A stretch of 64,000 nucleotides of DNA. Origin: an uncultured cyanobacterium (GTDB taxonomy: Bacteria > Cyanobacteriota > Cyanobacteriia > Cyanobacteriales > CAWCAG01). The stretch is from the NCBI GenBank assembly GCA_963803805.1, contig CAWDOD010000011.1, positions 320,001 through 384,000 on the forward strand, written 5' to 3'. A program made the position numbers and the translations under genes. Every line of letters begins with the position of its first letter. The first letter of the stretch is position 1. Shown piece by piece: positions 1 through 64,000 of the stretch. The notes beneath the pieces were generated by a model. That model searched no databases and was not told the origin of the DNA. It was given only the letters and a program-made list of their open reading frames with translations.

Positions 1-501
1 GCGGTGATCATGAAAATTATGGCAACCTGCTGTCCAGCAACCATCGGGAGAAAAGCCGTCATGACTTTTCATATCCCCTTGAATAATGCCCTCATGACAA
101 GCCATACAGAGGTCTGGTTTGAGGTTAACTCCTCGCCCAAACATATGCACGTGTTCTTCATGGCAAGCAGTACAAGTCAAGACATCTAACCTAGTTAACA
201 GTTCAGCCCAACGGGGGTCACGAAATTTTTTAGCCCCATGAACATCCTCAGCCATTTCTGCTTCATGACAACGCATACAGGTTTCGTTGCTAACCGGTTG
301 AAAACTTTCGTGGCAGGAACCACAAGAAGCCTCTACTAAGTAATGCCCATCAGAAGTTGTTCCCGGTAGGAAAACATTATGTTCATCTAAAGCAAAAGCA
401 GCCGTTAACCAAGCTGCAACAATAACAGCGATACCGATAATGGCGATTTTGGATTGAAAGAACTTACCAGGCTTGAAAATCCTGGCCAGATTGCTAGCCA
501 T
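1..501 (-). CDS. Multiheme c-type cytochrome (cytochrome c3-like), N-terminal 167 aa only; continues beyond the left edge
   Basis: Manual translation from ATG at 501 (AGGAG RBS at 510-506): MASNLARIFKPGKFFQSKIAIIGIAVIVAAWLTAAFALDEHNVFLPGTTSDGHYLVEASCGSCH...CMRCH...HGAKKFRDPRW...CTACH...CMACH...CWTAGCHNFHDHR. Open frame to position 1, N-terminal hydrophobic segment, 4 CxxCH and 1 CxxxxCH. Absent from the ORF track, probably because its stop lies outside the window. Confidence 0.9.
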   Translation of the reverse strand, partial: MASNLARIFKPGKFFQSKIAIIGIAVIVAAWLTAAFALDEHNVFLPGTTSDGHYLVEASCGSCHESFQPVSNETCMRCHEAEMAEDVHGAKKFRDPRWAELLTRLDVLTCTACHEEHVHMFGRGVNLKPDLCMACHEGIIQGDMKSHDGFSPDGCWTAGCHNFHDHR

Positions 502-510
502 TTTTCTCCT

Positions 511-1071
511 TTAGGCAATCAGGAGTAACAAAATCGTAAGTAAGCCGCCACCACAAAATAAACCACCAGCTAAACCCCAATTAACTTTGGCTTCAGGGGT
601 AGGAGGGAGGGTGTGAATATTAGCTGGGGTGGTGGGGGTTGATTTTAGCTGTATATCGGTCGAAGAATAATCTGCACCGGAAAGCATTAATTCTGTAATT
701 GCCCCATAAGCATCTACCCAAGCTTGCTTAACATCTGGTGTCCAATCTTGTTGCAAATACTGCTCAAACGTTGTTAACAAAGCATCACCTACCAATGGGT
801 AATGTTGTGGTAAAGCGCCATACTTAACGTGCTTTGCCCCTAATCCTTTAAGCGCACCACTGAGTGCATCAGGTTTCCGCAAGTTTTCTACTACTAAAAC
901 TAAAGAGGCAAGCAACTTTTTCTTTTGCTCTGTCATATCGCTATTAGCAAACAGAGGCTTAGCTTCAGGATGAGCAGTAAAGAGATTGTTGTAAAAAGAG
1001 GCTACAAAATTATCAGCTTGAGGTTTGACTTTTTCAAAACTTTCTTCTAGTAATTCTACTTGCAAAGACAT
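511..1071 (-). CDS. Single-domain flavohemoglobin-type (3/3) globin with Pro/Thr linker and C-terminal membrane anchor
   Basis: Globin landmarks: FY (B10 Tyr), PLF (CD1 Phe), EQ (E7 Gln), LGAKH (F8 His), HYPLVG, AW..AY. Then STPTTPANIHTLPPTP and a hydrophobic tail WGLAGGLFCGGGLLTILLLLIA. No reductase domain. Confidence 0.9.
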   Translation of the reverse strand: MSLQVELLEESFEKVKPQADNFVASFYNNLFTAHPEAKPLFANSDMTEQKKKLLASLVLVVENLRKPDALSGALKGLGAKHVKYGALPQHYPLVGDALLTTFEQYLQQDWTPDVKQAWVDAYGAITELMLSGADYSSTDIQLKSTPTTPANIHTLPPTPEAKVNWGLAGGLFCGGGLLTILLLLIA

Positions 1072-1400
1072 TAATTGGTTTTACTCCATATATTCAAAAT
1101 ATTTGCTGGCAATTGTTTTGTATTGCACCCAATCTCAAATTAATTTACTAGGAAGATTTATTGACAGCAAAAGCATTGCAAACCCCTAAAGAATCAGCTT
1201 TTTGTATCTCAGCAGAGCTAAAATTGATACATGATTTATAGCTTATTTTGAAGCTATTTAAGTCTATTAACTTAGCTTGGCTTGATATTTAATACTGTGA
1301 TTGTTTACACAAATATTCTCTATTTGTTTTTGTGGTTAAGGTTTGCCTATTGCAGATGTGTAAATTGATTGAGAATAAAGATTAACTTGGTTTCCTGGTT

Positions 1401-1443
1401 AATATAAACTCGTCGAAAACACGGTTTTGTAAATCTCTATACA
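1401..1443 (-). promoter_or_regulatory. Class II NtcA-activated promoter: TGTA-N8-TACA, 22 nt, then -10 TATATT
   Basis: Minus strand GTA(1442-1440) TAGAGATT TAC(1431-1429), exactly 22 nt, then TATATT (1406-1401), matching GTAN8TAC-N22-TAN3T. Points toward the globin gene; inferred TSS about 1394. Confidence 0.75.
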
Positions 1444-1475
1444 AAAAATATTTCTTCGATTTGAAAAAAGCATAA

Positions 1476-1500
1476 TAAATATGCAAAAATCGCATATTTA
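1476..1500. promoter_or_regulatory. LysR-type (NtcB-like AT-N11-AT) inverted repeat
   Basis: Perfect 9-bp arms TAAATATGC-AAAAATC-GCATATTTA containing AT-N11-AT at 1481-1495, centred about -94 from the inferred TSS. Confidence 0.55.
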
Positions 1501-1553
1501 GTTAACTAAAAACAGATTACTAGGATATTGCCACCTCTGAACTACCCTAATTG

Positions 1554-1605
1554 TGATAATTGATAATTGATAATTGATAATTGATAATTGATAATTGATA
1601 ATTGA
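1554..1605. repeat. Heptamer tandem repeat (TGATAAT)x7 plus partial, STRR-like
   Basis: Seven perfect units at 1554-1602, intergenic. Confidence 0.95.
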
Positions 1606-1640
1606 CACACTACTAGAATTGCTAGAGTAATTATTAGTAA

Positions 1641-1886
1641 TTATTTTAGGGGCCAATGGTGATCAAAATAAGAAGTAAGTTCTTCTTCTTGGGAGATTTT
1701 ATCTAATTGACGTATAGTTTCTTGGGCTGAACCAACAATTAAACCCATTACAGTACCAATAGTTGCATATTGAGAAAAAGCATTAGGACGCTGATCAGCA
1801 TGGTTTATTTTGGCGATCGCAATTCCCAGAACTAAACCGACTAAAGAAGTAATTATACCTGAGAAGATAATGCGACTAAATTTCAT
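1641..1886 (-). CDS. Small two-TM hypothetical membrane protein
   Basis: 81-aa ORF with two hydrophobic Gly-rich helices. Confidence 0.7.
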   Translation of the reverse strand: MKFSRIIFSGIITSLVGLVLGIAIAKINHADQRPNAFSQYATIGTVMGLIVGSAQETIRQLDKISQEEELTSYFDHHWPLK

Positions 1887-2229
1887 TTTCTTCGCTTAAG
1901 TTAAGTTTGTTAAAATCAATTTATTGGCTGCTGTCAACTCTATTTTGCCAAAATGTCTCTCTAAGGAAGTAGTTGATTTAGACTTTTTAACAATTGATTT
2001 TTTTCTTCATTCCCTTTAAATTCACTAAGAACAAAGGGTAGCGGTGCAAAGGTAATGATATTGCTATAGCATGATAGGCTATTTGCTTAGGTTGATCGTC
2101 ACCTCTTTAGGACTACCGAACAAAGAATAGTCATTTAGAAAACAAAGGAGTCGCTAAACTAAGATTCCTCCACTAAAATTAATAACGGAGGGAATACAGA
2201 GTCAGCAACTTAGTAGTGGGAGTATCTAA

Positions 2230-2634
2230 ATGTTTGGTAAATTTCAACAAAGCAATATGCGTATAGAAGTAGAAGCACCGGCCAAAGTAATTGGTGCTAG
2301 TCTTTTACAACCTGCTAAATTGAGTAAGTGGCTTTTTCCCCAACGTTTAGAGGCGGGAATGCCAGAAAAGTTAGTATCTGGTTTGAATTTTACTAGTTGG
2401 ACAGGACTTATAAGTGTTCAACATCAAGTAGAAGTAGCTAATCATAACTGCTTACGCTTGCTGCTAAGCCAGGGAATTGATGGCTATCACGAATGGTACT
2501 GGGGAGAAGGTTGGGTACAATCTCGTCTAGAAGGAATTTCTTACCTTCCCTTAAATCTTGGTCAAACCCTTAGCTTAGTTAAGTTACGCCAATTCTTAGC
2601 TTGGGAACAGAGTCAGTTAAAAGTTGAAAATTAA
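2230..2634 (+). CDS. Conserved cyanobacterial hypothetical protein (SRPBCC/polyketide-cyclase-like)
   Basis: 134 aa; the GIDGYHEWYWGEGWVQSRLEG motif resembles a conserved cyanobacterial family. Confidence 0.65.
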   Translation: MFGKFQQSNMRIEVEAPAKVIGASLLQPAKLSKWLFPQRLEAGMPEKLVSGLNFTSWTGLISVQHQVEVANHNCLRLLLSQGIDGYHEWYWGEGWVQSRLEGISYLPLNLGQTLSLVKLRQFLAWEQSQLKVEN

Positions 2635-2650
2635 AAATTAAAAATATCAA

Positions 2651-3283
2651 TTATTGACTTAGCCAGGAAATAGCACTTTTGATCCATTCTTCTGGTTGAG
2701 GATTTTTGAGTAATTGATTGTCCTTACTTAAAGCAGATAATGCTTGGTCAATTTCTTCGTTACTATAACCCAAAGCTAGAAGAGTCATTTCTACATCTTC
2801 TTGAATCTGTGGTGATGGGGTAGCTGCTAAACCTGTAGTAGTAACTCCTGTCATTTGTCGCCATTGAGATAACTTAGTTTTCAACTCTAAGGCGATGCGT
2901 TCAGCAGTTTTTTTGCCTACGCCGGGGGTTTTGGCTAGGGAACGAATGTTAGTTGTGACAATCGCTTGGACTAAATCTGTCAAACCTAAAGTATCAATTA
3001 AGGCGATGGCACTTTGCGCCCCAATGCCATTAACGCTGATGAGATGGCGAAACAAGTCCCTTTCCGAACCTGAAGCGAAACCATAGAGGATAGGTTGTTC
3101 TTCCCTTATTTGTAGGTGAGTAAAGACTTGCACTTCTTCTTCTTTGCCTACTGGTACTTGTCGGGCAAAACGGGAAGTCGTTTGAATCTCGTAACCCATT
3201 TGGTTAACTTCTATAACCAGGATAACTTTATTGGTAGTGGTTTTAACCACCTCTACGGCTTGACCTTTAAGATAGCTGATCAT
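2651..3283 (-). CDS. ruvA: Holliday junction branch migration protein RuvA
   Basis: MISYLKG, LYGF, L.SVNGIG, PGVGKKTAERI.LELK and LLALGY motifs. Confidence 0.97.
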   Translation of the reverse strand: MISYLKGQAVEVVKTTTNKVILVIEVNQMGYEIQTTSRFARQVPVGKEEEVQVFTHLQIREEQPILYGFASGSERDLFRHLISVNGIGAQSAIALIDTLGLTDLVQAIVTTNIRSLAKTPGVGKKTAERIALELKTKLSQWRQMTGVTTTGLAATPSPQIQEDVEMTLLALGYSNEEIDQALSALSKDNQLLKNPQPEEWIKSAISWLSQ

Positions 3284-3386
3284 TAAAATTTATAGTTAAG
3301 GAACTTACATATTCCTCATTTTTCCAAACATTCAAAGCATTATTATTTATTACTTATTACTTGCACCTCATATCTCTTCACCTAAT

Positions 3387-4163
3387 TTATAACGGAGGTG
3401 GATAGGTTACTTCTTGAATTTGACCAAGTTTACCCAACTTTTTAGCTTTGTTGCGGTTGTAAGCTACTAAGATTCCTCCTGCATTACCAGCAAGAAGAGT
3501 AATACTCTCATTAGCTTTCCAAGTGTGCTTTTTTCCCTTTTGGACTGTTCCCTCAAACTTAGTTTTACCGTCTGCCACCACCCGTAACCAGGATTGATCC
3601 TCAACTGTTACATCTAACGTCACTGGTTGGTTTTGAGCATCTTCTGATTGCTTTTTATCTAGCTTAGACGGCACTGGTATTTTTTTTGTCTGAGTATCCT
3701 TTTGCTTATACCTAGCAGCTTCTTTTTTCTCAAGCTTTCGGTTATCCGCTACAGCTTGAGAATGATCCATATATTGAGATACGCTACTAACTGTACCAAC
3801 TACCACAGCTACATAAAGAGCATACCAATGAACAGGGCGAATTTTTAGCTTAGGAAAGCGTCCTAAAGAAGGCTTGAGGAACTGAAAGTTGTAGTCTTCA
3901 GGAAAATCCTCAGCCATTTCAGTACCATTTATTCCTAAGTGATCGCCAAACTGTTTCAGCAATCCTTGGATATAAACTGATTCTGGTAGCGCTGCCCTAT
4001 TGCCTTCCTCAATCGCTCTCAGCAAACGTTCGGGAATCAAGGTTTTCCTGGCTACATCTTCTAAAGATAAAAACTTCGCCTCGCGAACCTGCCGTAGGCG
4101 AGAACCAAACTGCTGAAGCTTGTCAAGTTGTTCTTGGCAAAGATGAGCTTTATTCTCCTTCAT
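3387..4163 (-). CDS. rodZ: RodZ family protein (HTH, TM, DUF4115)
   Basis: N-terminal Xre-like HTH (GSRLRQVRE...IEEG..LPESVYIQG), one TM, C-terminal SWLRVVADG...GNAGG. Confidence 0.85.
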   Translation of the reverse strand: MKENKAHLCQEQLDKLQQFGSRLRQVREAKFLSLEDVARKTLIPERLLRAIEEGNRAALPESVYIQGLLKQFGDHLGINGTEMAEDFPEDYNFQFLKPSLGRFPKLKIRPVHWYALYVAVVVGTVSSVSQYMDHSQAVADNRKLEKKEAARYKQKDTQTKKIPVPSKLDKKQSEDAQNQPVTLDVTVEDQSWLRVVADGKTKFEGTVQKGKKHTWKANESITLLAGNAGGILVAYNRNKAKKLGKLGQIQEVTYPPPL

Positions 4164-4166
4164 ACA

Positions 4167-4967
4167 CTAATTCTCCTGGATGTCTGCTGGCACTCTTTGT
4201 GATATTAGATGCACTCTTTTTTGGAGAAAACGAATTTCAAATTCTTTAAGAAAACGATAGTTACCCCTAGATAAAATAGGTTCATTATTATTTTGTAACT
4301 TAATTGGCCCGATTGCTGTACGGTGAAGTTTAATTACTTTAAACCCAAGTTGCTCAGCAACGCGGCGAATCTGTCGGTTTCTCCCTTCAGTTAGGACTAC
4401 TTCTAAAAGAGTTTTGTTACTTACTTGCTTGAGAATTTCTACCCTGGCGGGTAAAGTTTTTTTCCCAGCGAGAATAAGTCCCTTACGCCAAGTGTCCAAT
4501 ACTGATTCTGGAGGATGGGTATCTACCCAAACATGATAAGTTTTGGGTAAATGATAGCGGGGATGAGTTAAGCATAGAGTTAATGCTCCATCATTAGTTA
4601 GCAGTAATGCTCCTGTAGATTCTACATCTAATCGCCCTACTGGATGAATACCTTTTTCATCCCGAAGCTTGGAGGGCAGAAAATCTAGTACAATGGGACG
4701 ACCTTGAGGATCGCTGCAAGTTGCCACAACCCCCATAGGCTTATTGAGTAGAATATAAACTGGTTGAGGACGTTCAGTAAGCTTGATAATTTTCCCATCA
4801 ACCTTAAGCTTATCTTTCCTCAAATCAACTTTTTGCCCTAATTGAACTACCTGCTCATTAAGGTATACACGCCCAGAAAGGATCATTTGCTCCGCTTGTC
4901 GTCGCGATGCTATTCCCCACTGGGATAAAATTTTTTGTACCCTTTCTGCTCTGGGTTTTTCTGGCAT
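4167..4967 (-). CDS. rRNA pseudouridine synthase, RsuA/RluB family with S4 domain
   Basis: ERVQKILSQWGIASRR, NKPMG, PVGRLD and EGRNRQIRR motifs; ATG 4967 chosen as start. Confidence 0.92.
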   Translation of the reverse strand: MPEKPRAERVQKILSQWGIASRRQAEQMILSGRVYLNEQVVQLGQKVDLRKDKLKVDGKIIKLTERPQPVYILLNKPMGVVATCSDPQGRPIVLDFLPSKLRDEKGIHPVGRLDVESTGALLLTNDGALTLCLTHPRYHLPKTYHVWVDTHPPESVLDTWRKGLILAGKKTLPARVEILKQVSNKTLLEVVLTEGRNRQIRRVAEQLGFKVIKLHRTAIGPIKLQNNNEPILSRGNYRFLKEFEIRFLQKRVHLISQRVPADIQEN

Positions 4968-5209
4968 ATCTTGTTTTACACCATAAAGGGCAAGTTGCCC
5001 TCGTAATTTAGCTGGAGTTACGATTAACACTATGTAAGAATATTACAAAATCTGAAGAAAAAAAACTAAGGACTGGTAAAAATTATGCTGACTTTGACCA
5101 AAAGACTAAAGTTTCAGGTACTTTCGATTGCTGATTGGTTAGTCTGTTATCGGTATTTTGTTTTACATATAACTTCCTCATTATTCCCTAAGAAATCTCT
5201 ATTGTTTAA

Positions 5210-5932
5210 ATGAAGAGTAAATCTCCCAAGTCTGTTATTAGCCAAGTTCTCTCTCCTGCTTTAAAACTATGGCTAGCAACTCAAGTAGAGAAGATCGAAA
5301 AATTGCAAATTGATATTTCAGGAACCAATCGCCAAATTATAGGCGGTTATATTCCTAGAGTATCGTTAAAATGCGATCGCGCTATTTATCAAGGCTTACA
5401 CCTAAACCAAACAGAGTTACAGGGTGAGAATATTCGCATTAATATCGGTCAAGTTATTAAGGGTAAACCCCTTCAACTACTAGAGCCTATATTAGTTACA
5501 GGAAAAGTATTGTTACAGCAAAAAGATTTACAAGCTTCTTTATCTGCAAACTTACTAGCTACCGCTTTAACAGATTTACTCTTGTTATTGATCACTGCTA
5601 GTCAAGAGCAATCCCAGAAGGATTTCTGGCATGATCAGCAGATTAACTGGCAGGAAATAAAGATAGATGCGGAAAAATTAACCCTGAAAGGCACTTTTAA
5701 GGATGCTGAAGCGCAAGAAATACCAATTTCACTCCGTAGTGGCTTAGATTTAGCAAGTCCTCACGAATTGTCCCTCAGCCCTATTTCCATTGAAGCACCA
5801 GAATCAAGGCGCATCAGTATTAATAACTACACAATTGATTTAGGTAAGCAAGTCCATCTTGAAGAATTAGACCTAACTCCAGGTAGAGTTTCTTGCCGAG
5901 GGAGTCTAACGGTTATACCAAACCACGTTTAG
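5210..5932 (+). CDS. DUF2993/LmeA-like protein
   Basis: VLSPALKLWL...GKPLQLLEP pattern typical of cyanobacterial DUF2993 proteins. Confidence 0.7.
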   Translation: MKSKSPKSVISQVLSPALKLWLATQVEKIEKLQIDISGTNRQIIGGYIPRVSLKCDRAIYQGLHLNQTELQGENIRINIGQVIKGKPLQLLEPILVTGKVLLQQKDLQASLSANLLATALTDLLLLLITASQEQSQKDFWHDQQINWQEIKIDAEKLTLKGTFKDAEAQEIPISLRSGLDLASPHELSLSPISIEAPESRRISINNYTIDLGKQVHLEELDLTPGRVSCRGSLTVIPNHV

Positions 5933-5979
5933 TTGTATAGATTATTTGTGAGGGAAGGGAAAAGAAAAATGATATGACA

Positions 5980-6435
5980 TTAATCCTCTTGATACTTTGA
6001 TTCTAGTTCCTCTTTCTCTCGCTTAAAACTTTCTTCTAGCTCCTGCATTTGTTCTTCACGAGTTTCTATTTCTAAAAGACGGCGAGTTAAATCCTGGTTT
6101 TTTAAAGTTAATTCCTGTCGCCATTGCTCAATCTTGACTTTTTCTTCTTCCATTGAGCCAGAAGAGTTTGTATTATTACTCAGAAATTGATTGACTAGAC
6201 CTAAAACCCAATCTTGAGCTTCTTCGGTACTAATAATTATGCCGTCCTCGTCTAGATCAACTAATACTAAATTACCTTCACCTATTACAGGGCCTTTGGT
6301 AAGACTTTCTTCAGAGAGAACGACTGCTTTTTTGTTGCCCAATGACCATTTACCATCAGCTTCCTGACGAGCAAGAAGTTGTAGTTCTATCTTGCCTGAA
6401 ACGGTATTGTTTTGCACTTTCGCTAGGTGTAACAT
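5980..6435 (-). CDS. Conserved cyanobacterial coiled-coil protein, N-terminus resembling HmpF
   Basis: MLHLAKVQ...LQLLARQ...IEQWRQELT, then a coiled coil. Confidence 0.6.
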   Translation of the reverse strand: MLHLAKVQNNTVSGKIELQLLARQEADGKWSLGNKKAVVLSEESLTKGPVIGEGNLVLVDLDEDGIIISTEEAQDWVLGLVNQFLSNNTNSSGSMEEEKVKIEQWRQELTLKNQDLTRRLLEIETREEQMQELEESFKREKEELESKYQED

Positions 6436-6560
6436 TTAATTTGTCAGTGGTCAGTGGTCAGTGGGTTAGAGGCTGTAAGTTTAAGCATCTTGATCTTCAA
6501 ATGAGCGGAATAGTAAGTTTAAATCTACAACCTGTAACCTGCAAATAGTGACAACAAGTT

Positions 6561-9500
6561 TTACTGCAAACGCCCTAGACGTTCTTGTAAAATTTCTGAT
6601 TGTTTTTTTGCTTCTGCTAGGTTATCCCTTGCACCTTGCACCACATCAGGAGGGGCTTGGTTAATAAAGCCAGGATTATCAAGACGGTTGGTTAAAGATT
6701 TTACCTCTTTGTCCAATTTACTCAAGTTTTTCTCTAGCTTAGCTTGTAAAACTTCCACATCAACAATACCAGTCAAGGGTATCAGTACTTGTACAGTACC
6801 AACAACCCCAGCAATGGCTTTTTCTGCTTCTTGGTTAGTTTCTTTGGTAATTGTTAAGGATTCTACTTTCCCTAAATCTTGAATATAGTCTTTGCCTACT
6901 GTTAAAACACTTTCTTCAGTGGAGTTTTCGCTTTGTAAAACAACCGGGGTTTTTTGATTTGGTTTTATATCTGCTTGGGCCCTTAAGTTACGAATTGTAC
7001 GCACTACACCAAAAATCAGTTTAAAGGCTTCTTCTAAATTTAGTTCGGTAGAGAGATTATCTTCGGTGTTAGTAGCCGCAGGAGAATCATTCGCTAAAGA
7101 AGGAGCAATCTGAACTTCTTGCTTTTTGAGTTGAGGTGAAGCTTGAAAATCAACATTACCAAGAATTTGCTCAGTTATATTTCCAGATATTTTCTTTAAC
7201 TCTTGGCGAGTTTGGGATTTTAATAAATAACGAATCACAAACCAAATTGTGTAGCCGACACCAATTAGTTCAAAGGTTGGTAGCACTAAAGGAATTCTGT
7301 TAATGCTATTTAATGCACCGCCTATGGCTTGTAAGGCAATAATTGTTACAGCAGCTAACCCCAACCAAACAAGAGGTTTTTGATAATTACCAAGAAATTT
7401 AGCTGAGGTAGTGGGGAACTCCACGAGGAAATTCATTACCTTGCTGCCAATTTGTACGAGATCGTTTCCTACGGGTTGAGAAGGAGGAACGGTTTTTTCC
7501 GGTTGACTTTTCAGGCTAACTTGAGAAGATGGCGACAAAGATAAAGTAGCAACATTTGCTAAATCAATTGCCCCAACTTCTGGATAAGTCTGTAAAGCTA
7601 AAGTATCTCCTTGTTTTTGAGTTAAAGTATGCCAAATTTCTTCGGTAATGTGGGGCATGAAAGGATGAAGTAGTTTCAGGATGCCTTCTAAAACGTAAGC
7701 TAAGGTTTGTTGAGAAACTCGACGAGAAATTGGCGCAGCATCTTCCCGTAAGCGAGGTTTAACTAGTTCTATATACCAGTCACAAAAGTCTCCCCAAATG
7801 AACTCATAAACGCCCTTAGCAGCCTCTCCTAAACCATAAGTATCTAAATAGTCTCTAGTTTGCTTAACCACTTTATCAAAGCGAGTTAAAATCCAGCGAT
7901 CGCTTAGTTCCAAAGCCTCTAATTTCGGCATTCCCAAAGCTTCGGGAGTTTCTCCTTCAAGGTTCAACATCACAAACCGAGAAGCATTCCAAAGTTTGTT
8001 GGCGAAGTTGCGAGATGCTTCAACAGAAACTGATTCTTGGTTTTTGCGATCATATTCTAAACGAATATCTTGCCCTGCCCCTGCTACTTCTTTAATTAAG
8101 GTATAACGCAGAGCATCTGTACCATATTTATCAATTAGCAGCAGGGGATCAATACCATTACCGGCACTTTTCGACATCTTCTTGCCATTTTCATCCCGAA
8201 CTAAACCGTGGATATAAATGTCTTGAAAAGGTATTTTATCGGTGAAATGACCAGACATCATTGTCATCCGGGCTACCCAAAAGAAGATAATATCAAAACC
8301 CGTTACCATAATGGCATTAGGGAAATAGGTTTGAAAATCGGCTGTTTCTTCTGGCCAACCTAAAGTAGAAAAAGGCCACAAACCGGAAGAAAACCAAGTA
8401 TCAAGGACATCAGGATCTTGCTCAATCTTTACCTCTTCCCCAAACTTAGCAACCGCCTTTTCTTTCGCTTCAGTTTCATTATCCGCAACCACAAAAGGGG
8501 TTTCATCGGTAATTTCTCCTGCGGTTTCGCTAACGGCATACCAAGCGGGAATTTGATGTCCCCACCACAGTTGCCGAGAGATACACCAGTCTTTTAATTT
8601 AACTAACCAATCCCGATATACTTTTGCCCAACGTTCTGGGATAAAATTAGGCGCACCTTCGTCATCTAAACTAGCTAAGGCTTTATCGGCTAGGGGGCGA
8701 ATTTTGACAAACCATTGGGTAGAGAGTAATGGTTCGATAGGGACTTTGCCGCGATCGCTATAGGGAACTGCGTGGCTATAGTCTTCTACCTTAACTAAAA
8801 ATCCTTCTTCTTCTAACTGCTTAACAACATTTTTCCTGGCCTCAAAGCGATCTTGTCCAGCAAAATGACCAGCATTTTCATTAAGGCTACCATCTTTGTT
8901 CATAATATTAATGAACTCTAACTGATGGCGTTTTCCCATTTCAAAATCATTGGGATCATGGGCAGGAGTTACTTTAACGCAACCTGTACCAAATTCTTTA
9001 TCCACCAACTCATCAGCAAAAATCGGGATTTCTCGACCTACAATTGGTAAAATTACTGTTTTGCCAATCCAATCTTGATAGCGTTGATCATCTGGGTTAA
9101 CAGCAACCCCAGTATCCCCCAGCATGGTTTCTGGCCTTGTGGTTGCCACTTCTAAGTAACCATCACTATCTTTGATAGGATAACGAAAATGCCAAAGATG
9201 CCCCTCTACTTCTTCGTTTTGCACCTCAATATCAGAAACTGCTGACTGGGAAGCAGGACACCAGTTAACCATATATTTCCCGCGATAAATCAGCCCTTCT
9301 TCATAGAGTTGTGAAAAAGCTTTCCTAACAGTTTTAGATATGCCTTCATCAAGGGTAAAACGTTGTCGTGACCAATCTGCTGAAAGACCCAAACGTTTTA
9401 GTTGATTGGTAATATTATCCCCAGACTCTTGCTTACATTGCCAAGCTAGTTTGAGAAATTCTTCTCGCCCTAAATCATAGCGAGTTTTCCCTTCTTCCCT

Positions 9501-9803
9501 CAACTGCCTTTCAATCACCGCGTGTACAGCTATGCTGGCATGATCAGTTCCTGGGAGACACAAGGTATTTTGCCCTAGCATTCTGTTGTAACGCACCAAG
9601 GTGTCAATTAAAGCTGCTTCAAAGGCGTGTCCCATATGCAAGCTACCCGTCACATTAGGAGGAGGGATAACAATACTATAGGGTTGACCCTCATTTTGGG
9701 GATCGGACTCAAAGACGCGATCTTCTTCCCAGTATTTTTGCCACTTCGCTTCAGCAGCGGTGGAGTCATATTGTTTGGGCAAGCTGGGTATATTTGCAGT
9801 CAT
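6561..9803 (-). CDS. valS: Valine--tRNA ligase with inserted CAAD (CURT1-like) membrane-anchoring domain
   Basis: [13 protein letters not shown] (HIGH), [12 protein letters not shown] and KMSKS motifs, C-terminal coiled coil. Insert contains [30 protein letters not shown] (CAAD). Confidence 0.97.
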
Positions 9804-10018
9804 AGAAAGAATCTGATTGACAGAAGCAGAGGTCTGATGTTCTTTTCAAATTTTGCCACACTGACCTACGCTTTTACTTATTACTCTAAGGGCTGTTGAG
9901 ATATTTTCTCTTTTAACCACCAATTTCGATCTCTAATTTTTTACCTTTCAGGGAAACAAGATGGTGAAATCTGCTCAACTTCTACAGCCTTTATTTTCTT
10001 GCACCAGGATGATTTATG

Positions 10019-10044
10019 ATCTTAAATTTGTAAATTTTTGTAAA
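10019..10044 (-). promoter_or_regulatory. HLR1 (RpaB-type) direct repeat next to a putative -10 box, upstream of valS
   Basis: Minus strand TTTACAAA-AA-TTTACAAA (10044-10027), then TAAGAT (10024-10019). Confidence 0.5.
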
Positions 10045-10079
10045 GAGCAGGGAACTTTGGTTATACACAGAGTAAAAAG

Positions 10080-10697
10080 TCATTGATTATCGAAAATATT
10101 GTTAACAAAAGAACTAATTACGGTTAACACTTCTGGTTTAATTTCGTGTCCCATCTCAAACTCACGATAATCTACTTGCACTCCTAATTTATTTAACTCG
10201 TCTCTAGCTTGTTGAGCCAGCTTTAAAGGTACAACTTGGTCTTGTTTACCATGAACAATCAAAGTAGGAGGACTATTTTCTGTACCTTGGGGTAGGGAGT
10301 GAAGATAACCGCTTAAGCTACAAATTCCGGCTAAAGGCAAACTTGATCCTACATCTAAAGCCATAGCTCCTCCTTGAGAAAAGCCAGCTAAAATAGTTTG
10401 AGAAAGAGGAATACCAGTCTGATCTTCCAAAGATAAAAGCCAATCAGTCAGCTTTTGCTGACTCTCGGACAAACCGAAATAGTCCGACTTTTCTAAAGCA
10501 TACCAAGCCTTTCCTCCTGGCGCTTGAGGGTGGGGAAAGGGGGCGTCAGGAAATACCATTTGGTAATTGGGAAGTTGTAACATAGGTGCTAAAGAAGCTA
10601 AATCTCTAGCATTTGCTCCCCAACCATGTAAACCCACAAGTAAATGAGTAGGAGAATATCCTGATGTCGGTTTAAGGGAAATTGCTTGTAAAGACAG
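10080..10697 (-). CDS. Alpha/beta hydrolase (phospholipase/carboxylesterase family)
   Basis: LHGWG, GFSQGG (Ser), HGKQD (Asp), MGHEI (His). Start placed at CTG 10697, 7 nt after a GAGGAG RBS; the ORF track uses ATG 10781. Confidence 0.88.
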   Translation of the reverse strand: MSLQAISLKPTSGYSPTHLLVGLHGWGANARDLASLAPMLQLPNYQMVFPDAPFPHPQAPGGKAWYALEKSDYFGLSESQQKLTDWLLSLEDQTGIPLSQTILAGFSQGGAMALDVGSSLPLAGICSLSGYLHSLPQGTENSPPTLIVHGKQDQVVPLKLAQQARDELNKLGVQVDYREFEMGHEIKPEVLTVISSFVNNIFDNQ

Positions 10698-10918
10698 AGT
10701 TTTTCTCCTCAGAATTAGGATGTAAGTAACGAGAGTTTCTTTAATTTTAAAGATTTCATGTAGATTAGCCAAATTAGCCATTTTAGTGATGGCGGCAAGG
10801 GATAGTTATTTGTTATCTTTGCCTAGGGTAGTAATCCCCACAAATAGATTTTGTTGTCATAATTTCAGTTTTTTAAATTGACCATTGTATCTCTACAAAG
10901 TTTCAGGAGAAAACTATC

Positions 10919-11317
10919 ATGGTAATGTCTCAAGAAGTTGCCCAAACTAAACCACTATCTTTCCCTTCCCTTGGCACTCCTACAGAAACTCGTCCTTGGG
11001 GGTCTTTTACTACTTTAGAAGAAGGAAGTGGCTACAAGATCAAACGTATAGAAGTAAAGCCAGGGCATCGTCTTAGCTTGCAGATGCACCACCATCGCAG
11101 CGAACACTGGATTGTTGTTTCTGGTACTGCCAAGGTTGTTTGTGGAGACACTGAAGAGATTTTAGCTAGTAATCAATCCACCTATGTTCCTCAATGTACT
11201 TCCCATCGTTTGGAAAATCCTGGGGTCATTAATTTGATTTTAATTGAAGTACAAAATGGCGAATATTTAGGAGAAGATGATATTATTCGCTTCCAAGATG
11301 ATTATGCTCGCGAGTAA
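10919..11317 (+). CDS. Mannose-6-phosphate isomerase type II C-terminal cupin protein
   Basis: RPWG, LSLQMHHHRSEHW, HRLENPG and EVQNGEYLGEDDIIRFQDDY motifs. Confidence 0.92.
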   Translation: MVMSQEVAQTKPLSFPSLGTPTETRPWGSFTTLEEGSGYKIKRIEVKPGHRLSLQMHHHRSEHWIVVSGTAKVVCGDTEEILASNQSTYVPQCTSHRLENPGVINLILIEVQNGEYLGEDDIIRFQDDYARE

Positions 11318-11401
11318 TTATTAATATTTCCTATCTCTAGGACTTAAAAACAGTCAATTTTAAGTACAATTCAAGCCAGACAAATCTGAATTAATTTTCC
11401 T

Positions 11402-11731
11402 ATGATTAAGCTTAGCCAGGCAGCTTTAAAAGAAATAAAGAGATTACAATCAACTCGCCATCAAGCTAATAGCAAGTTGCATCTAGGAGTGAAGCCTGGA
11501 GGTTGCGCTGGCTTATCTTATACTTTGGATTTCGATAAGAGCGTCAACCCAGAGGATCGTATTTGGGAAATTCATGGTATCTCTATCGTTGTAGGAAGTA
11601 AAAGCCAACCCTATCTTCAAGACCTAACTCTGGATTTCACAGAAGATTTAATGGGAGGAGGTTTCCGCTTCCGCAACCCTCTAGCTTCTCATAGCTGCGA
11701 TTGTGGCTATTCCTTCTCTACTAAAGTCTAA
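11402..11731 (+). CDS. iscA: Iron-sulfur cluster assembly accessory protein (IscA/HesB)
   Basis: GGCAGLSY and C-terminal CDCGYSF motifs. Confidence 0.9.
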   Translation: MIKLSQAALKEIKRLQSTRHQANSKLHLGVKPGGCAGLSYTLDFDKSVNPEDRIWEIHGISIVVGSKSQPYLQDLTLDFTEDLMGGGFRFRNPLASHSCDCGYSFSTKV

Positions 11732-11753
11732 ACTTTCATCTGAGACAATTTTA

Positions 11754-11782
11754 TTGACATAGGTGGTTTTAGAGCCTATGAT
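11754..11782 (+). promoter_or_regulatory. Sigma70-type promoter of the str operon
   Basis: TTGACA (11754-11759), 17 nt, TATGAT (11777-11782), 53 nt before the rpsL ATG. Confidence 0.75.
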
Positions 11783-11835
11783 TAGAGTTTGTCAACTGTG
11801 GCAAATCTATGACTATCCTGGCTACACATTAACTC

Positions 11836-12207
11836 ATGCCTACTATTCAACAACTTATTAGAGACGAAAGATCCAAAGCCAAAAAGAAAACTAAATCCCC
11901 TGCCCTTAAGCAATGTCCTCAACGCCGTGGAGTTTGTACAAGAGTTTATACAACCACGCCTAAAAAACCAAATTCAGCATTGCGCAAGGTGGCTAGGGTT
12001 CGCCTAACTTCAGGCTTTGAAGTAACTTCTTACATTCCAGGTATTGGTCATAACTTGCAAGAACACTCAGTAGTTTTAATACGAGGTGGCAGGGTTAAAG
12101 ATTTACCAGGGGTTAGATACCATATTATCCGTGGGACCCTAGATGCCACCGGAGTTAAAGACCGCCGTCAAAGTCGTTCCAAGTATGGCACTAAGAAGCC
12201 TAAATAG
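11836..12207 (+). CDS. rpsL: 30S ribosomal protein S12
   Basis: MPTIQQLIR...[10 protein letters not shown]...[10 protein letters not shown]. Confidence 0.99.
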
Positions 12208-12438
12208 ACTGTCTAATCAGCTTCGGATTTGTGTTTAGCTGGGATTATTATCGCAGAGCCAAATATAATGCTGTAGCAGTAATATCTTCAATAATCTTCA
12301 GCACTCTATATATTGCTTTGATGAAAAAGGATATTCTGCTTCCTGAGAGTTTTTCAACAGTGATATAGCGAAACCCTAAACAACTAATTTGGTTGCAAAA
12401 AAATAGATAATTATAAAATCTAAGGATAAATAGCTACT

Positions 12439-12909
12439 ATGTCTCGTCGCACAGTTATCAAAAAGCGCCCTGTTCCGCCTGACCCAGTTTACAATAGCCG
12501 TTTAGTCAGTATGACTGTTCGGCGAATTATGAGCGATGGCAAGAAATCTCTTGCTTCTAGGCTCTTTTATGATGCCATGAAAATCATTGAAGAGCGTACA
12601 GGTAGTGAACCTCTAGAAACTTTTGAAAAAGCCATTAAAAATCTCACTCCTTTGGTAGAAGTCAAAGCTCGCCGTGTAGGTGGTGCAACTTATCAAGTAC
12701 CAATGGAAGTGCGTCAAGGTAGGGGGACTACCTTAGCCTTGCGGTGGTTAGTTAAATTTTCCAGAGCCAGAAGTGGTCGTACTATGGCTATTAAACTTGC
12801 TAACGAAATCATGGATGCTGCCAACGAAACGGGTTCCGCTATTCGTAAAAGGGAAGAAACTCATCGCATGGCAGAAGCAAATAAAGCATTTGCTCACTAT
12901 CGTTATTAG
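12439..12909 (+). CDS. rpsG: 30S ribosomal protein S7
   Basis: [11 protein letters not shown] and [14 protein letters not shown] motifs. Confidence 0.99.
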
Positions 12910-13109
12910 TCTTTGCCGCAAGAAAGTTGGTTTTAAGCAAACAAAAGCAATTAGCGAGGTAATCTAAACCATGATCGACCTCCAAAAACTTTGAGTGCCA
13001 AAATTAACTACAAAATAGTACAAAACATTATGAAAAAGTATAGAATTGTAAAAAGTGTAAATATATAGCAACATAGAGATAATTTTTCTGCTATACGAAG
13101 GAGGTAACT

Positions 13110-15185
13110 GTGGCACGTACCATCCCGCTGGATAAAGTACGCAACATCGGCATTGCTGCTCACATAGATGCGGGCAAGACAACAACAACAGAGCGAATTC
13201 TCTTTTACTCAGGGATTGTTCATAAAATAGGTGAAGTTCATGACGGTACAGCCGTTACCGACTGGATGGAGCAAGAGCGGGAGCGTGGTATTACAATAAC
13301 TGCCGCAGCTATTAGCACGAACTGGCGCGATCATAGAGTCAACATTATTGACACACCAGGACACGTTGATTTCACTATTGAAGTTGAGCGTTCCATGCGA
13401 GTATTAGATGGCGTTATTGCTGTATTTTGCTCTGTAGGAGGAGTTCAGCCTCAATCTGAAACTGTCTGGCGCCAAGCAGATAGATACAAAGTACCTCGAA
13501 TTGCCTTCGTAAATAAGATGGATCGCACTGGCGCCAACTTTTTCAAAGTTTACGAGCAAGTTAGAGAGCGCCTTAGAGCTAATCCTGTGGCAATTCAAAT
13601 ACCTATCGGTAGTGAAAATAACTTTCAAGGGATTGTCGATTTAGTTCGGATGCGAGCCAAAATCTATAAGGACGATATCGGTCAAGAAATTGAAGATACT
13701 GAAATCCCTGAAGATATCTTAGAAGTAGCTAAAGAATATCGCACCAAGCTAATTGAAGCGGCAGCCGAGGCAGATGAAGAACTACTAGAGAAATACCTAG
13801 AAGGGGAAGCATTCACTGAAGAGGAAATCATGACCGCCTTGCGTAAAGGAACGGTAGAGGGTTCAATTATGCCCTTTCTCTGTGGCTCAGCTTTCAAAAA
13901 CAAAGGAGTTCAACTCCTGCTAGATGCCGTAATTGATTACTTACCTGCTCCTACCGAAGTACCTCCTATCAAAGGGACTTTACCAGATGGCACAGAAGTG
14001 GTGAGGCGTTCTAGTGATGAAGAACCTTTTTCAGCTTTGGCTTTCAAGATTTCTTCTGATAAGTATGGGCGAATGACCTTTTTGAGAGTTTACTCTGGAG
14101 TCTTAGAAAAAGGCAGCTATGTCTATAATTCCACCAAAGATGAAAAAGAAAGAATTTCTCGCTTAATCATACTGAAGTCTAATGATCGCATTGACGTAGA
14201 CGAATTGCGGGCAGGAGATTTAGGTGCGGCTTTAGGGTTGAAAAAGACTATTACTGGAGACACCCTTTGTGATGAAGATAACGCTGTAATTCTTGAATCT
14301 CTCTACATCCCTGAGCCAGTTATTTCAGTTGCTGTAGAGCCGAAAACCAAGCAAGATATGGACAAGCTTTCTAAAGCTCTACAATCTCTTTCTGATGAAG
14401 ATCCTACCTTCCGTGTCAGCATAGATTCAGAAACAAACCAAACTGTAATTGCTGGAATGGGGGAGCTACACCTCGAAATTCTAGTAGATAGAATGTTACG
14501 GGAATTTAAGGTTGAAGCAAACGTAGGGCAACCTCAAGTAGCTTACCGCGAAACTATTCGTCAGCCTACTAAAGCAGAAGGTAAATTTATCCGCCAAAGT
14601 GGTGGTAAAGGTCAATACGGTCATGTTGTCCTAGAAGTAGAACCAGCAGAAACCGGCAAAGGATTTGAGTTTGTTTCTAAAATCGTTGGTGGTGCTATTC
14701 CTAGAGAGTACATTTCTTCTGTAGAAAATGGCATCAAAGAATCCTGCGAATCAGGTATTCTAGCAGGGTATCCTGTAATTGATCTCAAGGTAACTTTGGT
14801 AGATGGGTCTTACCACGAGGTAGACTCTTCTGAAATGGCCTTCAAAATAGCAGGTTCAATGGGTATTCAGAATGCTGTTAAAAAAGCATCTCCTGTTCTA
14901 TTAGAACCAATGATGAAAGTAGAAGTTGAAGTCCCCGAAGACTTCCTTGGAGATGTGATCGGTGATCTCAACTCCAGAAGAGGACAAGTCGAAGGAATGA
15001 ACTCCGAAGATGGCTTAGCAAAAGTCTCCAGTAAGGTTCCCTTAGCGGAGATGTTTGGTTATGCCACAGATATTCGGTCAAAAACCCAAGGTCGAGGTAT
15101 ATTCTCAATGGAGTTCAGTAACTACGATGAAGTTCCTCGCAATGTCGCAGAAGCGATCATTGCCAAAACTAAAGGGAACGCATAA
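13110..15185 (+). CDS. fusA: Elongation factor G
   Basis: [14 protein letters not shown] and NKMD motifs; GTG start with GGAGG RBS. Confidence 0.99.
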
Positions 15186-15209
15186 CTAGGAAAAGGAACA
15201 GTTAAATTA

Positions 15210-16439
<1,230 letters not shown>

Positions 16440-16466
16440 CCCTACTTACTCTTACCAGAAATTGGC

Positions 16467-16494
16467 AAAGGAGCGTCTTAGGCGCTCCTTTATT
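16467..16494 (+). terminator. Stem-loop (possible intrinsic terminator) after tuf
   Basis: AAAGGAGCG-TCTTAGG-CGCTCCTTT followed by ATT. Confidence 0.6.
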
Positions 16495-16562
16495 CTGTTA
16501 TCATCAATGGGGACTTAAAGTCTCCCCAAAAAAAATTAAACACTGAACCTTGAAAATCAAAC

Positions 16563-16880
16563 ATGGCAACTATTCAACAACAAAAAATTCGTATTCGTCT
16601 CAAAGCCTTTGATCGTCGTCTTCTCGATACTTCTTGCGAAAAGATCGTCGATACAGCTAACCGTACTAATGCCACCGCTATTGGACCAATCCCCTTACCA
16701 ACTAAGCGTCGAATCTACTGTTTATTGCGTTCTCCCCACGTAGATAAAGACTCACGAGAACATTTTGAAACTCGTACTCATCGTCGCATTATTGATATTT
16801 ATCAACCATCTTCTAAAACTATTGATGCTTTAATGAAACTCGACTTGCCCGCTGGGGTAGATATTGAAGTTAAGCTATAA
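16563..16880 (+). CDS. rpsJ: 30S ribosomal protein S10
   Basis: [10 protein letters not shown] and GPIPLPT...[14 protein letters not shown] motifs. Confidence 0.99.
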
Positions 16881-17036
16881 AAGTATTAACAGGGGATCTT
16901 TTGGTTTTGTTTATTGTCACCAAAGGATCTACCCACAATTAAAGTGATAAATAAGGGTAATTGTTGTTTTAAGTTCAAGCTCACTATCAAGAAATCCGCT
17001 AAAGTATAAGAAACATACCGTTTTGCAAAAGAAATA

Positions 17037-17678
17037 ATGGCACCCTCTTCCTCAATTGCTGTAAGAGAAATTCCCCTGTTTCCTCTACCTGACGTTGTTC
17101 TTTTCCCTGGGCGTCATCTTCCTCTGCACATCTTTGAATTCCGCTACAGAATTATGATGAATACAATTCTGGAGAGCGATCGCCGTTTTGGAGTTTTAAT
17201 GTTTGATCCGGTTAAAGGTCAAATCGCTCCTGTGGGCTGTTGTGCGGAAATCATTCACTTTCAGCGTTTACCAGATGACCGTATGAAGATGGTTACTCTA
17301 GGACAACAAAGATTTCGTGTCCTAGAGTATGTTAGAGAGAAACCCTACCGTACTGGTTTGGTGGAATGGATTGAAGACTATCCTCCCGAAGAAGACCTTA
17401 GACCTTTGAGTAAAAAAGTAGAACAGTTATTGCGGGATGTGGTGCATCTTTCTGCTAAATTAACTGAGCAGAAGATTGAACTCCCTGATGATTTACCAGA
17501 CTTGCCCATTGAGTTGTCCTACTGGGTGGCTAGTAATTTACATGGTGTAGCTCCAGAGCAGCAAGCTCTTTTGGAGATGCAGAAGACCTCTGAACGCCTG
17601 AATAGGGAAGCAGAGATACTTTCTTCAACTCGCAACCATTTAGCTGCCCGTACAGCCCTTAAAGATGCTTTAGAGTGA
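17037..17678 (+). CDS. LON peptidase substrate-binding (N-terminal) domain protein
   Basis: PLFPLPDVVLFPG..LPLHIFEFRYR; no ATPase or protease domain. Confidence 0.9.
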   Translation: MAPSSSIAVREIPLFPLPDVVLFPGRHLPLHIFEFRYRIMMNTILESDRRFGVLMFDPVKGQIAPVGCCAEIIHFQRLPDDRMKMVTLGQQRFRVLEYVREKPYRTGLVEWIEDYPPEEDLRPLSKKVEQLLRDVVHLSAKLTEQKIELPDDLPDLPIELSYWVASNLHGVAPEQQALLEMQKTSERLNREAEILSSTRNHLAARTALKDALE

Positions 17679-17693
17679 GCAAATAGCCTATAA

Positions 17694-18548
17694 TTAAATG
17701 TCTTTAAGCTCAATGGGTAGAAAATCATAATGACCAAAAACCTTGAGTATCTCTGTATGGATAGCTAGCTCTTCTAGGGTATCCTGGATACAATGAGGAG
17801 ATGAGTTTTCTTCCAAGTCGATAAAAAATAAGTATTCTCCTAAAGAGCGTTTGGTTGGGCGAGATTCAATACGACTAAGATTTATTTGGCGGTGTGCAAA
17901 TACCTGCAAAGGTTTGACTAAGCTTCCAGGTATATTAGCCGCCACACTGAAAGCCAGGGAAGTATGGCTTCCCTTGGTGGTAGGTTTTAAACCCACGACC
18001 CAAAAACGGGTACAGTTATCAGGATAGTCGTTAATTTCAGGTACTAATATTGGTAAGTTATAAAGTTTTGAAGCCCTAGGGGAGGCGATCGCCCCTGCTG
18101 TTTTATCATTGGAAAGATATTGCAATGCCTCTGTAGTGGAATTGGTAGGTACTAATTGAACCAAAGGAAGATGCTTTTCTAACCAAACTTGGCATTGAGT
18201 TAAAGCTTGAGGGTGGGAGTAAACAGTCTTAATTTCTTGGAGAGATGAGGCTTGGGAAAGTAAAGTATGGGAGATCGGCAAAATAAGTGCTTGTTGAATT
18301 TGTAGCTCCTCTAGTTGCCAGAGAGTATCTAGGGTTGTTGCTACACTCCCACCAATAGAATTTTCTACCGGAACTACGGCAACCTCAGCTTCTCCTTGGA
18401 TTACACTCAGCAAACTCTGAGCAATGCTAGGATAAGGACATAATAAAGATTCGGTATGATATTTTTGATTCAGCCAGCGGGAATAGCCGATGGCTGCTGT
18501 TTCTGCATTTGTTCCAGTAGGACCTAAATGTGCTATGGATATTGCCAT
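17694..18548 (-). CDS. pheA: Prephenate dehydratase
   Basis: LGPTGT, PVENS, SHPQAL.QC, N.TRF and LSRIESRP (ACT domain); ATG 18548. Confidence 0.95.
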   Translation of the reverse strand: MAISIAHLGPTGTNAETAAIGYSRWLNQKYHTESLLCPYPSIAQSLLSVIQGEAEVAVVPVENSIGGSVATTLDTLWQLEELQIQQALILPISHTLLSQASSLQEIKTVYSHPQALTQCQVWLEKHLPLVQLVPTNSTTEALQYLSNDKTAGAIASPRASKLYNLPILVPEINDYPDNCTRFWVVGLKPTTKGSHTSLAFSVAANIPGSLVKPLQVFAHRQINLSRIESRPTKRSLGEYLFFIDLEENSSPHCIQDTLEELAIHTEILKVFGHYDFLPIELKDI

Positions 18549-18745
18549 AAAGTATGAGTTGTTTTGTTGTTTCAATAAATATTAGTTTGCCTATACCAAT
18601 TTTTATGACTAAAGGTAAAGATAATTTTGCCTATCTCAGATAGTAAATCTATCTCGCTACAGTTTTATGAAAGTATTGGCTATTTTATTAAATAAATGTA
18701 AAGTAAAATTAACTAAGAAGCCTAACGAAAAATTCCGATACTTTT

Positions 18746-19339
18746 ATGAATATAAGTTTTAGTGCCTCAGAAAATTTGCAGCTAGCTGTACCAGAAAAGT
18801 CTGTTTCTATTAAGCATTACCTGCGCCAACCCCAGCGTTTAGTTAGGGCAATCGCTAACCCTAGATTAATGACTCAGCTTGAAAAAGAGCGCTTTGAGCT
18901 AAGAATGAATCCCTTGAACTTCATGGAAATGTATCATTTTCAGCCTGTTGTTGTCCTAAAAGTTTGGTCAAGTTCAGGGGGGACAGTTTATTTAAGATCA
19001 GAGTCTTGTAAAATCGAAGGAAATAATTATATTAATGAGCGCTTTGCTCTTAATGTGACAGGCAAATTATCTCCTCAAGAGCAGAAAGGGAAAACTTGCT
19101 TAGTGGGGCGTGCTGATTTAGAAGTTCAAGTTGATTTGCCTCCTATGCTACAGTTCACACCAAATATGATTTTAGAAAAAGCTGGTAATGGCTTATTAAA
19201 GAGTGTTTTGTTGAGAATAAAACAAACTATTAAAAGTCAGTTGCTCCAAGATTATCAACAGTGGCTTAGTGATAATAGCTTTAGTAAAAATAGCTCTAAT
19301 TCTTCTAATTTATCTATTGTTAAACATTCTACGATTTAA
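18746..19339 (+). CDS. DUF1997 family protein
   Basis: HYLRQPQRLV...GNGLLKSVLLRIKQ...L.QDYQQW pattern. Confidence 0.75.
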   Translation: MNISFSASENLQLAVPEKSVSIKHYLRQPQRLVRAIANPRLMTQLEKERFELRMNPLNFMEMYHFQPVVVLKVWSSSGGTVYLRSESCKIEGNNYINERFALNVTGKLSPQEQKGKTCLVGRADLEVQVDLPPMLQFTPNMILEKAGNGLLKSVLLRIKQTIKSQLLQDYQQWLSDNSFSKNSSNSSNLSIVKHSTI

Positions 19340-19360
19340 CTTAATTAAGTAAGCTTTTTT

Positions 19361-20734
19361 CTAAGAAGCTACTGCAAATTGATGAGGATAATTTACTGCT
19401 AAAACAGGATTTAAAGAGCTTTGCTGTTGCAGGGGAATTTGTATAACAACTTGAGTTCCTTGCCCAGGCTGTGAATGGCAAGCCAGCTTACCACCATGTT
19501 TTTCTACAATAATAGAGTAGCTGATTGCCAAACCCATGCCAGTCCCTTTACCAATAGGTTTTGTTGTAAAAAAAGGATTAAATAACTTACTAATCAAATC
19601 TTGGTTGATTCCTACGCCATTATCAGAGATAGAAATTTCTAGCCAGTAAGAGTCAATTGCTTGGGTTTGTATCCTAATTTGCGGTTGCTCAAGAATACTG
19701 TCAATCAAACCAAACTTTTCTTCTATTGCATCAATAGCATTAGCCAGAATATTCATAAAAACTTGGTTCAATTGTCCCGGATAACACTCTACTAGTGGCA
19801 ATTTACCATAATCTTTAATTACTTCAATCTTGAAGCAGTTTTGCTGAGATTTAAGGCGACTTTTAAGAATCATTAAAGTATTGCTGATACCTTCATGAAT
19901 ATCCACATCTTTAATCTCTGCTTCATCCATATGAGAAAAATTCCTTAAGCTGAGGACAATTTCTCGAATACGCTCTGCCCCTACTTGCATTGACTTAATA
20001 GTTTTTGGTAAATCTTCAATAGCAAAATCCAAATCGAGTTCGAGCATTTTTTTGGCTAGTATTGGGCTAGGCTGATTATGTTCATCTTGATACAGCTTGA
20101 GAACTTCTAATAAACTTTGAGTATATTCTTGAGTGTGAACTAGATTACCAAAAATAAAATTCATTGGATTGTTGATTTCATGAGCAACCCCTGCAACCAA
20201 TTGCCCTAAGCTAGACATTTTTTCACTTTGTATTAAGTGAGTTTGCGCCCTTTTTAACTCTTGTAGGGTTTGATCCAATTCTGCGGTGCGTTCAGAAACT
20301 CTTTTTTCTAATACCTGGTTTTGTTCTTCGACTTTGTTGGTGAGGTGATGAACTTTAATATGAAGCTTAACCCGTGCTAGAACCTCTTCTTGTTCAAAAG
20401 GTTTAGTGATATAATCTACTGCTCCCGAATTAAGCCCTTTAACTTTATTATCAGTATCACAAAGAGCTGTCATGAAAACGATGGGAATATTCTGGGTAGC
20501 AGGATTGCTTTTGATCTGACGACAGGTTTCAAAGCCATCTATACCTGGCATCATTACGTCTAAAAGGATTAAATCTGGCAAAGCAAATTTTACTCTTTCG
20601 AGGGCAATATCCCCAGATTTTGCAATCCAAACTTCAAACCCTGCTATATCTAAAAAGTCTGAAAGCACTCCTAAGTTAGCCGGGTTATCATCAACAATCA
20701 AGATAATACCTTGATGCTGCGATCTAGTACTCAT
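19361..20734 (-). CDS. Response regulator-histidine kinase hybrid (REC, HisKA, HATPase)
   Basis: ILIVDD, LLDVMMPG, DYITKP; SEKMSSLGQLVAGVAHEINNP; FFTTKPIGKGTGMGL. Confidence 0.95.
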   Translation of the reverse strand: MSTRSQHQGIILIVDDNPANLGVLSDFLDIAGFEVWIAKSGDIALERVKFALPDLILLDVMMPGIDGFETCRQIKSNPATQNIPIVFMTALCDTDNKVKGLNSGAVDYITKPFEQEEVLARVKLHIKVHHLTNKVEEQNQVLEKRVSERTAELDQTLQELKRAQTHLIQSEKMSSLGQLVAGVAHEINNPMNFIFGNLVHTQEYTQSLLEVLKLYQDEHNQPSPILAKKMLELDLDFAIEDLPKTIKSMQVGAERIREIVLSLRNFSHMDEAEIKDVDIHEGISNTLMILKSRLKSQQNCFKIEVIKDYGKLPLVECYPGQLNQVFMNILANAIDAIEEKFGLIDSILEQPQIRIQTQAIDSYWLEISISDNGVGINQDLISKLFNPFFTTKPIGKGTGMGLAISYSIIVEKHGGKLACHSQPGQGTQVVIQIPLQQQSSLNPVLAVNYPHQFAVAS

Positions 20735-20926
20735 TGCTCAACTCCTATAATATGTCTGGGGTACATAAATTAGTTATAGTTTTATTGATTAGTTGAATAT
20801 AATTTAGATAAATGTTAATAGATTAGCTTTCCCTTATCTCTATAGTTAACTAGGTATGTTTGATTTCTTGTATATTTTTGAGAATTGTTTGTTTAATTTT
20901 CTCTACACTGAACAACAAAGCTATCT

Positions 20927-23900
20927 CTAGGGAGTTTTATAAACTGTAATCATCTCTAAAATCGCTTCATCTTGAAAAGTCTTAGCAAGTTTCTGTAATT
21001 TCTCTGCAAAAGGAGCAAACTTATAATCAACTTGCACCAAAGTTTTTGTTTGTTGAACAATACCCTTCATGTTCCCCTTCATGGCTAAATCGTAGATAAT
21101 ATTTAGTTGTTCTAACTCAGGTATCACTAAATCCTGAACTTGCTCAATATCTTTCTGTTTGTGTTGTTGTTCCTGATAAAGCCATTGCAAAGCAAGATGC
21201 TTTTGTATCTTATGGAGTAACTCACTCGCCTGCACCGGCTTAGGCAGAAAATCATCTCCACCCGCTTCATAACTCTTATATTGATCCGACTCAAACACAC
21301 TTGCTGAAGAAGCAATAATCTTCACACCTTGAAGTTGTTGTTGTTGACGCAACTGTCTCATCAACTCAAACCCATCTAAATTAGGCATCAACAGGTCAGT
21401 AATAATTAACTCCGGTTTCAACAAGAGTGCTTTTTCTAACCCTTGTTGACCATCTATAGCCTCACTCACCTCAAAACCAATGGGTTGCAACAAGCTCTTA
21501 ATCACCGAACGATTCTCCCACTTATCATCCACCACCAATACCTTCACTTCCCCTGCCGATTCGATACCAATAATTTGCCCCTGAGAGTCTGCTTGAGAAG
21601 CTTGCACCCATTCTGAAGCCGAAGGTAAACTTACATCAAAGTGGAAGATACTTCCTACTCCTTGTTCACTCTTCACTTCTAGAGTTGAACCCATCATCTC
21701 TACTATTTTCTGTGAGATAGCTAATCCTAATCCTGTACCTTCTGTTTGTCGTTTTCCTTCTCCTACTTGTTCAAAGGGTAAGAAGATTTGTTCGAGGTGT
21801 TCAGGATTCATGCCGATACCTGTATCCCTTATTTCAAAGCGAATTTTATCTACTGAAGCAAAACTAACTTGGAAAGTTACCCTACCTTTATTGGTGAACT
21901 TAATGGCGTTGTTAAGTAAGTTTAGTAATACTTGACGTAGACGCTTTTCATCGATGTAAACCGCTACTGGGAGTTCTGGGGTTGATTGGTAAAGGAAGTC
22001 AATGCCTTTAATTTCAGCACGAATACGACACATTTCCGCCACCCCTTGTAAGAAAGCGAGGAAATGGAAGTCAGTGGGGTTGAGTTCCATTTTCTGAGCT
22101 TCAATTTTGGAGATGTCGAGGATGTCATTGATGAGAGTGAGTAGGTGGGAACCACAGTTGTAGATGATTTCGATGCGGGATTGGTCGTCAGAAGTTATGT
22201 GGGTGGAGCGTTGTAGTACTTGAGCATAACCCATGATGCCGTTGAGGGGGGTACGGAGTTCATGGCTCATGTTGGCGAGGAATTCGCTTTTGGCGTGGTT
22301 GGCGGCTTCTGCTTTTTCTTTGGCTTTTTGTAGGGCTATTTCTGTTCGCTTGAGGCTAGTTATGTCTGTGACAACACACAATACCTGATCCATTTCGCCA
22401 CTCTTTGACAGTAGGGGTTTTTTAATAGTTTTATAGTATGATGTTTCTCCAGTTTCATCAGTGAAAGCTTCTTCTACTTCGCTGATTTGTCCAGAACTAA
22501 TGACTTGCTGATCTGTAGATAAATAGCTTTCTGCTTCATTGGTATTCGGGTGAAAATCAGCATCAGTTTTACCAATGAGCTTCTCTACTGTAGTTTTGTA
22601 CATCTGTGCTAAAGGCTGATTAGCGAGGATATACTTACCTTGTTGATCCTTAACAGCGATGAAGTTAGGAGCTGTATCAATAACATTGCGTAAGAATTCT
22701 TTCTGTTGAATCAGAGCAGTTTCTATTCGCTTGATATGGCTAATATTTGTGGAGACACCCAATACCTGACGAGTTTTGCCATCACTAGATACAAAGGGCT
22801 TTTTGATGCTTTGATAATATAAGACTTCTCCATTACGCAAAGTGACTGTTTCTTCTAGTGAAACCGTTTCTCCTGAGAGCATCACTTGACGGTCAGATTG
22901 TTGATACTGCTCTATTTCAAAAGTTTGAGAATTAAAATCAAAATCCGTTTTACCAACTATTTCTTCAGTAGTAGTTTGATAAAGGTCTGCTAAAGCTTGA
23001 TTGGCAAGAATGTATTTACCTTGCCAATCCTTGACAAAAATAACATTGGGGTCTGTATCAATAATCTTGCGTAAAAATTCCTTTTGCTCTTTCAGGGCAG
23101 CTTTTGAGCGCAGCAACTCTTCTTCTACTGTCTTGCGTTCTGTAATATCACGGGTAATAGTTCCCCAAGCTATACCTTCTCCTGTATCTGAATCTTTGAG
23201 AGCAAAGATGCTGTAATCCACAGGAATTGCTTTACCCGTTTGTAAATTCCGCAAGCGTAACTCTCCTCGCCAGTAACCTTTTTCCTGTGCTGTCGGTAAA
23301 ACTTCTTGAGTCACTTGCTCAATATCTTCAGGCCAGAAAAGGTCTAAGATGTGTTTAGAGCGAGCTTCTGCTAGGCTTTTAAAGCCTAGCATTTCTAAAC
23401 CGGCAGAATTAACAAATATTGGTTTTCCTTCTTGATCAGTAAAACCTGCCAGGTCAGAAGTATTCTCAATAACAGAGGCTAATTTCTGAAGCTCTTGTTC
23501 TGCTAGTTTGCGTTCAGTGATGTCGCTAGTCGTCCCCGTGGCCCCAATAATCTTACCTTGGGCATTTCGCAAGGGTACAGCATTTAATAAAGAATAAGCC
23601 TTACGACCATCCGTTGTTAGGTGACTAATTTCATGTTGAGTATAGGTTTTTCCCTGCAAAATATTAGCAAAAATTTCTTGATGTTCTTCTTTTTTGTCTG
23701 GAGGAATAAAATCTCTAAAAGAACGACCAATTAATTCTTGCGGTTTGCAGCCAAATGCCTTTTCGGCAACTTTATTTGAGAAAGTGTAGCGTCCTTCACG
23801 ATCTAAAGTCCAAATCTGATCTTGAGATGTTTCTACTACAGTACGATAATTTTGTTCATGCAGTTGTTGTTTTACTCTAATCCTGGCTAGCCAATAACAA

Positions 23901-24934
23901 ACAATTGCAATTATTACTACGACAACTCCATAAAATGTCACTAACCAGACAGAAGTTAGACCAGAACTGTAGTTTAGAACTTCAGGAGGTATATAAGTAA
24001 CAATCTTCCAACTATAGTCAGTTTCTCCTGAGCTAGTTTTGATTTGCTGATTTTTTTGCCAAGGGTTAACTGTAGCGAAAGTAAATAATCCTTCTTTAGT
24101 GTGAAGCTGTCCCTTTTGTTGAGTAGCTATTTTCCCCCAAGCTTGAGGGAAAGTTTTCTCAAAAGTACGTCCTTGATGAGAAGGGTACATAAAACCCCAT
24201 TCGTCTTCCGCTTTTAATCCTTTGAGCCAATAACCTTGATTATTAATTAAGAGTACTTTACCTAAAGAAGTATGATTTTTGACTTCTAAATTATCAAGAA
24301 ATTGTTGACCTGAATAGTTAAGGATCAGTAAACCTTGTTTGCGACCAGAATTATCAAATATAGGGGCAGCGAAGCGGATTACAGGCTTAATAGGTTTCTC
24401 AATTTCTCCCCATTCAATACTCAAATCAAGCTGAGAAATATAAATCTCTCCTGGCTTTAATTTAATGCTTTCTTGAAACCAATAACGCTCGGCTTTGTTT
24501 TGTAATTCATCTGGAGGTACGACCTCTAGTTGCAGTTGATTATGGTTGATTCTGATTATTTCTTGACCTGCGGTATCTAAAAAGCGAATTTGGTCATATA
24601 GTTCTTTATGCCGAGCAAAAGATAGATAAATTTTAATTAAGCTATTTGCTTGATTAGGATTAAGCGGCGATATAGACTGCAATTCATTTTGCTCTGCCAA
24701 AAACTTCAAGTCTGAGATAATCGCTTTAAAATCACTAGCAGCAATTTTCTCCTGTTGTCCTACACTACGAATTTCATTAAGTTCTATTTTTTGTTGTTGA
24801 AGTTTATGATTTCCTTGATAAATCAGACCAATAAATCCGCCGATTAAGAGAATTATGGGGACAAGAAGGGAAAGAAAATATTTCAGAGTCGCTATGTTGC
24901 TAACTTTATTTACCTGAAGAGAAGGATAGGACAT
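20927..24934 (-). CDS. Membrane hybrid sensor histidine kinase (TM, Cache-like, TM, 4 PAS, HisKA, HATPase, REC)
   Basis: Two TM segments around a periplasmic domain, four PAS/PAC units, [26 protein letters not shown]...DLLMP. Confidence 0.95.
20960..22369. repeat. Copy 1 of a ~1.41-kb near-identical direct repeat (kinase plus receiver module)
   Basis: Matches 25123-26532 at offset 4163; one mismatch seen by eye (21446 T vs 25609 C). Confidence 0.93.
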
Positions 24935-25092
24935 GAGCCAACAAAACTATAGCGTGATGTATATACTGATTCTTCTACTATATTCAAATATAAATGTTTA
25001 CGCTTATGTATATTTTCGTGTTCTTTTTGCGAAGAAAGAGTTAATTAATCCGTAGAAACCAACGTGGTTTTATACTCGAAGAAAATAAAATA

Positions 25093-28000
25093 TTAACTTC
25101 TATATTGGAAAAGAAAACTAACAATCGCTTCATCTTGAAAAGTCTTAGCAAGTTTCTGTAATTTCTCTGCAAAAGGAGCAAACTTATAATCAACTTGCAC
25201 CAAAGTTTTTGTTTGTTGAACAATACCCTTCATGTTCCCCTTCATGGCTAAATCGTAGATAATATTTAGTTGTTCTAACTCAGGTATCACTAAATCCTGA
25301 ACTTGCTCAATATCTTTCTGTTTGTGTTGTTGTTCCTGATAAAGCCATTGCAAAGCAAGATGCTTTTGTATCTTATGGAGTAACTCACTCGCCTGCACCG
25401 GCTTAGGCAGAAAATCATCTCCACCCGCTTCATAACTCTTATATTGATCCGACTCAAACACACTTGCTGAAGAAGCAATAATCTTCACACCTTGAAGTTG
25501 TTGTTGTTGACGCAACTGTCTCATCAACTCAAACCCATCTAAATTAGGCATCAACAGGTCAGTAATAATTAACTCCGGTTTCAACAAGAGTGCTTTTTCT
25601 AACCCTTGCTGACCATCTATAGCCTCACTCACCTCAAAACCAATGGGTTGCAACAAGCTCTTAATCACCGAACGATTCTCCCACTTATCATCCACCACCA
25701 ATACCTTCACTTCCCCTGCCGATTCGATACCAATAATTTGCCCCTGAGAGTCTGCTTGAGAAGCTTGCACCCATTCTGAAGCCGAAGGTAAACTTACATC
25801 AAAGTGGAAGATACTTCCTACTCCTTGTTCACTCTTCACTTCTAGAGTTGAACCCATCATCTCTACTATTTTCTGTGAGATAGCTAATCCTAATCCTGTA
25901 CCTTCTGTTTGTCGTTTTCCTTCTCCTACTTGTTCAAAGGGTAAGAAGATTTGTTCGAGGTGTTCAGGATTCATGCCGATACCTGTATCCCTTATTTCAA
26001 AGCGAATTTTATCTACTGAAGCAAAACTAACTTGGAAAGTTACCCTACCTTTATTGGTGAACTTAATGGCGTTGTTAAGTAAGTTTAGTAATACTTGACG
26101 TAGACGCTTTTCATCGATGTAAACCGCTACTGGGAGTTCTGGGGTTGATTGGTAAAGGAAGTCAATGCCTTTAATTTCAGCACGAATACGACACATTTCC
26201 GCCACCCCTTGTAAGAAAGCGAGGAAATGGAAGTCAGTGGGGTTGAGTTCCATTTTCTGAGCTTCAATTTTGGAGATGTCGAGGATGTCATTGATGAGAG
26301 TGAGTAGGTGGGAACCACAGTTGTAGATGATTTCGATGCGGGATTGGTCGTCAGAAGTTATGTGGGTGGAGCGTTGTAGTACTTGAGCATAACCCATGAT
26401 GCCGTTGAGGGGGGTACGGAGTTCATGGCTCATGTTGGCGAGGAATTCGCTTTTGGCGTGGTTGGCGGCTTCTGCTTTTTCTTTGGCTTTTTGTAGGGCT
26501 ATTTCTGTTCGCTTGAGGCTAGTTATGTCTGTAGCAACACACAATACCTGATAAGTTTTGTCATCCCCAGATAGCAAAGGCTTTTTGGTACTCTGATAAT
26601 ATAAGACTTCTCCATTAGGCAAAGTTACTGTTTCTTCTAATATGAGTGTTTCTCTTGAGAGAATCACTTTGCGGTCGGCTTCTTGATACTTTTCTACTTC
26701 AGCTAAGTTAGAATTATAAGCTAGTTCAGTTTTGCCAATTAAGTCCTCAACAGTAGTTTGGTATATATCTGCTAGAGCTTGGTTAGCTAATGTAAATTTG
26801 CCCTCTTTGTCTTTGACAAAAATGACATTGGGGTCAGTATCAATAACGCTGCGTAAAAACTTCTTTTGCTCTCTCAATGCAGTTTCTACTTTTTTAATAG
26901 GAGTAATGTTGGTGGAGACACCTAATACCTGGCGAGTTCCACCGTTACGGGAAATCAAAGGTTTCTTGATAGTTTGTAAATAAATTAACTCTCCAGTAAC
27001 CTTGGTAAGAGTTTCTTCAAAAAGTTGCGATTCTCCAGAGGTCATTACCTGGCAATCTGCCCATAAGTAACTTTCTACTTCCAGGGTATTGGGGTTAAAA
27101 TCAGCATCACTTTTACCAACCATTTCTTCAGTAGTAGTTTGATAAAGTTCTGCTAAAGTTTGATTGGCAAGAATGTATTTACCTTCCCAATCCTTAACAA
27201 AAATAAGATTGGGGTCTGTATCAATAATCTTACTTAAAAACTCCTTTTGCTCCCTTAAAGCAGCTTCTGAATGTCGCAAGGCTTCCTCTGCTTGCTTACG
27301 TTCAGTTATATCTTCAGAAAAACAGAGCAAGTATTCTGGTTCACCATTTTCGTCATAGGTAGGTATCTTAACTGTATGAAGAATCCTTTCACCTAATCTG
27401 CGACTATGGGTAATTTCTTCGGGAATATCTATAATTTTGCGGTTCTTAAAAGCTTCTTTGTCAGTTTGAAAAAAGAAGTCAGCTTTTTCTTGAGAAAAAA
27501 GCTCATGGGCAGTTTTTCCTAGTACTTCCTCTGCTGCTAAATCAAAAAGTAATTCGCTGGTTTTATTCCAAAGTTTAATTTGAGAAAATTTCTCTTGATG
27601 TCCATCTTTGACAAATACAGCTACTGGTAAGTAATCAATCATTGCTTGGAGAAAATTACGAGCTTGACGCAACTCTTCTTCTGCTTTTTTGCGCTCTGTA
27701 ATATCGCGGGTAATGCTTCCCCAAGCTATAGCTTCTCCTGTATCTGAATCTTTAAGAGCAAAGATGCTGTAATCTACAGGAATTACTTCCCCTGTTTGGA
27801 AATGTCGGAAGCGCAACTCTCCTCGCCAGCAACCTTTTTCCTGTGCAGTCGGTAAAATCTCTTGAGTTACTCGGTCTACATCTTCAGGCCAAACATAGTC
27901 TAAGATGTGATTAGAGCGAGCTTCTGCTAAGCTATTTAAGCCAACCATTTTTAAAGCCGCAGGATTAGCAAATAAAGCTTTTCCTTCTTGATCAGCGATT

Positions 28001-29538
28001 CCTACAAAATCAGAAGTATTTTCTACAATAGAGGCCAATCTCCGAAGCTCTTGTTCTGCTAGTTTGCTTTCGGTGATGTCGTTGGTTGTACCTGTAACTC
28101 CGATAATCTTGCCCTGAGCATCTCGAATTGGTGCAGCGTTGATTAATAGATAAATCCTATTACCATCTGCCGTTAAACTGCTAATTTCATATTGACTATA
28201 AGATTTTCCTTGCAAAACATTAGCAAAAACTTCTTGATATTCTGCTTGTTTTTCTTTTGGGGTAAAATCTTTAAAAGAGCGACCAATTAATGTTTGGGGT
28301 TTACAGCCTAGGGCTTTTTCAGCAGCTTGATTTACGAAGGTATAGCGCCCTTGGGTATCAAAAGACCAAATCAAGTTTTGGGATGTTTCTACCACATTGC
28401 GATAATTTCGTTCGCTTTCTTGGAGTTGTTTTTCTACTAGCTTCTCTTTAACTTTAGTTTTAGCTAACCAAGCACAACCTATAGCTATTAAAACTACTGC
28501 TCCTCCATAAAATCCTACTAGCCAAACCAAGATTATCGTTGATTTCTGATTAAGGACTTCCGGAGGAACATAGGTGACAATCTTCCAGCTATGATCAGTT
28601 TCGGGTGAACTAATATTAATTCTCTGTTTTTGCTGCTGGGGTTGAATAGTGGTGACAGTAAATAATCCTTCTTTTGTTTGGAACTGTCCTTCTTTTACCC
28701 CAGCTATTTGCGCCCAAGCTTGAGGGAAAGTTTTCTCAAAAGTAAGCCTTTGACGCTCAGGATAAATAAAACCCCATTCATCTTCTGCTTTTAATCCTTT
28801 GAGCCAATAACCTTGATTATTGATTAAGAGTACTTTACCTAAAGAAGTATGGTTTTTAACTGCTAAATCATCAATAATTCTTTGCCCTGAATAGTTAAGA
28901 ATAACTAAACCTTGTTTACGCCCAGAATCATCAAACACAGGGGTAGCGAAGCGAACTACAGGCTTGATAGGTTGCTCGACTTGCCCCCATTCCATATTCA
29001 AATCAAGTTTAGATACATAAATCTCTCTTGGCTTGAATTCTTTGCTTTCTTGAAACCAATAGCTTCCTATTTTATTTTGCAGTTGTTTTTGAGGTACTCT
29101 AACTGCTTTACCTCTTTTTTGATTATATTCAACTCTAAAAACTTCTTGACCTGTATTATCAAGAAGACGAACTTGGTGATAATTTTTTTTAGCTTCAGCA
29201 AAAGAAATATACTCTTGAGCAAATGCAACAGAAATTTTTTCTATTTCTTGCGGTGAGAGATTATCTCTGTCTAAAATTAAACTTAATTCTTCATGGTCTA
29301 CTAAATGTAATAAATCTGAGGTAATGACTTCAAAATTACCAGCAGCGATTTTTTCTTGCTGCTCCACATTACGTAATTCATTAAGCTCAATTTCTTTTCT
29401 GTCTAATTTAACTTCTCCTTGGTAAAATAAAATTAAGAAACCTCCAACGATCAAAGTTAGAGGTACAAACAGAAGTAAAAAATATCTTAGTACGGCTATT
29501 TTGCTGATTTTAAGTACTTGGGAAGAAGGTTGAAACAT
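25093..29538 (-). CDS. Membrane hybrid sensor histidine kinase paralog (TM, Cache-like, TM, 5 PAS, HisKA, HATPase, REC)
   Basis: Same architecture as its neighbour with one more PAS domain; about 470 aa of the C-terminal module are identical. Confidence 0.95.
25123..26532. repeat. Copy 2 of the ~1.41-kb near-identical direct repeat
   Basis: Matches copy 1; identical shadow ORFs recur in the ORF track at offset 4163. Confidence 0.93.
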
Positions 29539-29759
29539 GAAGCAGCTAACTGAGAAAGTCGATTACTACTTTCATCATAGTTACTTACAAATATTTGCGT
29601 TTATGTATATTTTAGTGTTTGTTTTGAAAGAATAGGACTTATAGGAACTGAGGAAAGCAAAGCACAATTTTAATTCAAAAAAGAAAAGAAAAATATACTT
29701 TTTTGTTGGAAACCTACCCTTATGAAATTCTCTAATTCCCTTAGTTGTTTTTTTAATTT

Positions 29760-30358
29760 TTAATTTTTAGTTTTTAATTTCCCTTGACAAGGACGGAAAG
29801 ATTGTCTGTGTTCAACAGAAGCACCGTATTTTTGTAAGGCTAAGCGATGCTGCTTTGTGGGATAGCCTTTATGGGTTTCTAAGCCATATTCTGCATATTG
29901 TGGAGCAAGGTTTGTAATTAGGCGATCGCGCCATACCTTAGCCAAAATACTCGCTGCAGCAATAGCGATGGAATGGCGATCGCCTTTAATTATGGTTTTC
30001 TGAGGTAGTTCTAACCCAGGAATTTTATATCTGCCATCAATTAAGCAGAGTTCTGGGGTTATTGTAAGTTGATTTACCGCCCTTTTCATGGCTAGTAAGG
30101 AGGCTTGTAGGATATTGATACTGTCAATTTCTTGAGCTGTAGCAGAGCCGATTTGATAATCTAGAGCTAATTTTTGAATTTTAATAACTAACTCAGAACG
30201 TCTTTTCGCCGATAGCTGCTTGCTATCTTTCACTCCTAATGCTGCCAATTCTACCAGAATAGAAGGAGAAGTGACCACAACTGCGGCCACTACAGGGCCA
30301 AATAAGGCCCTCTTCCCACTTCGTCTACCCCAGCGACTAATTGATGATTATTAGTCAT
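29760..30358 (-). pseudogene. rnhB: Ribonuclease HII, frameshifted near 30308-30310 (true lesion or sequencing error)
   Basis: ATG 30358 gives MTNNHQLVAGVDEVGRG, then loses frame. Adding one G to AGAGGGCC restores ALFGPVVAA, followed by DSK, IDG, IKGD, AASILAKVWRD and HKGYPT. Total 599 nt, one short of 200 codons. Confidence 0.88.
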
Positions 30359-30373
30359 TAATCAAGATGATAA

Positions 30374-32326
30374 TCACTCAGAAGAATCAGCAATAACCGC
30401 AGAAGAACGACGACGGCGACGGCGAATAACTGGACGATCATTATTTTCTACTTCTGATTCTTCTTTGCTATTACTATTTTCACCATTATTCTGATTAACC
30501 TCTACTATTGTCTGCTCTTCTGAAGTATCTGTGGTTACTACACTTTCCTCTTCCACATCATCTAATTCTTCAGTCTCTTGTTCTACTTCCCCTGGAAGCT
30601 TAACAGAAACAATTAAAGGCTTAGAATCTTTGCCGTCACGATCTAGACGAACTTTAGGAGAAATACCCATCAAAGCATACATATTCTGTTCTAGTTCGCT
30701 CATTTCTACCAAAACTTCCTCTGGCGGTTCTTCATCTCGTCGGGAAATTCGATTGATTTGTGGTCTTTCGATTCTATCTGAGGCACTATCATACCCTGTT
30801 TCTAAATCCGATTTAGGATCTTTTAAGGAAATGGTACGTTTAACTTTAGGAGGGGTTTCCTCTTTACCTAAAGCATCGTTAAGACGGCGACTGGTGCGAC
30901 GACGACGGCGATTGTTGTTGGCAGTATTTTGTTCTTGATAGCTAGGATGATTGAGGAGATCGATATCTTGCTCTTCTTCTTCGTTAGCTAAGTCAAAAAG
31001 TGCTTCTATTTCTTCTGAGCGATTCTCTACTGGCTTGATAGTATTAACAGTAACTACCGGAGTAATTACATCAGGAATTTGTTGTTGGGTTTCTCCAGGA
31101 AGTTTGACTAAATGTCCCATACCACTACAGGTAGGGCAAGTTTCACCAAACAATTCATAGATGTTTTTGCCTTGGCGTTTGCGGGTTAATTCCACTAAGC
31201 CTAGTTCCGAAAGTTGAGCAATTTGTGGTCTAGCTTTATCGGCTTTTAAGGTGTTGTTAAAATGTTCTAACAGTTTAAGCTGATCACGGCGAGAGTCCAT
31301 ATCGATGAAGTCTACGATAATGACACCGCCAATATTTCTGAGGAGTAGTTGGTGAGCGATTTCTGTGGCGGCTTCGCAGTTAGTCCAAAGGACTGTCTCT
31401 CTAGAAGTAGCAGAACGAGTAAATGAACCGGAGTTAACATCTATTACCGTAAGGGCTTCTGTTGGTTCGATGATGACGTAACCGCCAGAAGGCAAGTCTA
31501 CTCTAGGTTTCAGGGCTTCTCTAATGGCAGCGTTAACCCGGAAGTATTCTAAAATGGGTAGGCGTTCTTGATGGTGATCAATTAGTACTCCTTCAGGAGC
31601 CTTACCGCCACTCCAATTCATCAATTGCTGCTTGACTCGCTTTAAACCAGTGTGAGAGTCAACTACGATGCGGTTAACGTCCGCTGTATAAATGTCCCGT
31701 AAAACCCTTTGAATGAAGTCGTCATCACGATTTAACAGGGCAGGAGGACGGGTGGAGTTGGCTTGTTGCTGAGTAACTTCCCACTGAGTTTGGAGAGATT
31801 CCAAATCTTCCATGATAGTTTCTTCATCTTTGCCTTCGGCTTCTGTTCTTACCAATAAGCCCATACCAGCAGGTTTGATTAAGACAGCTAATGCCCTTAA
31901 GCGACTGCGTTCCCCTTCGTTTTTGATTCTTCGGGATAAGTTAACTCCTTTACCATAAGGCATTAAAACCAGGTAGCGACCAGGTAAAGAGATATTCCCT
32001 GTTAAACGGGGGCCTTTGTTTCCCGTTGGTTCTTTCATTACCTGTACTAGCACTTTTTGTTGAGGTGCAAGTAAGTCGGTTATTGTACCAGCACTTCTTC
32101 TCAAGCGTAACGGGCCTAAATCTGTCACATGAATAAAGCCATTACGCTCGGCATCACCAATGTTGATAAAGGCCGCATCTATCCCTTGGATGACATTTTC
32201 AACAATACCCAGATAAATATCACTAACTTGTTGTTTGCCCGTAGCAACCACAAGCTCTTGAATTTGATCCTCCCAAAAAACTGCAGCAACTTGATGTTGC
32301 TCAGCGATAATTATTTGCTTTGGCAT
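30374..32326 (-). CDS. rne: Ribonuclease E (Rne/Rng family)
   Basis: S1 domain, DVNSGS, VDFIDM, CPTCSG; cyanobacterial Arg-rich C-terminal motifs (RRRRRRSSA). Confidence 0.97.
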   Translation of the reverse strand: MPKQIIIAEQHQVAAVFWEDQIQELVVATGKQQVSDIYLGIVENVIQGIDAAFINIGDAERNGFIHVTDLGPLRLRRSAGTITDLLAPQQKVLVQVMKEPTGNKGPRLTGNISLPGRYLVLMPYGKGVNLSRRIKNEGERSRLRALAVLIKPAGMGLLVRTEAEGKDEETIMEDLESLQTQWEVTQQQANSTRPPALLNRDDDFIQRVLRDIYTADVNRIVVDSHTGLKRVKQQLMNWSGGKAPEGVLIDHHQERLPILEYFRVNAAIREALKPRVDLPSGGYVIIEPTEALTVIDVNSGSFTRSATSRETVLWTNCEAATEIAHQLLLRNIGGVIIVDFIDMDSRRDQLKLLEHFNNTLKADKARPQIAQLSELGLVELTRKRQGKNIYELFGETCPTCSGMGHLVKLPGETQQQIPDVITPVVTVNTIKPVENRSEEIEALFDLANEEEEQDIDLLNHPSYQEQNTANNNRRRRRTSRRLNDALGKEETPPKVKRTISLKDPKSDLETGYDSASDRIERPQINRISRRDEEPPEEVLVEMSELEQNMYALMGISPKVRLDRDGKDSKPLIVSVKLPGEVEQETEELDDVEEESVVTTDTSEEQTIVEVNQNNGENSNSKEESEVENNDRPVIRRRRRRSSAVIADSSE

Positions 32327-32818
32327 TCAATTTCCTCAAAACTTTTCGCAGGTTGAAAACACTTGATACACTGCGTCATTCAACTCGACTATTTAAAAAA
32401 CTGTGCGAACAAATGGAGCTAGTTTCTCTCTAGAGATTGAAACGGAAAAATCCCTATAGTTACCGAAAGGAGACTCACCACAATTAGTAATTGAGCTGAT
32501 TCAGGTTTATTGAGCAGCTTGATTAGCTGCTTTAAGGAACCAGCTTGGTAAGTGGTAGTCAGTAAGTTTGGACATACAACTTAGTATTTAGCACCAACAC
32601 ACCTAGATACAGAAAGCTGATGGGCTTTGACTATCTGCTATTGGTTTTGATGCCGATACTTTACGCCTTTAACGGCAAGTTAAAGGAGGTTTAATCCGTA
32701 ATTGTTCCTCATGGTTATTATACATTAGTTAAGCTGCTTTGGTTCAGTTAAAAGCCAAAAGTTAGAAGTTGTTGGCAAAGCTTTAAAGGCAACAGTGAAT
32801 TTTCTTCCCATTTCCTCA

Positions 32819-33973
32819 TTAAACTACTTGACGTAGGGATTCAATTGTAGCGATCGCTTCTTGGGCTACTTTATCAATCTCTTCTGGGGTGGTGAAGCGG
32901 CTAATACCAAATCTTAAAGAGGCGTAGGCTAAATCTTCCGGGCAGCCAAGGGCAGTTAAGACATGGGAAGGGGAAGTAGATGTCGAAGAACAAGCAGAAC
33001 CAGAAGAGAGGGCGACAATGGGCTGTAAGCCTAGTAACAAGGCAGAACCATCTACCCCTTCAATACTAAGGTTAAGGTTGCCAGCTAGACGTTGGGTAGG
33101 ATGTCCGTTGAGATGGATTCCTGGTAGTTTTTGCAGTTGCGATCGCAGTTTTTCTCGCAATTTTTTGAGGCGTTTGGTTTCTGATTCTAGTTCTGCTAAA
33201 CCTATTTCTATGGCTTTACCAAAACCGACGATTTGAGGAGTGTAAAGAGTCCCCGAACGCATTCCTCTTTCTTGCCCGCCCCCTTGAATTTGGGAAGCTA
33301 TTTTTACTCTGGGGTTACGCCTGCGAACATAAAGTGCGCCGATGCCCTTAGGCCCATATACTTTGTGGGCAGTTAAGGACATAATATCTATGTTCATCTC
33401 TTCGACATTCAAAGGGATTTTGGCTATCCCTTGTGCCGCGTCGGTATGAAATAATACTTTATGTTGGCGACAAATTTTACCAATAGCTTCTAAAGGTTGA
33501 ATTACGCCAATTTCATTGTTGGCTGCCATGATAGAAACTAAAATTGTCTCAGGACGAAGGTTTTTTTCTAGTTGAGTTAAATCAATTAAGCCGTCTTTTT
33601 GAACAGGGAGATAGGTTATTTCAAAACCTAGGTTTTCTAAATATTTACAAGGATCTAAAACTGCACGGTGTTCAGTTTGAAGAGTAATCATATGCCTACC
33701 TTGATTAAAATAGGCTTCAGCCACCCCTTTGATTGCTAAATTATTAGCTTCGGTAGCTCCGCTAGTAAAAACTATTTCTTCTGGACTACAATTAAGTGCC
33801 AAGGCGATAGTTTCTCTGGCTTTTTTTACTGCTGCTTCTGCTTCCCAACCATAGCTATGAGTAATGCTAGAAGGGTTGCCAAAATGTTCAGTAAAATAAG
33901 GTAACATTGCTGCTAAAACTCTTTTGTCAACTGGAGTTGTAGCATGGCAGTCTAGGTAAATTGGACGTTCCAC
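32819..33973 (-). CDS. iscS: Cysteine desulfurase, IscS-type
   Basis: YLDCHATTP, TSGATEANN, TAHK (PLP Lys), SSGSACSS; GTG start 33973. Confidence 0.93.
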   Translation of the reverse strand: MERPIYLDCHATTPVDKRVLAAMLPYFTEHFGNPSSITHSYGWEAEAAVKKARETIALALNCSPEEIVFTSGATEANNLAIKGVAEAYFNQGRHMITLQTEHRAVLDPCKYLENLGFEITYLPVQKDGLIDLTQLEKNLRPETILVSIMAANNEIGVIQPLEAIGKICRQHKVLFHTDAAQGIAKIPLNVEEMNIDIMSLTAHKVYGPKGIGALYVRRRNPRVKIASQIQGGGQERGMRSGTLYTPQIVGFGKAIEIGLAELESETKRLKKLREKLRSQLQKLPGIHLNGHPTQRLAGNLNLSIEGVDGSALLLGLQPIVALSSGSACSSTSTSPSHVLTALGCPEDLAYASLRFGISRFTTPEEIDKVAQEAIATIESLRQVV

Positions 33974-33976
33974 ATT

Positions 33977-34001
33977 AATTATCAATTATCAATTATCAAT
34001 T
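33977..34001. repeat. Heptamer repeat (AATTATC)x3, reverse complement of the 1554 repeat
   Basis: aattatc aattatc aattatc aatt, directly upstream of iscS. Confidence 0.8.
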
Positions 34002-34094
34002 TAGCCTACAGCAAGGGGAGGCTATACAGTTTTAGAAGCGGTAAACTGAGCAAACAGACTTTTATCTCACTTTTGACTTTTGAATGAGTGACTT

Positions 34095-34577
34095 TTGACT
34101 TCAAAAAAATGTGCCATTGCTCTTGGTAGCAATTTGGGTGATTCACCCACTATCTTAAAAAACGCTTTACAAAGACTAAACCAGGTTCCTAACATAACCA
34201 TTAAAGCCTATTCTAACTGGTATTTAACTCCTGCGGTGGGTCCACCCCAACCAGATTATGTTAACGGTTGTGCCTTGCTAGAGGTAGGGTTAACCCCCCA
34301 AGAATTGTTGGCAACTATGTTAAGAATTGAAACAGAATTTGGTCGGGTGCGTCGAGAATATTGGGGACCACGTTTTCTTGACTTAGACTTGCTCTTATTT
34401 GAAGATTTAATCCTGGCAACGCCGAGTTTACAAGTACCTCATCCCTATTTGAGGCAAAGAGCTTTTGTTTTAGTCCCTTTAGCAGAAATTGCTCCTGATT
34501 GGGTAGATCCTGTATCGAAAAAAGCAATTAAGCAACTTCTAAAAGAGGTAGACTGTTCAGAAATTAAACTTTTGTAG
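34095..34577 (+). CDS. folK: 2-amino-4-hydroxy-6-hydroxymethyldihydropteridine diphosphokinase
   Basis: IALGSNLG, WGPR.LDLDLL and PHP...RAFVL.PL motifs. Confidence 0.95.
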   Translation: MTSKKCAIALGSNLGDSPTILKNALQRLNQVPNITIKAYSNWYLTPAVGPPQPDYVNGCALLEVGLTPQELLATMLRIETEFGRVRREYWGPRFLDLDLLLFEDLILATPSLQVPHPYLRQRAFVLVPLAEIAPDWVDPVSKKAIKQLLKEVDCSEIKLL

Positions 34578-34613
34578 CAAATTAATTTAGTTAAGGGTTT
34601 CAAGTATTAAATT

Positions 34614-35168
34614 ATGCAAGGTTACGAACCTCCACAAATTCTCAGACGACGTTTATTTTATCAAGGTCGCAAATTTAGTTTTGATGTGAATCACCTACGC
34701 TTACCGAATGGTGCGAAAGGAGACTGGGAATGTATTCGCCATCCTGGTGGTTCTTTGGCTGTTCCCATTACTCCTGAAGGTAAGTTAGTATTGGTTAAAC
34801 AATATCGTTTTGCTCTCCAAGGGAGAATTTTAGAATTCCCCGCAGGTACAGTAGAATCAGAAGAAAGTCCGGAAGAAACTATTAAAAGAGAACTTGAAGA
34901 AGAAACCGGATATCGCGCCCAAAATTGGCATTTTTTAGGTAAGTTTCCCCTCGCCCCTGGTTATTCTGATGAGTATATTTATGCTCACTTTGCTTCAGGC
35001 TTGGAGAAGCTAGAATCTCCTCCTCAACAAGATGTAGATGAAGATATTGAAGTTGTTTTATTAACTCCTGAAGAATTAGAGAAAGCTATTTTGGAAGGGG
35101 AATTTGTAGATGCTAAATCTATTTGTAGCTTTTTCTTGGCTCGTCCTTTTTTATCGACACAAAAATAG
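34614..35168 (+). CDS. NUDIX hydrolase (ADP-ribose pyrophosphatase-like)
   Basis: Nudix box PAG...E....RELEEETG. Confidence 0.92.
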   Translation: MQGYEPPQILRRRLFYQGRKFSFDVNHLRLPNGAKGDWECIRHPGGSLAVPITPEGKLVLVKQYRFALQGRILEFPAGTVESEESPEETIKRELEEETGYRAQNWHFLGKFPLAPGYSDEYIYAHFASGLEKLESPPQQDVDEDIEVVLLTPEELEKAILEGEFVDAKSICSFFLARPFLSTQK

Positions 35169-35178
35169 TGAATTTTGT

Positions 35179-35550
35179 TTACAATTTAAGCTCAAGAGGT
35201 TGACAAAAATCCTCTATTCCTTGCTTAACTACATAAATAACTATGAGGGTGGTTAAAACTGCTGGACAAACTTTTTGTTCAATTAAATGTTTGACCATCA
35301 AACTAACATTATCATTGGTCAAATCTTCCCTAAATTCAGCTTGACAAACTACTGTACGACATCTTTTCGCCACCCCATCTAACCAATTAAGGCAATCAGG
35401 TTGCTGCCCCGCTTGAATCGCTAAAGCCAGTGCCGCATCTTCTAAGCTGCCTTCACAATCTTCTAGCATATCCAAAGCAACTAAAGCTTGAGGATAAGTT
35501 GCTAGTTGGTTACGATATTGGCTAATTTCTTTAAGGGTTAGAGTAATCAT
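35179..35550 (-). CDS. Hypothetical cyanobacterial protein
   Basis: 123-aa ORF with EDCEGSLEDAA motif; fills the gap between neighbouring genes. Confidence 0.7.
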   Translation of the reverse strand: MITLTLKEISQYRNQLATYPQALVALDMLEDCEGSLEDAALALAIQAGQQPDCLNWLDGVAKRCRTVVCQAEFREDLTNDNVSLMVKHLIEQKVCPAVLTTLIVIYVVKQGIEDFCQPLELKL

Positions 35551-35605
35551 TTAGAGTTATCTTGGATAAATAGAAAAATACATAGCTTAGTTATTTATAT
35601 AGATT

Positions 35606-35887
35606 ATGTCAGAACCAATTACTCCACAAATCAGCGATCGCATCTGTAAGCATATGAACGAAGATCATGCTGAGGCGATTGTACTTTATGCCAAGGTTTT
35701 TGGTAGTAGCCCCGAAGCAGAAACAGCTCAGCTTAAGGCGATTGACCCCCAAGGTATGGATATAATAACTCAAATCAAGGGAGAATCTGTACCGGTGCGA
35801 GTAAGTTTTGATACTCCTCTCAAAGATGCAGAGGATGCCCACCATACTTTAATTGAAATGGTTAAGCAAGCCAGGAAACAGAAATAG
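35606..35887 (+). CDS. DUF2470 domain protein (GluBP/heme-utilisation-like)
   Basis: RICKHMNEDH...IDPQGMD...HHTLIEM pattern. Confidence 0.85.
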   Translation: MSEPITPQISDRICKHMNEDHAEAIVLYAKVFGSSPEAETAQLKAIDPQGMDIITQIKGESVPVRVSFDTPLKDAEDAHHTLIEMVKQARKQK

Positions 35888-36034
35888 TCTAATTATTTGA
35901 AACAAAATTACCCTGCCTATTTCCTAATCAGCGTAATTCGGTAATAACGAATAATTATTCCAGATTTCAGATTACTTCTCAGAATAAAGTAAAGACGTAC
36001 TGGCCTGCGTCGAGTCCTTATTTGTTGAGGAGTA

Positions 36035-37360
36035 ATGGAAAGACTACACCAGCCAGGAAATATTATTGCTGATCGCTACCGCATTGTTACTTTTTTGGGC
36101 AAAGGTACTTTCAGCAATACCTACGAAGCAGAAGACTTAACTAATCATAAATGCGTTGCCCTTAAAGCCGTCTCCTTAACTCAGATGGCAGATTGGCAGG
36201 TTTTAGATTTATTACAGCGAGAGGCGAAAGTTTTAGGGAATCTCAATCATCCGGCTATCCCTAGCTACTTGGACTATTTTACTTCAAATTTGCCTAAAGA
36301 TCGCTGTTTTTATTTGGTTCAGGAGTTGGTTAATGGGGAATCTCTTGCTAGTTTGGTTAATCAAGGTTGGCGGGCTGATGAAGAAGAAGTTAGAAGTATC
36401 GCCATCCAAGTTTTAGAAATTCTCAACTATCTTCACAACCTTACTCCTCCGGTAATTCATCGCGATATTAAACCACAAAATATTGTTCGCCGCAGGGATG
36501 GTAAAGTATTTCTCGTCGATTTCGGGGCAGTACAAGACGTTTACCGTAATACCTTAACCCGTGGCGGTACATTCGTTGGTACATTAGGTTATATGCCCCC
36601 AGAACAGTTCCGAGGTCAAGTTGGGGCAGCTTCTGATTTATATGGTGTTGGGGCAACTTTATTATTCTTATTAACTGGGCGATCGCCTGATGATTTCCCT
36701 CAACATCGCCTTAAGGTAGATTTTCGTCGTTGGGTTAAGGGTTCTTGGGAATTTATTAATTGGTTAGAAAAGCTTCTTGAACCTGCTATTGAAAATCGCT
36801 TTACCTCCGCAAAAGAAGCTTTAGAACATTTGGGGAAATTGCGCCTTACACCTCGTGCTTCTGCTTTAACTTACAGCAAACCATTAGGTACACAAATTGT
36901 TTTAACAAAAACTAATCGCCGAATAACTATTAAGCTTCCTCCCCCTAAAGGTTGGTTATTTTGGTTTGGCTTACTTTGGAATATATTTATTATTTTACTA
37001 ATTTTGAGTAGTTTGTTTGGTGGACTAGTTGCTTTTTTCATAACCTTGATTTTACTGGTTCCTTGGTTGTTTGTTGGTTGGTTAATTTTACAAACTGCTC
37101 TTACAACAACTTATTTAGAAGTTGACAAAAAGAATTTTTTTTTGCAATGGCAAATTGGTAAATTTGTGCCTCGCTCTATCCAAGGAAAGACAGCAGATAT
37201 TGAGCAAATAGAACTAGAAATCAAAAGAAGCAAACCAAGTCGTATAGTAACTTCCTGTCTTCTTTGGCAAGGAGTAAGAAAGTATCGCTTTGGTTCACAG
37301 CTACGTGAAGATAATGAATGGTTAGTAGCAGAATTGAATGATTTTTTAGGTAATGGGTAA
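36035..37360 (+). CDS. Hanks-type Ser/Thr protein kinase with C-terminal TM segments
   Basis: LGKGTF, VALK, HRDIKPQN, DFG, GYMPPE; hydrophobic C-terminal region. Confidence 0.95.
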   Translation: MERLHQPGNIIADRYRIVTFLGKGTFSNTYEAEDLTNHKCVALKAVSLTQMADWQVLDLLQREAKVLGNLNHPAIPSYLDYFTSNLPKDRCFYLVQELVNGESLASLVNQGWRADEEEVRSIAIQVLEILNYLHNLTPPVIHRDIKPQNIVRRRDGKVFLVDFGAVQDVYRNTLTRGGTFVGTLGYMPPEQFRGQVGAASDLYGVGATLLFLLTGRSPDDFPQHRLKVDFRRWVKGSWEFINWLEKLLEPAIENRFTSAKEALEHLGKLRLTPRASALTYSKPLGTQIVLTKTNRRITIKLPPPKGWLFWFGLLWNIFIILLILSSLFGGLVAFFITLILLVPWLFVGWLILQTALTTTYLEVDKKNFFLQWQIGKFVPRSIQGKTADIEQIELEIKRSKPSRIVTSCLLWQGVRKYRFGSQLREDNEWLVAELNDFLGNG

Positions 37361-37377
37361 CAGCTTAATTAGGTGAT

Positions 37378-38757
37378 ATGGAAATATTACAACAAAAAGA
37401 TTTTTTGATTCATGACCGCTATCGCTTTAAAAAACTTCTAGGCGAGAATGCTTTTAATATCACTTATGAAGCCGAGGATATTATTAATAGCAAGCCCGTA
37501 GTTGTTAAAGCTTTATTTTTGGGAAAAATCAAAGATTGGAAAATATTAGAACTTTTTGAAAGGGAAGCTAAAATACTCGCTTCTCTCAATCATCCTGGCA
37601 TTCCTAAATATATCGATTACTTTTTTGAAGATACTGATACAGACCGCACTTTTTATTTGGTGCAAGAATTTATTCCCGGACAATCCTTAGCTACTTTAAT
37701 TACTCAAGGATGGCATGGAAACGAAATAGAAATCAAAGGGATTGTTCAACAAATACTTGAAATATTACAATATCTACAAAGTTATCAGCTTGCAGTAATT
37801 CATCGAGATATCAAACCGGATAACATTATTCGCCGCGACGATGGCAAAATTTTCTTAGTTGATTTTGGGGCTGTCAAAGAACGATATCGTCGTACCTTAA
37901 ACCGAGGCGATACCTTTGTTGGCACTTTTGGTTATATGTCTCCAGAACAAGCCCGAGGCAAAGCTTACTTTGCTTCTGATTTATATAGCTTAGGGGCAAC
38001 TATCCTTTTTCTGTTAACTCATCGTTCTCCTGATGAGTTGCCCCAGCAAAAAATGAGGATGAACTTTCGTTCTCAGGTAAATATTTCGGAACCATTTGCT
38101 AATTGGTTAGAGAAAATGCTCGAACCAATTGTAGAAGAAAGATTCACTTCAGCAAAGGAAGCCCTTAAATTCTTACAAAATAATCAAGAAAGTATCAATA
38201 TTTTACCCCTTACTCGACCTCAACCTAAGCATAGTCGCATTAAGTTAGTAAAAACTGATCAATATCTAAAAATTATCATTCCTCCTGCTAAATTGCGCAG
38301 AGGAAGTTGGAAAATACTCTTGTTGACTTTGAGTACTAATACTTTTACCCTTTTAAGCATTTGGGCTACTATCCACTGGCAACTACCGGTCTTTGTCTAT
38401 TTATTTTTGCTTGCTTTGTCTCTTACTTGTTTGGGTTCCTGGAGTATATTAACCTTCGCGATTGCTGCTTCTAGTTATCTAGAAATTGAGCCAAATAATT
38501 TTCGCTTAGGTTGGCGTTGCTTAATCTTCAATTACCATTTACAAGGAAAAACAGCTAATATAAAAAATGCCTCTTTGGAGATACAAACTAATCTTCACAG
38601 AAAGAAAAATATTTGCCCTGTCATTCAAGAAAACTTCAAAAAACACAAATTTTGTTGGGGAACTACAGTCATTGAAAAAACTTGGTTGGTAGCAGAAATA
38701 AAAGACTTTTTACTCAAAAGAAAACCTATGACCAGGAAACAAAGTCAATCAAACTAA
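37378..38757 (+). CDS. Hanks-type Ser/Thr protein kinase paralog with C-terminal TM segments
   Basis: VVVK, HRDIKPDN, DFG, GYMSPE; degenerate Gly loop (LGENAF). Confidence 0.93.
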   Translation: MEILQQKDFLIHDRYRFKKLLGENAFNITYEAEDIINSKPVVVKALFLGKIKDWKILELFEREAKILASLNHPGIPKYIDYFFEDTDTDRTFYLVQEFIPGQSLATLITQGWHGNEIEIKGIVQQILEILQYLQSYQLAVIHRDIKPDNIIRRDDGKIFLVDFGAVKERYRRTLNRGDTFVGTFGYMSPEQARGKAYFASDLYSLGATILFLLTHRSPDELPQQKMRMNFRSQVNISEPFANWLEKMLEPIVEERFTSAKEALKFLQNNQESINILPLTRPQPKHSRIKLVKTDQYLKIIIPPAKLRRGSWKILLLTLSTNTFTLLSIWATIHWQLPVFVYLFLLALSLTCLGSWSILTFAIAASSYLEIEPNNFRLGWRCLIFNYHLQGKTANIKNASLEIQTNLHRKKNICPVIQENFKKHKFCWGTTVIEKTWLVAEIKDFLLKRKPMTRKQSQSN

Positions 38758-38766
38758 CCTATCAAA

Positions 38767-39471
38767 ATGAACCAACCTCTTTATATTGCGATCGCCAATG
38801 AACTAAGAAGAAGAATTAATCACCAAACTTATGCAATTGGTCAGAAATTACCCACAGAAACTCAACTTGCAGAATACTTTCAGGTCAATCGCCATACTAT
38901 TAGAAAAGCAGTTAGCCTCTTGAAAAGAGAAGGATTATTGCGAGTGGGACAAGGGCGAGGAACTTTCGTTGCAGGTAATCCTATTAATTATCCTCTAATC
39001 AAACTTAACGACGAAACAAAAGCTTTAAAAAATCAAGGTAGACAAAGTAGTTTCAACTTGTTACAAGCAATTACAATTACTGCAAATATAGCAGTCGCTG
39101 AAATTTTGGGTTTATCCTTAGAAGAACCCGTCGCTTTAATTGAATACTTAACTTTAGCCGACGGTCAGCCCATTTGCGTTAGTAATAGTTATTTTTCCCT
39201 ACACCGCTTTCCTGATATTTTGCAACATTGTTATAAAGTTCCTTCTATTTCCTTATTGCTACAGCAAGTTTATGAGTGTGATCGTAACCATAAAACAACT
39301 CGAATTTCTACTAGTAAGGTCAAACCCCAAGATGCTAGATTACTAGAATTACCCCTCACCGACCCAATTTTGGTAGCTAAGTCGGTAAATGTAGACCATC
39401 AAGATACTGTTGTTGAGTATCAAATAACAAGGTGGCGAGGGGATTTAGTTGAATTAGTGTTGTCTTATTAG
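38767..39471 (+). CDS. GntR/HutC (UTRA) transcriptional regulator, PhnF-like
   Basis: LPTE.QLA..F.VNRHT.R and QGRGTFV motifs, C-terminal UTRA domain. Confidence 0.85.
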   Translation: MNQPLYIAIANELRRRINHQTYAIGQKLPTETQLAEYFQVNRHTIRKAVSLLKREGLLRVGQGRGTFVAGNPINYPLIKLNDETKALKNQGRQSSFNLLQAITITANIAVAEILGLSLEEPVALIEYLTLADGQPICVSNSYFSLHRFPDILQHCYKVPSISLLLQQVYECDRNHKTTRISTSKVKPQDARLLELPLTDPILVAKSVNVDHQDTVVEYQITRWRGDLVELVLSY

Positions 39472-39584
39472 GGGAAGAGATTAGGTAATAAGCATTGGTG
39501 ACAAGTTAAGCCAAAGCACAATCTGTCAAACCCCTGTGCTTAGAGAAAGGAGAAAGGTCGAGTCGGGGGTTTATCCCTCTTATT

Positions 39585-40451
39585 TCAAACTCCATTTTTT
39601 CCTACTACAACTTTTTGGGCAAATCTTAGTTTAGCAGAACGGGAACGGGGATTTTCTTCTACTTCTTCTGGTTGAGGGATAATTGGTTTTTTGGTGATTA
39701 CCTGCAATTGAGGAGAATCCCGAAAGCGATGTTTAACCAGGCGATCTTCTAAACTATGGAAACTAATAATACCGATTCTACCATTGGGTTTTAACCAGCC
39801 AGGGGCGTTATCGAGGAAAGTTTCTAAAGATTGTAATTCTTGGTTGACGGCGATGCGTAGGGCTTGGAAAACGCGAGTTGCTGGGTGAATTCTACCGTAG
39901 CGGTATTTTTTCGGGACAGTAGAGGCGATCGCCCTAGCAAGTTCCGTTGTCGTTTGGAAAGGGCGTTGTTCTACAATACGTCTGGCGATACGTCGAGATT
40001 TTCTTTCTTCACCATATTGGTAAAAGATGTCTGCTAAAGCTTTTTCTTGCCAATGATTAATAATTTCTGCTGCGGTTAAGGATTGGTTGCGGTCCATACG
40101 CATATCTAATTTAGCTTCATGACGAAAACTAAAACCTCTTTCTGGGATATCAAATTGCGCTGAACTAACCCCAAGATCAGCGATTATACCATCAAAAATC
40201 GGAGAACCGGGATTATATTTAGCAAAGTTTCCTTGCCAATAATCAATCTGTTTTTTGTATGTAGCTAAGTTAGTTGAACTGGCTTTAATTGCTTCATCAT
40301 CACGATCAATAGCCGTTAATTTCACATCCGGCGCAGTTTGCAAAATCAACTTACTATGTCCTCCCCTTCCTAAAGTAGCATCTAAATAATGCCCTCCGGC
40401 AGTAATATTTAATCCGGTAATTAATTCTTGAGGTAAAACAGATATGTGCAT
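39585..40451 (-). CDS. rsmH: 16S rRNA m4C1402 methyltransferase
   Basis: [33 protein letters not shown] and [10 protein letters not shown] motifs. Confidence 0.96.
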
Positions 40452-40787
40452 AAGCTATTAGCAGAAGTGTTGAAGGAGGAGGGTGTTACGGATAAAAATG
40501 GACACCCCTCTTATGCCACTTTCGGAGAACAAAAATCAATTCTGAATTCTAGGACTTTTATATAGTATGCGATCGCAACATTTTTTCCTAAAAATAAACA
40601 CAACCCTCTGCCAAATGACTGAAATTGTCTCTATTTTCCAATCTAACGAACCAGACATATTGCTATTTCTAGGTTATGGCGAGTGAGTTTGTTTTTTTCC
40701 TAATATTAATAACTTGACCTACTTTGTGGCATATTTTATAGAAAATTATTGATGATTGGGATAATTTTGCTTAAATATGGGTTTTGA

Positions 40788-42863
<2,076 letters not shown>

Positions 42864-42919
42864 TTAAGCTGTCCAACAGACCTTCTAGCAACAATCTTGC
42901 TGGCTTCTTATCTTAACAA

Positions 42920-43564
42920 TTAGCAATTAGCAAAATAAGGTTTAATCGCAAAATCTCCTAAAGTTAAAGTGTAACTTCTCTGTTTTTTTGTAGCAACGAA
43001 ATCAATAATAACTTCACAAGCAACTGCCACAGTTAACATCACTAAATTACGGGCTAAAGGATAGTCGCAGACATCATCATTAACATTAGAAGGAACTCGG
43101 TAAACATCATTCCAGATTACCTCTGCATAATCCTTTGCTAACCCCGTATGAAGACAGGACAAATTGTTTTCTTGACAGTAATCTTTAACTATTTGCCGCG
43201 CTACACTATTATCAAAAGCATCAATTACCAAACTACTATTCCCTAATAATTGCTTACAATTATCTACGGTCAATTCTTGGGAACGCCCATCTATAGTAAC
43301 CCCCAAGGCACGATATAAGCTATTAGTAACAATTTTAGCTTTATATGCACCCACGTCAGACTTATAATAAGGTTGAGTAGAAAGGTTGCGTTCTTCAATG
43401 CGATCGCGGTCTATTACTCGCAATTTACCACAAGCAGCACGAGCTAAATTTTCTGTTATATTAGCGCCCATTGCTCCTGCACCACAAATGGTAATGGCAA
43501 AGTCCTTAAGATTTACCATTAATTCAGGACTACGGTAAAGTTGTTCGTGGAAGAATAAAGACAT
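42920..43564 (-). CDS. ThiF/HesA/MoeB (E1-like) adenylyltransferase
   Basis: ICGAGAMG, IDRD.IEERNL..Q and DAFDN motifs. Confidence 0.85.
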   Translation of the reverse strand: MSLFFHEQLYRSPELMVNLKDFAITICGAGAMGANITENLARAACGKLRVIDRDRIEERNLSTQPYYKSDVGAYKAKIVTNSLYRALGVTIDGRSQELTVDNCKQLLGNSSLVIDAFDNSVARQIVKDYCQENNLSCLHTGLAKDYAEVIWNDVYRVPSNVNDDVCDYPLARNLVMLTVAVACEVIIDFVATKKQRSYTLTLGDFAIKPYFANC

Positions 43565-43723
43565 CTTTTCAGTTATCAGTTGTTAATGTACAGCTTGCTT
43601 TTGCTGTTAAGCATCAGTTAAGTAGAGGTAATAGCAACTCTATTTTAAAGATCAGTCTCTCGGCTATCTTCTATTATTCTCATATAGGTTAAGCTGTTTC
43701 AACTTACAGCATTTTAACCAGAA

Positions 43724-43831
43724 ATGAATGACCAAGAAGCTTTCTTTTTCCTCCTCCGTCTCATTTTCAGTCTTTTTCTATTAGGAATTGTTGCAGGGGC
43801 AATTTTATGGTTACTTGTTTGGGCTTCTTAA
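43724..43831 (+). CDS. Putative 35-aa single-TM microprotein
   Basis: MNDQEAFFFLLRLIFSLFLLGIVAGAILWLLVWAS*; below the ORF-track cutoff, no clear RBS. Confidence 0.45.
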   Translation: MNDQEAFFFLLRLIFSLFLLGIVAGAILWLLVWAS

Positions 43832-44150
43832 TTGTTTTACTAATTGCTAATGGGAGAGGAAACATTCTTGCTTCTATTATTTTAATGATTTCCCTAAAGA
43901 ACATTGTGAGTGGTTAGTACATTTTTTTGAGACTTTCCAAATCATTTTTGCATTTTTTGCTGATAAGCTGATGTGCATTTAAACTGTGTATTACTCAGCT
44001 AGGAAATAAGCCCTAAGACCCTCCTCCGGTATGCCCCCTATCTCCCCATCAAACCTAATAGAGTGAATTTCTAAAATTGCCTGACAGCTTGGTTGAAGTT
44101 GAATTGATTAATTCTTTCGAATTTGGGTCAGCACGACGTAAAGAATACTT

Positions 44151-45065
44151 ATGAGTAAATCAATCCGCCCAAATCATTTACCCAATCAATGGTCAAAAGA
44201 AGTCGACGACTTTATTCGCGGTGCTTCAGGAGGCTTTTTGTTTGGTACTCCCTTGCTGTACACTATGGAAGTTTGGTGGATTGGCTCCTATATTGAACCG
44301 CCAAGAATGTTAGGTTTGCTCGCTGTTACTTATGTGGTAGTTTTCCTTTTAAATCGAGTTGAAGGTTTTCGCGAAAATAGCACTCAAATTCTTGATGCTG
44401 CTATGGAAAGCGTGGAAGCCCTTACCATCGGTATAATTTGCACAACTTTCATTTTAATTTTGTTACGCCGTATCACCTTAGAAACTTCTATAGATGAAGC
44501 CTTGGGCAAAATAATTCTTGAAAGTGTACCTTTTTCTTTTGGTGTCACCCTGTCACGGGCATTTTTGCAAGGCGATCGCAGTTTATCTCAACAGCAAAAA
44601 GATTCTTTAAGTACAGAATCTCACCGTCAATCAAACCATGGATCTAAAAAAGCGAATCATGGCAACTTTCAAGAAACACTAGCAGATATTAGTGGCACAC
44701 TCATTGGGGCTATTATGATTGCCTTTAGCATTGCGCCTACAGATGAGATTCCTGTACTAGCGGCTGCGGCTTCACCACTATGGTTAATTGCTATTATAGT
44801 TGTTTCTTTGGTGATCTCTTTTGGTATCGTTTTTACCGCAGGATTAACAGATCAACAAAAACGTCGCCAACAACAAGGTATTTTCCAAACTCCTGGAGGA
44901 GAAACTATTCTCTCTTATTTAGTCTCTTTATTAGCGTCTGCTTTAATGCTTTGGTTCTTTACTCAACTAAGCTTAAGTGATCCTTGGTTTATGTGGTTGC
45001 GTTATACTATTTTACTGGGCTTGCCTGCGGCTATAGGTGGTGCAGCAGGACGTTTAGCGGTATGA
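44151..45065 (+). CDS. TIGR02587-type integral membrane protein
   Basis: GGFLFG.PLLYTMEVW, APTDEI and LGLPAAIGGAAGRLA motifs. Confidence 0.85.
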   Translation: MSKSIRPNHLPNQWSKEVDDFIRGASGGFLFGTPLLYTMEVWWIGSYIEPPRMLGLLAVTYVVVFLLNRVEGFRENSTQILDAAMESVEALTIGIICTTFILILLRRITLETSIDEALGKIILESVPFSFGVTLSRAFLQGDRSLSQQQKDSLSTESHRQSNHGSKKANHGNFQETLADISGTLIGAIMIAFSIAPTDEIPVLAAAASPLWLIAIIVVSLVISFGIVFTAGLTDQQKRRQQQGIFQTPGGETILSYLVSLLASALMLWFFTQLSLSDPWFMWLRYTILLGLPAAIGGAAGRLAV

Positions 45066-45466
45066 GTAAGAGAAATTCTTTAAAAAACTTATCAAACCGT
45101 TCTTTAGCAGAACGAGTAAGTTTTGTGATCGCTTTATCTATCCTATTGTTAATAGTAGGATTAGTATTTTATAGTTGGCTAACAGGAGACAGTGAACCTC
45201 CGATATTATCTGTAAGTTTAGAAAAAGAAGTTCGTGAAGTTGAAGGAGAATTTTATATTCCTTTTAGCGTTACAAATAAAGGAGGAAGTACAGTAGAAGC
45301 AGTGCAGATTGTAGCAGAATTACAAGCAGAAGAATTACAAGAAATTGGACAACAGGAATTTAATTTCCTCTCCGGGGGCGAAGTTAGAGAAGGGGCATTT
45401 ATTTCCCCTCACAACCCTAATTTAGGTAAATTAATAGTTAGAGTTGCAAGTTACAAATTGCCTTAA
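45062..45466 (+). CDS. TIGR02588-type protein, partner of the upstream gene
   Basis: ATGA overlap with the upstream stop; single TM; ends FLSGGE.REG.F...VASYKLP. Confidence 0.8.
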   Translation: MSKRNSLKNLSNRSLAERVSFVIALSILLLIVGLVFYSWLTGDSEPPILSVSLEKEVREVEGEFYIPFSVTNKGGSTVEAVQIVAELQAEELQEIGQQEFNFLSGGEVREGAFISPHNPNLGKLIVRVASYKLP

Positions 45467-45472
45467 TTTTAG

Positions 45473-46078
45473 TTAATTAATAAAACCTATTCTTTTTAAA
45501 GGCCAAAAACGAAAAACTGCCCGCCCAATAATTTGTTGTTTAGGTAAAGAACCCCAGACATGGGAATCATTGCTGTTGTTACGATTATCCCCCATCACAA
45601 ACAAATTGTTTTCTGGTACTTGTTGTTTGAATAGCTGATAATTAGGAGGTTCGGCGATGTAATTTTCTTTTAAAGGTACATCGTTTAAATAAACAGTCTT
45701 ATTTTGCACCGCAACTGTATCTCCCCCCTCACCTACCACTCTTTTAATAAAGGCTTGGTTAGCATCGTAACCTTGCATTTGTAATTGTAAGGGAGGTTGA
45801 AAAACAACGATATTTCCTTTGTGGGCTGAACTGAATAAAGAAGAAACTTTCTCTACAACAATGCGATCGCCTATTTCCAAAGTAGGTAACATGGAGTCGG
45901 AGGGAATGTAGCGAGGTTCAGCGATAAAGAAGCGAATAAAAAGAGAAATTGCTAATGCGAAGACAAGAATTTGCAGATTTTCCTTAATATTCTTACGGGT
46001 TAAGCTACCAAAAGATTGTTCTTGCTCAGAATCAGAAGAAGATTCTTTCTTTGTCAAATGTTCTTGCTCAGATGTCAT
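45473..46078 (-). CDS. lepB: Signal peptidase I
   Basis: IPSDSMLPTL, FIKRV and GDNRNNSNDS motifs; ATG 46078. Confidence 0.95.
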   Translation of the reverse strand: MTSEQEHLTKKESSSDSEQEQSFGSLTRKNIKENLQILVFALAISLFIRFFIAEPRYIPSDSMLPTLEIGDRIVVEKVSSLFSSAHKGNIVVFQPPLQLQMQGYDANQAFIKRVVGEGGDTVAVQNKTVYLNDVPLKENYIAEPPNYQLFKQQVPENNLFVMGDNRNNSNDSHVWGSLPKQQIIGRAVFRFWPLKRIGFIN

Positions 46079-46118
46079 ACTAAATAGTGTTTGGTTGCAG
46101 GGGTTATTGATGAGGGGC

Positions 46119-46144
46119 AAGTAATAAGTAATAAGTAATAAGTG
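46119..46144. repeat. Heptamer tandem repeat (AAGTAAT)x3
   Basis: aagtaat aagtaat aagtaat aagtg. Confidence 0.8.
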
Positions 46145-46286
46145 ATTGTTACTTAACTATGTTCGCATAGTGTATCCCATAAAGAGAAAACAAGTTACTT
46201 TTATACTGTACGGCTGCCATTACTCAAGCTAAACTAATGAGTGATAAGTAATAATTGATAATTGATCATTAGATCATTGCTAACTG

Positions 46287-47546
46287 ATGAGTTCTTGGCA
46301 AAAACGCCTTACCAATACTTGGAATAATGCTACAGGAAGTTTGACTAAACTTCTCCCTGTCGAACAAGTAACTCGTACTGCTGTAGGTTGGTTTAGCATC
46401 AGCGACGCTAGAGTGGCGGAGATTTTAGCCACTGTAAGGGCTGAATTACCTACCACAGAAGCTATTTTAATTGGTAAACCCCAAGCGGGTAAAAGTTCCA
46501 TTGTACGGGGTTTAACGGGGGTTTCAGCAGAGATTATTGGGCAAGGTTTTCGTCCCCATACTCAACACACAGAACGTTACGCCTATCCCTCTGGGGATCT
46601 GCCTTTGCTTATTTTTACTGATACCGTAGGCTTAGGAGACATTAACCAAAATATTGAGGCGGTGGTAGAGGAATTAGTAGGAGAATTAGACAAAGATAGT
46701 AACTGTGCCAGAATTTTAATTCTAACCGTTAAGATTAACGACTTCGCTACAGATACATTAAGACAAGTCGCCCAACAACTACACCAAAAATATCCCAATA
46801 TTCCCTGTTTGTTAACGGTAACTTGTCTGCACGAAATTTATCCTCCTGGTACAGAAGATCATCCAGATTATCCCCCTGATACAGAAGAAATTAACCGCAC
46901 TTTTACGGCTATTCAAGAAGACTTTGCTGAAAATTGTGATCGCGCTATCTTAATCGACTTTACCTTAGAAGAAGATGGCTACAACCCCGTTTTTTATGGT
47001 TTAGAAGCTTTACGAGATGCCCTTGCAGACTTGCTTCCTGAAGCAGAAGCAAAAGCTATCTATCAGTTGCTAGATGATAAAGACGCTGGTAAACAAATTG
47101 GCAACCTTTACCGAGATGTCGCCAGACGCTATATCCTCGCTTTTTCGATCATGGCTGCCACCCTTGCTGCTGTACCTCTCCCCTTCGCTACTATGCCTGT
47201 ACTAACCAGCATCCAGGTATCTTTAGTGGGGCTTTTAGGCAAGTTATATGGACAAACCCTTACCCCTTCCCAAGCAGGAGGAGTAGCTAGTGCGATCGCC
47301 GGGGGCTTTTTAGCCCAAGCAGTGGGGCGAGAGTTAGTTAAATTTATCCCCGGATTAGGTAGTGCGATCGCAGCTTCCTGGGCAGCAGCTTATACTTGGG
47401 CATTAGGAGAAGGTGCTTGTGTTTATTTTGGTGATTTAATGGGAGGCAAGAAACCAGATCCCAAGGAGATTCAGTCGGTGATGAAAGAAGCTTTTCAAGA
47501 GGCACAGAAGCGGTTTGGTGAAGGAATGAAGGGTAAGACTAAATAA
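46287..47546 (+). CDS. GTPase plus DUF697 (YcjF-like) domain protein
   Basis: GKPQAGKSS (P-loop), DTVG, C-terminal hydrophobic helices (VPLPFA...KFIPG.G). Confidence 0.85.
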   Translation: MSSWQKRLTNTWNNATGSLTKLLPVEQVTRTAVGWFSISDARVAEILATVRAELPTTEAILIGKPQAGKSSIVRGLTGVSAEIIGQGFRPHTQHTERYAYPSGDLPLLIFTDTVGLGDINQNIEAVVEELVGELDKDSNCARILILTVKINDFATDTLRQVAQQLHQKYPNIPCLLTVTCLHEIYPPGTEDHPDYPPDTEEINRTFTAIQEDFAENCDRAILIDFTLEEDGYNPVFYGLEALRDALADLLPEAEAKAIYQLLDDKDAGKQIGNLYRDVARRYILAFSIMAATLAAVPLPFATMPVLTSIQVSLVGLLGKLYGQTLTPSQAGGVASAIAGGFLAQAVGRELVKFIPGLGSAIAASWAAAYTWALGEGACVYFGDLMGGKKPDPKEIQSVMKEAFQEAQKRFGEGMKGKTK

Positions 47547-47549
47547 TCT

Positions 47550-47779
47550 GGTTCATAAGCATCTATCCCCATTGCTAACACCTGCAAGTCTTGCACATCC
47601 ACATGACGAGTATGGGTTAAGCTGAGACTGGGCATCAAACCAACACTGTATTTTTCGACGATGAATTGCTCATTATCTACTATGGTAGTAAGGGGAACAG
47701 AATGCAAACCCTCGTCAAGTATGAAAACAAGGTTGTTAATTTCTCGTTGTTGTAATTCTGCTTCTAAGGGGGCGATCGC
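47550..47779 (-). pseudogene. Internal fragment of a CHAT-domain protein gene
   Basis: AIAPLEAELQQREINNLVFILDEGLHSVPLTTIVDNEQFIVEKYSVGLMPSLSLTHTRHVDVQDLQVLAMG; in-frame TGA 8 codons upstream, and similarity is lost before the catalytic region. Confidence 0.75.
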
Positions 47780-47858
47780 ACTAAGCTTAGGATTTTTCCA
47801 TCAAACAACTGTTCTTGTAAATCAATAGGGAAAAGTTAGTAGCAGCAAACTTTAACAA

Positions 47859-48128
47859 TTAATCGACAATAATCAAACCCTCATTATTTTCTGGTTCATT
47901 CATCTCTTCAAGAGTTTTCCAACCTGCTTCCCACACAGCCGGATCTTTTAACTGCTTGGCATTAACCCAAAAACGCACTGTAGGATCACAAGAAGATACC
48001 ATCTCCGCAAATACCCATTTACCTTGGTTTTTACGATTAACTGCCTCAAAGTGCCGCCAACCGAAAGTTTTTTGACAAGCTGTCCATTTAGAACCGAGTA
48101 AGTAAGGAAATTTTTGTTTTTTCGCCAT
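47859..48128 (-). CDS. TIGR02450-type Trp-rich conserved protein
   Basis: GSKWTA...GWRHF...W.AGW pattern. Confidence 0.85.
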   Translation of the reverse strand: MAKKQKFPYLLGSKWTACQKTFGWRHFEAVNRKNQGKWVFAEMVSSCDPTVRFWVNAKQLKDPAVWEAGWKTLEEMNEPENNEGLIIVD

Positions 48129-48195
48129 AGAGGTAGGGAGGTGGGGAGATAGGGAGATGGGGAAAAGAAGGAAACTAAGTTAAGGCTAATTGCAA

Positions 48196-48783
48196 CTAAA
48201 TCTTCTTCTTGCCGATGAAATAAGCAGAGATAATACCACCAACAAAACCAAATAAATGTCCTTCCCAGGAAACGCGAGGATCTGTAGGCAATACCCCCCA
48301 AATTAAACCACCGTAGAGAATACCGACTGCAATAGAAAGGAAAATAGAAGGTAGGTTGCGTTGAAAAAAGCCTCGCAGCAGTAGAAAGCCTAAATAACCA
48401 AAAATTAAACTACTAGCCCCTATATGCACAGAATTAGGAGAACCCAATAACCATGTCCCCAAACCACTAACCACCATCGTAATCAAAGTGACGAGGAAAA
48501 AATCGCTGGTTTCTTGCAACATCACCAACCAACCTAAAGTGATGAAGGGTAATGTATTGGCGATTAGATGTCTAAAGCCTCCATGGAGAAATGGCGCAAA
48601 TAAAATACCCCGCAAGCCAATAATATTGTGGGGAACAATACCATATTGATCTAATCCTCCTCTGCCATGGAAAACAACAAAGTCGATAATTTCTAAAATC
48701 CAAAAAATCGCTACAAATATTCCCAGGATAGTCCCTTGGCTAGTTAATTCCTGGGCAATTCCTTTCTTATCTTGCTTACTCAT
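48196..48783 (-). CDS. Rhomboid family intramembrane serine protease
   Basis: PFLHGGFRHLIAN, HIGASS and WEGHLFG motifs. Confidence 0.93.
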   Translation of the reverse strand: MSKQDKKGIAQELTSQGTILGIFVAIFWILEIIDFVVFHGRGGLDQYGIVPHNIIGLRGILFAPFLHGGFRHLIANTLPFITLGWLVMLQETSDFFLVTLITMVVSGLGTWLLGSPNSVHIGASSLIFGYLGFLLLRGFFQRNLPSIFLSIAVGILYGGLIWGVLPTDPRVSWEGHLFGFVGGIISAYFIGKKKI

Positions 48784-48952
48784 GGTTATTGCGCTGGGGA
48801 AACTGTATTTTTACCCTACATATCTAAAGTAGCAAAAACATTAGATTGGCTGAATTGCTAATGGTACGAAGTTTGGTTTTCCCCTCCTCTTCACAAAAAC
48901 CTTGGTAAGCTATAAAAGCACTTTAGGATATAAAGGGGCAAGAAAAATAACT

Positions 48953-49693
48953 ATGATAGCTTTTTGGCTAACAGTAGCAAGTTTCGTAGGCTGGTTTGTT
49001 AGTACTTTAGCAGGGGGTGGTAGTTCTTTGATTTTACTACCCTTAATCAGTATTTTCCTGGGAACGGCTGCGGTTGCCCCTGTAATAACTACCGGAATGC
49101 TTTTCGGAAATGGGCAAAGAGTCATTCTGTATTGGCAAAATATTTGCTGGAAAATCACCTTGTGGTACTTACCTGGTGCTATTTTTGGTGCTATTTTAGG
49201 AGCTTTTGTTTTTACAAGAACAGAAATTACTTGGCTTAATCTTCTTCTTGCTATTTTTATCTTAGCTTCGGTTGTTGGTTATGGTTTTGGAGAAAAAACG
49301 AAATCCTTTACTGTTCGTACTTGGTACTTCTTACCAGGGGGTTTTTTTTATGCTTTTCTTTCTGGTTTAATTGGTAGTGCAGGGCCTTTATTAACCAGTT
49401 TTTATCTCAATTACGGCTTAAAAAAAGAAGAATTAATAGCTACGAAAGCAACTGATATTTTATTCGTACATATAATTAAAATAATTGCCTACTCTGTGTT
49501 TGGCACTTGGCATTCCTCTTATTTAATCTACGGTATAGTAATAGGTATAGCTGCATTTCCCGGTAACTGGCTAGGTCAAATAGCTTTACAAAAAATCAGC
49601 GAAAATCGCTTCAGGCAAATGGTGATTGCTTTTATTACTTTCAGTGGAATGTTGATGTTATGGCAGCAACGGCAGTTCTTACTATTTTGGTGA
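48953..49693 (+). CDS. Sulfite exporter TauE/SafE family permease
   Basis: Multi-TM, AGGGSS and SGLIGSAGP repeats; ATG 48953. Confidence 0.85.
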   Translation: MIAFWLTVASFVGWFVSTLAGGGSSLILLPLISIFLGTAAVAPVITTGMLFGNGQRVILYWQNICWKITLWYLPGAIFGAILGAFVFTRTEITWLNLLLAIFILASVVGYGFGEKTKSFTVRTWYFLPGGFFYAFLSGLIGSAGPLLTSFYLNYGLKKEELIATKATDILFVHIIKIIAYSVFGTWHSSYLIYGIVIGIAAFPGNWLGQIALQKISENRFRQMVIAFITFSGMLMLWQQRQFLLFW

Positions 49694-49856
49694 TCTCTGC
49701 GTAACCCCATCGTTCCCTCATCCCCTTCTCAGGGAAATTTAAGTTGGGCTTTGTTTAATACTTCTATGTATACAAGATTCAAGTTAATAATTGATAATTG
49801 TACGGCTTTGCCGTTGTCGTAGACTAAGTTAATGATTGCAAAAAGGAAAATTACTT

Positions 49857-51041
49857 GTGACTGAAATCGCTACGGATCGACAAAAGGCAAACACATCAGA
49901 GTTATTGGCATATAGCGTAGAAAATGCTGTATTGGACAGATATCAAGCGGGGGCAAAAGAAGTACAACCTAGCTTATGTTGTCCCACAGAATATGAAGGT
50001 AATTACCTCGATATTCTACCAGAGGAGATAATTGCTAAAGATTATGGTTGTGGCGATCCTACCCGTTATGTCCGTGAGGGAGAAACAGTAGTAGATTTGG
50101 GTTCTGGCGCAGGGAAAAATTGTTATATGCTTGCCCAAAAAGTTGGTTCCCAGGGCAAGATTATTGGTGTTGATTTTAATGATGAGATGCTGGATTTAGC
50201 AAGGAAGTATCAAGAAGAAATAGCTGCTAAAATTGGCTACCACAATACCAATTTTGTCAAGGGTAAAATCCAAGACTTGAAGTTAGATTGGGGCAAAATG
50301 CAAACCTGGTTGCAACAAAACCCCATTGCTTCTTTGCCTGAGATGGAAGCCTTTGAAGCAGAAGGCGATCGCCTAAGAATTCAAGAACCTTTGATAGCTG
50401 ATGAAAGTGTTGATGTGGTGATTTCCAACTGCGTTCTCAACCTTGTTCGTCCTCAAGATAAGCAACAACTATTCCAAGAAATTCACCGGGTTCTCAAACG
50501 AGGAGGTAGGGCGGTTATTTCTGATATTGTTTGTGATGAAAATCCTACAGCTAATATTCTCCAAGATCCCGATTTATGGAGTGGCTGCATTGCTGGGGCT
50601 TTTCGTGAAGACGAATTTTTAGCTATGTTTGAAAAAGCTAGTTTTTATGGTATTGAGATTCTTAATCGTCAAATAGAACCTTGGCAGGTTATTGATGGTA
50701 TTGAGTTTCGTTCCTTAACAGTACGGGCTTATAAAGGCAAAGAAGGTGATTGTTTAGAACGTAACCAAGCTGTGGTTTATAAAGGCCCTTGGAAGGAAGT
50801 TAAAGACGATGATGGTCATACTTTTTACCGAGGAAAGCGTATGGCAGTTTGCGATAAAACTTTTCAGATTTTAACCAATCCTGGAGGGGCTTACAGTGAA
50901 GATATTATTGCGATTGAACCTTATCAAGAGGTTAGATTAGAAGAAGCCCAAGAGTTTAAATGCAAAACCGATGCAATTCGTCATCCTAAAGAAAGCAAGG
51001 GAACAGATTATCAGCTAAATATGACCAACACTTGTTGTTAG
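49857..51041 (+). CDS. arsM: Arsenite methyltransferase-like SAM methyltransferase
   Basis: LCCP, YGCGDP, DLGSGAG, ISNCV, WSGCIAGA and C-terminal CC; directly upstream of arsS; GTG 49857. Confidence 0.75.
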   Translation: MTEIATDRQKANTSELLAYSVENAVLDRYQAGAKEVQPSLCCPTEYEGNYLDILPEEIIAKDYGCGDPTRYVREGETVVDLGSGAGKNCYMLAQKVGSQGKIIGVDFNDEMLDLARKYQEEIAAKIGYHNTNFVKGKIQDLKLDWGKMQTWLQQNPIASLPEMEAFEAEGDRLRIQEPLIADESVDVVISNCVLNLVRPQDKQQLFQEIHRVLKRGGRAVISDIVCDENPTANILQDPDLWSGCIAGAFREDEFLAMFEKASFYGIEILNRQIEPWQVIDGIEFRSLTVRAYKGKEGDCLERNQAVVYKGPWKEVKDDDGHTFYRGKRMAVCDKTFQILTNPGGAYSEDIIAIEPYQEVRLEEAQEFKCKTDAIRHPKESKGTDYQLNMTNTCC

Positions 51042-51062
51042 TTAAAAAGTAATAGGTAATAT

Positions 51063-51112
51063 TATCACCTATCACCTATCACCTATTACATATCATCTAT
51101 TACCTATCACCT
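51063..51112. repeat. Degenerate heptamer tandem repeat (TATCACC)n between arsM and arsS
   Basis: tatcacc tatcacc tatcacc tattaca tatcatc tattacc tatcacc. Confidence 0.85.
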
Positions 51113-51116
51113 AAAG

Positions 51117-52124
51117 ATGCTTCAATCTCCAACCAAAAAGCAATTAGACAAAGTAACTCCCTTTGCAGAAAAAATAGTTACTCCTTTAAATAAGCAAAAA
51201 ATTACTGTCCTGCAAATCAATTTAGGGCGGCGTTGTAACCTCGCTTGTACTCACTGCCATGTAGAAGCTAGTCCAAAACGAACAGAAGAATTATCTCCAG
51301 AAATTTGTCAACAACTAATTGAGGTGATTAACAGTTTTCCTCAAATTGAAACTGTTGACTTAACAGGTGGTGCGCCGGAGATGAATTACGGTTTTCGAGA
51401 TTTAGTAGCCGCAGCAAGAAGTCAAAATAAAGAGGTAATTGTCCGCTCTAATTTAACTATTTTCTTTGAACTAGGATATACAGATTTACCAGAGTATTTT
51501 GCTGAAAACAAGCTTAGGGTAGTTGCTTCTTTACCTTGTTATTTAGAAGACAATGTTGATAAGCAAAGGGGGGCAGGAGTTTATCACAATTCTATTCAAG
51601 CTATCCAAAAACTGAACAATTTAGGCTATGGTAGAACCCCGGATTTGATTATTGATTTAGTTTATAATCCTGCCCTGCCCATTGATGAAAACTTTTCCCT
51701 AACTCCTGAGCAAGAAAAGTTGGAATCTGACTACAAAACTTATTTACAAAAACACTTTGATATTCAGTTCAATAACCTTTTCACTATCACCAATATTCCT
51801 GTTGGTAGAACTAAACAGTTTTTGCAGCGTCGTCAGTTACATCAACCCTACCTTAAGTTTTTAGAAGCAAGTTATAACCCGGCAACTGTACCTGCCTTAA
51901 TGTGCCGCAATGAACTTTCTATTGATTATTTAGGAAATATTTACGACTGTGACTTTAACCAAATGGCAAATCTTTTTGTCGCAACTCCGCAAGGAGAAAA
52001 GTTAACTGTAGAGAAGTTGTTGGAATTAAATGATCTTGATGTTATTCAAGAGATAAAAACTGCTACTTATTGTTATGGTTGTACGGCGGGAAGTGGTTCT
52101 AGTTGTGGGGGAGCATTGATTTAA
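51117..52124 (+). CDS. arsS: Arsenosugar biosynthesis radical SAM protein
   Basis: CNLACTHC, DLTGGAPE, YDCDFNQ and C-terminal CYGCTAGSGSSCGGAL. Confidence 0.9.
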   Translation: MLQSPTKKQLDKVTPFAEKIVTPLNKQKITVLQINLGRRCNLACTHCHVEASPKRTEELSPEICQQLIEVINSFPQIETVDLTGGAPEMNYGFRDLVAAARSQNKEVIVRSNLTIFFELGYTDLPEYFAENKLRVVASLPCYLEDNVDKQRGAGVYHNSIQAIQKLNNLGYGRTPDLIIDLVYNPALPIDENFSLTPEQEKLESDYKTYLQKHFDIQFNNLFTITNIPVGRTKQFLQRRQLHQPYLKFLEASYNPATVPALMCRNELSIDYLGNIYDCDFNQMANLFVATPQGEKLTVEKLLELNDLDVIQEIKTATYCYGCTAGSGSSCGGALI

Positions 52125-52228
52125 AGTAATAAGTGATAAGCTAGTCGCTAGTCGCTAGTTGCTAAAATCTTATAGTTGGTGAGGATATTTTATTTATTGA
52201 AGTTCTCTTAAGGGGAGGAAATTTAATT

Positions 52229-52933
52229 TTGGAACCTATGGATTCTGCCAATTCAGATGAGAGTGAAGTGAAAAAAGAGACGAAGAAGCTTTGGTTGAAA
52301 CTAATTATTACTGCTGTAATTATCGCTGCTGTAATTATTATTATTAATCAAACAGAATTAACGGATTTTATTCAACCAGAAAAGCTACAAGAGTTAGCGG
52401 ATCAAGCAGGAGTTTTTGCTCCTTTAGGATATATTCTTATCTATATCGTTGCCGCAGTATTTGGTATACCGGGAACAATTTTAACCCTATCTTCTGGGGC
52501 TGTATTTGGGCCTTTTTGGGGAACTTTATGGACAGTAATTGGTGCAACATTAGGGGCAACGGCTGCATTTTTAGTAGCGAGATTTGTTGCTGGAGATTGG
52601 GCTAAACAGCAATTTGCGAAAGGCGATCGCTTAAGGAAAATTCAAGCAGGTTTAGAAGAAGAAGGTTTTCAATATGCTTTAACTATTCGCTTAGCACCAA
52701 TTTTCCCTTTCAATGCTGTTAATTACCTTTTTGGCTTAACACCTATCCCCCTCGGTGCTTATATTCTGGCTACAGCAATCGGTATATTACCAGGAACCTT
52801 TGCTTATAGTTGGTTAGGAAGAGGTGGTACAGAAGCTTTAGCAGGGGGGCCACCTTGGCAATTGGTAGGTGCGTTAGCTGTCTTGGCATTACTTTCTGCT
52901 ACACCTATAGCTATCAAGAAATTTAAAAATTAA
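52229..52933 (+). CDS. TVP38/TMEM64 (DedA, SNARE-associated) membrane protein
   Basis: PGTILTL..GA.FG and RLAPIFPF..NY motifs. Confidence 0.9.
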   Translation: MEPMDSANSDESEVKKETKKLWLKLIITAVIIAAVIIIINQTELTDFIQPEKLQELADQAGVFAPLGYILIYIVAAVFGIPGTILTLSSGAVFGPFWGTLWTVIGATLGATAAFLVARFVAGDWAKQQFAKGDRLRKIQAGLEEEGFQYALTIRLAPIFPFNAVNYLFGLTPIPLGAYILATAIGILPGTFAYSWLGRGGTEALAGGPPWQLVGALAVLALLSATPIAIKKFKN

Positions 52934-53028
52934 TGATAAATAATACCAACAAAACTATTTGACATTCAAGACAATCGCTGTACCCTACCCTAACAAAATG
53001 TTAAATTAATTTTGCCCAAGTACTTAAG

Positions 53029-53880
53029 TCAATCAACTATAATTTCAATGCGGCGATTAAGTTGTTGACTATTCTCATTGCTGTTTTCCACCAAAGGGCG
53101 AGTCTCTCCGTAGCCTACCACCAATAAACGATACTTTTGCCCCAAAGCATTAGCTAAATATTGCTTAACTTCTTGGGCGCGTCGAAAAGATAATTCGCGA
53201 TTATCCTCTGCTTTATCACTGCTGTGGGTATGAGCAGAAATACGAATAGTTTCTCCTTCATATTGCCGCAGATCGTTAATAATTTTATCTAAAATTGAAT
53301 TCGCTTCTGCTGATAAAGTGCTACTTGTTCCGGTGAAGAGAACATCGCTAGGAAGAGTAACCTTTAACTTATTATCATCATTTCTCCCCTCATCTATCAC
53401 AACTTGACTTTCTTCGGGGCTAGGGATGGGTTGAGATTGGAGGTTTTCTTGAAGAATCTTCAACCTCTCGTCTAAAGGTAACTCAGAATCACTACTTCCT
53501 AACTCACTTTCCAGTTGAACTGCACGACTATTTAAAGCATTTAACTGGGCTTGGAGTCCCTGAACTTCATTTTGTAACTCTTGCCTCTTCTCCACCGTTA
53601 ATTCAGAAGCCGGATTGCTGGGGACAGAATTCTGAGAAGTACTCCCTTGGACTTCAACTAACTCCTCTTTATCCTGTAATAATTGCCAAACTTTTACTCC
53701 TAAAGGTTTGCCAGGATTAACTTGGGGTTTAAAAACTCCTAAAAGTACCCCGGCGATAAAAGCCAAACTTCCCCCAACTCCTAACAACAAACATTGCAGC
53801 AAAATTACCTTCCACCAAGAAACCTTAGTCTTTGTAGGGGAGGGAGATTTTTTTGAAGAAGATTCTACGATTGGAGTCAC
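53029..53880 (-). CDS. OmpA/MotB-like peptidoglycan-binding protein with N-terminal TM and coiled coil
   Basis: LPSDVLF, HT, LSFRRA, GYGE.RP and NRRIEI motifs. Confidence 0.88.
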   Translation of the reverse strand: MTPIVESSSKKSPSPTKTKVSWWKVILLQCLLLGVGGSLAFIAGVLLGVFKPQVNPGKPLGVKVWQLLQDKEELVEVQGSTSQNSVPSNPASELTVEKRQELQNEVQGLQAQLNALNSRAVQLESELGSSDSELPLDERLKILQENLQSQPIPSPEESQVVIDEGRNDDNKLKVTLPSDVLFTGTSSTLSAEANSILDKIINDLRQYEGETIRISAHTHSSDKAEDNRELSFRRAQEVKQYLANALGQKYRLLVVGYGETRPLVENSNENSQQLNRRIEIIVD

Positions 53881-54147
53881 TGCTTTTCCTTACCTTTTAG
53901 CCGTATCCTTATGATCCCACCAAGGATTTGTTATCTTAATTCGTTTTGATCTGCCCACATAACACTCCAAAGTTAGAATTTGTGATCTTGTTTTGTATCA
54001 CTTCGTAAATTAATAATGAAAATTTAGCTTAGAGAGGGGTGTAAATTCAACTAAGTTGCTATACATAGGTATAAGGATACTGCAAGAGTTCCTTTGGCAT
54101 CACTCCTCACACCAAAAACGAAGTTTAGCAACCCCACTCTACTCACC

Positions 54148-55000
54148 ATGTTTAGACTCTTTCTTTATTTCTTATCTGCTACTCTGTTGCTAATTGCTTC
54201 TAGTCCATCGGCTAAAGCCAATCGGGATGAAGTGCCACAGGTAGTTGTTCCTGCATATCCCCACACTTCATCCCAGACCCCAATGATATTGCCAAGTTCT
54301 TCCTCTGACATGATTCAAGCCGAATTTAAAAGCGACCCTTTAGATAGTCCTCATCCTGTTCCTTGGAATTGGGTTTTGGAAACTAACGAAAATTTAAAAC
54401 GAAATGAAAGTTCTGGGGTCAATTATTACCGCAGTCCTTCTTTAATATCTCCCGATGGAACCTATGCAGCTTATAGTAGGATTCAGATGGAAGGAAGACC
54501 AGAGTTGTTCCGCAGTCGTGTTACCAGCGTAATGTTTCTCGAAAACCTACGTACAGGGGACTTGCAAACTATTACAGCTTCCTCTCCTTTAGCCGATAAC
54601 CCTTTCAATAGTAACGAAGAAGCGACGAAGGCCAGGAAAAATTTCTATTTTAATCCCCGTTTCTTGGTCAGATTCAGGCGATCGCGTTTTAGCCAGACAA
54701 TTTGAAGGTTTCTTTAATACCTCTGATGCTTCTGATTACGCAGTTATTTGGGAACGAAGTACCAATCGCACCGTAACTGTTGCCCCAGAAAATGACCTTT
54801 ATACTAACGCTGTCTTACTCGGTTGGAGTGAAACAGCCCCCCATCAAGTACTATTTCGCGCCGGAACTTTAGGAGAAGAAAATTGGCCTCTATGGGCAGT
54901 TGATAGCGAGGGTCAAACCATGCTTGCTAGTGAAGATAGACCTATTGTCTACGGTCAAGTAATTAACAAAGTTTGGAGTGGGCCTCAAGCCCGTTGGTAA
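54148..55000 (+). pseudogene. Conserved exported cyanobacterial protein, frameshifted near 54630
   Basis: Signal peptide from ATG 54148 and DPLDSPHPVPWNW motif. After ...EEATK the +1 frame reads PGKISILIPVSWSDSGDRVLARQFEG...WSGPQARW* to TAA 55000. Confidence 0.8.
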
Positions 55001-55132
55001 AGACAAGTTAAAAGGCAAGGAATTATAACTGTTACGACTTCCTAAACTATAAAATTTCATTGAGTTTCCTTCCTTATACAGTAGTTAAGCCTTTAAACTC
55101 GGTTTGATTAGAAATAAAATTACAAAAATCCT

Positions 55133-55720
55133 ATGGCTTACTTTTGGTTTAAAGCATTTCACCTAATTGGTGTCGTAGTTTGGTTTGCTGGTTTATTTTA
55201 TTTAGTACGTTTATTTGTTTACCACGCCGAAGCGAATGAGCAACCTGAACCTGCCCAAACTATTCTCAAAACTCAATATGAATTGATGGAGAAGCGGCTG
55301 TATAGCATCATCACAACTCCGGGAATGCTTGTTACGGTGGCTATGGCTATTGGCTTGATTTCTACTGAACCAGAAATCTTAAAATCTGGTTGGTTACACG
55401 CCAAATTAGCCCTGGTTTTAGTTTTAATTGGCTATCATCACTACTGCAAACGCTTAATGAAACAGTTAGCCGCCGGAACTTGTCAGTGGACTGGACAACA
55501 GTTTCGCGCTCTCAATGAAGCCCCAACAATTTTATTAGTAACAATTGTGCTATTGGCAGTGTTTAAAAATAATCTCCCTTTAGACTTAACCACCTGGTTA
55601 ATTGTGGCTTTAGTAGTTGCGATGATTGCAAGTATTCAACTTTACGCTAAGAAACGCCGTAAAGACAAAGAATTGTCCCAAGGGCAAATGCCTACTGAAC
55701 CAGAAGCTTTATCTAGTTGA
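55133..55720 (+). CDS. hemJ: Protoporphyrinogen IX oxidase HemJ
   Basis: WFKAFH...WFAGLFYL.RLFVYH, ME.RL, WLHAKL and FRALNEAP motifs. Confidence 0.95.
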   Translation: MAYFWFKAFHLIGVVVWFAGLFYLVRLFVYHAEANEQPEPAQTILKTQYELMEKRLYSIITTPGMLVTVAMAIGLISTEPEILKSGWLHAKLALVLVLIGYHHYCKRLMKQLAAGTCQWTGQQFRALNEAPTILLVTIVLLAVFKNNLPLDLTTWLIVALVVAMIASIQLYAKKRRKDKELSQGQMPTEPEALSS

Positions 55721-55835
55721 ACCCTGAAGTGGGCAAGTTAAAAATAAATACTGGTTTTAAGCATAACTCTCAGCTTGCCCTCTCCCCAGCAATTTTAGTA
55801 TCATTGGTGACTAGATTTCCCTGGTCATCACGTCT

Positions 55836-58502
55836 TCACTTAACCTTAAAAGGCAACTTAACTCGAAAAGTAGCCCCTTCACCAAGTTGGCTTTCTACCT
55901 TAATATCTCCCTGCATCAACTTAACTAAAGATTCAGTAATTGCCAACCCTAAACCCGTACCAGAATACTTGCGGGTAGTTGTTTGATCTACTTGACGAAA
56001 CTCTTCAAAAATATACTCTTTCTGCTCCGCATCAATACCAATACCCGTATCTTTAACGACTATTTCTAAATACTTAACATCTACTTCTTGGATAAAGACC
56101 TGAACGCTTCCTTGATCGGTAAACTTAATGGCATTAGAAAGGAGATTAACCACTATTTGGCGTAGGCGAAGGCTGTCATTAACTACGCGGGAATGTTTAA
56201 GTTTAACCTTTAGGTTTAAACTTAAATACTTCTCATCAGCTAAAGGACGCAATTCCTCAATAGTTGTCCTCACTAATTGAATAATATCAAACTCCTTGAG
56301 TTGTAATTCTAAACGCCCTGCTTCAGCTTTAGAAAGGTCAAGAATATGATTAATTAAAGCTAAAAGACTTTTACCATTATTGTGAATTTTTTCCACCATT
56401 TGGACATGATTAGAACCAAGGGTATCAGAATTCTTTTTGCGTAAAAGTAATTGTGAGAAACCAATAATTGCATTCATAGGAGTACGCAACTCGTGGGACA
56501 TAATCGCCAGAAATTGCGACTTCATTTTCGCTGCTTCCATCAGTTGCAAATTTTGCAGTTGAATTTGGTGACGTTGACTTTCTAACTCCTGATTCTGTTC
56601 AGCTAAAATTTGATTTTGAAACTCTAAACGTTCTTCTCTCTCTTCGAGGGTACTAATCAAACGAGCATTATCAATGGCGATCGCAGCTTGTTCTCCCACA
56701 GCAGTTAAAAGATATTGTCCTTCTTTATCAAAAGCAGTAGGATTTTCCCAATTACCAATGGCCAGAATTCCTAAACTTCCTGACTTTACAGACTTAATTG
56801 GTACGGCATAAATAGTCTGAGGCAAACTTTTTGCTGTTTCTGTATCTTGTTGGGGACTTTGAATTAATCTAGGTTCCCCCGTTAAAAAAACTTGGCGTAG
56901 CAAACTTTTAGACGAAGAAGCATCTTCTAAACTGAGACTCTCTTCCCCAACCCCAGCCGTCACAGTCAGCATCATACGATTACATTGGGAATTAAACAAA
57001 GCAATAAAACAAATCTGAACCCCAGGAATAGCTTCGCATACCGATCTCGCCATCACCCGCAATAAATCTGGTAAATCTGTGAGGCGATGATTCAATAAAT
57101 TTGTAAGTTGCTGGAGAGTGCGTAATTGTTGCTGCTGCTCCCCTAAAATGGCATTAGCTTGGCGAAGATCCTGGCTAGCTTGATGGGCTTCTTCAAACAA
57201 CCGAGCATTTTCAATCGCTAAAGCTGCCCGATGGGCTAAATCTTCTGCTAGCTTAAAATCATCTTGAGTATAACAACCCCCAGATTCACTCCAAACAAAC
57301 AGAATAGAACCTAAAGTTCTTTCTCCGGTTTTTAAAGGTACACAAATATAAGAATGAATATTTAAACTTTTAAGCTTCTCTAAATGCTCTTCATCCCTAG
57401 CCAGTTCGATTAACTTTTTTTCTGTAACAGAAAAACAAGCATCTGATTTACCCCGATGGATAACCTGAGCATAACCACTAACAGCACAATAACTTTTTAT
57501 GCCCTCAGCATAGTCTAGCTGCCGCACCAAAGCCTCTTTGTTGGGATCTATATGGGTAACGGCAATACGAAGACAACTCCCCTCAGAAGCCACCACATCA
57601 ATGGCACACCAATCAGCTAAACGAGGGACAGCTAGCTGAGCCAGGTTTTCTAAAGTAGCTTGATAATCTAAAGAAGCTGACAAAACCTCCGTAGCCTCAG
57701 CCAAGAAGCGAGTGCGTCTTTCTGTACGCTTGCGCTCAGTAATATCGCTAACAATACCAGACATTCTCAGGGGAATACCTTTACTATCCTTTTGGACTTT
57801 CCCCCTAGCTACATAGTAAAAGTATTCTCCACTCACATGACGTAACCGAAACTCCACCTCAAACTTAGCTTGCTTTCTCAAATGAGCGTGAACTGCTCGA
57901 CTAATTTTGAAGCGATCGCCTAAATGTAATAGCTTTTTTAATAGCGGCTTATTAACGGCCACTCCTTTTGAAGACAAACCTACCATTTCCAAAAGGCGAT
58001 CATTGGCATAAACTTTCTCATTGCCCCAGTCCCAATCCCAAATCCCATCATTAGAACCTTCAACCACCAAACGGTACATTTCCTCGCTTTCTTTTAAGCG
58101 TCGATTGGCAAAATCAGCTTGTTGTTCAGCATGATATAGGCGTACTGAATTATGAAGAGAGCGCGCTAAACTTTCAGAAGAAATTTTTCTTTGGGGAATA
58201 TAATCAGAAGCCCCAGCTTTAATCAAATCAGCAGCATAATGTTCATCTCCCTGGGCAATCAAAACCACTAGAGGGACTTTAATGTTGGCATGACGAATCT
58301 TTTCAACTAGTTCTCTACCACTACCATCTGGCAATCTGTAATCAAGGAAAACGCATTCAAAGTCTCTTTCTTGCTTTAAGCTGGCAATAGCACTCTCACA
58401 GCTATTTGCTGATTCCATCTCTATATCAACTCTGGCCTTACTTAGAGCTTTGTATAGCACCATACGTTCAATTTCATCTTCTTCTACTACCAAAATTTTC
58501 AT
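55836..58502 (-). CDS. Cytoplasmic sensor histidine kinase (degenerate REC, PAS, GAF, GAF, HisKA, HATPase)
   Basis: [27 protein letters not shown] and GTGLGL motifs; ATG 58502. Confidence 0.93.
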   Translation of the reverse strand: MKILVVEEDEIERMVLYKALSKARVDIEMESANSCESAIASLKQERDFECVFLDYRLPDGSGRELVEKIRHANIKVPLVVLIAQGDEHYAADLIKAGASDYIPQRKISSESLARSLHNSVRLYHAEQQADFANRRLKESEEMYRLVVEGSNDGIWDWDWGNEKVYANDRLLEMVGLSSKGVAVNKPLLKKLLHLGDRFKISRAVHAHLRKQAKFEVEFRLRHVSGEYFYYVARGKVQKDSKGIPLRMSGIVSDITERKRTERRTRFLAEATEVLSASLDYQATLENLAQLAVPRLADWCAIDVVASEGSCLRIAVTHIDPNKEALVRQLDYAEGIKSYCAVSGYAQVIHRGKSDACFSVTEKKLIELARDEEHLEKLKSLNIHSYICVPLKTGERTLGSILFVWSESGGCYTQDDFKLAEDLAHRAALAIENARLFEEAHQASQDLRQANAILGEQQQQLRTLQQLTNLLNHRLTDLPDLLRVMARSVCEAIPGVQICFIALFNSQCNRMMLTVTAGVGEESLSLEDASSSKSLLRQVFLTGEPRLIQSPQQDTETAKSLPQTIYAVPIKSVKSGSLGILAIGNWENPTAFDKEGQYLLTAVGEQAAIAIDNARLISTLEEREERLEFQNQILAEQNQELESQRHQIQLQNLQLMEAAKMKSQFLAIMSHELRTPMNAIIGFSQLLLRKKNSDTLGSNHVQMVEKIHNNGKSLLALINHILDLSKAEAGRLELQLKEFDIIQLVRTTIEELRPLADEKYLSLNLKVKLKHSRVVNDSLRLRQIVVNLLSNAIKFTDQGSVQVFIQEVDVKYLEIVVKDTGIGIDAEQKEYIFEEFRQVDQTTTRKYSGTGLGLAITESLVKLMQGDIKVESQLGEGATFRVKLPFKVK

Positions 58503-58803
58503 GATTTTATTCCTATCAATCAGTATCAATTGATTGTCTAGCTAGTTCAAAGTATTTATACTAAAGCAGCAAAATTGTTTCTCATGTCACACCAATTTAA
58601 GGACTTTTATGTCAGCAATCAACGCCCAATTAACAATCCCATGACTAAAAGATCGGTTAAATATTAAGAGTGATTTAATTTTTATTGATCACCAAAGTAT
58701 TGAACATGATTTTCTGTAATCTGTGACAATCTGACTAAAGGCTAGAGAAAATACTACACTTTACTGATTAGTTATTTGAGTTTTTTGGGGAAACGTTTTC
58801 AAG

Positions 58804-59529
58804 ATGAGTAGAATTCGCGTTGCTCTCATTGAAGACCACGACCTAACTAGAGTCGGGCTTAGGACTGCACTGCAACAGTCCAATGAGATCGAATTGGTTG
58901 GTGAAGCGGCTAATGGGACTGAAGGTTTAAAATTGTTGGAAACTTCCCAACCTGATATTGGTATAGTCGATATTGGTCTGCCAGATATAGATGGTATAGA
59001 ACTAACTCGCAAATCCAAAGAAAATGCCTCATCAGGGGAATCAAAACCAATAAAAATTTTGATTTTGACCTTACATGATAATGAAGAAGCAGTTTTAGCA
59101 GCTTTTGCGGCTGGGGCTGATTCCTACTGCATGAAAAATATGAGCTTTGATCGCCTAATTGAAGTACTCAAATTAACCTATGAGGGCAATTCTTGGATTG
59201 ATCCGGCGATCGCCAGAATTATTCTTTCCCAAACCAAAAGTTCCTCGACTGATGCCAAATCAGCACCGATGGGGAATCAAGGGAAAGTGAGAATTAACGC
59301 TGCTGAGCCAGAATATAGTCAACTGATTGAAGCTTATCCTCTCACTGAAAGGGAACTAGAAGTTCTCCAACTTATTGTTGAAGGTTGTAGTAACGCTGAA
59401 ATTGCTGAAAAACTTTTTATTACCGTAGGAACTGTCAAAACCCATGTTCGTAATATTTTAAACAAATTATGTGCTGACGACCGCACCCAAGCTGCCGTTC
59501 GCGCTCTTCGTTCGGGATTAGTTGGTTGA
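58804..59529 (+). CDS. NarL/LuxR family response regulator
   Basis: REC domain plus LTERELEVLQLIVEG.SN.EIA...TVKTHVRNIL.KL. Confidence 0.95.
   Translation: MSRIRVALIEDHDLTRVGLRTALQQSNEIELVGEAANGTEGLKLLETSQPDIGIVDIGLPDIDGIELTRKSKENASSGESKPIKILILTLHDNEEAVLAAFAAGADSYCMKNMSFDRLIEVLKLTYEGNSWIDPAIARIILSQTKSSSTDAKSAPMGNQGKVRINAAEPEYSQLIEAYPLTERELEVLQLIVEGCSNAEIAEKLFITVGTVKTHVRNILNKLCADDRTQAAVRALRSGLVG
58809..59529 (+). other. Domain span of the NarL/LuxR response regulator (REC plus LuxR HTH)
   Basis: LIEDH, VDIGLP and LTERELEVL...TVKTHV motifs. Confidence 0.5.
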
Positions 59530-59790
59530 GGGGATGAAAAAAGAGAGCGATAATATAATCTTCAGCTACTAAGCTTGTTTTTAGTTATGAAGCAAATCAT
59601 CAACAAATCATCCCTTTATCAAGTTGGTAATGGGTCTTACCGAAGTTAAGCCTTACTAGCATCTAAAATGATTAATTGTCCTGGTATTTGGCTGGTAAGC
59701 TTTTTGTTGGTGCAAAATTTACTAGCCAAGCTCTTAAAACATAAGCGCACCGATGTCTTTTTCAATGGATCGCCAAACTGGAGTGAGTAA

Positions 59791-61503
59791 ATGAGTCAGG
59801 CAAACCGCAGCAAACTTAATTTAATGGTAGTGGATGACGAGCCTGACAACTTAGAATTGCTCAATCGTACTTTCCGGCGGGATTTTCGAGTTCATCCGGC
59901 TGATGGGGCCCTTAGCGCCCTCGAAATTCTTGATCGCGAAGGAGAGATGGCTGTGATCATCTCTGATCAACGTATGCCAGTTATGAATGGCACAGAATTT
60001 TTAAGCAAAACAGTAGAAAGGTTTCCTGATACAATTCGTATTCTTCTCACTGGTTATACCGATGTTGAAGACCTTGTAGAAGCAATAAATTCTGGTAAAG
60101 TTTTCAAATACATCACCAAACCTTGGAATCCTGAAAAGCTCAAAGCAGTGGTTCAACAAGCGGCAGATACCTATAGAGTAGTTAAACAAAGAACTAATGA
60201 ACTGCGGCGTGTTTTGAAGCGCGAAGAGTTATTAAATGAAATTACTAACACAATTCGCGAATCCTTAGACTACCGTAGTATGTCACAAACTATTGTCAAA
60301 ACCATTGGCGAAAACTTTGGAGCTAAAGCGGGAGTATTAAGACCTATTAGTGAAAGCGAGATATTACCAGATGCTTTCTCTTTTCAAGTTGATGATGTTG
60401 CCCAGTGGAGTATTTCTCCTCAAGAAGAAGAATCTTTACTCCAAGAGGTTTTATCGAGCCAAAAAACCAAAAAGCTAGCCTCAGCAGAAGTTGGTAAAGA
60501 AAAATGCTTTCACTTAGCTGTGCCATTAATCTGCCAGCAAGAGTTACTAGCAATTCTTTCCCTTTATGAAATTGACAGTGCCACAGCTAAAGACGAATCT
60601 GATATTGAGTTACTAGAGGCGGTTAGTGAACAAGCAGCCTTGGCAATTTCCCAAGCCAGACTTCTCCAAAGAACTCAACAACAAGCTGAGAAAATGCGGG
60701 CGGAACTAGAAGTAGCCCGGCAAATTCAAAATAATATTCTACGCCAAAGCTGGCCGGAAGTTGAAGGCATTTTAGTACAAGCTAGCTGTTACCCGGCTAG
60801 GGAAGTGGGGGGAGACTTTTTTGAAGTGTATGTTCATCCCCAAGGAGATATTTGGTTAGCGGTGGCTGATGTTTCTGGTAAAGGTGTACCTGCTGCTTTA
60901 TTTATGGCTAGTGCTATTTCTGTACTGAGGAGAGAAGTAGCCCAAGAAATTTCTCCAGAACCCGAAGAAGTGATGAAAAATCTTAATCGCAGTATGTCAG
61001 AAGATTTATTCAGCACCAACTGCTTTATAACTATGGTTTTGGCCCGTTATACTCCTAGCACCAACCAGCTAGCTTATGCTAATGCAGGTCATATTTATCC
61101 TATGCTCTGGTCTCATCGTACCCTTGCGGAACAGAGGAAAAATGCTAGTAAAGAGATAACAGTGGAACCAAACTATTTACAAACTCGCGGTATTCCCCTT
61201 GGCATACTCAAGGATTGGAAAGGAAAAGCGGGGAACTCAACTTTAGAACAGGGTGATATTTTTCTTTTGACTAGTGATGGCATTACAGAAGCAACTGTGA
61301 CAAGATCGATGGTATCGGAATCTAATGGGGCTGCGGATGAAAAACTCCAAGCCAGCTCAATGCTAAATCAACAAGGTCTTTGGCAATTGCTACTCCAGGA
61401 GTCTGATCCTTTAAACTTGGACGAGTTACTAAAGCACCTGGGCGAATACACTAATAAAGTCCAAGAAGACGACCAAACTATTTTATCTCTGGAGGTTATG
61501 TAG
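59791..61503 (+). CDS. REC-GAF-PP2C (SpoIIE/RsbU-like) phosphatase
   Basis: VVDDE, SDQRMP, GAF domain, VGGDF, ADVSGKG, NAGH, SDGITE and DDQT motifs. Confidence 0.93.
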   Translation: MSQANRSKLNLMVVDDEPDNLELLNRTFRRDFRVHPADGALSALEILDREGEMAVIISDQRMPVMNGTEFLSKTVERFPDTIRILLTGYTDVEDLVEAINSGKVFKYITKPWNPEKLKAVVQQAADTYRVVKQRTNELRRVLKREELLNEITNTIRESLDYRSMSQTIVKTIGENFGAKAGVLRPISESEILPDAFSFQVDDVAQWSISPQEEESLLQEVLSSQKTKKLASAEVGKEKCFHLAVPLICQQELLAILSLYEIDSATAKDESDIELLEAVSEQAALAISQARLLQRTQQQAEKMRAELEVARQIQNNILRQSWPEVEGILVQASCYPAREVGGDFFEVYVHPQGDIWLAVADVSGKGVPAALFMASAISVLRREVAQEISPEPEEVMKNLNRSMSEDLFSTNCFITMVLARYTPSTNQLAYANAGHIYPMLWSHRTLAEQRKNASKEITVEPNYLQTRGIPLGILKDWKGKAGNSTLEQGDIFLLTSDGITEATVTRSMVSESNGAADEKLQASSMLNQQGLWQLLLQESDPLNLDELLKHLGEYTNKVQEDDQTILSLEVM

Positions 61504-61506
61504 TTG

Positions 61507-61944
61507 ATGAAGACTGAACTACACGTACCAAGCGAGTTAAAGTTTCTTAAAGTTGTTGAGTGTTGGTTAATTGACTCTTTAACTTTAGAGTTAGGTGATT
61601 CTGTTGATTGGCCTAGCCAACAGAATCGAATACGCTTAGCTTTAGTAGAAGCTTACTCGAACGTAGTACGTCACGCCCATAAAGATCAACCCAATTTACC
61701 TGTTTTGGTTTGCTTGGAATTGAAGGAGCGGGATATTGCTGTAGAAATTTGGGACTATGGTAAGGGTTTTGATCTCTCAACCTATTTACCGCCGAAACCT
61801 GACGATAAGCAAGAAGGTGGTTATGGTTGGTTAATTATGAACCGCTTGATGGATAGGGTGGAATATCGCTTACAGGTAAATGGTCGTAATTGTTTGAAAT
61901 TGGAAACGACCTTACCAGAAAAATCAAGCAAACTTAAGAAGTGA
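61507..61944 (+). CDS. Anti-sigma regulatory factor (RsbW-like Ser/Thr kinase)
   Basis: EAYSNVVRHA, D.GKGFD and GGYGWLIM..LMD motifs. Confidence 0.9.
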   Translation: MKTELHVPSELKFLKVVECWLIDSLTLELGDSVDWPSQQNRIRLALVEAYSNVVRHAHKDQPNLPVLVCLELKERDIAVEIWDYGKGFDLSTYLPPKPDDKQEGGYGWLIMNRLMDRVEYRLQVNGRNCLKLETTLPEKSSKLKK

Positions 61945-62861
61945 ATATTGATAGTTCTTTACTTAAAGAACAAGCCCTAGCTATCGGTTTTCATCAAGTA
62001 GGGATTGCTTCTGTCAAAGCAGCAACTGAGTTCCATCAGGCTGCTGTTGCTTCCCTTCAGGCTTGGTTAAGGTTAGGGTATCAAGCTGATATGGCTTGGA
62101 TGGCTAATCCTAAGCGTTTCGATCTACCAGAGGCTAAATCCGTAATTTGTGTTGCCCTGAACTACTACACTCCCCATCAGCGACCAGAAGGCCAAGAATA
62201 CGGGAAGATATCTCGTTATGGTTGGGGAAGGGACTATCACAAAGTTATGCAGAAGAAGCTGAAAGCTTTAACGAATTGGTTACAGGAACAGGGGGAGGAC
62301 ATTTCTGCACGTTATTACGTTGATACAGCACCAATACAAGACAAATTTTGGAGTCAACAAGCTGGAATTGGCTGGGTTGCTAAAAACAGTAATTTAATTA
62401 CTAGAGAATACGGTAGTTGGGTATTTTTAGGTGAAATAGTTACTAATTTAATCTTGCCACCAGATAATCCCCATACAGAACATTGCGGTACTTGTACTCG
62501 CTGTTTAGAAGCTTGCCCTACCAATGCGATTACCGAACCTTTTGTTGTGGATGCTAATCATTGTATCGCCTATCATACCATCGAAAATAGGGATAGGGAA
62601 TTACCAGAATCGGTCAAACCTCATTTACAAGGATGGGTGGCAGGTTGTGATATTTGTCAAGATGTTTGTCCTTGGAATCAGCGTTTTGCTCAAGAAACCG
62701 ATGTGGAAGAGTTTCAACCCTATCCTGGTAATGTCGCTCCCAAATTAACAGAATTAGCAGAAATTACAGAAGAAGAATGGCAACAAAGATTCCCTGCTTC
62801 AGCTTTGAGGAGAATTAAACCTAAAATGTTACGGAGGAATGCCCAGGCTAATTTAGAATAA
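61941..62861 (+). CDS. queG: Epoxyqueuosine reductase
   Basis: SRYGWGRDYH, DTAP, CGTCTRCLEACP and GCDICQDVCPWN motifs. Confidence 0.95.
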   Translation: MNIDSSLLKEQALAIGFHQVGIASVKAATEFHQAAVASLQAWLRLGYQADMAWMANPKRFDLPEAKSVICVALNYYTPHQRPEGQEYGKISRYGWGRDYHKVMQKKLKALTNWLQEQGEDISARYYVDTAPIQDKFWSQQAGIGWVAKNSNLITREYGSWVFLGEIVTNLILPPDNPHTEHCGTCTRCLEACPTNAITEPFVVDANHCIAYHTIENRDRELPESVKPHLQGWVAGCDICQDVCPWNQRFAQETDVEEFQPYPGNVAPKLTELAEITEEEWQQRFPASALRRIKPKMLRRNAQANLE

Positions 62862-62906
62862 ACCATTTTCTGGGGTAAAGGTTAAAGAGTTACTTAATAT
62901 AAAACT

Positions 62907-63011
62907 ATGGAAAATACTGAATTACTAAATTATATTGCTGGTGGATTGGGGATTTTGATTTTTATCGGGGGATTTTTAATGATGTTTACTACTTTTTGGA
63001 CGAAAAAGTAG
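62907..63011 (+). CDS. Putative 34-aa single-TM microprotein
   Basis: MENTELLNYIAGGLGILIFIGGFLMMFTTFWTKK*; 45 nt after queG on the same strand. Confidence 0.6.
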   Translation: MENTELLNYIAGGLGILIFIGGFLMMFTTFWTKK

Positions 63012-63067
63012 TTGCTCATGGTTAGTTGCTAATTAGGAACAGCCCTTCCCCCTTTACCTATTAATTC

Positions 63068-64000
63068 TTACTTAAGAAATACTCCCATACGTCGAGAATC
63101 TCCTACACCAAATAGAGAGTTGTTTGCCGTAACTTCTACGGCATTGACTCCGCCAAAAAACATATTTTTTTCTAGCCATGAAACGATTTGACTAGAGTTG
63201 GGTAATTGGAGGTTATTAATGACTTCTGTATTAGGCATTGGTTCGGCATGAAATAAATCATTTTCCCAATGTACTCTAGGGCTTTCTACTGCTAGCTGAG
63301 AAGTCATTTGAAAATCTATCAAATTAGAAATAACCTGTAATATTGCAGTTCTAATTCGATTAGAACCTCCCGATCCAAGGACAAATTGGGGACTGTTTTC
63401 TTGAAGGATAATGGTAGGAGCCATCATAGAAGTAAGGCGCTGATTTGTTGGCCAATTGTGAAATCCTTGAGGGTTTAAATCTGCTTCACCTAACATATTG
63501 TTAACCATTATTCCTGTACCAGGGATAATATAACCCGAACCTTCCCCATTAGAAGTAGTAACACTAGCAGCATTTCCTAACTCATCAATTACGCTAACAT
63601 GGGTGGTGCTGCCCAATTTATTAAGAGTATTTTGCAAACTTTTTTGATAATTTTGTAAATGGTCTGAAGCAAGAAAGTTATCAGAAAAATCATCTTGTTT
63701 GCTTGCCCGTGCTGTATTTGTTAAACTCATAACTTGAGCCAGAATTTGCAAATGTTCCTGGCTAGAGAATTTGAGATTAGCTAAATTAATTGTTTCTAAT
63801 AATTTTAGGGAAAAACCAATCAAAGTGCCTCCGGAACTAGGGGAGGGATTGGTTATAATTTCGTAGCCACGATAATTTATTTTGAGAGGTTTCCTGACAA
63901 TTACTTGGTAGTTTTGTAAATCTTCTAAGGTTAGATATCCTCCTTGTTCTTGACAATCACTAACTAGCAGTCGAGCAATTTCTCCTTCATAAAATTCCTT
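63068..64000 (-). CDS. ggt: Gamma-glutamyltransferase, C-terminal part; starts beyond the right edge
   Basis: Frame open to the window end (EFYEGEIA...PSSGG); TTHVSVID, SMMAPT, GSGGSNRI and DSRR motifs. Confidence 0.92.
   Translation of the reverse strand, partial: KEFYEGEIARLLVSDCQEQGGYLTLEDLQNYQVIVRKPLKINYRGYEIITNPSPSSGGTLIGFSLKLLETINLANLKFSSQEHLQILAQVMSLTNTARASKQDDFSDNFLASDHLQNYQKSLQNTLNKLGSTTHVSVIDELGNAASVTTSNGEGSGYIIPGTGIMVNNMLGEADLNPQGFHNWPTNQRLTSMMAPTIILQENSPQFVLGSGGSNRIRTAILQVISNLIDFQMTSQLAVESPRVHWENDLFHAEPMPNTEVINNLQLPNSSQIVSWLEKNMFFGGVNAVEVTANNSLFGVGDSRRMGVFLK

Follow-up and report, generated by a model that had tools for sequence, protein, structure and literature searches.

A globin of the flavohaemoglobin lineage depends on a reductase, and in other phyla multihaem c-type cytochromes are characteristic of respiratory and extracellular electron transfer. 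To our knowledge, such cytochromes are usually said to be absent from cyanobacteria, and these bacteria are generally thought unable to exchange electrons outward by this route. In sulfate reducers, the Hmc, Tmc and Qrc complexes combine a periplasmic multihaem cytochrome c, a membrane cytochrome b and a cytoplasmic redox protein; we know of no precedent for a globin as the cytoplasmic module of a transmembrane redox complex of this type. The regulon of NtcB has so far been treated as comprising little beyond the nitrate-assimilation genes.

The Chlamydomonas globin THB1, which is controlled by NIT2, is reported to act as an NO dioxygenase using electrons from nitrate reductase (PMC4620153). 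The nirA promoter of Anabaena is described as containing a tandem NtcB box, a GTA-N8-TAC site whose centre lies near −41.5, and a −10 box (10.1101/2022.10.10.511513; PMC3898017), and the published PnirA sequence reads ATGC-N7-GCAT-N7-ATGC-N7-GCAT, followed by a 15-bp spacer and GTA-N8-TAC (10.1101/2022.10.10.511513). Finally, a purified DUF4405 protein is reported to bind haem b, and four central His residues have been described (10.1101/2024.03.13.584918).

Here we describe a gene cluster, common to many cyanobacteria and apparently never studied, one end of which lies in a 64-kb stretch of DNA from an uncultured cyanobacterium (the whole of this stretch is hereafter called the window). We infer, at a probability of roughly one half, that the cluster encodes a nitrite- or nitrogen-controlled transmembrane haem relay which serves a cytoplasmic globin, probably for the handling of NO.

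A globin gene and a multihaem cytochrome gene at the window edge

The features of the locus are collected in Table 1. Elsewhere, the gene content of the window includes a match to the cyanobacterial RNase E model (1029 bits; cut-off 900), and the nearest relatives likewise point to a cyanobacterial host.

Table 1. Coordinates of the globin-cytochrome locus and its upstream region within the window
Feature	Position	Strand	Basis
cyt5, c-type cytochrome, first 167 codons, open at window edge	1..501	-	ORF + Pfam
Globin-cytochrome junction, 9 nt, AGGAGAAAA	502..510	-	sequence
Globin, 186 aa, single-domain, flavohaemoglobin lineage	511..1071	-	ORF + Pfam + alignment
Globin C-terminal tail, last 24 codons, Gly-rich, uncharged, hydrophobic	514..585	-	sequence, Kyte-Doolittle
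Leader, predicted −10 box to globin ATG	1072..1400	-	sequence
−10-like hexamer TATATT, 22 nt downstream of NtcA-type box	1401..1406	-	sequence
NtcA-type box GTATAGAGATTTAC, GTA-N8-TAC	1429..1442	-	sequence
NtcB-type box, proximal degenerate half, ATGC-N7-AAAT, 2 mismatches	1459..1473	-	sequence
NtcB-type box, distal half, exact ATGC-N7-GCAT dyad, T-N11-A LysR motif	1481..1495	-	sequence

The globin matches PF00042 (E 5.6e-19, 69.2 bits; cut-off 22), and its best relatives among solved structures are the Methylacidiphilum haemoglobins, Vitreoscilla haemoglobin and flavohaemoglobins (E 1e-23 to 2e-17). Residues Y27, Q49, H81 and Y91, which we take to occupy helix positions B10, E7, F8 and G5, align with the corresponding Tyr, Gln, His and Tyr residues in the haem pocket of Vitreoscilla haemoglobin and are invariant across 48 aligned members of the family; the pocket contains a distal Tyr and Gln and a proximal His with a nearby Tyr. 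The flavohaemoprotein model was matched at 19–134 of its 399 positions (77.6 bits; cut-off 432), and a flavohaemoglobin proper (Hmp) was ruled out for this 186-aa protein, which lacks the C-terminal FAD/NAD(P)H reductase domain.

The hydrophobic tail (mean Kyte-Doolittle value of 2.28 over the last 20 residues) ends the protein and is taken to be a C-terminal membrane anchor. An uncharged, hydrophobic stretch of the last 20 aa is found in 69 of the 78 globins encoded directly upstream of cyt5 in related loci, and the tail is absent from the globin in 7 to 9 of the 78. The window globin consists of one domain, most of its relatives contain two, and the globins of the family are often tandem or multi-domain proteins, their genes often being duplicated or triplicated.

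On the minus strand, the TAA codon of the globin gene (511–513) is followed by a Shine-Dalgarno-like AGGAG (506–510), the letters AAAA and the ATG of the cytochrome gene (499–501); in related loci the globin-to-cytochrome gaps are mostly 3–42 nt. The adjoining gene, cyt5, encodes a protein with a hydrophobic anchor or signal at the N-terminus and the haem motifs CGSCH (residues 60–64), CMRCH (75–79), CTACH (110–114), CMACH (132–136) and CWTAGCH (155–161). It matches Pfam Cytochrom_c3_2 (PF14537; E 9.3e-8, 32.9 bits, cut-off 25) and shows the closely spaced haem motifs, with one extra His per haem, of class III (c3-type) cytochromes. Its full length is 204–241 aa (mode 215) across 80 related loci, and approximately the last 48 codons are removed by the window edge. 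One sub-threshold sRNA match inside the cytochrome gene was taken as chance.

The initial annotation had described a tail-anchored globin gene of flavohaemoglobin lineage without a reductase of its own, whose TAA is followed by AGGAG and, 9 nt on, by the ATG of a cytochrome with at least five haem motifs in 167 aa. This description was borne out, both for the 24-residue uncharged tail and for the TAA-AGGAG-AAAA-ATG junction at 499–513(-), with one refinement: the five motifs are four CXXCH and one CX4CH, not five CXXCH.

Conservation of the cluster

A genome scan gave 183 pattern matches, 139 of which contained a cytochrome relative (confirmed by tblastn in species genomes), and the best 80 loci of these 139 were kept; all 80 lie on cyanobacterial or unclassified contigs and show 64–78% identity. 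The alignment used for the scan was narrowed from a too-diverse set to four close sequences, and consequently only close, cyanobacterial relatives were retrieved. Because the loci share ancestry, the locus counts given below overstate the number of independent events. Relatives of cyt5 occur in at least 139 species genomes, and the earlier statement that multihaem cytochromes of this kind are rare in cyanobacteria does not hold in that form, as they are not very rare.

A globin gene on the same strand lies immediately upstream of cyt5 in 78/80 loci. The two exceptions are a locus with just 208 nt of upstream DNA and no adjoining globin (L047), and one in which the globin is found 5 kb away on the opposite strand (L057). 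The conserved gene order is (i) globin, (ii) cyt5, (iii) a second cytochrome gene, cyt6 (77/80 loci), (iv) a gene for a Tll0287-type haem-c lipoprotein (74/80) and (v) a gene for a DUF4405-like membrane protein (69/80). Missing copies of cyt6 and of the Tll0287-like and DUF4405-like genes were explained by short contigs with early ends, except in L002, where an ORF with the N-terminus of the family is present, below the coverage filter. Genes for a pentapeptide-repeat protein (56/80), a ResB-like (55/80) and a CcsA-like protein (49/80), a thioredoxin (50/80) and a Rieske protein (36/80) are usually located near the cluster, and an additional globin was found in 15/80 loci. The order beyond position 1 of the window is drawn from these relatives, at 78% identity or less.

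The proposals that globin and cytochrome form an operon-like unit, that the pair is conserved in other genomes and that the operon continues to the left of the window are all supported: the gap in the window is 9 nt, the same-strand globin adjoins cyt5 in nearly all related loci, and cyt5, which elsewhere reaches approximately 215 aa, is followed in the relatives by at least four conserved genes. The cluster also appears not to have been characterized already, as full-text searches of the literature, with the supplements of the NtcB, sCache_haem and DUF4405 preprints outside their scope, gave no description of it. The carrier taxa given in the records, among them Moorena, Coleofasciculus, Xenococcus, Roseofilum and Geitlerinema BBD, are for the most part presumably benthic or mat-forming.

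A conserved composite promoter upstream of the globin gene

In the window, the proximal half-site begins 7 nt past the distal dyad and is followed, after 16 nt, by the NtcA-type box, whose distance of 22 nt from the −10 hexamer is that expected of an NtcA class II promoter. Measured against the nirA-type rule, the distal dyad is exact, the proximal one contains two mismatches, and the spacer is 16 bp instead of 15. The leader implies a 5′ UTR of approximately 320 nt; the same strand contains no ORF of 40 aa or more in this region, and no Rfam family (riboswitch or other known RNA) was found in it.

On its own, GTAN8TAC is no more frequent in the window than chance would give (13 occurrences against an expected 10.0, with 18 of 100 shuffles reaching 13), and the promoter rises above chance only through comparison across loci. 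An exact NtcA box lies no further than 400 nt upstream of the first globin gene in 39/68 loci (mean of shuffles 3.7, maximum 12), and the dyad, with at most one mismatch, is present in 63/68 (mean 10.95, maximum 20). The composite of dyad and NtcA-like box at fixed spacing, counted with up to one mismatch in the NtcA box, is present in 61/68 loci, compared with a mean of 0.33 and a maximum of 3 in 200 shuffles. Upstream of the globin it reaches 1.9 per kb, compared with 0.017 per kb elsewhere in the 80 loci, a 112-fold difference in density, and the exact composite occurs once in the 64-kb window, both strands included. Upstream of internal genes, used as controls, the composite was found in 0/74, 0/69, 0/51, 0/50, 0/35, 1/77 and 1/59 cases; upstream of the ResB-like gene it was found in 14/54.

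The dyad-to-box gaps cluster at 37/38 and 15/16 nt across loci. The 61 aligned composite sites all differ from one another and include 52 distinct NtcA boxes; the TA of the −10 box at fixed spacing is kept in 92–93% of them, and of the 39 exact NtcA boxes, only 16 are followed by the strict TAN3T form.

This conserved promoter closely follows the geometry of a nirA-type NtcB and NtcA promoter and predicts control by nitrogen; it is the best-supported finding on the cluster. The NtcA-type promoter and LysR palindrome that had been placed upstream of the pair are both present, the palindrome having the sequence and geometry of the published NtcB box; with the composite conserved across families, nitrogen control is predicted more strongly than had been claimed.

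Different LysR-type and CRP-family regulators might nevertheless bind here, in which case the cue could be, for example, anoxia, redox state, sulfide or iron. Boxes like GTA-N8-TAC and T-N11-A dyads are found generally in the targets of these regulator families, and the LysR-family gene found near the cluster in five loci gave no NtcB-specific NCBIfam match. However, the match goes beyond T-N11-A to the ATGC/GCAT arms, the 7-nt inner spacer and the tandem arrangement with a 7-nt gap, and the distances of 15/16 nt to the box and of 22 nt to the −10 are as published for PnirA. We consider control by such other regulators unlikely.

The two cytochromes and the split 11-haem protein

The cyt5 and cyt6 genes overlap by 4 nt in 68/77 loci. 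Cyt5 aligns to residues 26–178 (45% identity) and Cyt6 to residues 201–432 (44% identity) of P0125, a protein of 436 aa; on these alignments, the two cytochromes are the halves of a split 11-haem protein which forms a single chain in other phyla. Five invariant non-motif His residues accompany the five haems of Cyt5 and could act as their distal ligands, and Cyt6 contains six conserved His candidates for its six haems. In one locus (L008), Cyt6 carries a C-terminal peptidoglycan-binding domain (PF01471, 1.2e-9).

Membership in the NapC/NirT, NrfA and Mtr/DmsE families was rejected because the scores lie below the cut-offs. In profile searches, Cyt5 gave no Cytochrom_NNT or NrfH match and Cyt6 only sub-threshold ones (21.2 bits, cut-off 24.1, and 16.9 bits, cut-off 134, respectively), and a quinol dehydrogenase of the NapC/NirT/NrfH type was discarded on these scores. 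The NrfA models returned only short, sub-threshold matches to the cytochromes (15–28 bits; cut-off 595). A catalytic multihaem enzyme (NrfA, octahaem reductases, HAO) was also rejected, on the family models and on the search for an open haem: the cytochromes contain no CXXCK, and the conserved His residues suffice for all 11 haems. The AlphaFold model of Cyt5 is poor (pLDDT 59.7), and the fold search with it was meaningless (best E 0.8, to ion channels).

Membrane link and accessory proteins

The transmembrane link of the system is likely the DUF4405-like putative di-haem b protein, which is encoded off-window. It contains two HX13H pairs, and the four residues concerned (H92, H106, H181 and H195) do not vary among 46 sequences and sit pairwise on two predicted helices of an AlphaFold model (pLDDT 74.8); on this pattern, the protein probably binds two b-haems. 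Its Pfam matches are all sub-threshold (DUF4405 in 38/46 sequences, Ni_hydr_CYTB in 31/46 and PepSY_TM in 11/46; best E 1.3e-4). Comparison of the model with solved structures gave no significant match (best E 1.1), and the di-haem FdnI subunit was matched at E 6.9 with a TM score of 0.40.

The ResB/CcsA pair scores above the cut-offs of PF01578 (116.9 bits; cut-off 29.9) and PF05140 (46.2; 24.6), as expected of System II. The pair missed the CcsB equivalog model (168.6; cut-off 187.6) and its proteins are of unusual length, 573 and 611 aa, and it therefore seems to consist of paralogues and not to be the housekeeping pair. The thioredoxin has an N-terminal hydrophobic stretch, taken to be an export signal, and the N-terminus of the Rieske protein is lipoprotein-like and contains RR.

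Genes for a nitrite or nitrate reductase, a ferredoxin or an FAD-oxidoreductase had been named as ones to look for nearby, and none recurs in the neighbourhoods of the relatives. Likewise, no nitrate or nitrite assimilation gene recurs beside the cluster, the sole case being an NrtD-like ATPase in L033; a seemingly recurrent ABC ATPase proved to be an artefact of single linkage, the nitrate-transporter type being confined to that locus.

The presence of a globin and an sCache_haem protein prompts one to ask whether the haem proteins form a gas- or redox-sensing device with these two as sensors. Globin-coupled sensors exist. Signalling members of the Tll0287/sCache_haem group are reported to sense NO, but the lipoprotein of the cluster is of the stand-alone class, described in the same source as redox-like, with weak NO binding (10.64898/2026.02.01.703092). 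Moreover, output domains (kinase, cyclase, MCP or DNA-binding) are missing from the conserved core, and a sensor would not need eleven wire-like haems, so that this explanation appears very improbable.

The heavy investment in periplasmic haem and the dedicated ResB/CcsA pair would also fit a periplasmic part that is itself a working enzyme or respiratory module, with the globin only buffering, sensing O2 or NO, or protecting. The substrate would then be nitrite, NO, hydroxylamine, or a metal or sulfur species (in mats at night), and the DUF4405-like protein would connect the module to the quinone pool or the cytoplasm. Other observations are consistent with this: a ChaN-like haem-binding lipoprotein is encoded near the cluster in 12 loci, fused 11-haem relatives occur in non-cyanobacterial phyla, one relative is fused to an MFS transporter, the named hosts are largely benthic or mat-forming, and weak partial matches to NrfA, DmsE and HmcA models were obtained. 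However, all matches to multihaem families that are catalytic or named lie far below cut-off, no sequence match to a solved structure was found below E 0.078, and every haem has a conserved candidate for the sixth-ligand His, with no CXXCK or other sign of an open haem. In addition, the globin gene leads the operon in 78/80 loci and often occurs in two or three copies, and this argues that the globin has a central role. We therefore regard a self-sufficient periplasmic module as doubtful.

Possible function of the cluster

The reading that we prefer is a haem relay ending at the globin, each step of which is drawn from gene content and motifs. When nitrate or nitrite is assimilated, with 2-oxoglutarate-bound NtcA and NtcB active, the relay would be built across the cytoplasmic membrane. 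Its periplasmic side would consist of eleven bis-His c-haems, the haem-c lipoprotein and the Rieske centre, and the DUF4405-like protein would pass electrons through the membrane via two b-haems. The globin, held by its tail at the inner face of the membrane, would form the cytoplasmic end. As this globin has a pocket of the NO-dioxygenating type but no reductase domain, the relay may therefore replace the FAD/NAD(P)H domain of flavohaemoglobins by keeping the globin haem reduced. The globin would then remove NO, a by-product of nitrite metabolism, by converting NO and O2 to nitrate; NO reduction is possible under anoxia. Haem attachment to the cluster cytochromes, perhaps at the unusual CX4CH site, would be the task of the extra ResB/CcsA pair. 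Several points speak against such a relay. It is not obvious why a simple NO dioxygenase should need as many as 12 periplasmic haems together with a Rieske centre and a maturation system of its own, and inward electron movement to a cytoplasmic globin opposes the membrane potential. The tail-less globins of some loci, the sub-threshold DUF4405 matches, the lack of recurrent nitrate or nitrite assimilation genes and the deviations of the window promoter from the nirA pattern also count against it.

A more ambitious and decidedly tentative form of this proposal is that the cluster encodes a nitrite-inducible transmembrane haem conduit, unrecognised so far, with the membrane-anchored globin as its cytoplasmic catalytic end. 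If so, electrons would be conducted between the split 11-haem cytochrome, the haem-c Cache protein and the Rieske protein, the di-haem b protein and one to several globin domains. Such a conduit would be a globin reductase system of a new kind and would add a new branch to the NtcA-NtcB regulon. Through it, nitrate and nitrite assimilation would be linked to periplasmic redox chemistry, and mat-forming cyanobacteria could exchange electrons with the outside.

A transmembrane cytochrome chain would be a new answer to the problem of keeping a stand-alone globin reduced. A split 11-haem protein with its own putative haem-attachment system, present in at least 139 species genomes, runs against the usual view of cyanobacteria, and a second widely conserved NtcB target, if this is what the promoter represents, would change the view of that regulon. 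In benthic and mat habitats, NO, nitrite, sulfide and anoxia come and go in a daily rhythm. Since many carriers, black-band-disease isolates among them, appear to live in such habitats, the cluster may be of importance for the turnover of nitrogen oxides there.

Comparison with known systems

The cluster globin shares its lineage and the invariant Tyr, Gln, His and Tyr of the haem pocket with the NO dioxygenases of the Hmp/Vitreoscilla type. It differs from them in the C-terminal membrane tail and the frequent tandem or multi-domain organization and, in contrast to Hmp, its gene stands beside those of cytochromes and no reductase is fused to it. The likeness to THB1 is functional only: as reported, that globin is also under a nitrate-assimilation regulator and borrows electrons from another redox protein. 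THB1 is, however, described as a soluble, truncated (2/2) eukaryotic globin that receives its electrons from the FAD domain of nitrate reductase, whereas the cluster globin is of the 3/3 type and apparently membrane-anchored, and the donor proposed for it is a transmembrane haem chain.

The three-layer architecture proposed for the cluster resembles that of Hmc, Tmc and Qrc. Cyt6 and the fused 11-haem forms give weak, sub-threshold matches to the HmcA and QrcA models, but these scores are far below the cut-offs and indicate no homology at the family level, and the membrane subunit of the cluster is DUF4405-like. With the DUF4405, MsrQ and PepSY-like cytochromes b, this subunit shares four conserved His residues, in its case on predicted transmembrane helices; the described DUF4405 proteins are associated with ApbE flavinylation or with ferrosomes, and neither c-type cytochromes nor globins are their partners.

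The fused 11-haem proteins of Verrucomicrobiota and other phyla (e.g. P0125) are colinear with Cyt5 plus Cyt6 and have the same motifs, including CX4CH. They are single chains and uncharacterized, named only as "cytochrome c3 family protein" or "predicted CXXCH cytochrome".

Finally, elements resembling those of the Anabaena nirA promoter, as published, recur with the same distances in 61/68 cluster loci. The window differs in its 16-bp spacer, the degenerate proximal half-site and the long predicted leader (approximately 320 nt), and, unlike the nirA promoter, the promoter of the cluster would drive genes for haem proteins instead of those for nitrite reductase or nitrate transport.

Globin and cytochrome genes at the left edge of the window

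The left edge of the window carries a globin gene followed, on the same strand, by a gene for a five-haem c-type cytochrome (cyt5). The initial annotation had described a hydrophobic-tailed globin joined through AGGAG, lying between its TAA and the next ATG, to a cytochrome with at least five haem motifs, and this description proved accurate in almost every respect. The globin ORF matches PF00042, the final 24 residues of its product are Gly-rich, uncharged and hydrophobic, and the junction reads TAA-AGGAG-AAAA-ATG. The cytochrome has four basic residues and then a hydrophobic segment at its N-terminus, as well as five haem motifs (CGSCH, CMRCH, CTACH, CMACH and CWTAGCH); the last of these is of the CX4CH type, which is the sole correction to the sequence description.

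Among solved structures the globin is closest to single-domain haemoglobins of bacteria and to flavohaemoglobins (3s1i, 1.4e-23; Vitreoscilla Hb 1vhb, 2e-18; flavohaemoglobins, 1.9e-17). Since the flavohaemoprotein model was matched in the globin part only (77.6 bits vs 432), the window protein lacks a reductase domain. Y27, Q49, H81 and Y91 of the window globin do not vary among 48 family members; they align with Tyr, Gln, His and Tyr of the haem pocket in Vitreoscilla Hb.

Features of the gene cluster and its promoter. Cluster parts were named from family scans of one locus; counts for the pentapeptide-repeat, ResB-like, thioredoxin, CcsA-like and Rieske genes come from a set in which many loci are cut by contig ends.
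Feature	Position	Strand	Remarks
Exact ATGC-N7-GCAT dyad	1481-1495	-	upstream of globin
Second, degenerate dyad copy	1459-1473	-	upstream of globin
NtcA-type box GTATAGAGATTTAC	1429-1442	-	upstream of globin
-10-like TATATT	1401-1406	-	22 nt past NtcA-type box
Globin ORF, 186 aa	511..1071	-	Pfam PF00042, E 5.6e-19
cyt5 ORF, 167 aa	1..501	-	open at left window edge; Cytochrom_c3_2, 32.9 bits vs cut-off 25
cyt6	off-window		signal peptide, six CXXCH
Tll0287-family lipoprotein	off-window		PF11845, 3.7e-17; one CXXCH
DUF4405-like membrane protein	off-window		weak DUF4405 match
Thioredoxin with N-terminal hydrophobic stretch	off-window		50/80 loci
Further globin	off-window		15 loci
Pentapeptide-repeat protein	off-window		56/80 loci
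Rieske protein	off-window		36/80 loci
ResB-like protein, 611 aa	off-window		55/80 loci
CcsA-like protein, 573 aa	off-window		49/80 loci

Conservation of the gene cluster

When 1.84 billion representative proteins were searched exhaustively with the cytochrome fragment, without a profile, 304 relatives were returned at E <=1e-3 (9 at E <=1e-30), and these fall into two groups: short proteins of ~200 aa, and long ones of ~430 aa with 11 haem motifs. The long forms, some of them from Verrucomicrobiota, have no curated family name (all NCBIfam matches are far under cut-off) and no solved relative (best PDB sequence, E = 0.078), and in their sources they are called just 'cytochrome c3 family protein' or 'predicted CXXCH cytochrome'. 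A non-cyanobacterial protein of 831 aa (P0130) has an MFS transporter domain fused ahead of a whole 11-haem cytochrome; the best models for this domain, aromatic-acid and sialate symporters, gave sub-threshold scores.

GTDB genomes, one for each species, were scanned with an alignment of four sequences; this yielded 183 pattern matches, and a cytochrome relative was encoded in 139. The best 80 of these 139 (64-78% identity), all on cyanobacterial or unclassified contigs, were analyzed. Full-length cyt5 comprises 204-241 aa (mode 215) in these loci, so the window copy is short of just ~48 codons. In a FastTree phylogeny of cyt5 the loci are scattered across many cyanobacterial families, including Coleofasciculaceae, Microcoleaceae, Xenococcaceae, Pleurocapsaceae, Leptolyngbyaceae, Acaryochloridaceae and Spirulinaceae, and the window sequence lies closest to those of an Oscillatoria MAG and Moorena (<=78% identity). 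Carriers that can be cultured include Xenococcus sp. PCC 7305, Leptolyngbya sp. Heron Island J and Coleofasciculus. Gene content, like these relatives, marks the window as cyanobacterial.

Conservation of the pair across cyanobacteria had been proposed as a check on the operon. The globin gene was found directly upstream of cyt5, on the same strand, in 78 of the 80 loci; the exceptions are L047, with just 208 nt of upstream DNA, and L057, where the globin lies 5 kb away on the opposite strand. Most loci encode globins with two domains (~340 aa), the single-domain type of the window and Moorena being a minority, and larger proteins of 515 aa and 784 aa contain three or more matching stretches (L022:7451-9805; L036:3986-5533). 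An uncharged hydrophobic C-terminal 20-mer is present in 69 of 78 operon globins and, with a single Lys, in two more; seven (L010, L014, L015, L017, L018, L034 and L039) are tail-less.

The operon was also expected to continue to the left of the window, and the related loci bear this out: the longer cyt5 is followed, in maintained order, by genes for the six-haem cytochrome cyt6 (77/80 loci), the Tll0287-like haem-c lipoprotein (74/80) and the DUF4405-like membrane protein (69/80). Loci without one of these are short contigs, except L002, in which an ORF with the family N-terminus is present but under the coverage filter. In 68 of 77 loci cyt6 starts 4 nt ahead of the cyt5 stop. A gene for a ChaN-type haem-binding lipoprotein (PF04187, E 2.7e-70, L062:14693-15574), which may be a periplasmic haem-handling accessory, adjoins the cluster in 12/80 loci. 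The nitrite/nitrate reductase, ferredoxin or FAD-oxidoreductase genes that the initial annotation suggested looking for did not materialize, as no such gene, nor one for another flavin oxidoreductase, recurs around the cluster in the 80 loci.

A LysR-family regulator gene lies <10 kb from the cluster in five loci (e.g. L053:16132-16995); its best model, a selenium-metabolism-associated LysR, scored sub-threshold.

A predicted promoter with nirA-like geometry

Upstream of the globin, the initial annotation placed an NtcA-type promoter and a LysR palindrome. The palindrome is present as an exact ATGC-N7-GCAT dyad, and so are the NtcA-type box and the -10-like hexamer; the box alone, however, is at chance level in the window (13 GTA-N8-TAC found vs 10 expected), so the promoter call needed comparative evidence. 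Of the 68 loci with enough upstream DNA, 39 have an exact GTA-N8-TAC in the 400 nt ahead of the first globin (mean 3.7 and max 12 in 500 first-order Markov shuffles), at a density of 1.56/kb vs 0.21/kb in the rest of the loci. The second kept element, in the flanks of the NtcA-type boxes and often in two copies, is the ATGC-N7-GCAT dyad, found in exact form in 22/68 loci (shuffles: mean 0.58, max 4) and with <=1 mismatch in 63/68 (mean 10.95, max 20).

A preprint on Anabaena nirA (10.1101/2022.10.10.511513) describes an NtcB box, ATGC-N7-GCAT-N7-ATGC-N7-GCAT, at -100 to -64, separated by 15 bp from an NtcA box GTA-N8-TAC at -48 to -35, and a 5-bp change of this spacer that abolishes co-activation. 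In nearly all of our cases the distance from dyad to NtcA-type box is 37/38 nt (distal copy) or 15/16 nt (proximal copy), and these distances between predicted sites are exactly those expected from the published geometry.

When the composite was defined as dyad and box with <=1 mismatch each and 14-17 or 36-39 nt between them, it was found upstream of the globin in 61 of 68 loci, which through kinship do not amount to 61 independent events (200 shuffles: mean 0.33, max 3); L002, L009, L024, L026, L027, L041 and L065 lack it. It is this comparison that lifts the NtcA-type promoter above chance. All 61 aligned sites differ, with 52 distinct NtcA boxes, and TA stands 22 nt past the box in 92-93% of them; a strict TAN3T -10 follows just 16 of 39 exact boxes, with TATAAA instead in many. 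As a genomic control, 65 composites were counted upstream of globins, and the other 2.35 Mb of the loci, searched on both strands, gave 40 (1.9/kb vs 0.017/kb). In the window itself there is just one exact composite on either strand, with a 16-bp spacer and a degenerate proximal half-site; its 38-nt distal distance recurs in 14 other sites, and three relaxed matches elsewhere in the window are taken as chance. Sequence and geometry, compared across loci, thus mark the promoter as a predicted NtcA plus NtcB target.

Internal genes of the cluster are practically devoid of the composite (0/74, 0/69, 0/51, 0/50, 0/35, 1/77 and 1/59), which fits a single putative transcription unit headed by the globin. 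A correctly oriented composite, facing the divergent ResB-like/CcsA-like/Rieske genes, lies upstream of the ResB-like gene in 14 of 54 loci (L050, L052, L067, L068, L072, L075, L078 and seven further). This is suggestive of a shared control region acting in both directions in one clade, whose maturation genes seem to be regulated together with the cluster.

Between the NtcB-type box and an 81-aa membrane ORF at 1641-1886(-), the heptamer TGATAAT is repeated perfectly in tandem (7.4 copies, score 104, 1554-1605). The array yields several promoter-like matches on the + strand and resembles the short tandem heptamer repeats of filamentous cyanobacteria.

Haem proteins of the cluster

The two cytochromes align side by side with the long form of the family, as represented by P0125 (436 aa): cyt5 with residues 26-178 (45% identity) and cyt6 with residues 201-432 (44% identity). 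They are, as judged from these alignments, the two halves of the long 11-haem form. Given five invariant His in cyt5 beyond those of the five motifs (63-sequence alignment including distant members) and six conserved His candidates for the six haems of cyt6, all eleven haems are read as putative bis-His electron carriers; neither CXXCK nor another sign of an open catalytic haem was seen in either protein. In L008 the cyt6 product (L008:10645-11658) ends in a peptidoglycan-binding domain (PF01471, 1.2e-9), which points to periplasmic, wall-associated cytochromes rather than thylakoid-lumenal ones, at least in that species.

Membership of the cluster cytochromes in NapC/NirT, NrfA, DmsE/Mtr or HmcA was considered and rejected, all scores being far under cut-off. 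The quality of the predicted cyt5 structure was too poor for use.

The DUF4405-like protein contains four invariant His (H92/H106 and H181/H195). The members of each pair are 14 residues apart, and each pair sits on one of two long helices in the predicted structure; this spacing is familiar from membrane cytochromes b in which two stacked haems span the bilayer. Scanned singly, its members matched DUF4405 (38/46), prokaryotic cytochrome b561 (31/46) and PepSY_TM (11/46), all sub-cut-off. Because a fold search with the model gave no significant match, its assignment as a DUF4405-like membrane cytochrome b is probable rather than proven. In a preprint (10.1101/2024.03.13.584918), haem b binding is shown for a purified DUF4405 protein, and four central His are described.

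Other features of the window

An ArsM-like arsenite methyltransferase gene (316 bits vs cut-off 500) adjoins a gene for an ArsS-like arsenosugar radical SAM enzyme (424.9 bits vs cut-off 300) at 49836-52124, likely an arsenosugar biosynthesis pair. Two adjoining hybrid histidine kinases of 1335 and 1481 aa (20927-29538(-)), each with several PAS domains and with almost the same profile of family matches, are apparently a tandem duplication; a response-regulator/kinase gene (19361-20734) adjoins them. The match of a 151-aa ORF at 5980-6435(-) to the HmpF pilus-motility taxis model stops at position 149 of 553, so that the gene is truncated or else encodes a short paralogue.

Possible function and relation to known systems

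Sequence and locus comparison together delineate a conserved, globin-first, haem-rich cluster with a predicted split 11-haem protein and its own ResB/CcsA paralogues. We infer that its products may form a haem relay across the cytoplasmic membrane, of which the globin would be the cytoplasmic end; the relay would stand in for the missing reductase domain of the globin and would serve to handle NO or related species arising in nitrate/nitrite assimilation. A precedent for this logic is found in Chlamydomonas, whose haemoglobin THB1 is under the control of the nitrate regulator NIT2 and draws electrons from nitrate reductase to dioxygenate NO (PMC4620153). For stand-alone Tll0287/sCache_haem proteins, present in ~30% of cyanobacterial genomes, a preprint (10.64898/2026.02.01.703092) gives redox-like properties and weak NO binding.

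The NO relay reading is weakened by the size of the periplasmic apparatus for such a task, by its reliance on a hypothetical outside partner, and by the energy that electrons moving inward would cost. For these reasons its main rival puts the working end in the periplasm, where the proteins would perform the chemistry themselves or send electrons outward, with the globin assisting.

In the full-text literature we found no account of this cluster, of a bacterial globin that is anchored in the membrane and encoded together with cytochromes, or of an NtcB-type promoter ahead of a globin, all of this provisionally, as most subscription journals lie outside the coverage. Provisionally, then, a transmembrane redox module with a partner-dependent, NO-handling globin would be new to the literature in its combination and control. 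Taken singly, the parts are members of known families or similar to them: flavohaemoglobin-lineage globins, c3-type multihaem cytochromes, DUF4405-like cytochromes b, system II haem lyases and NtcA/NtcB promoters. In its three layers, the whole resembles the Hmc/Tmc/Qrc complexes of sulfate reducers.
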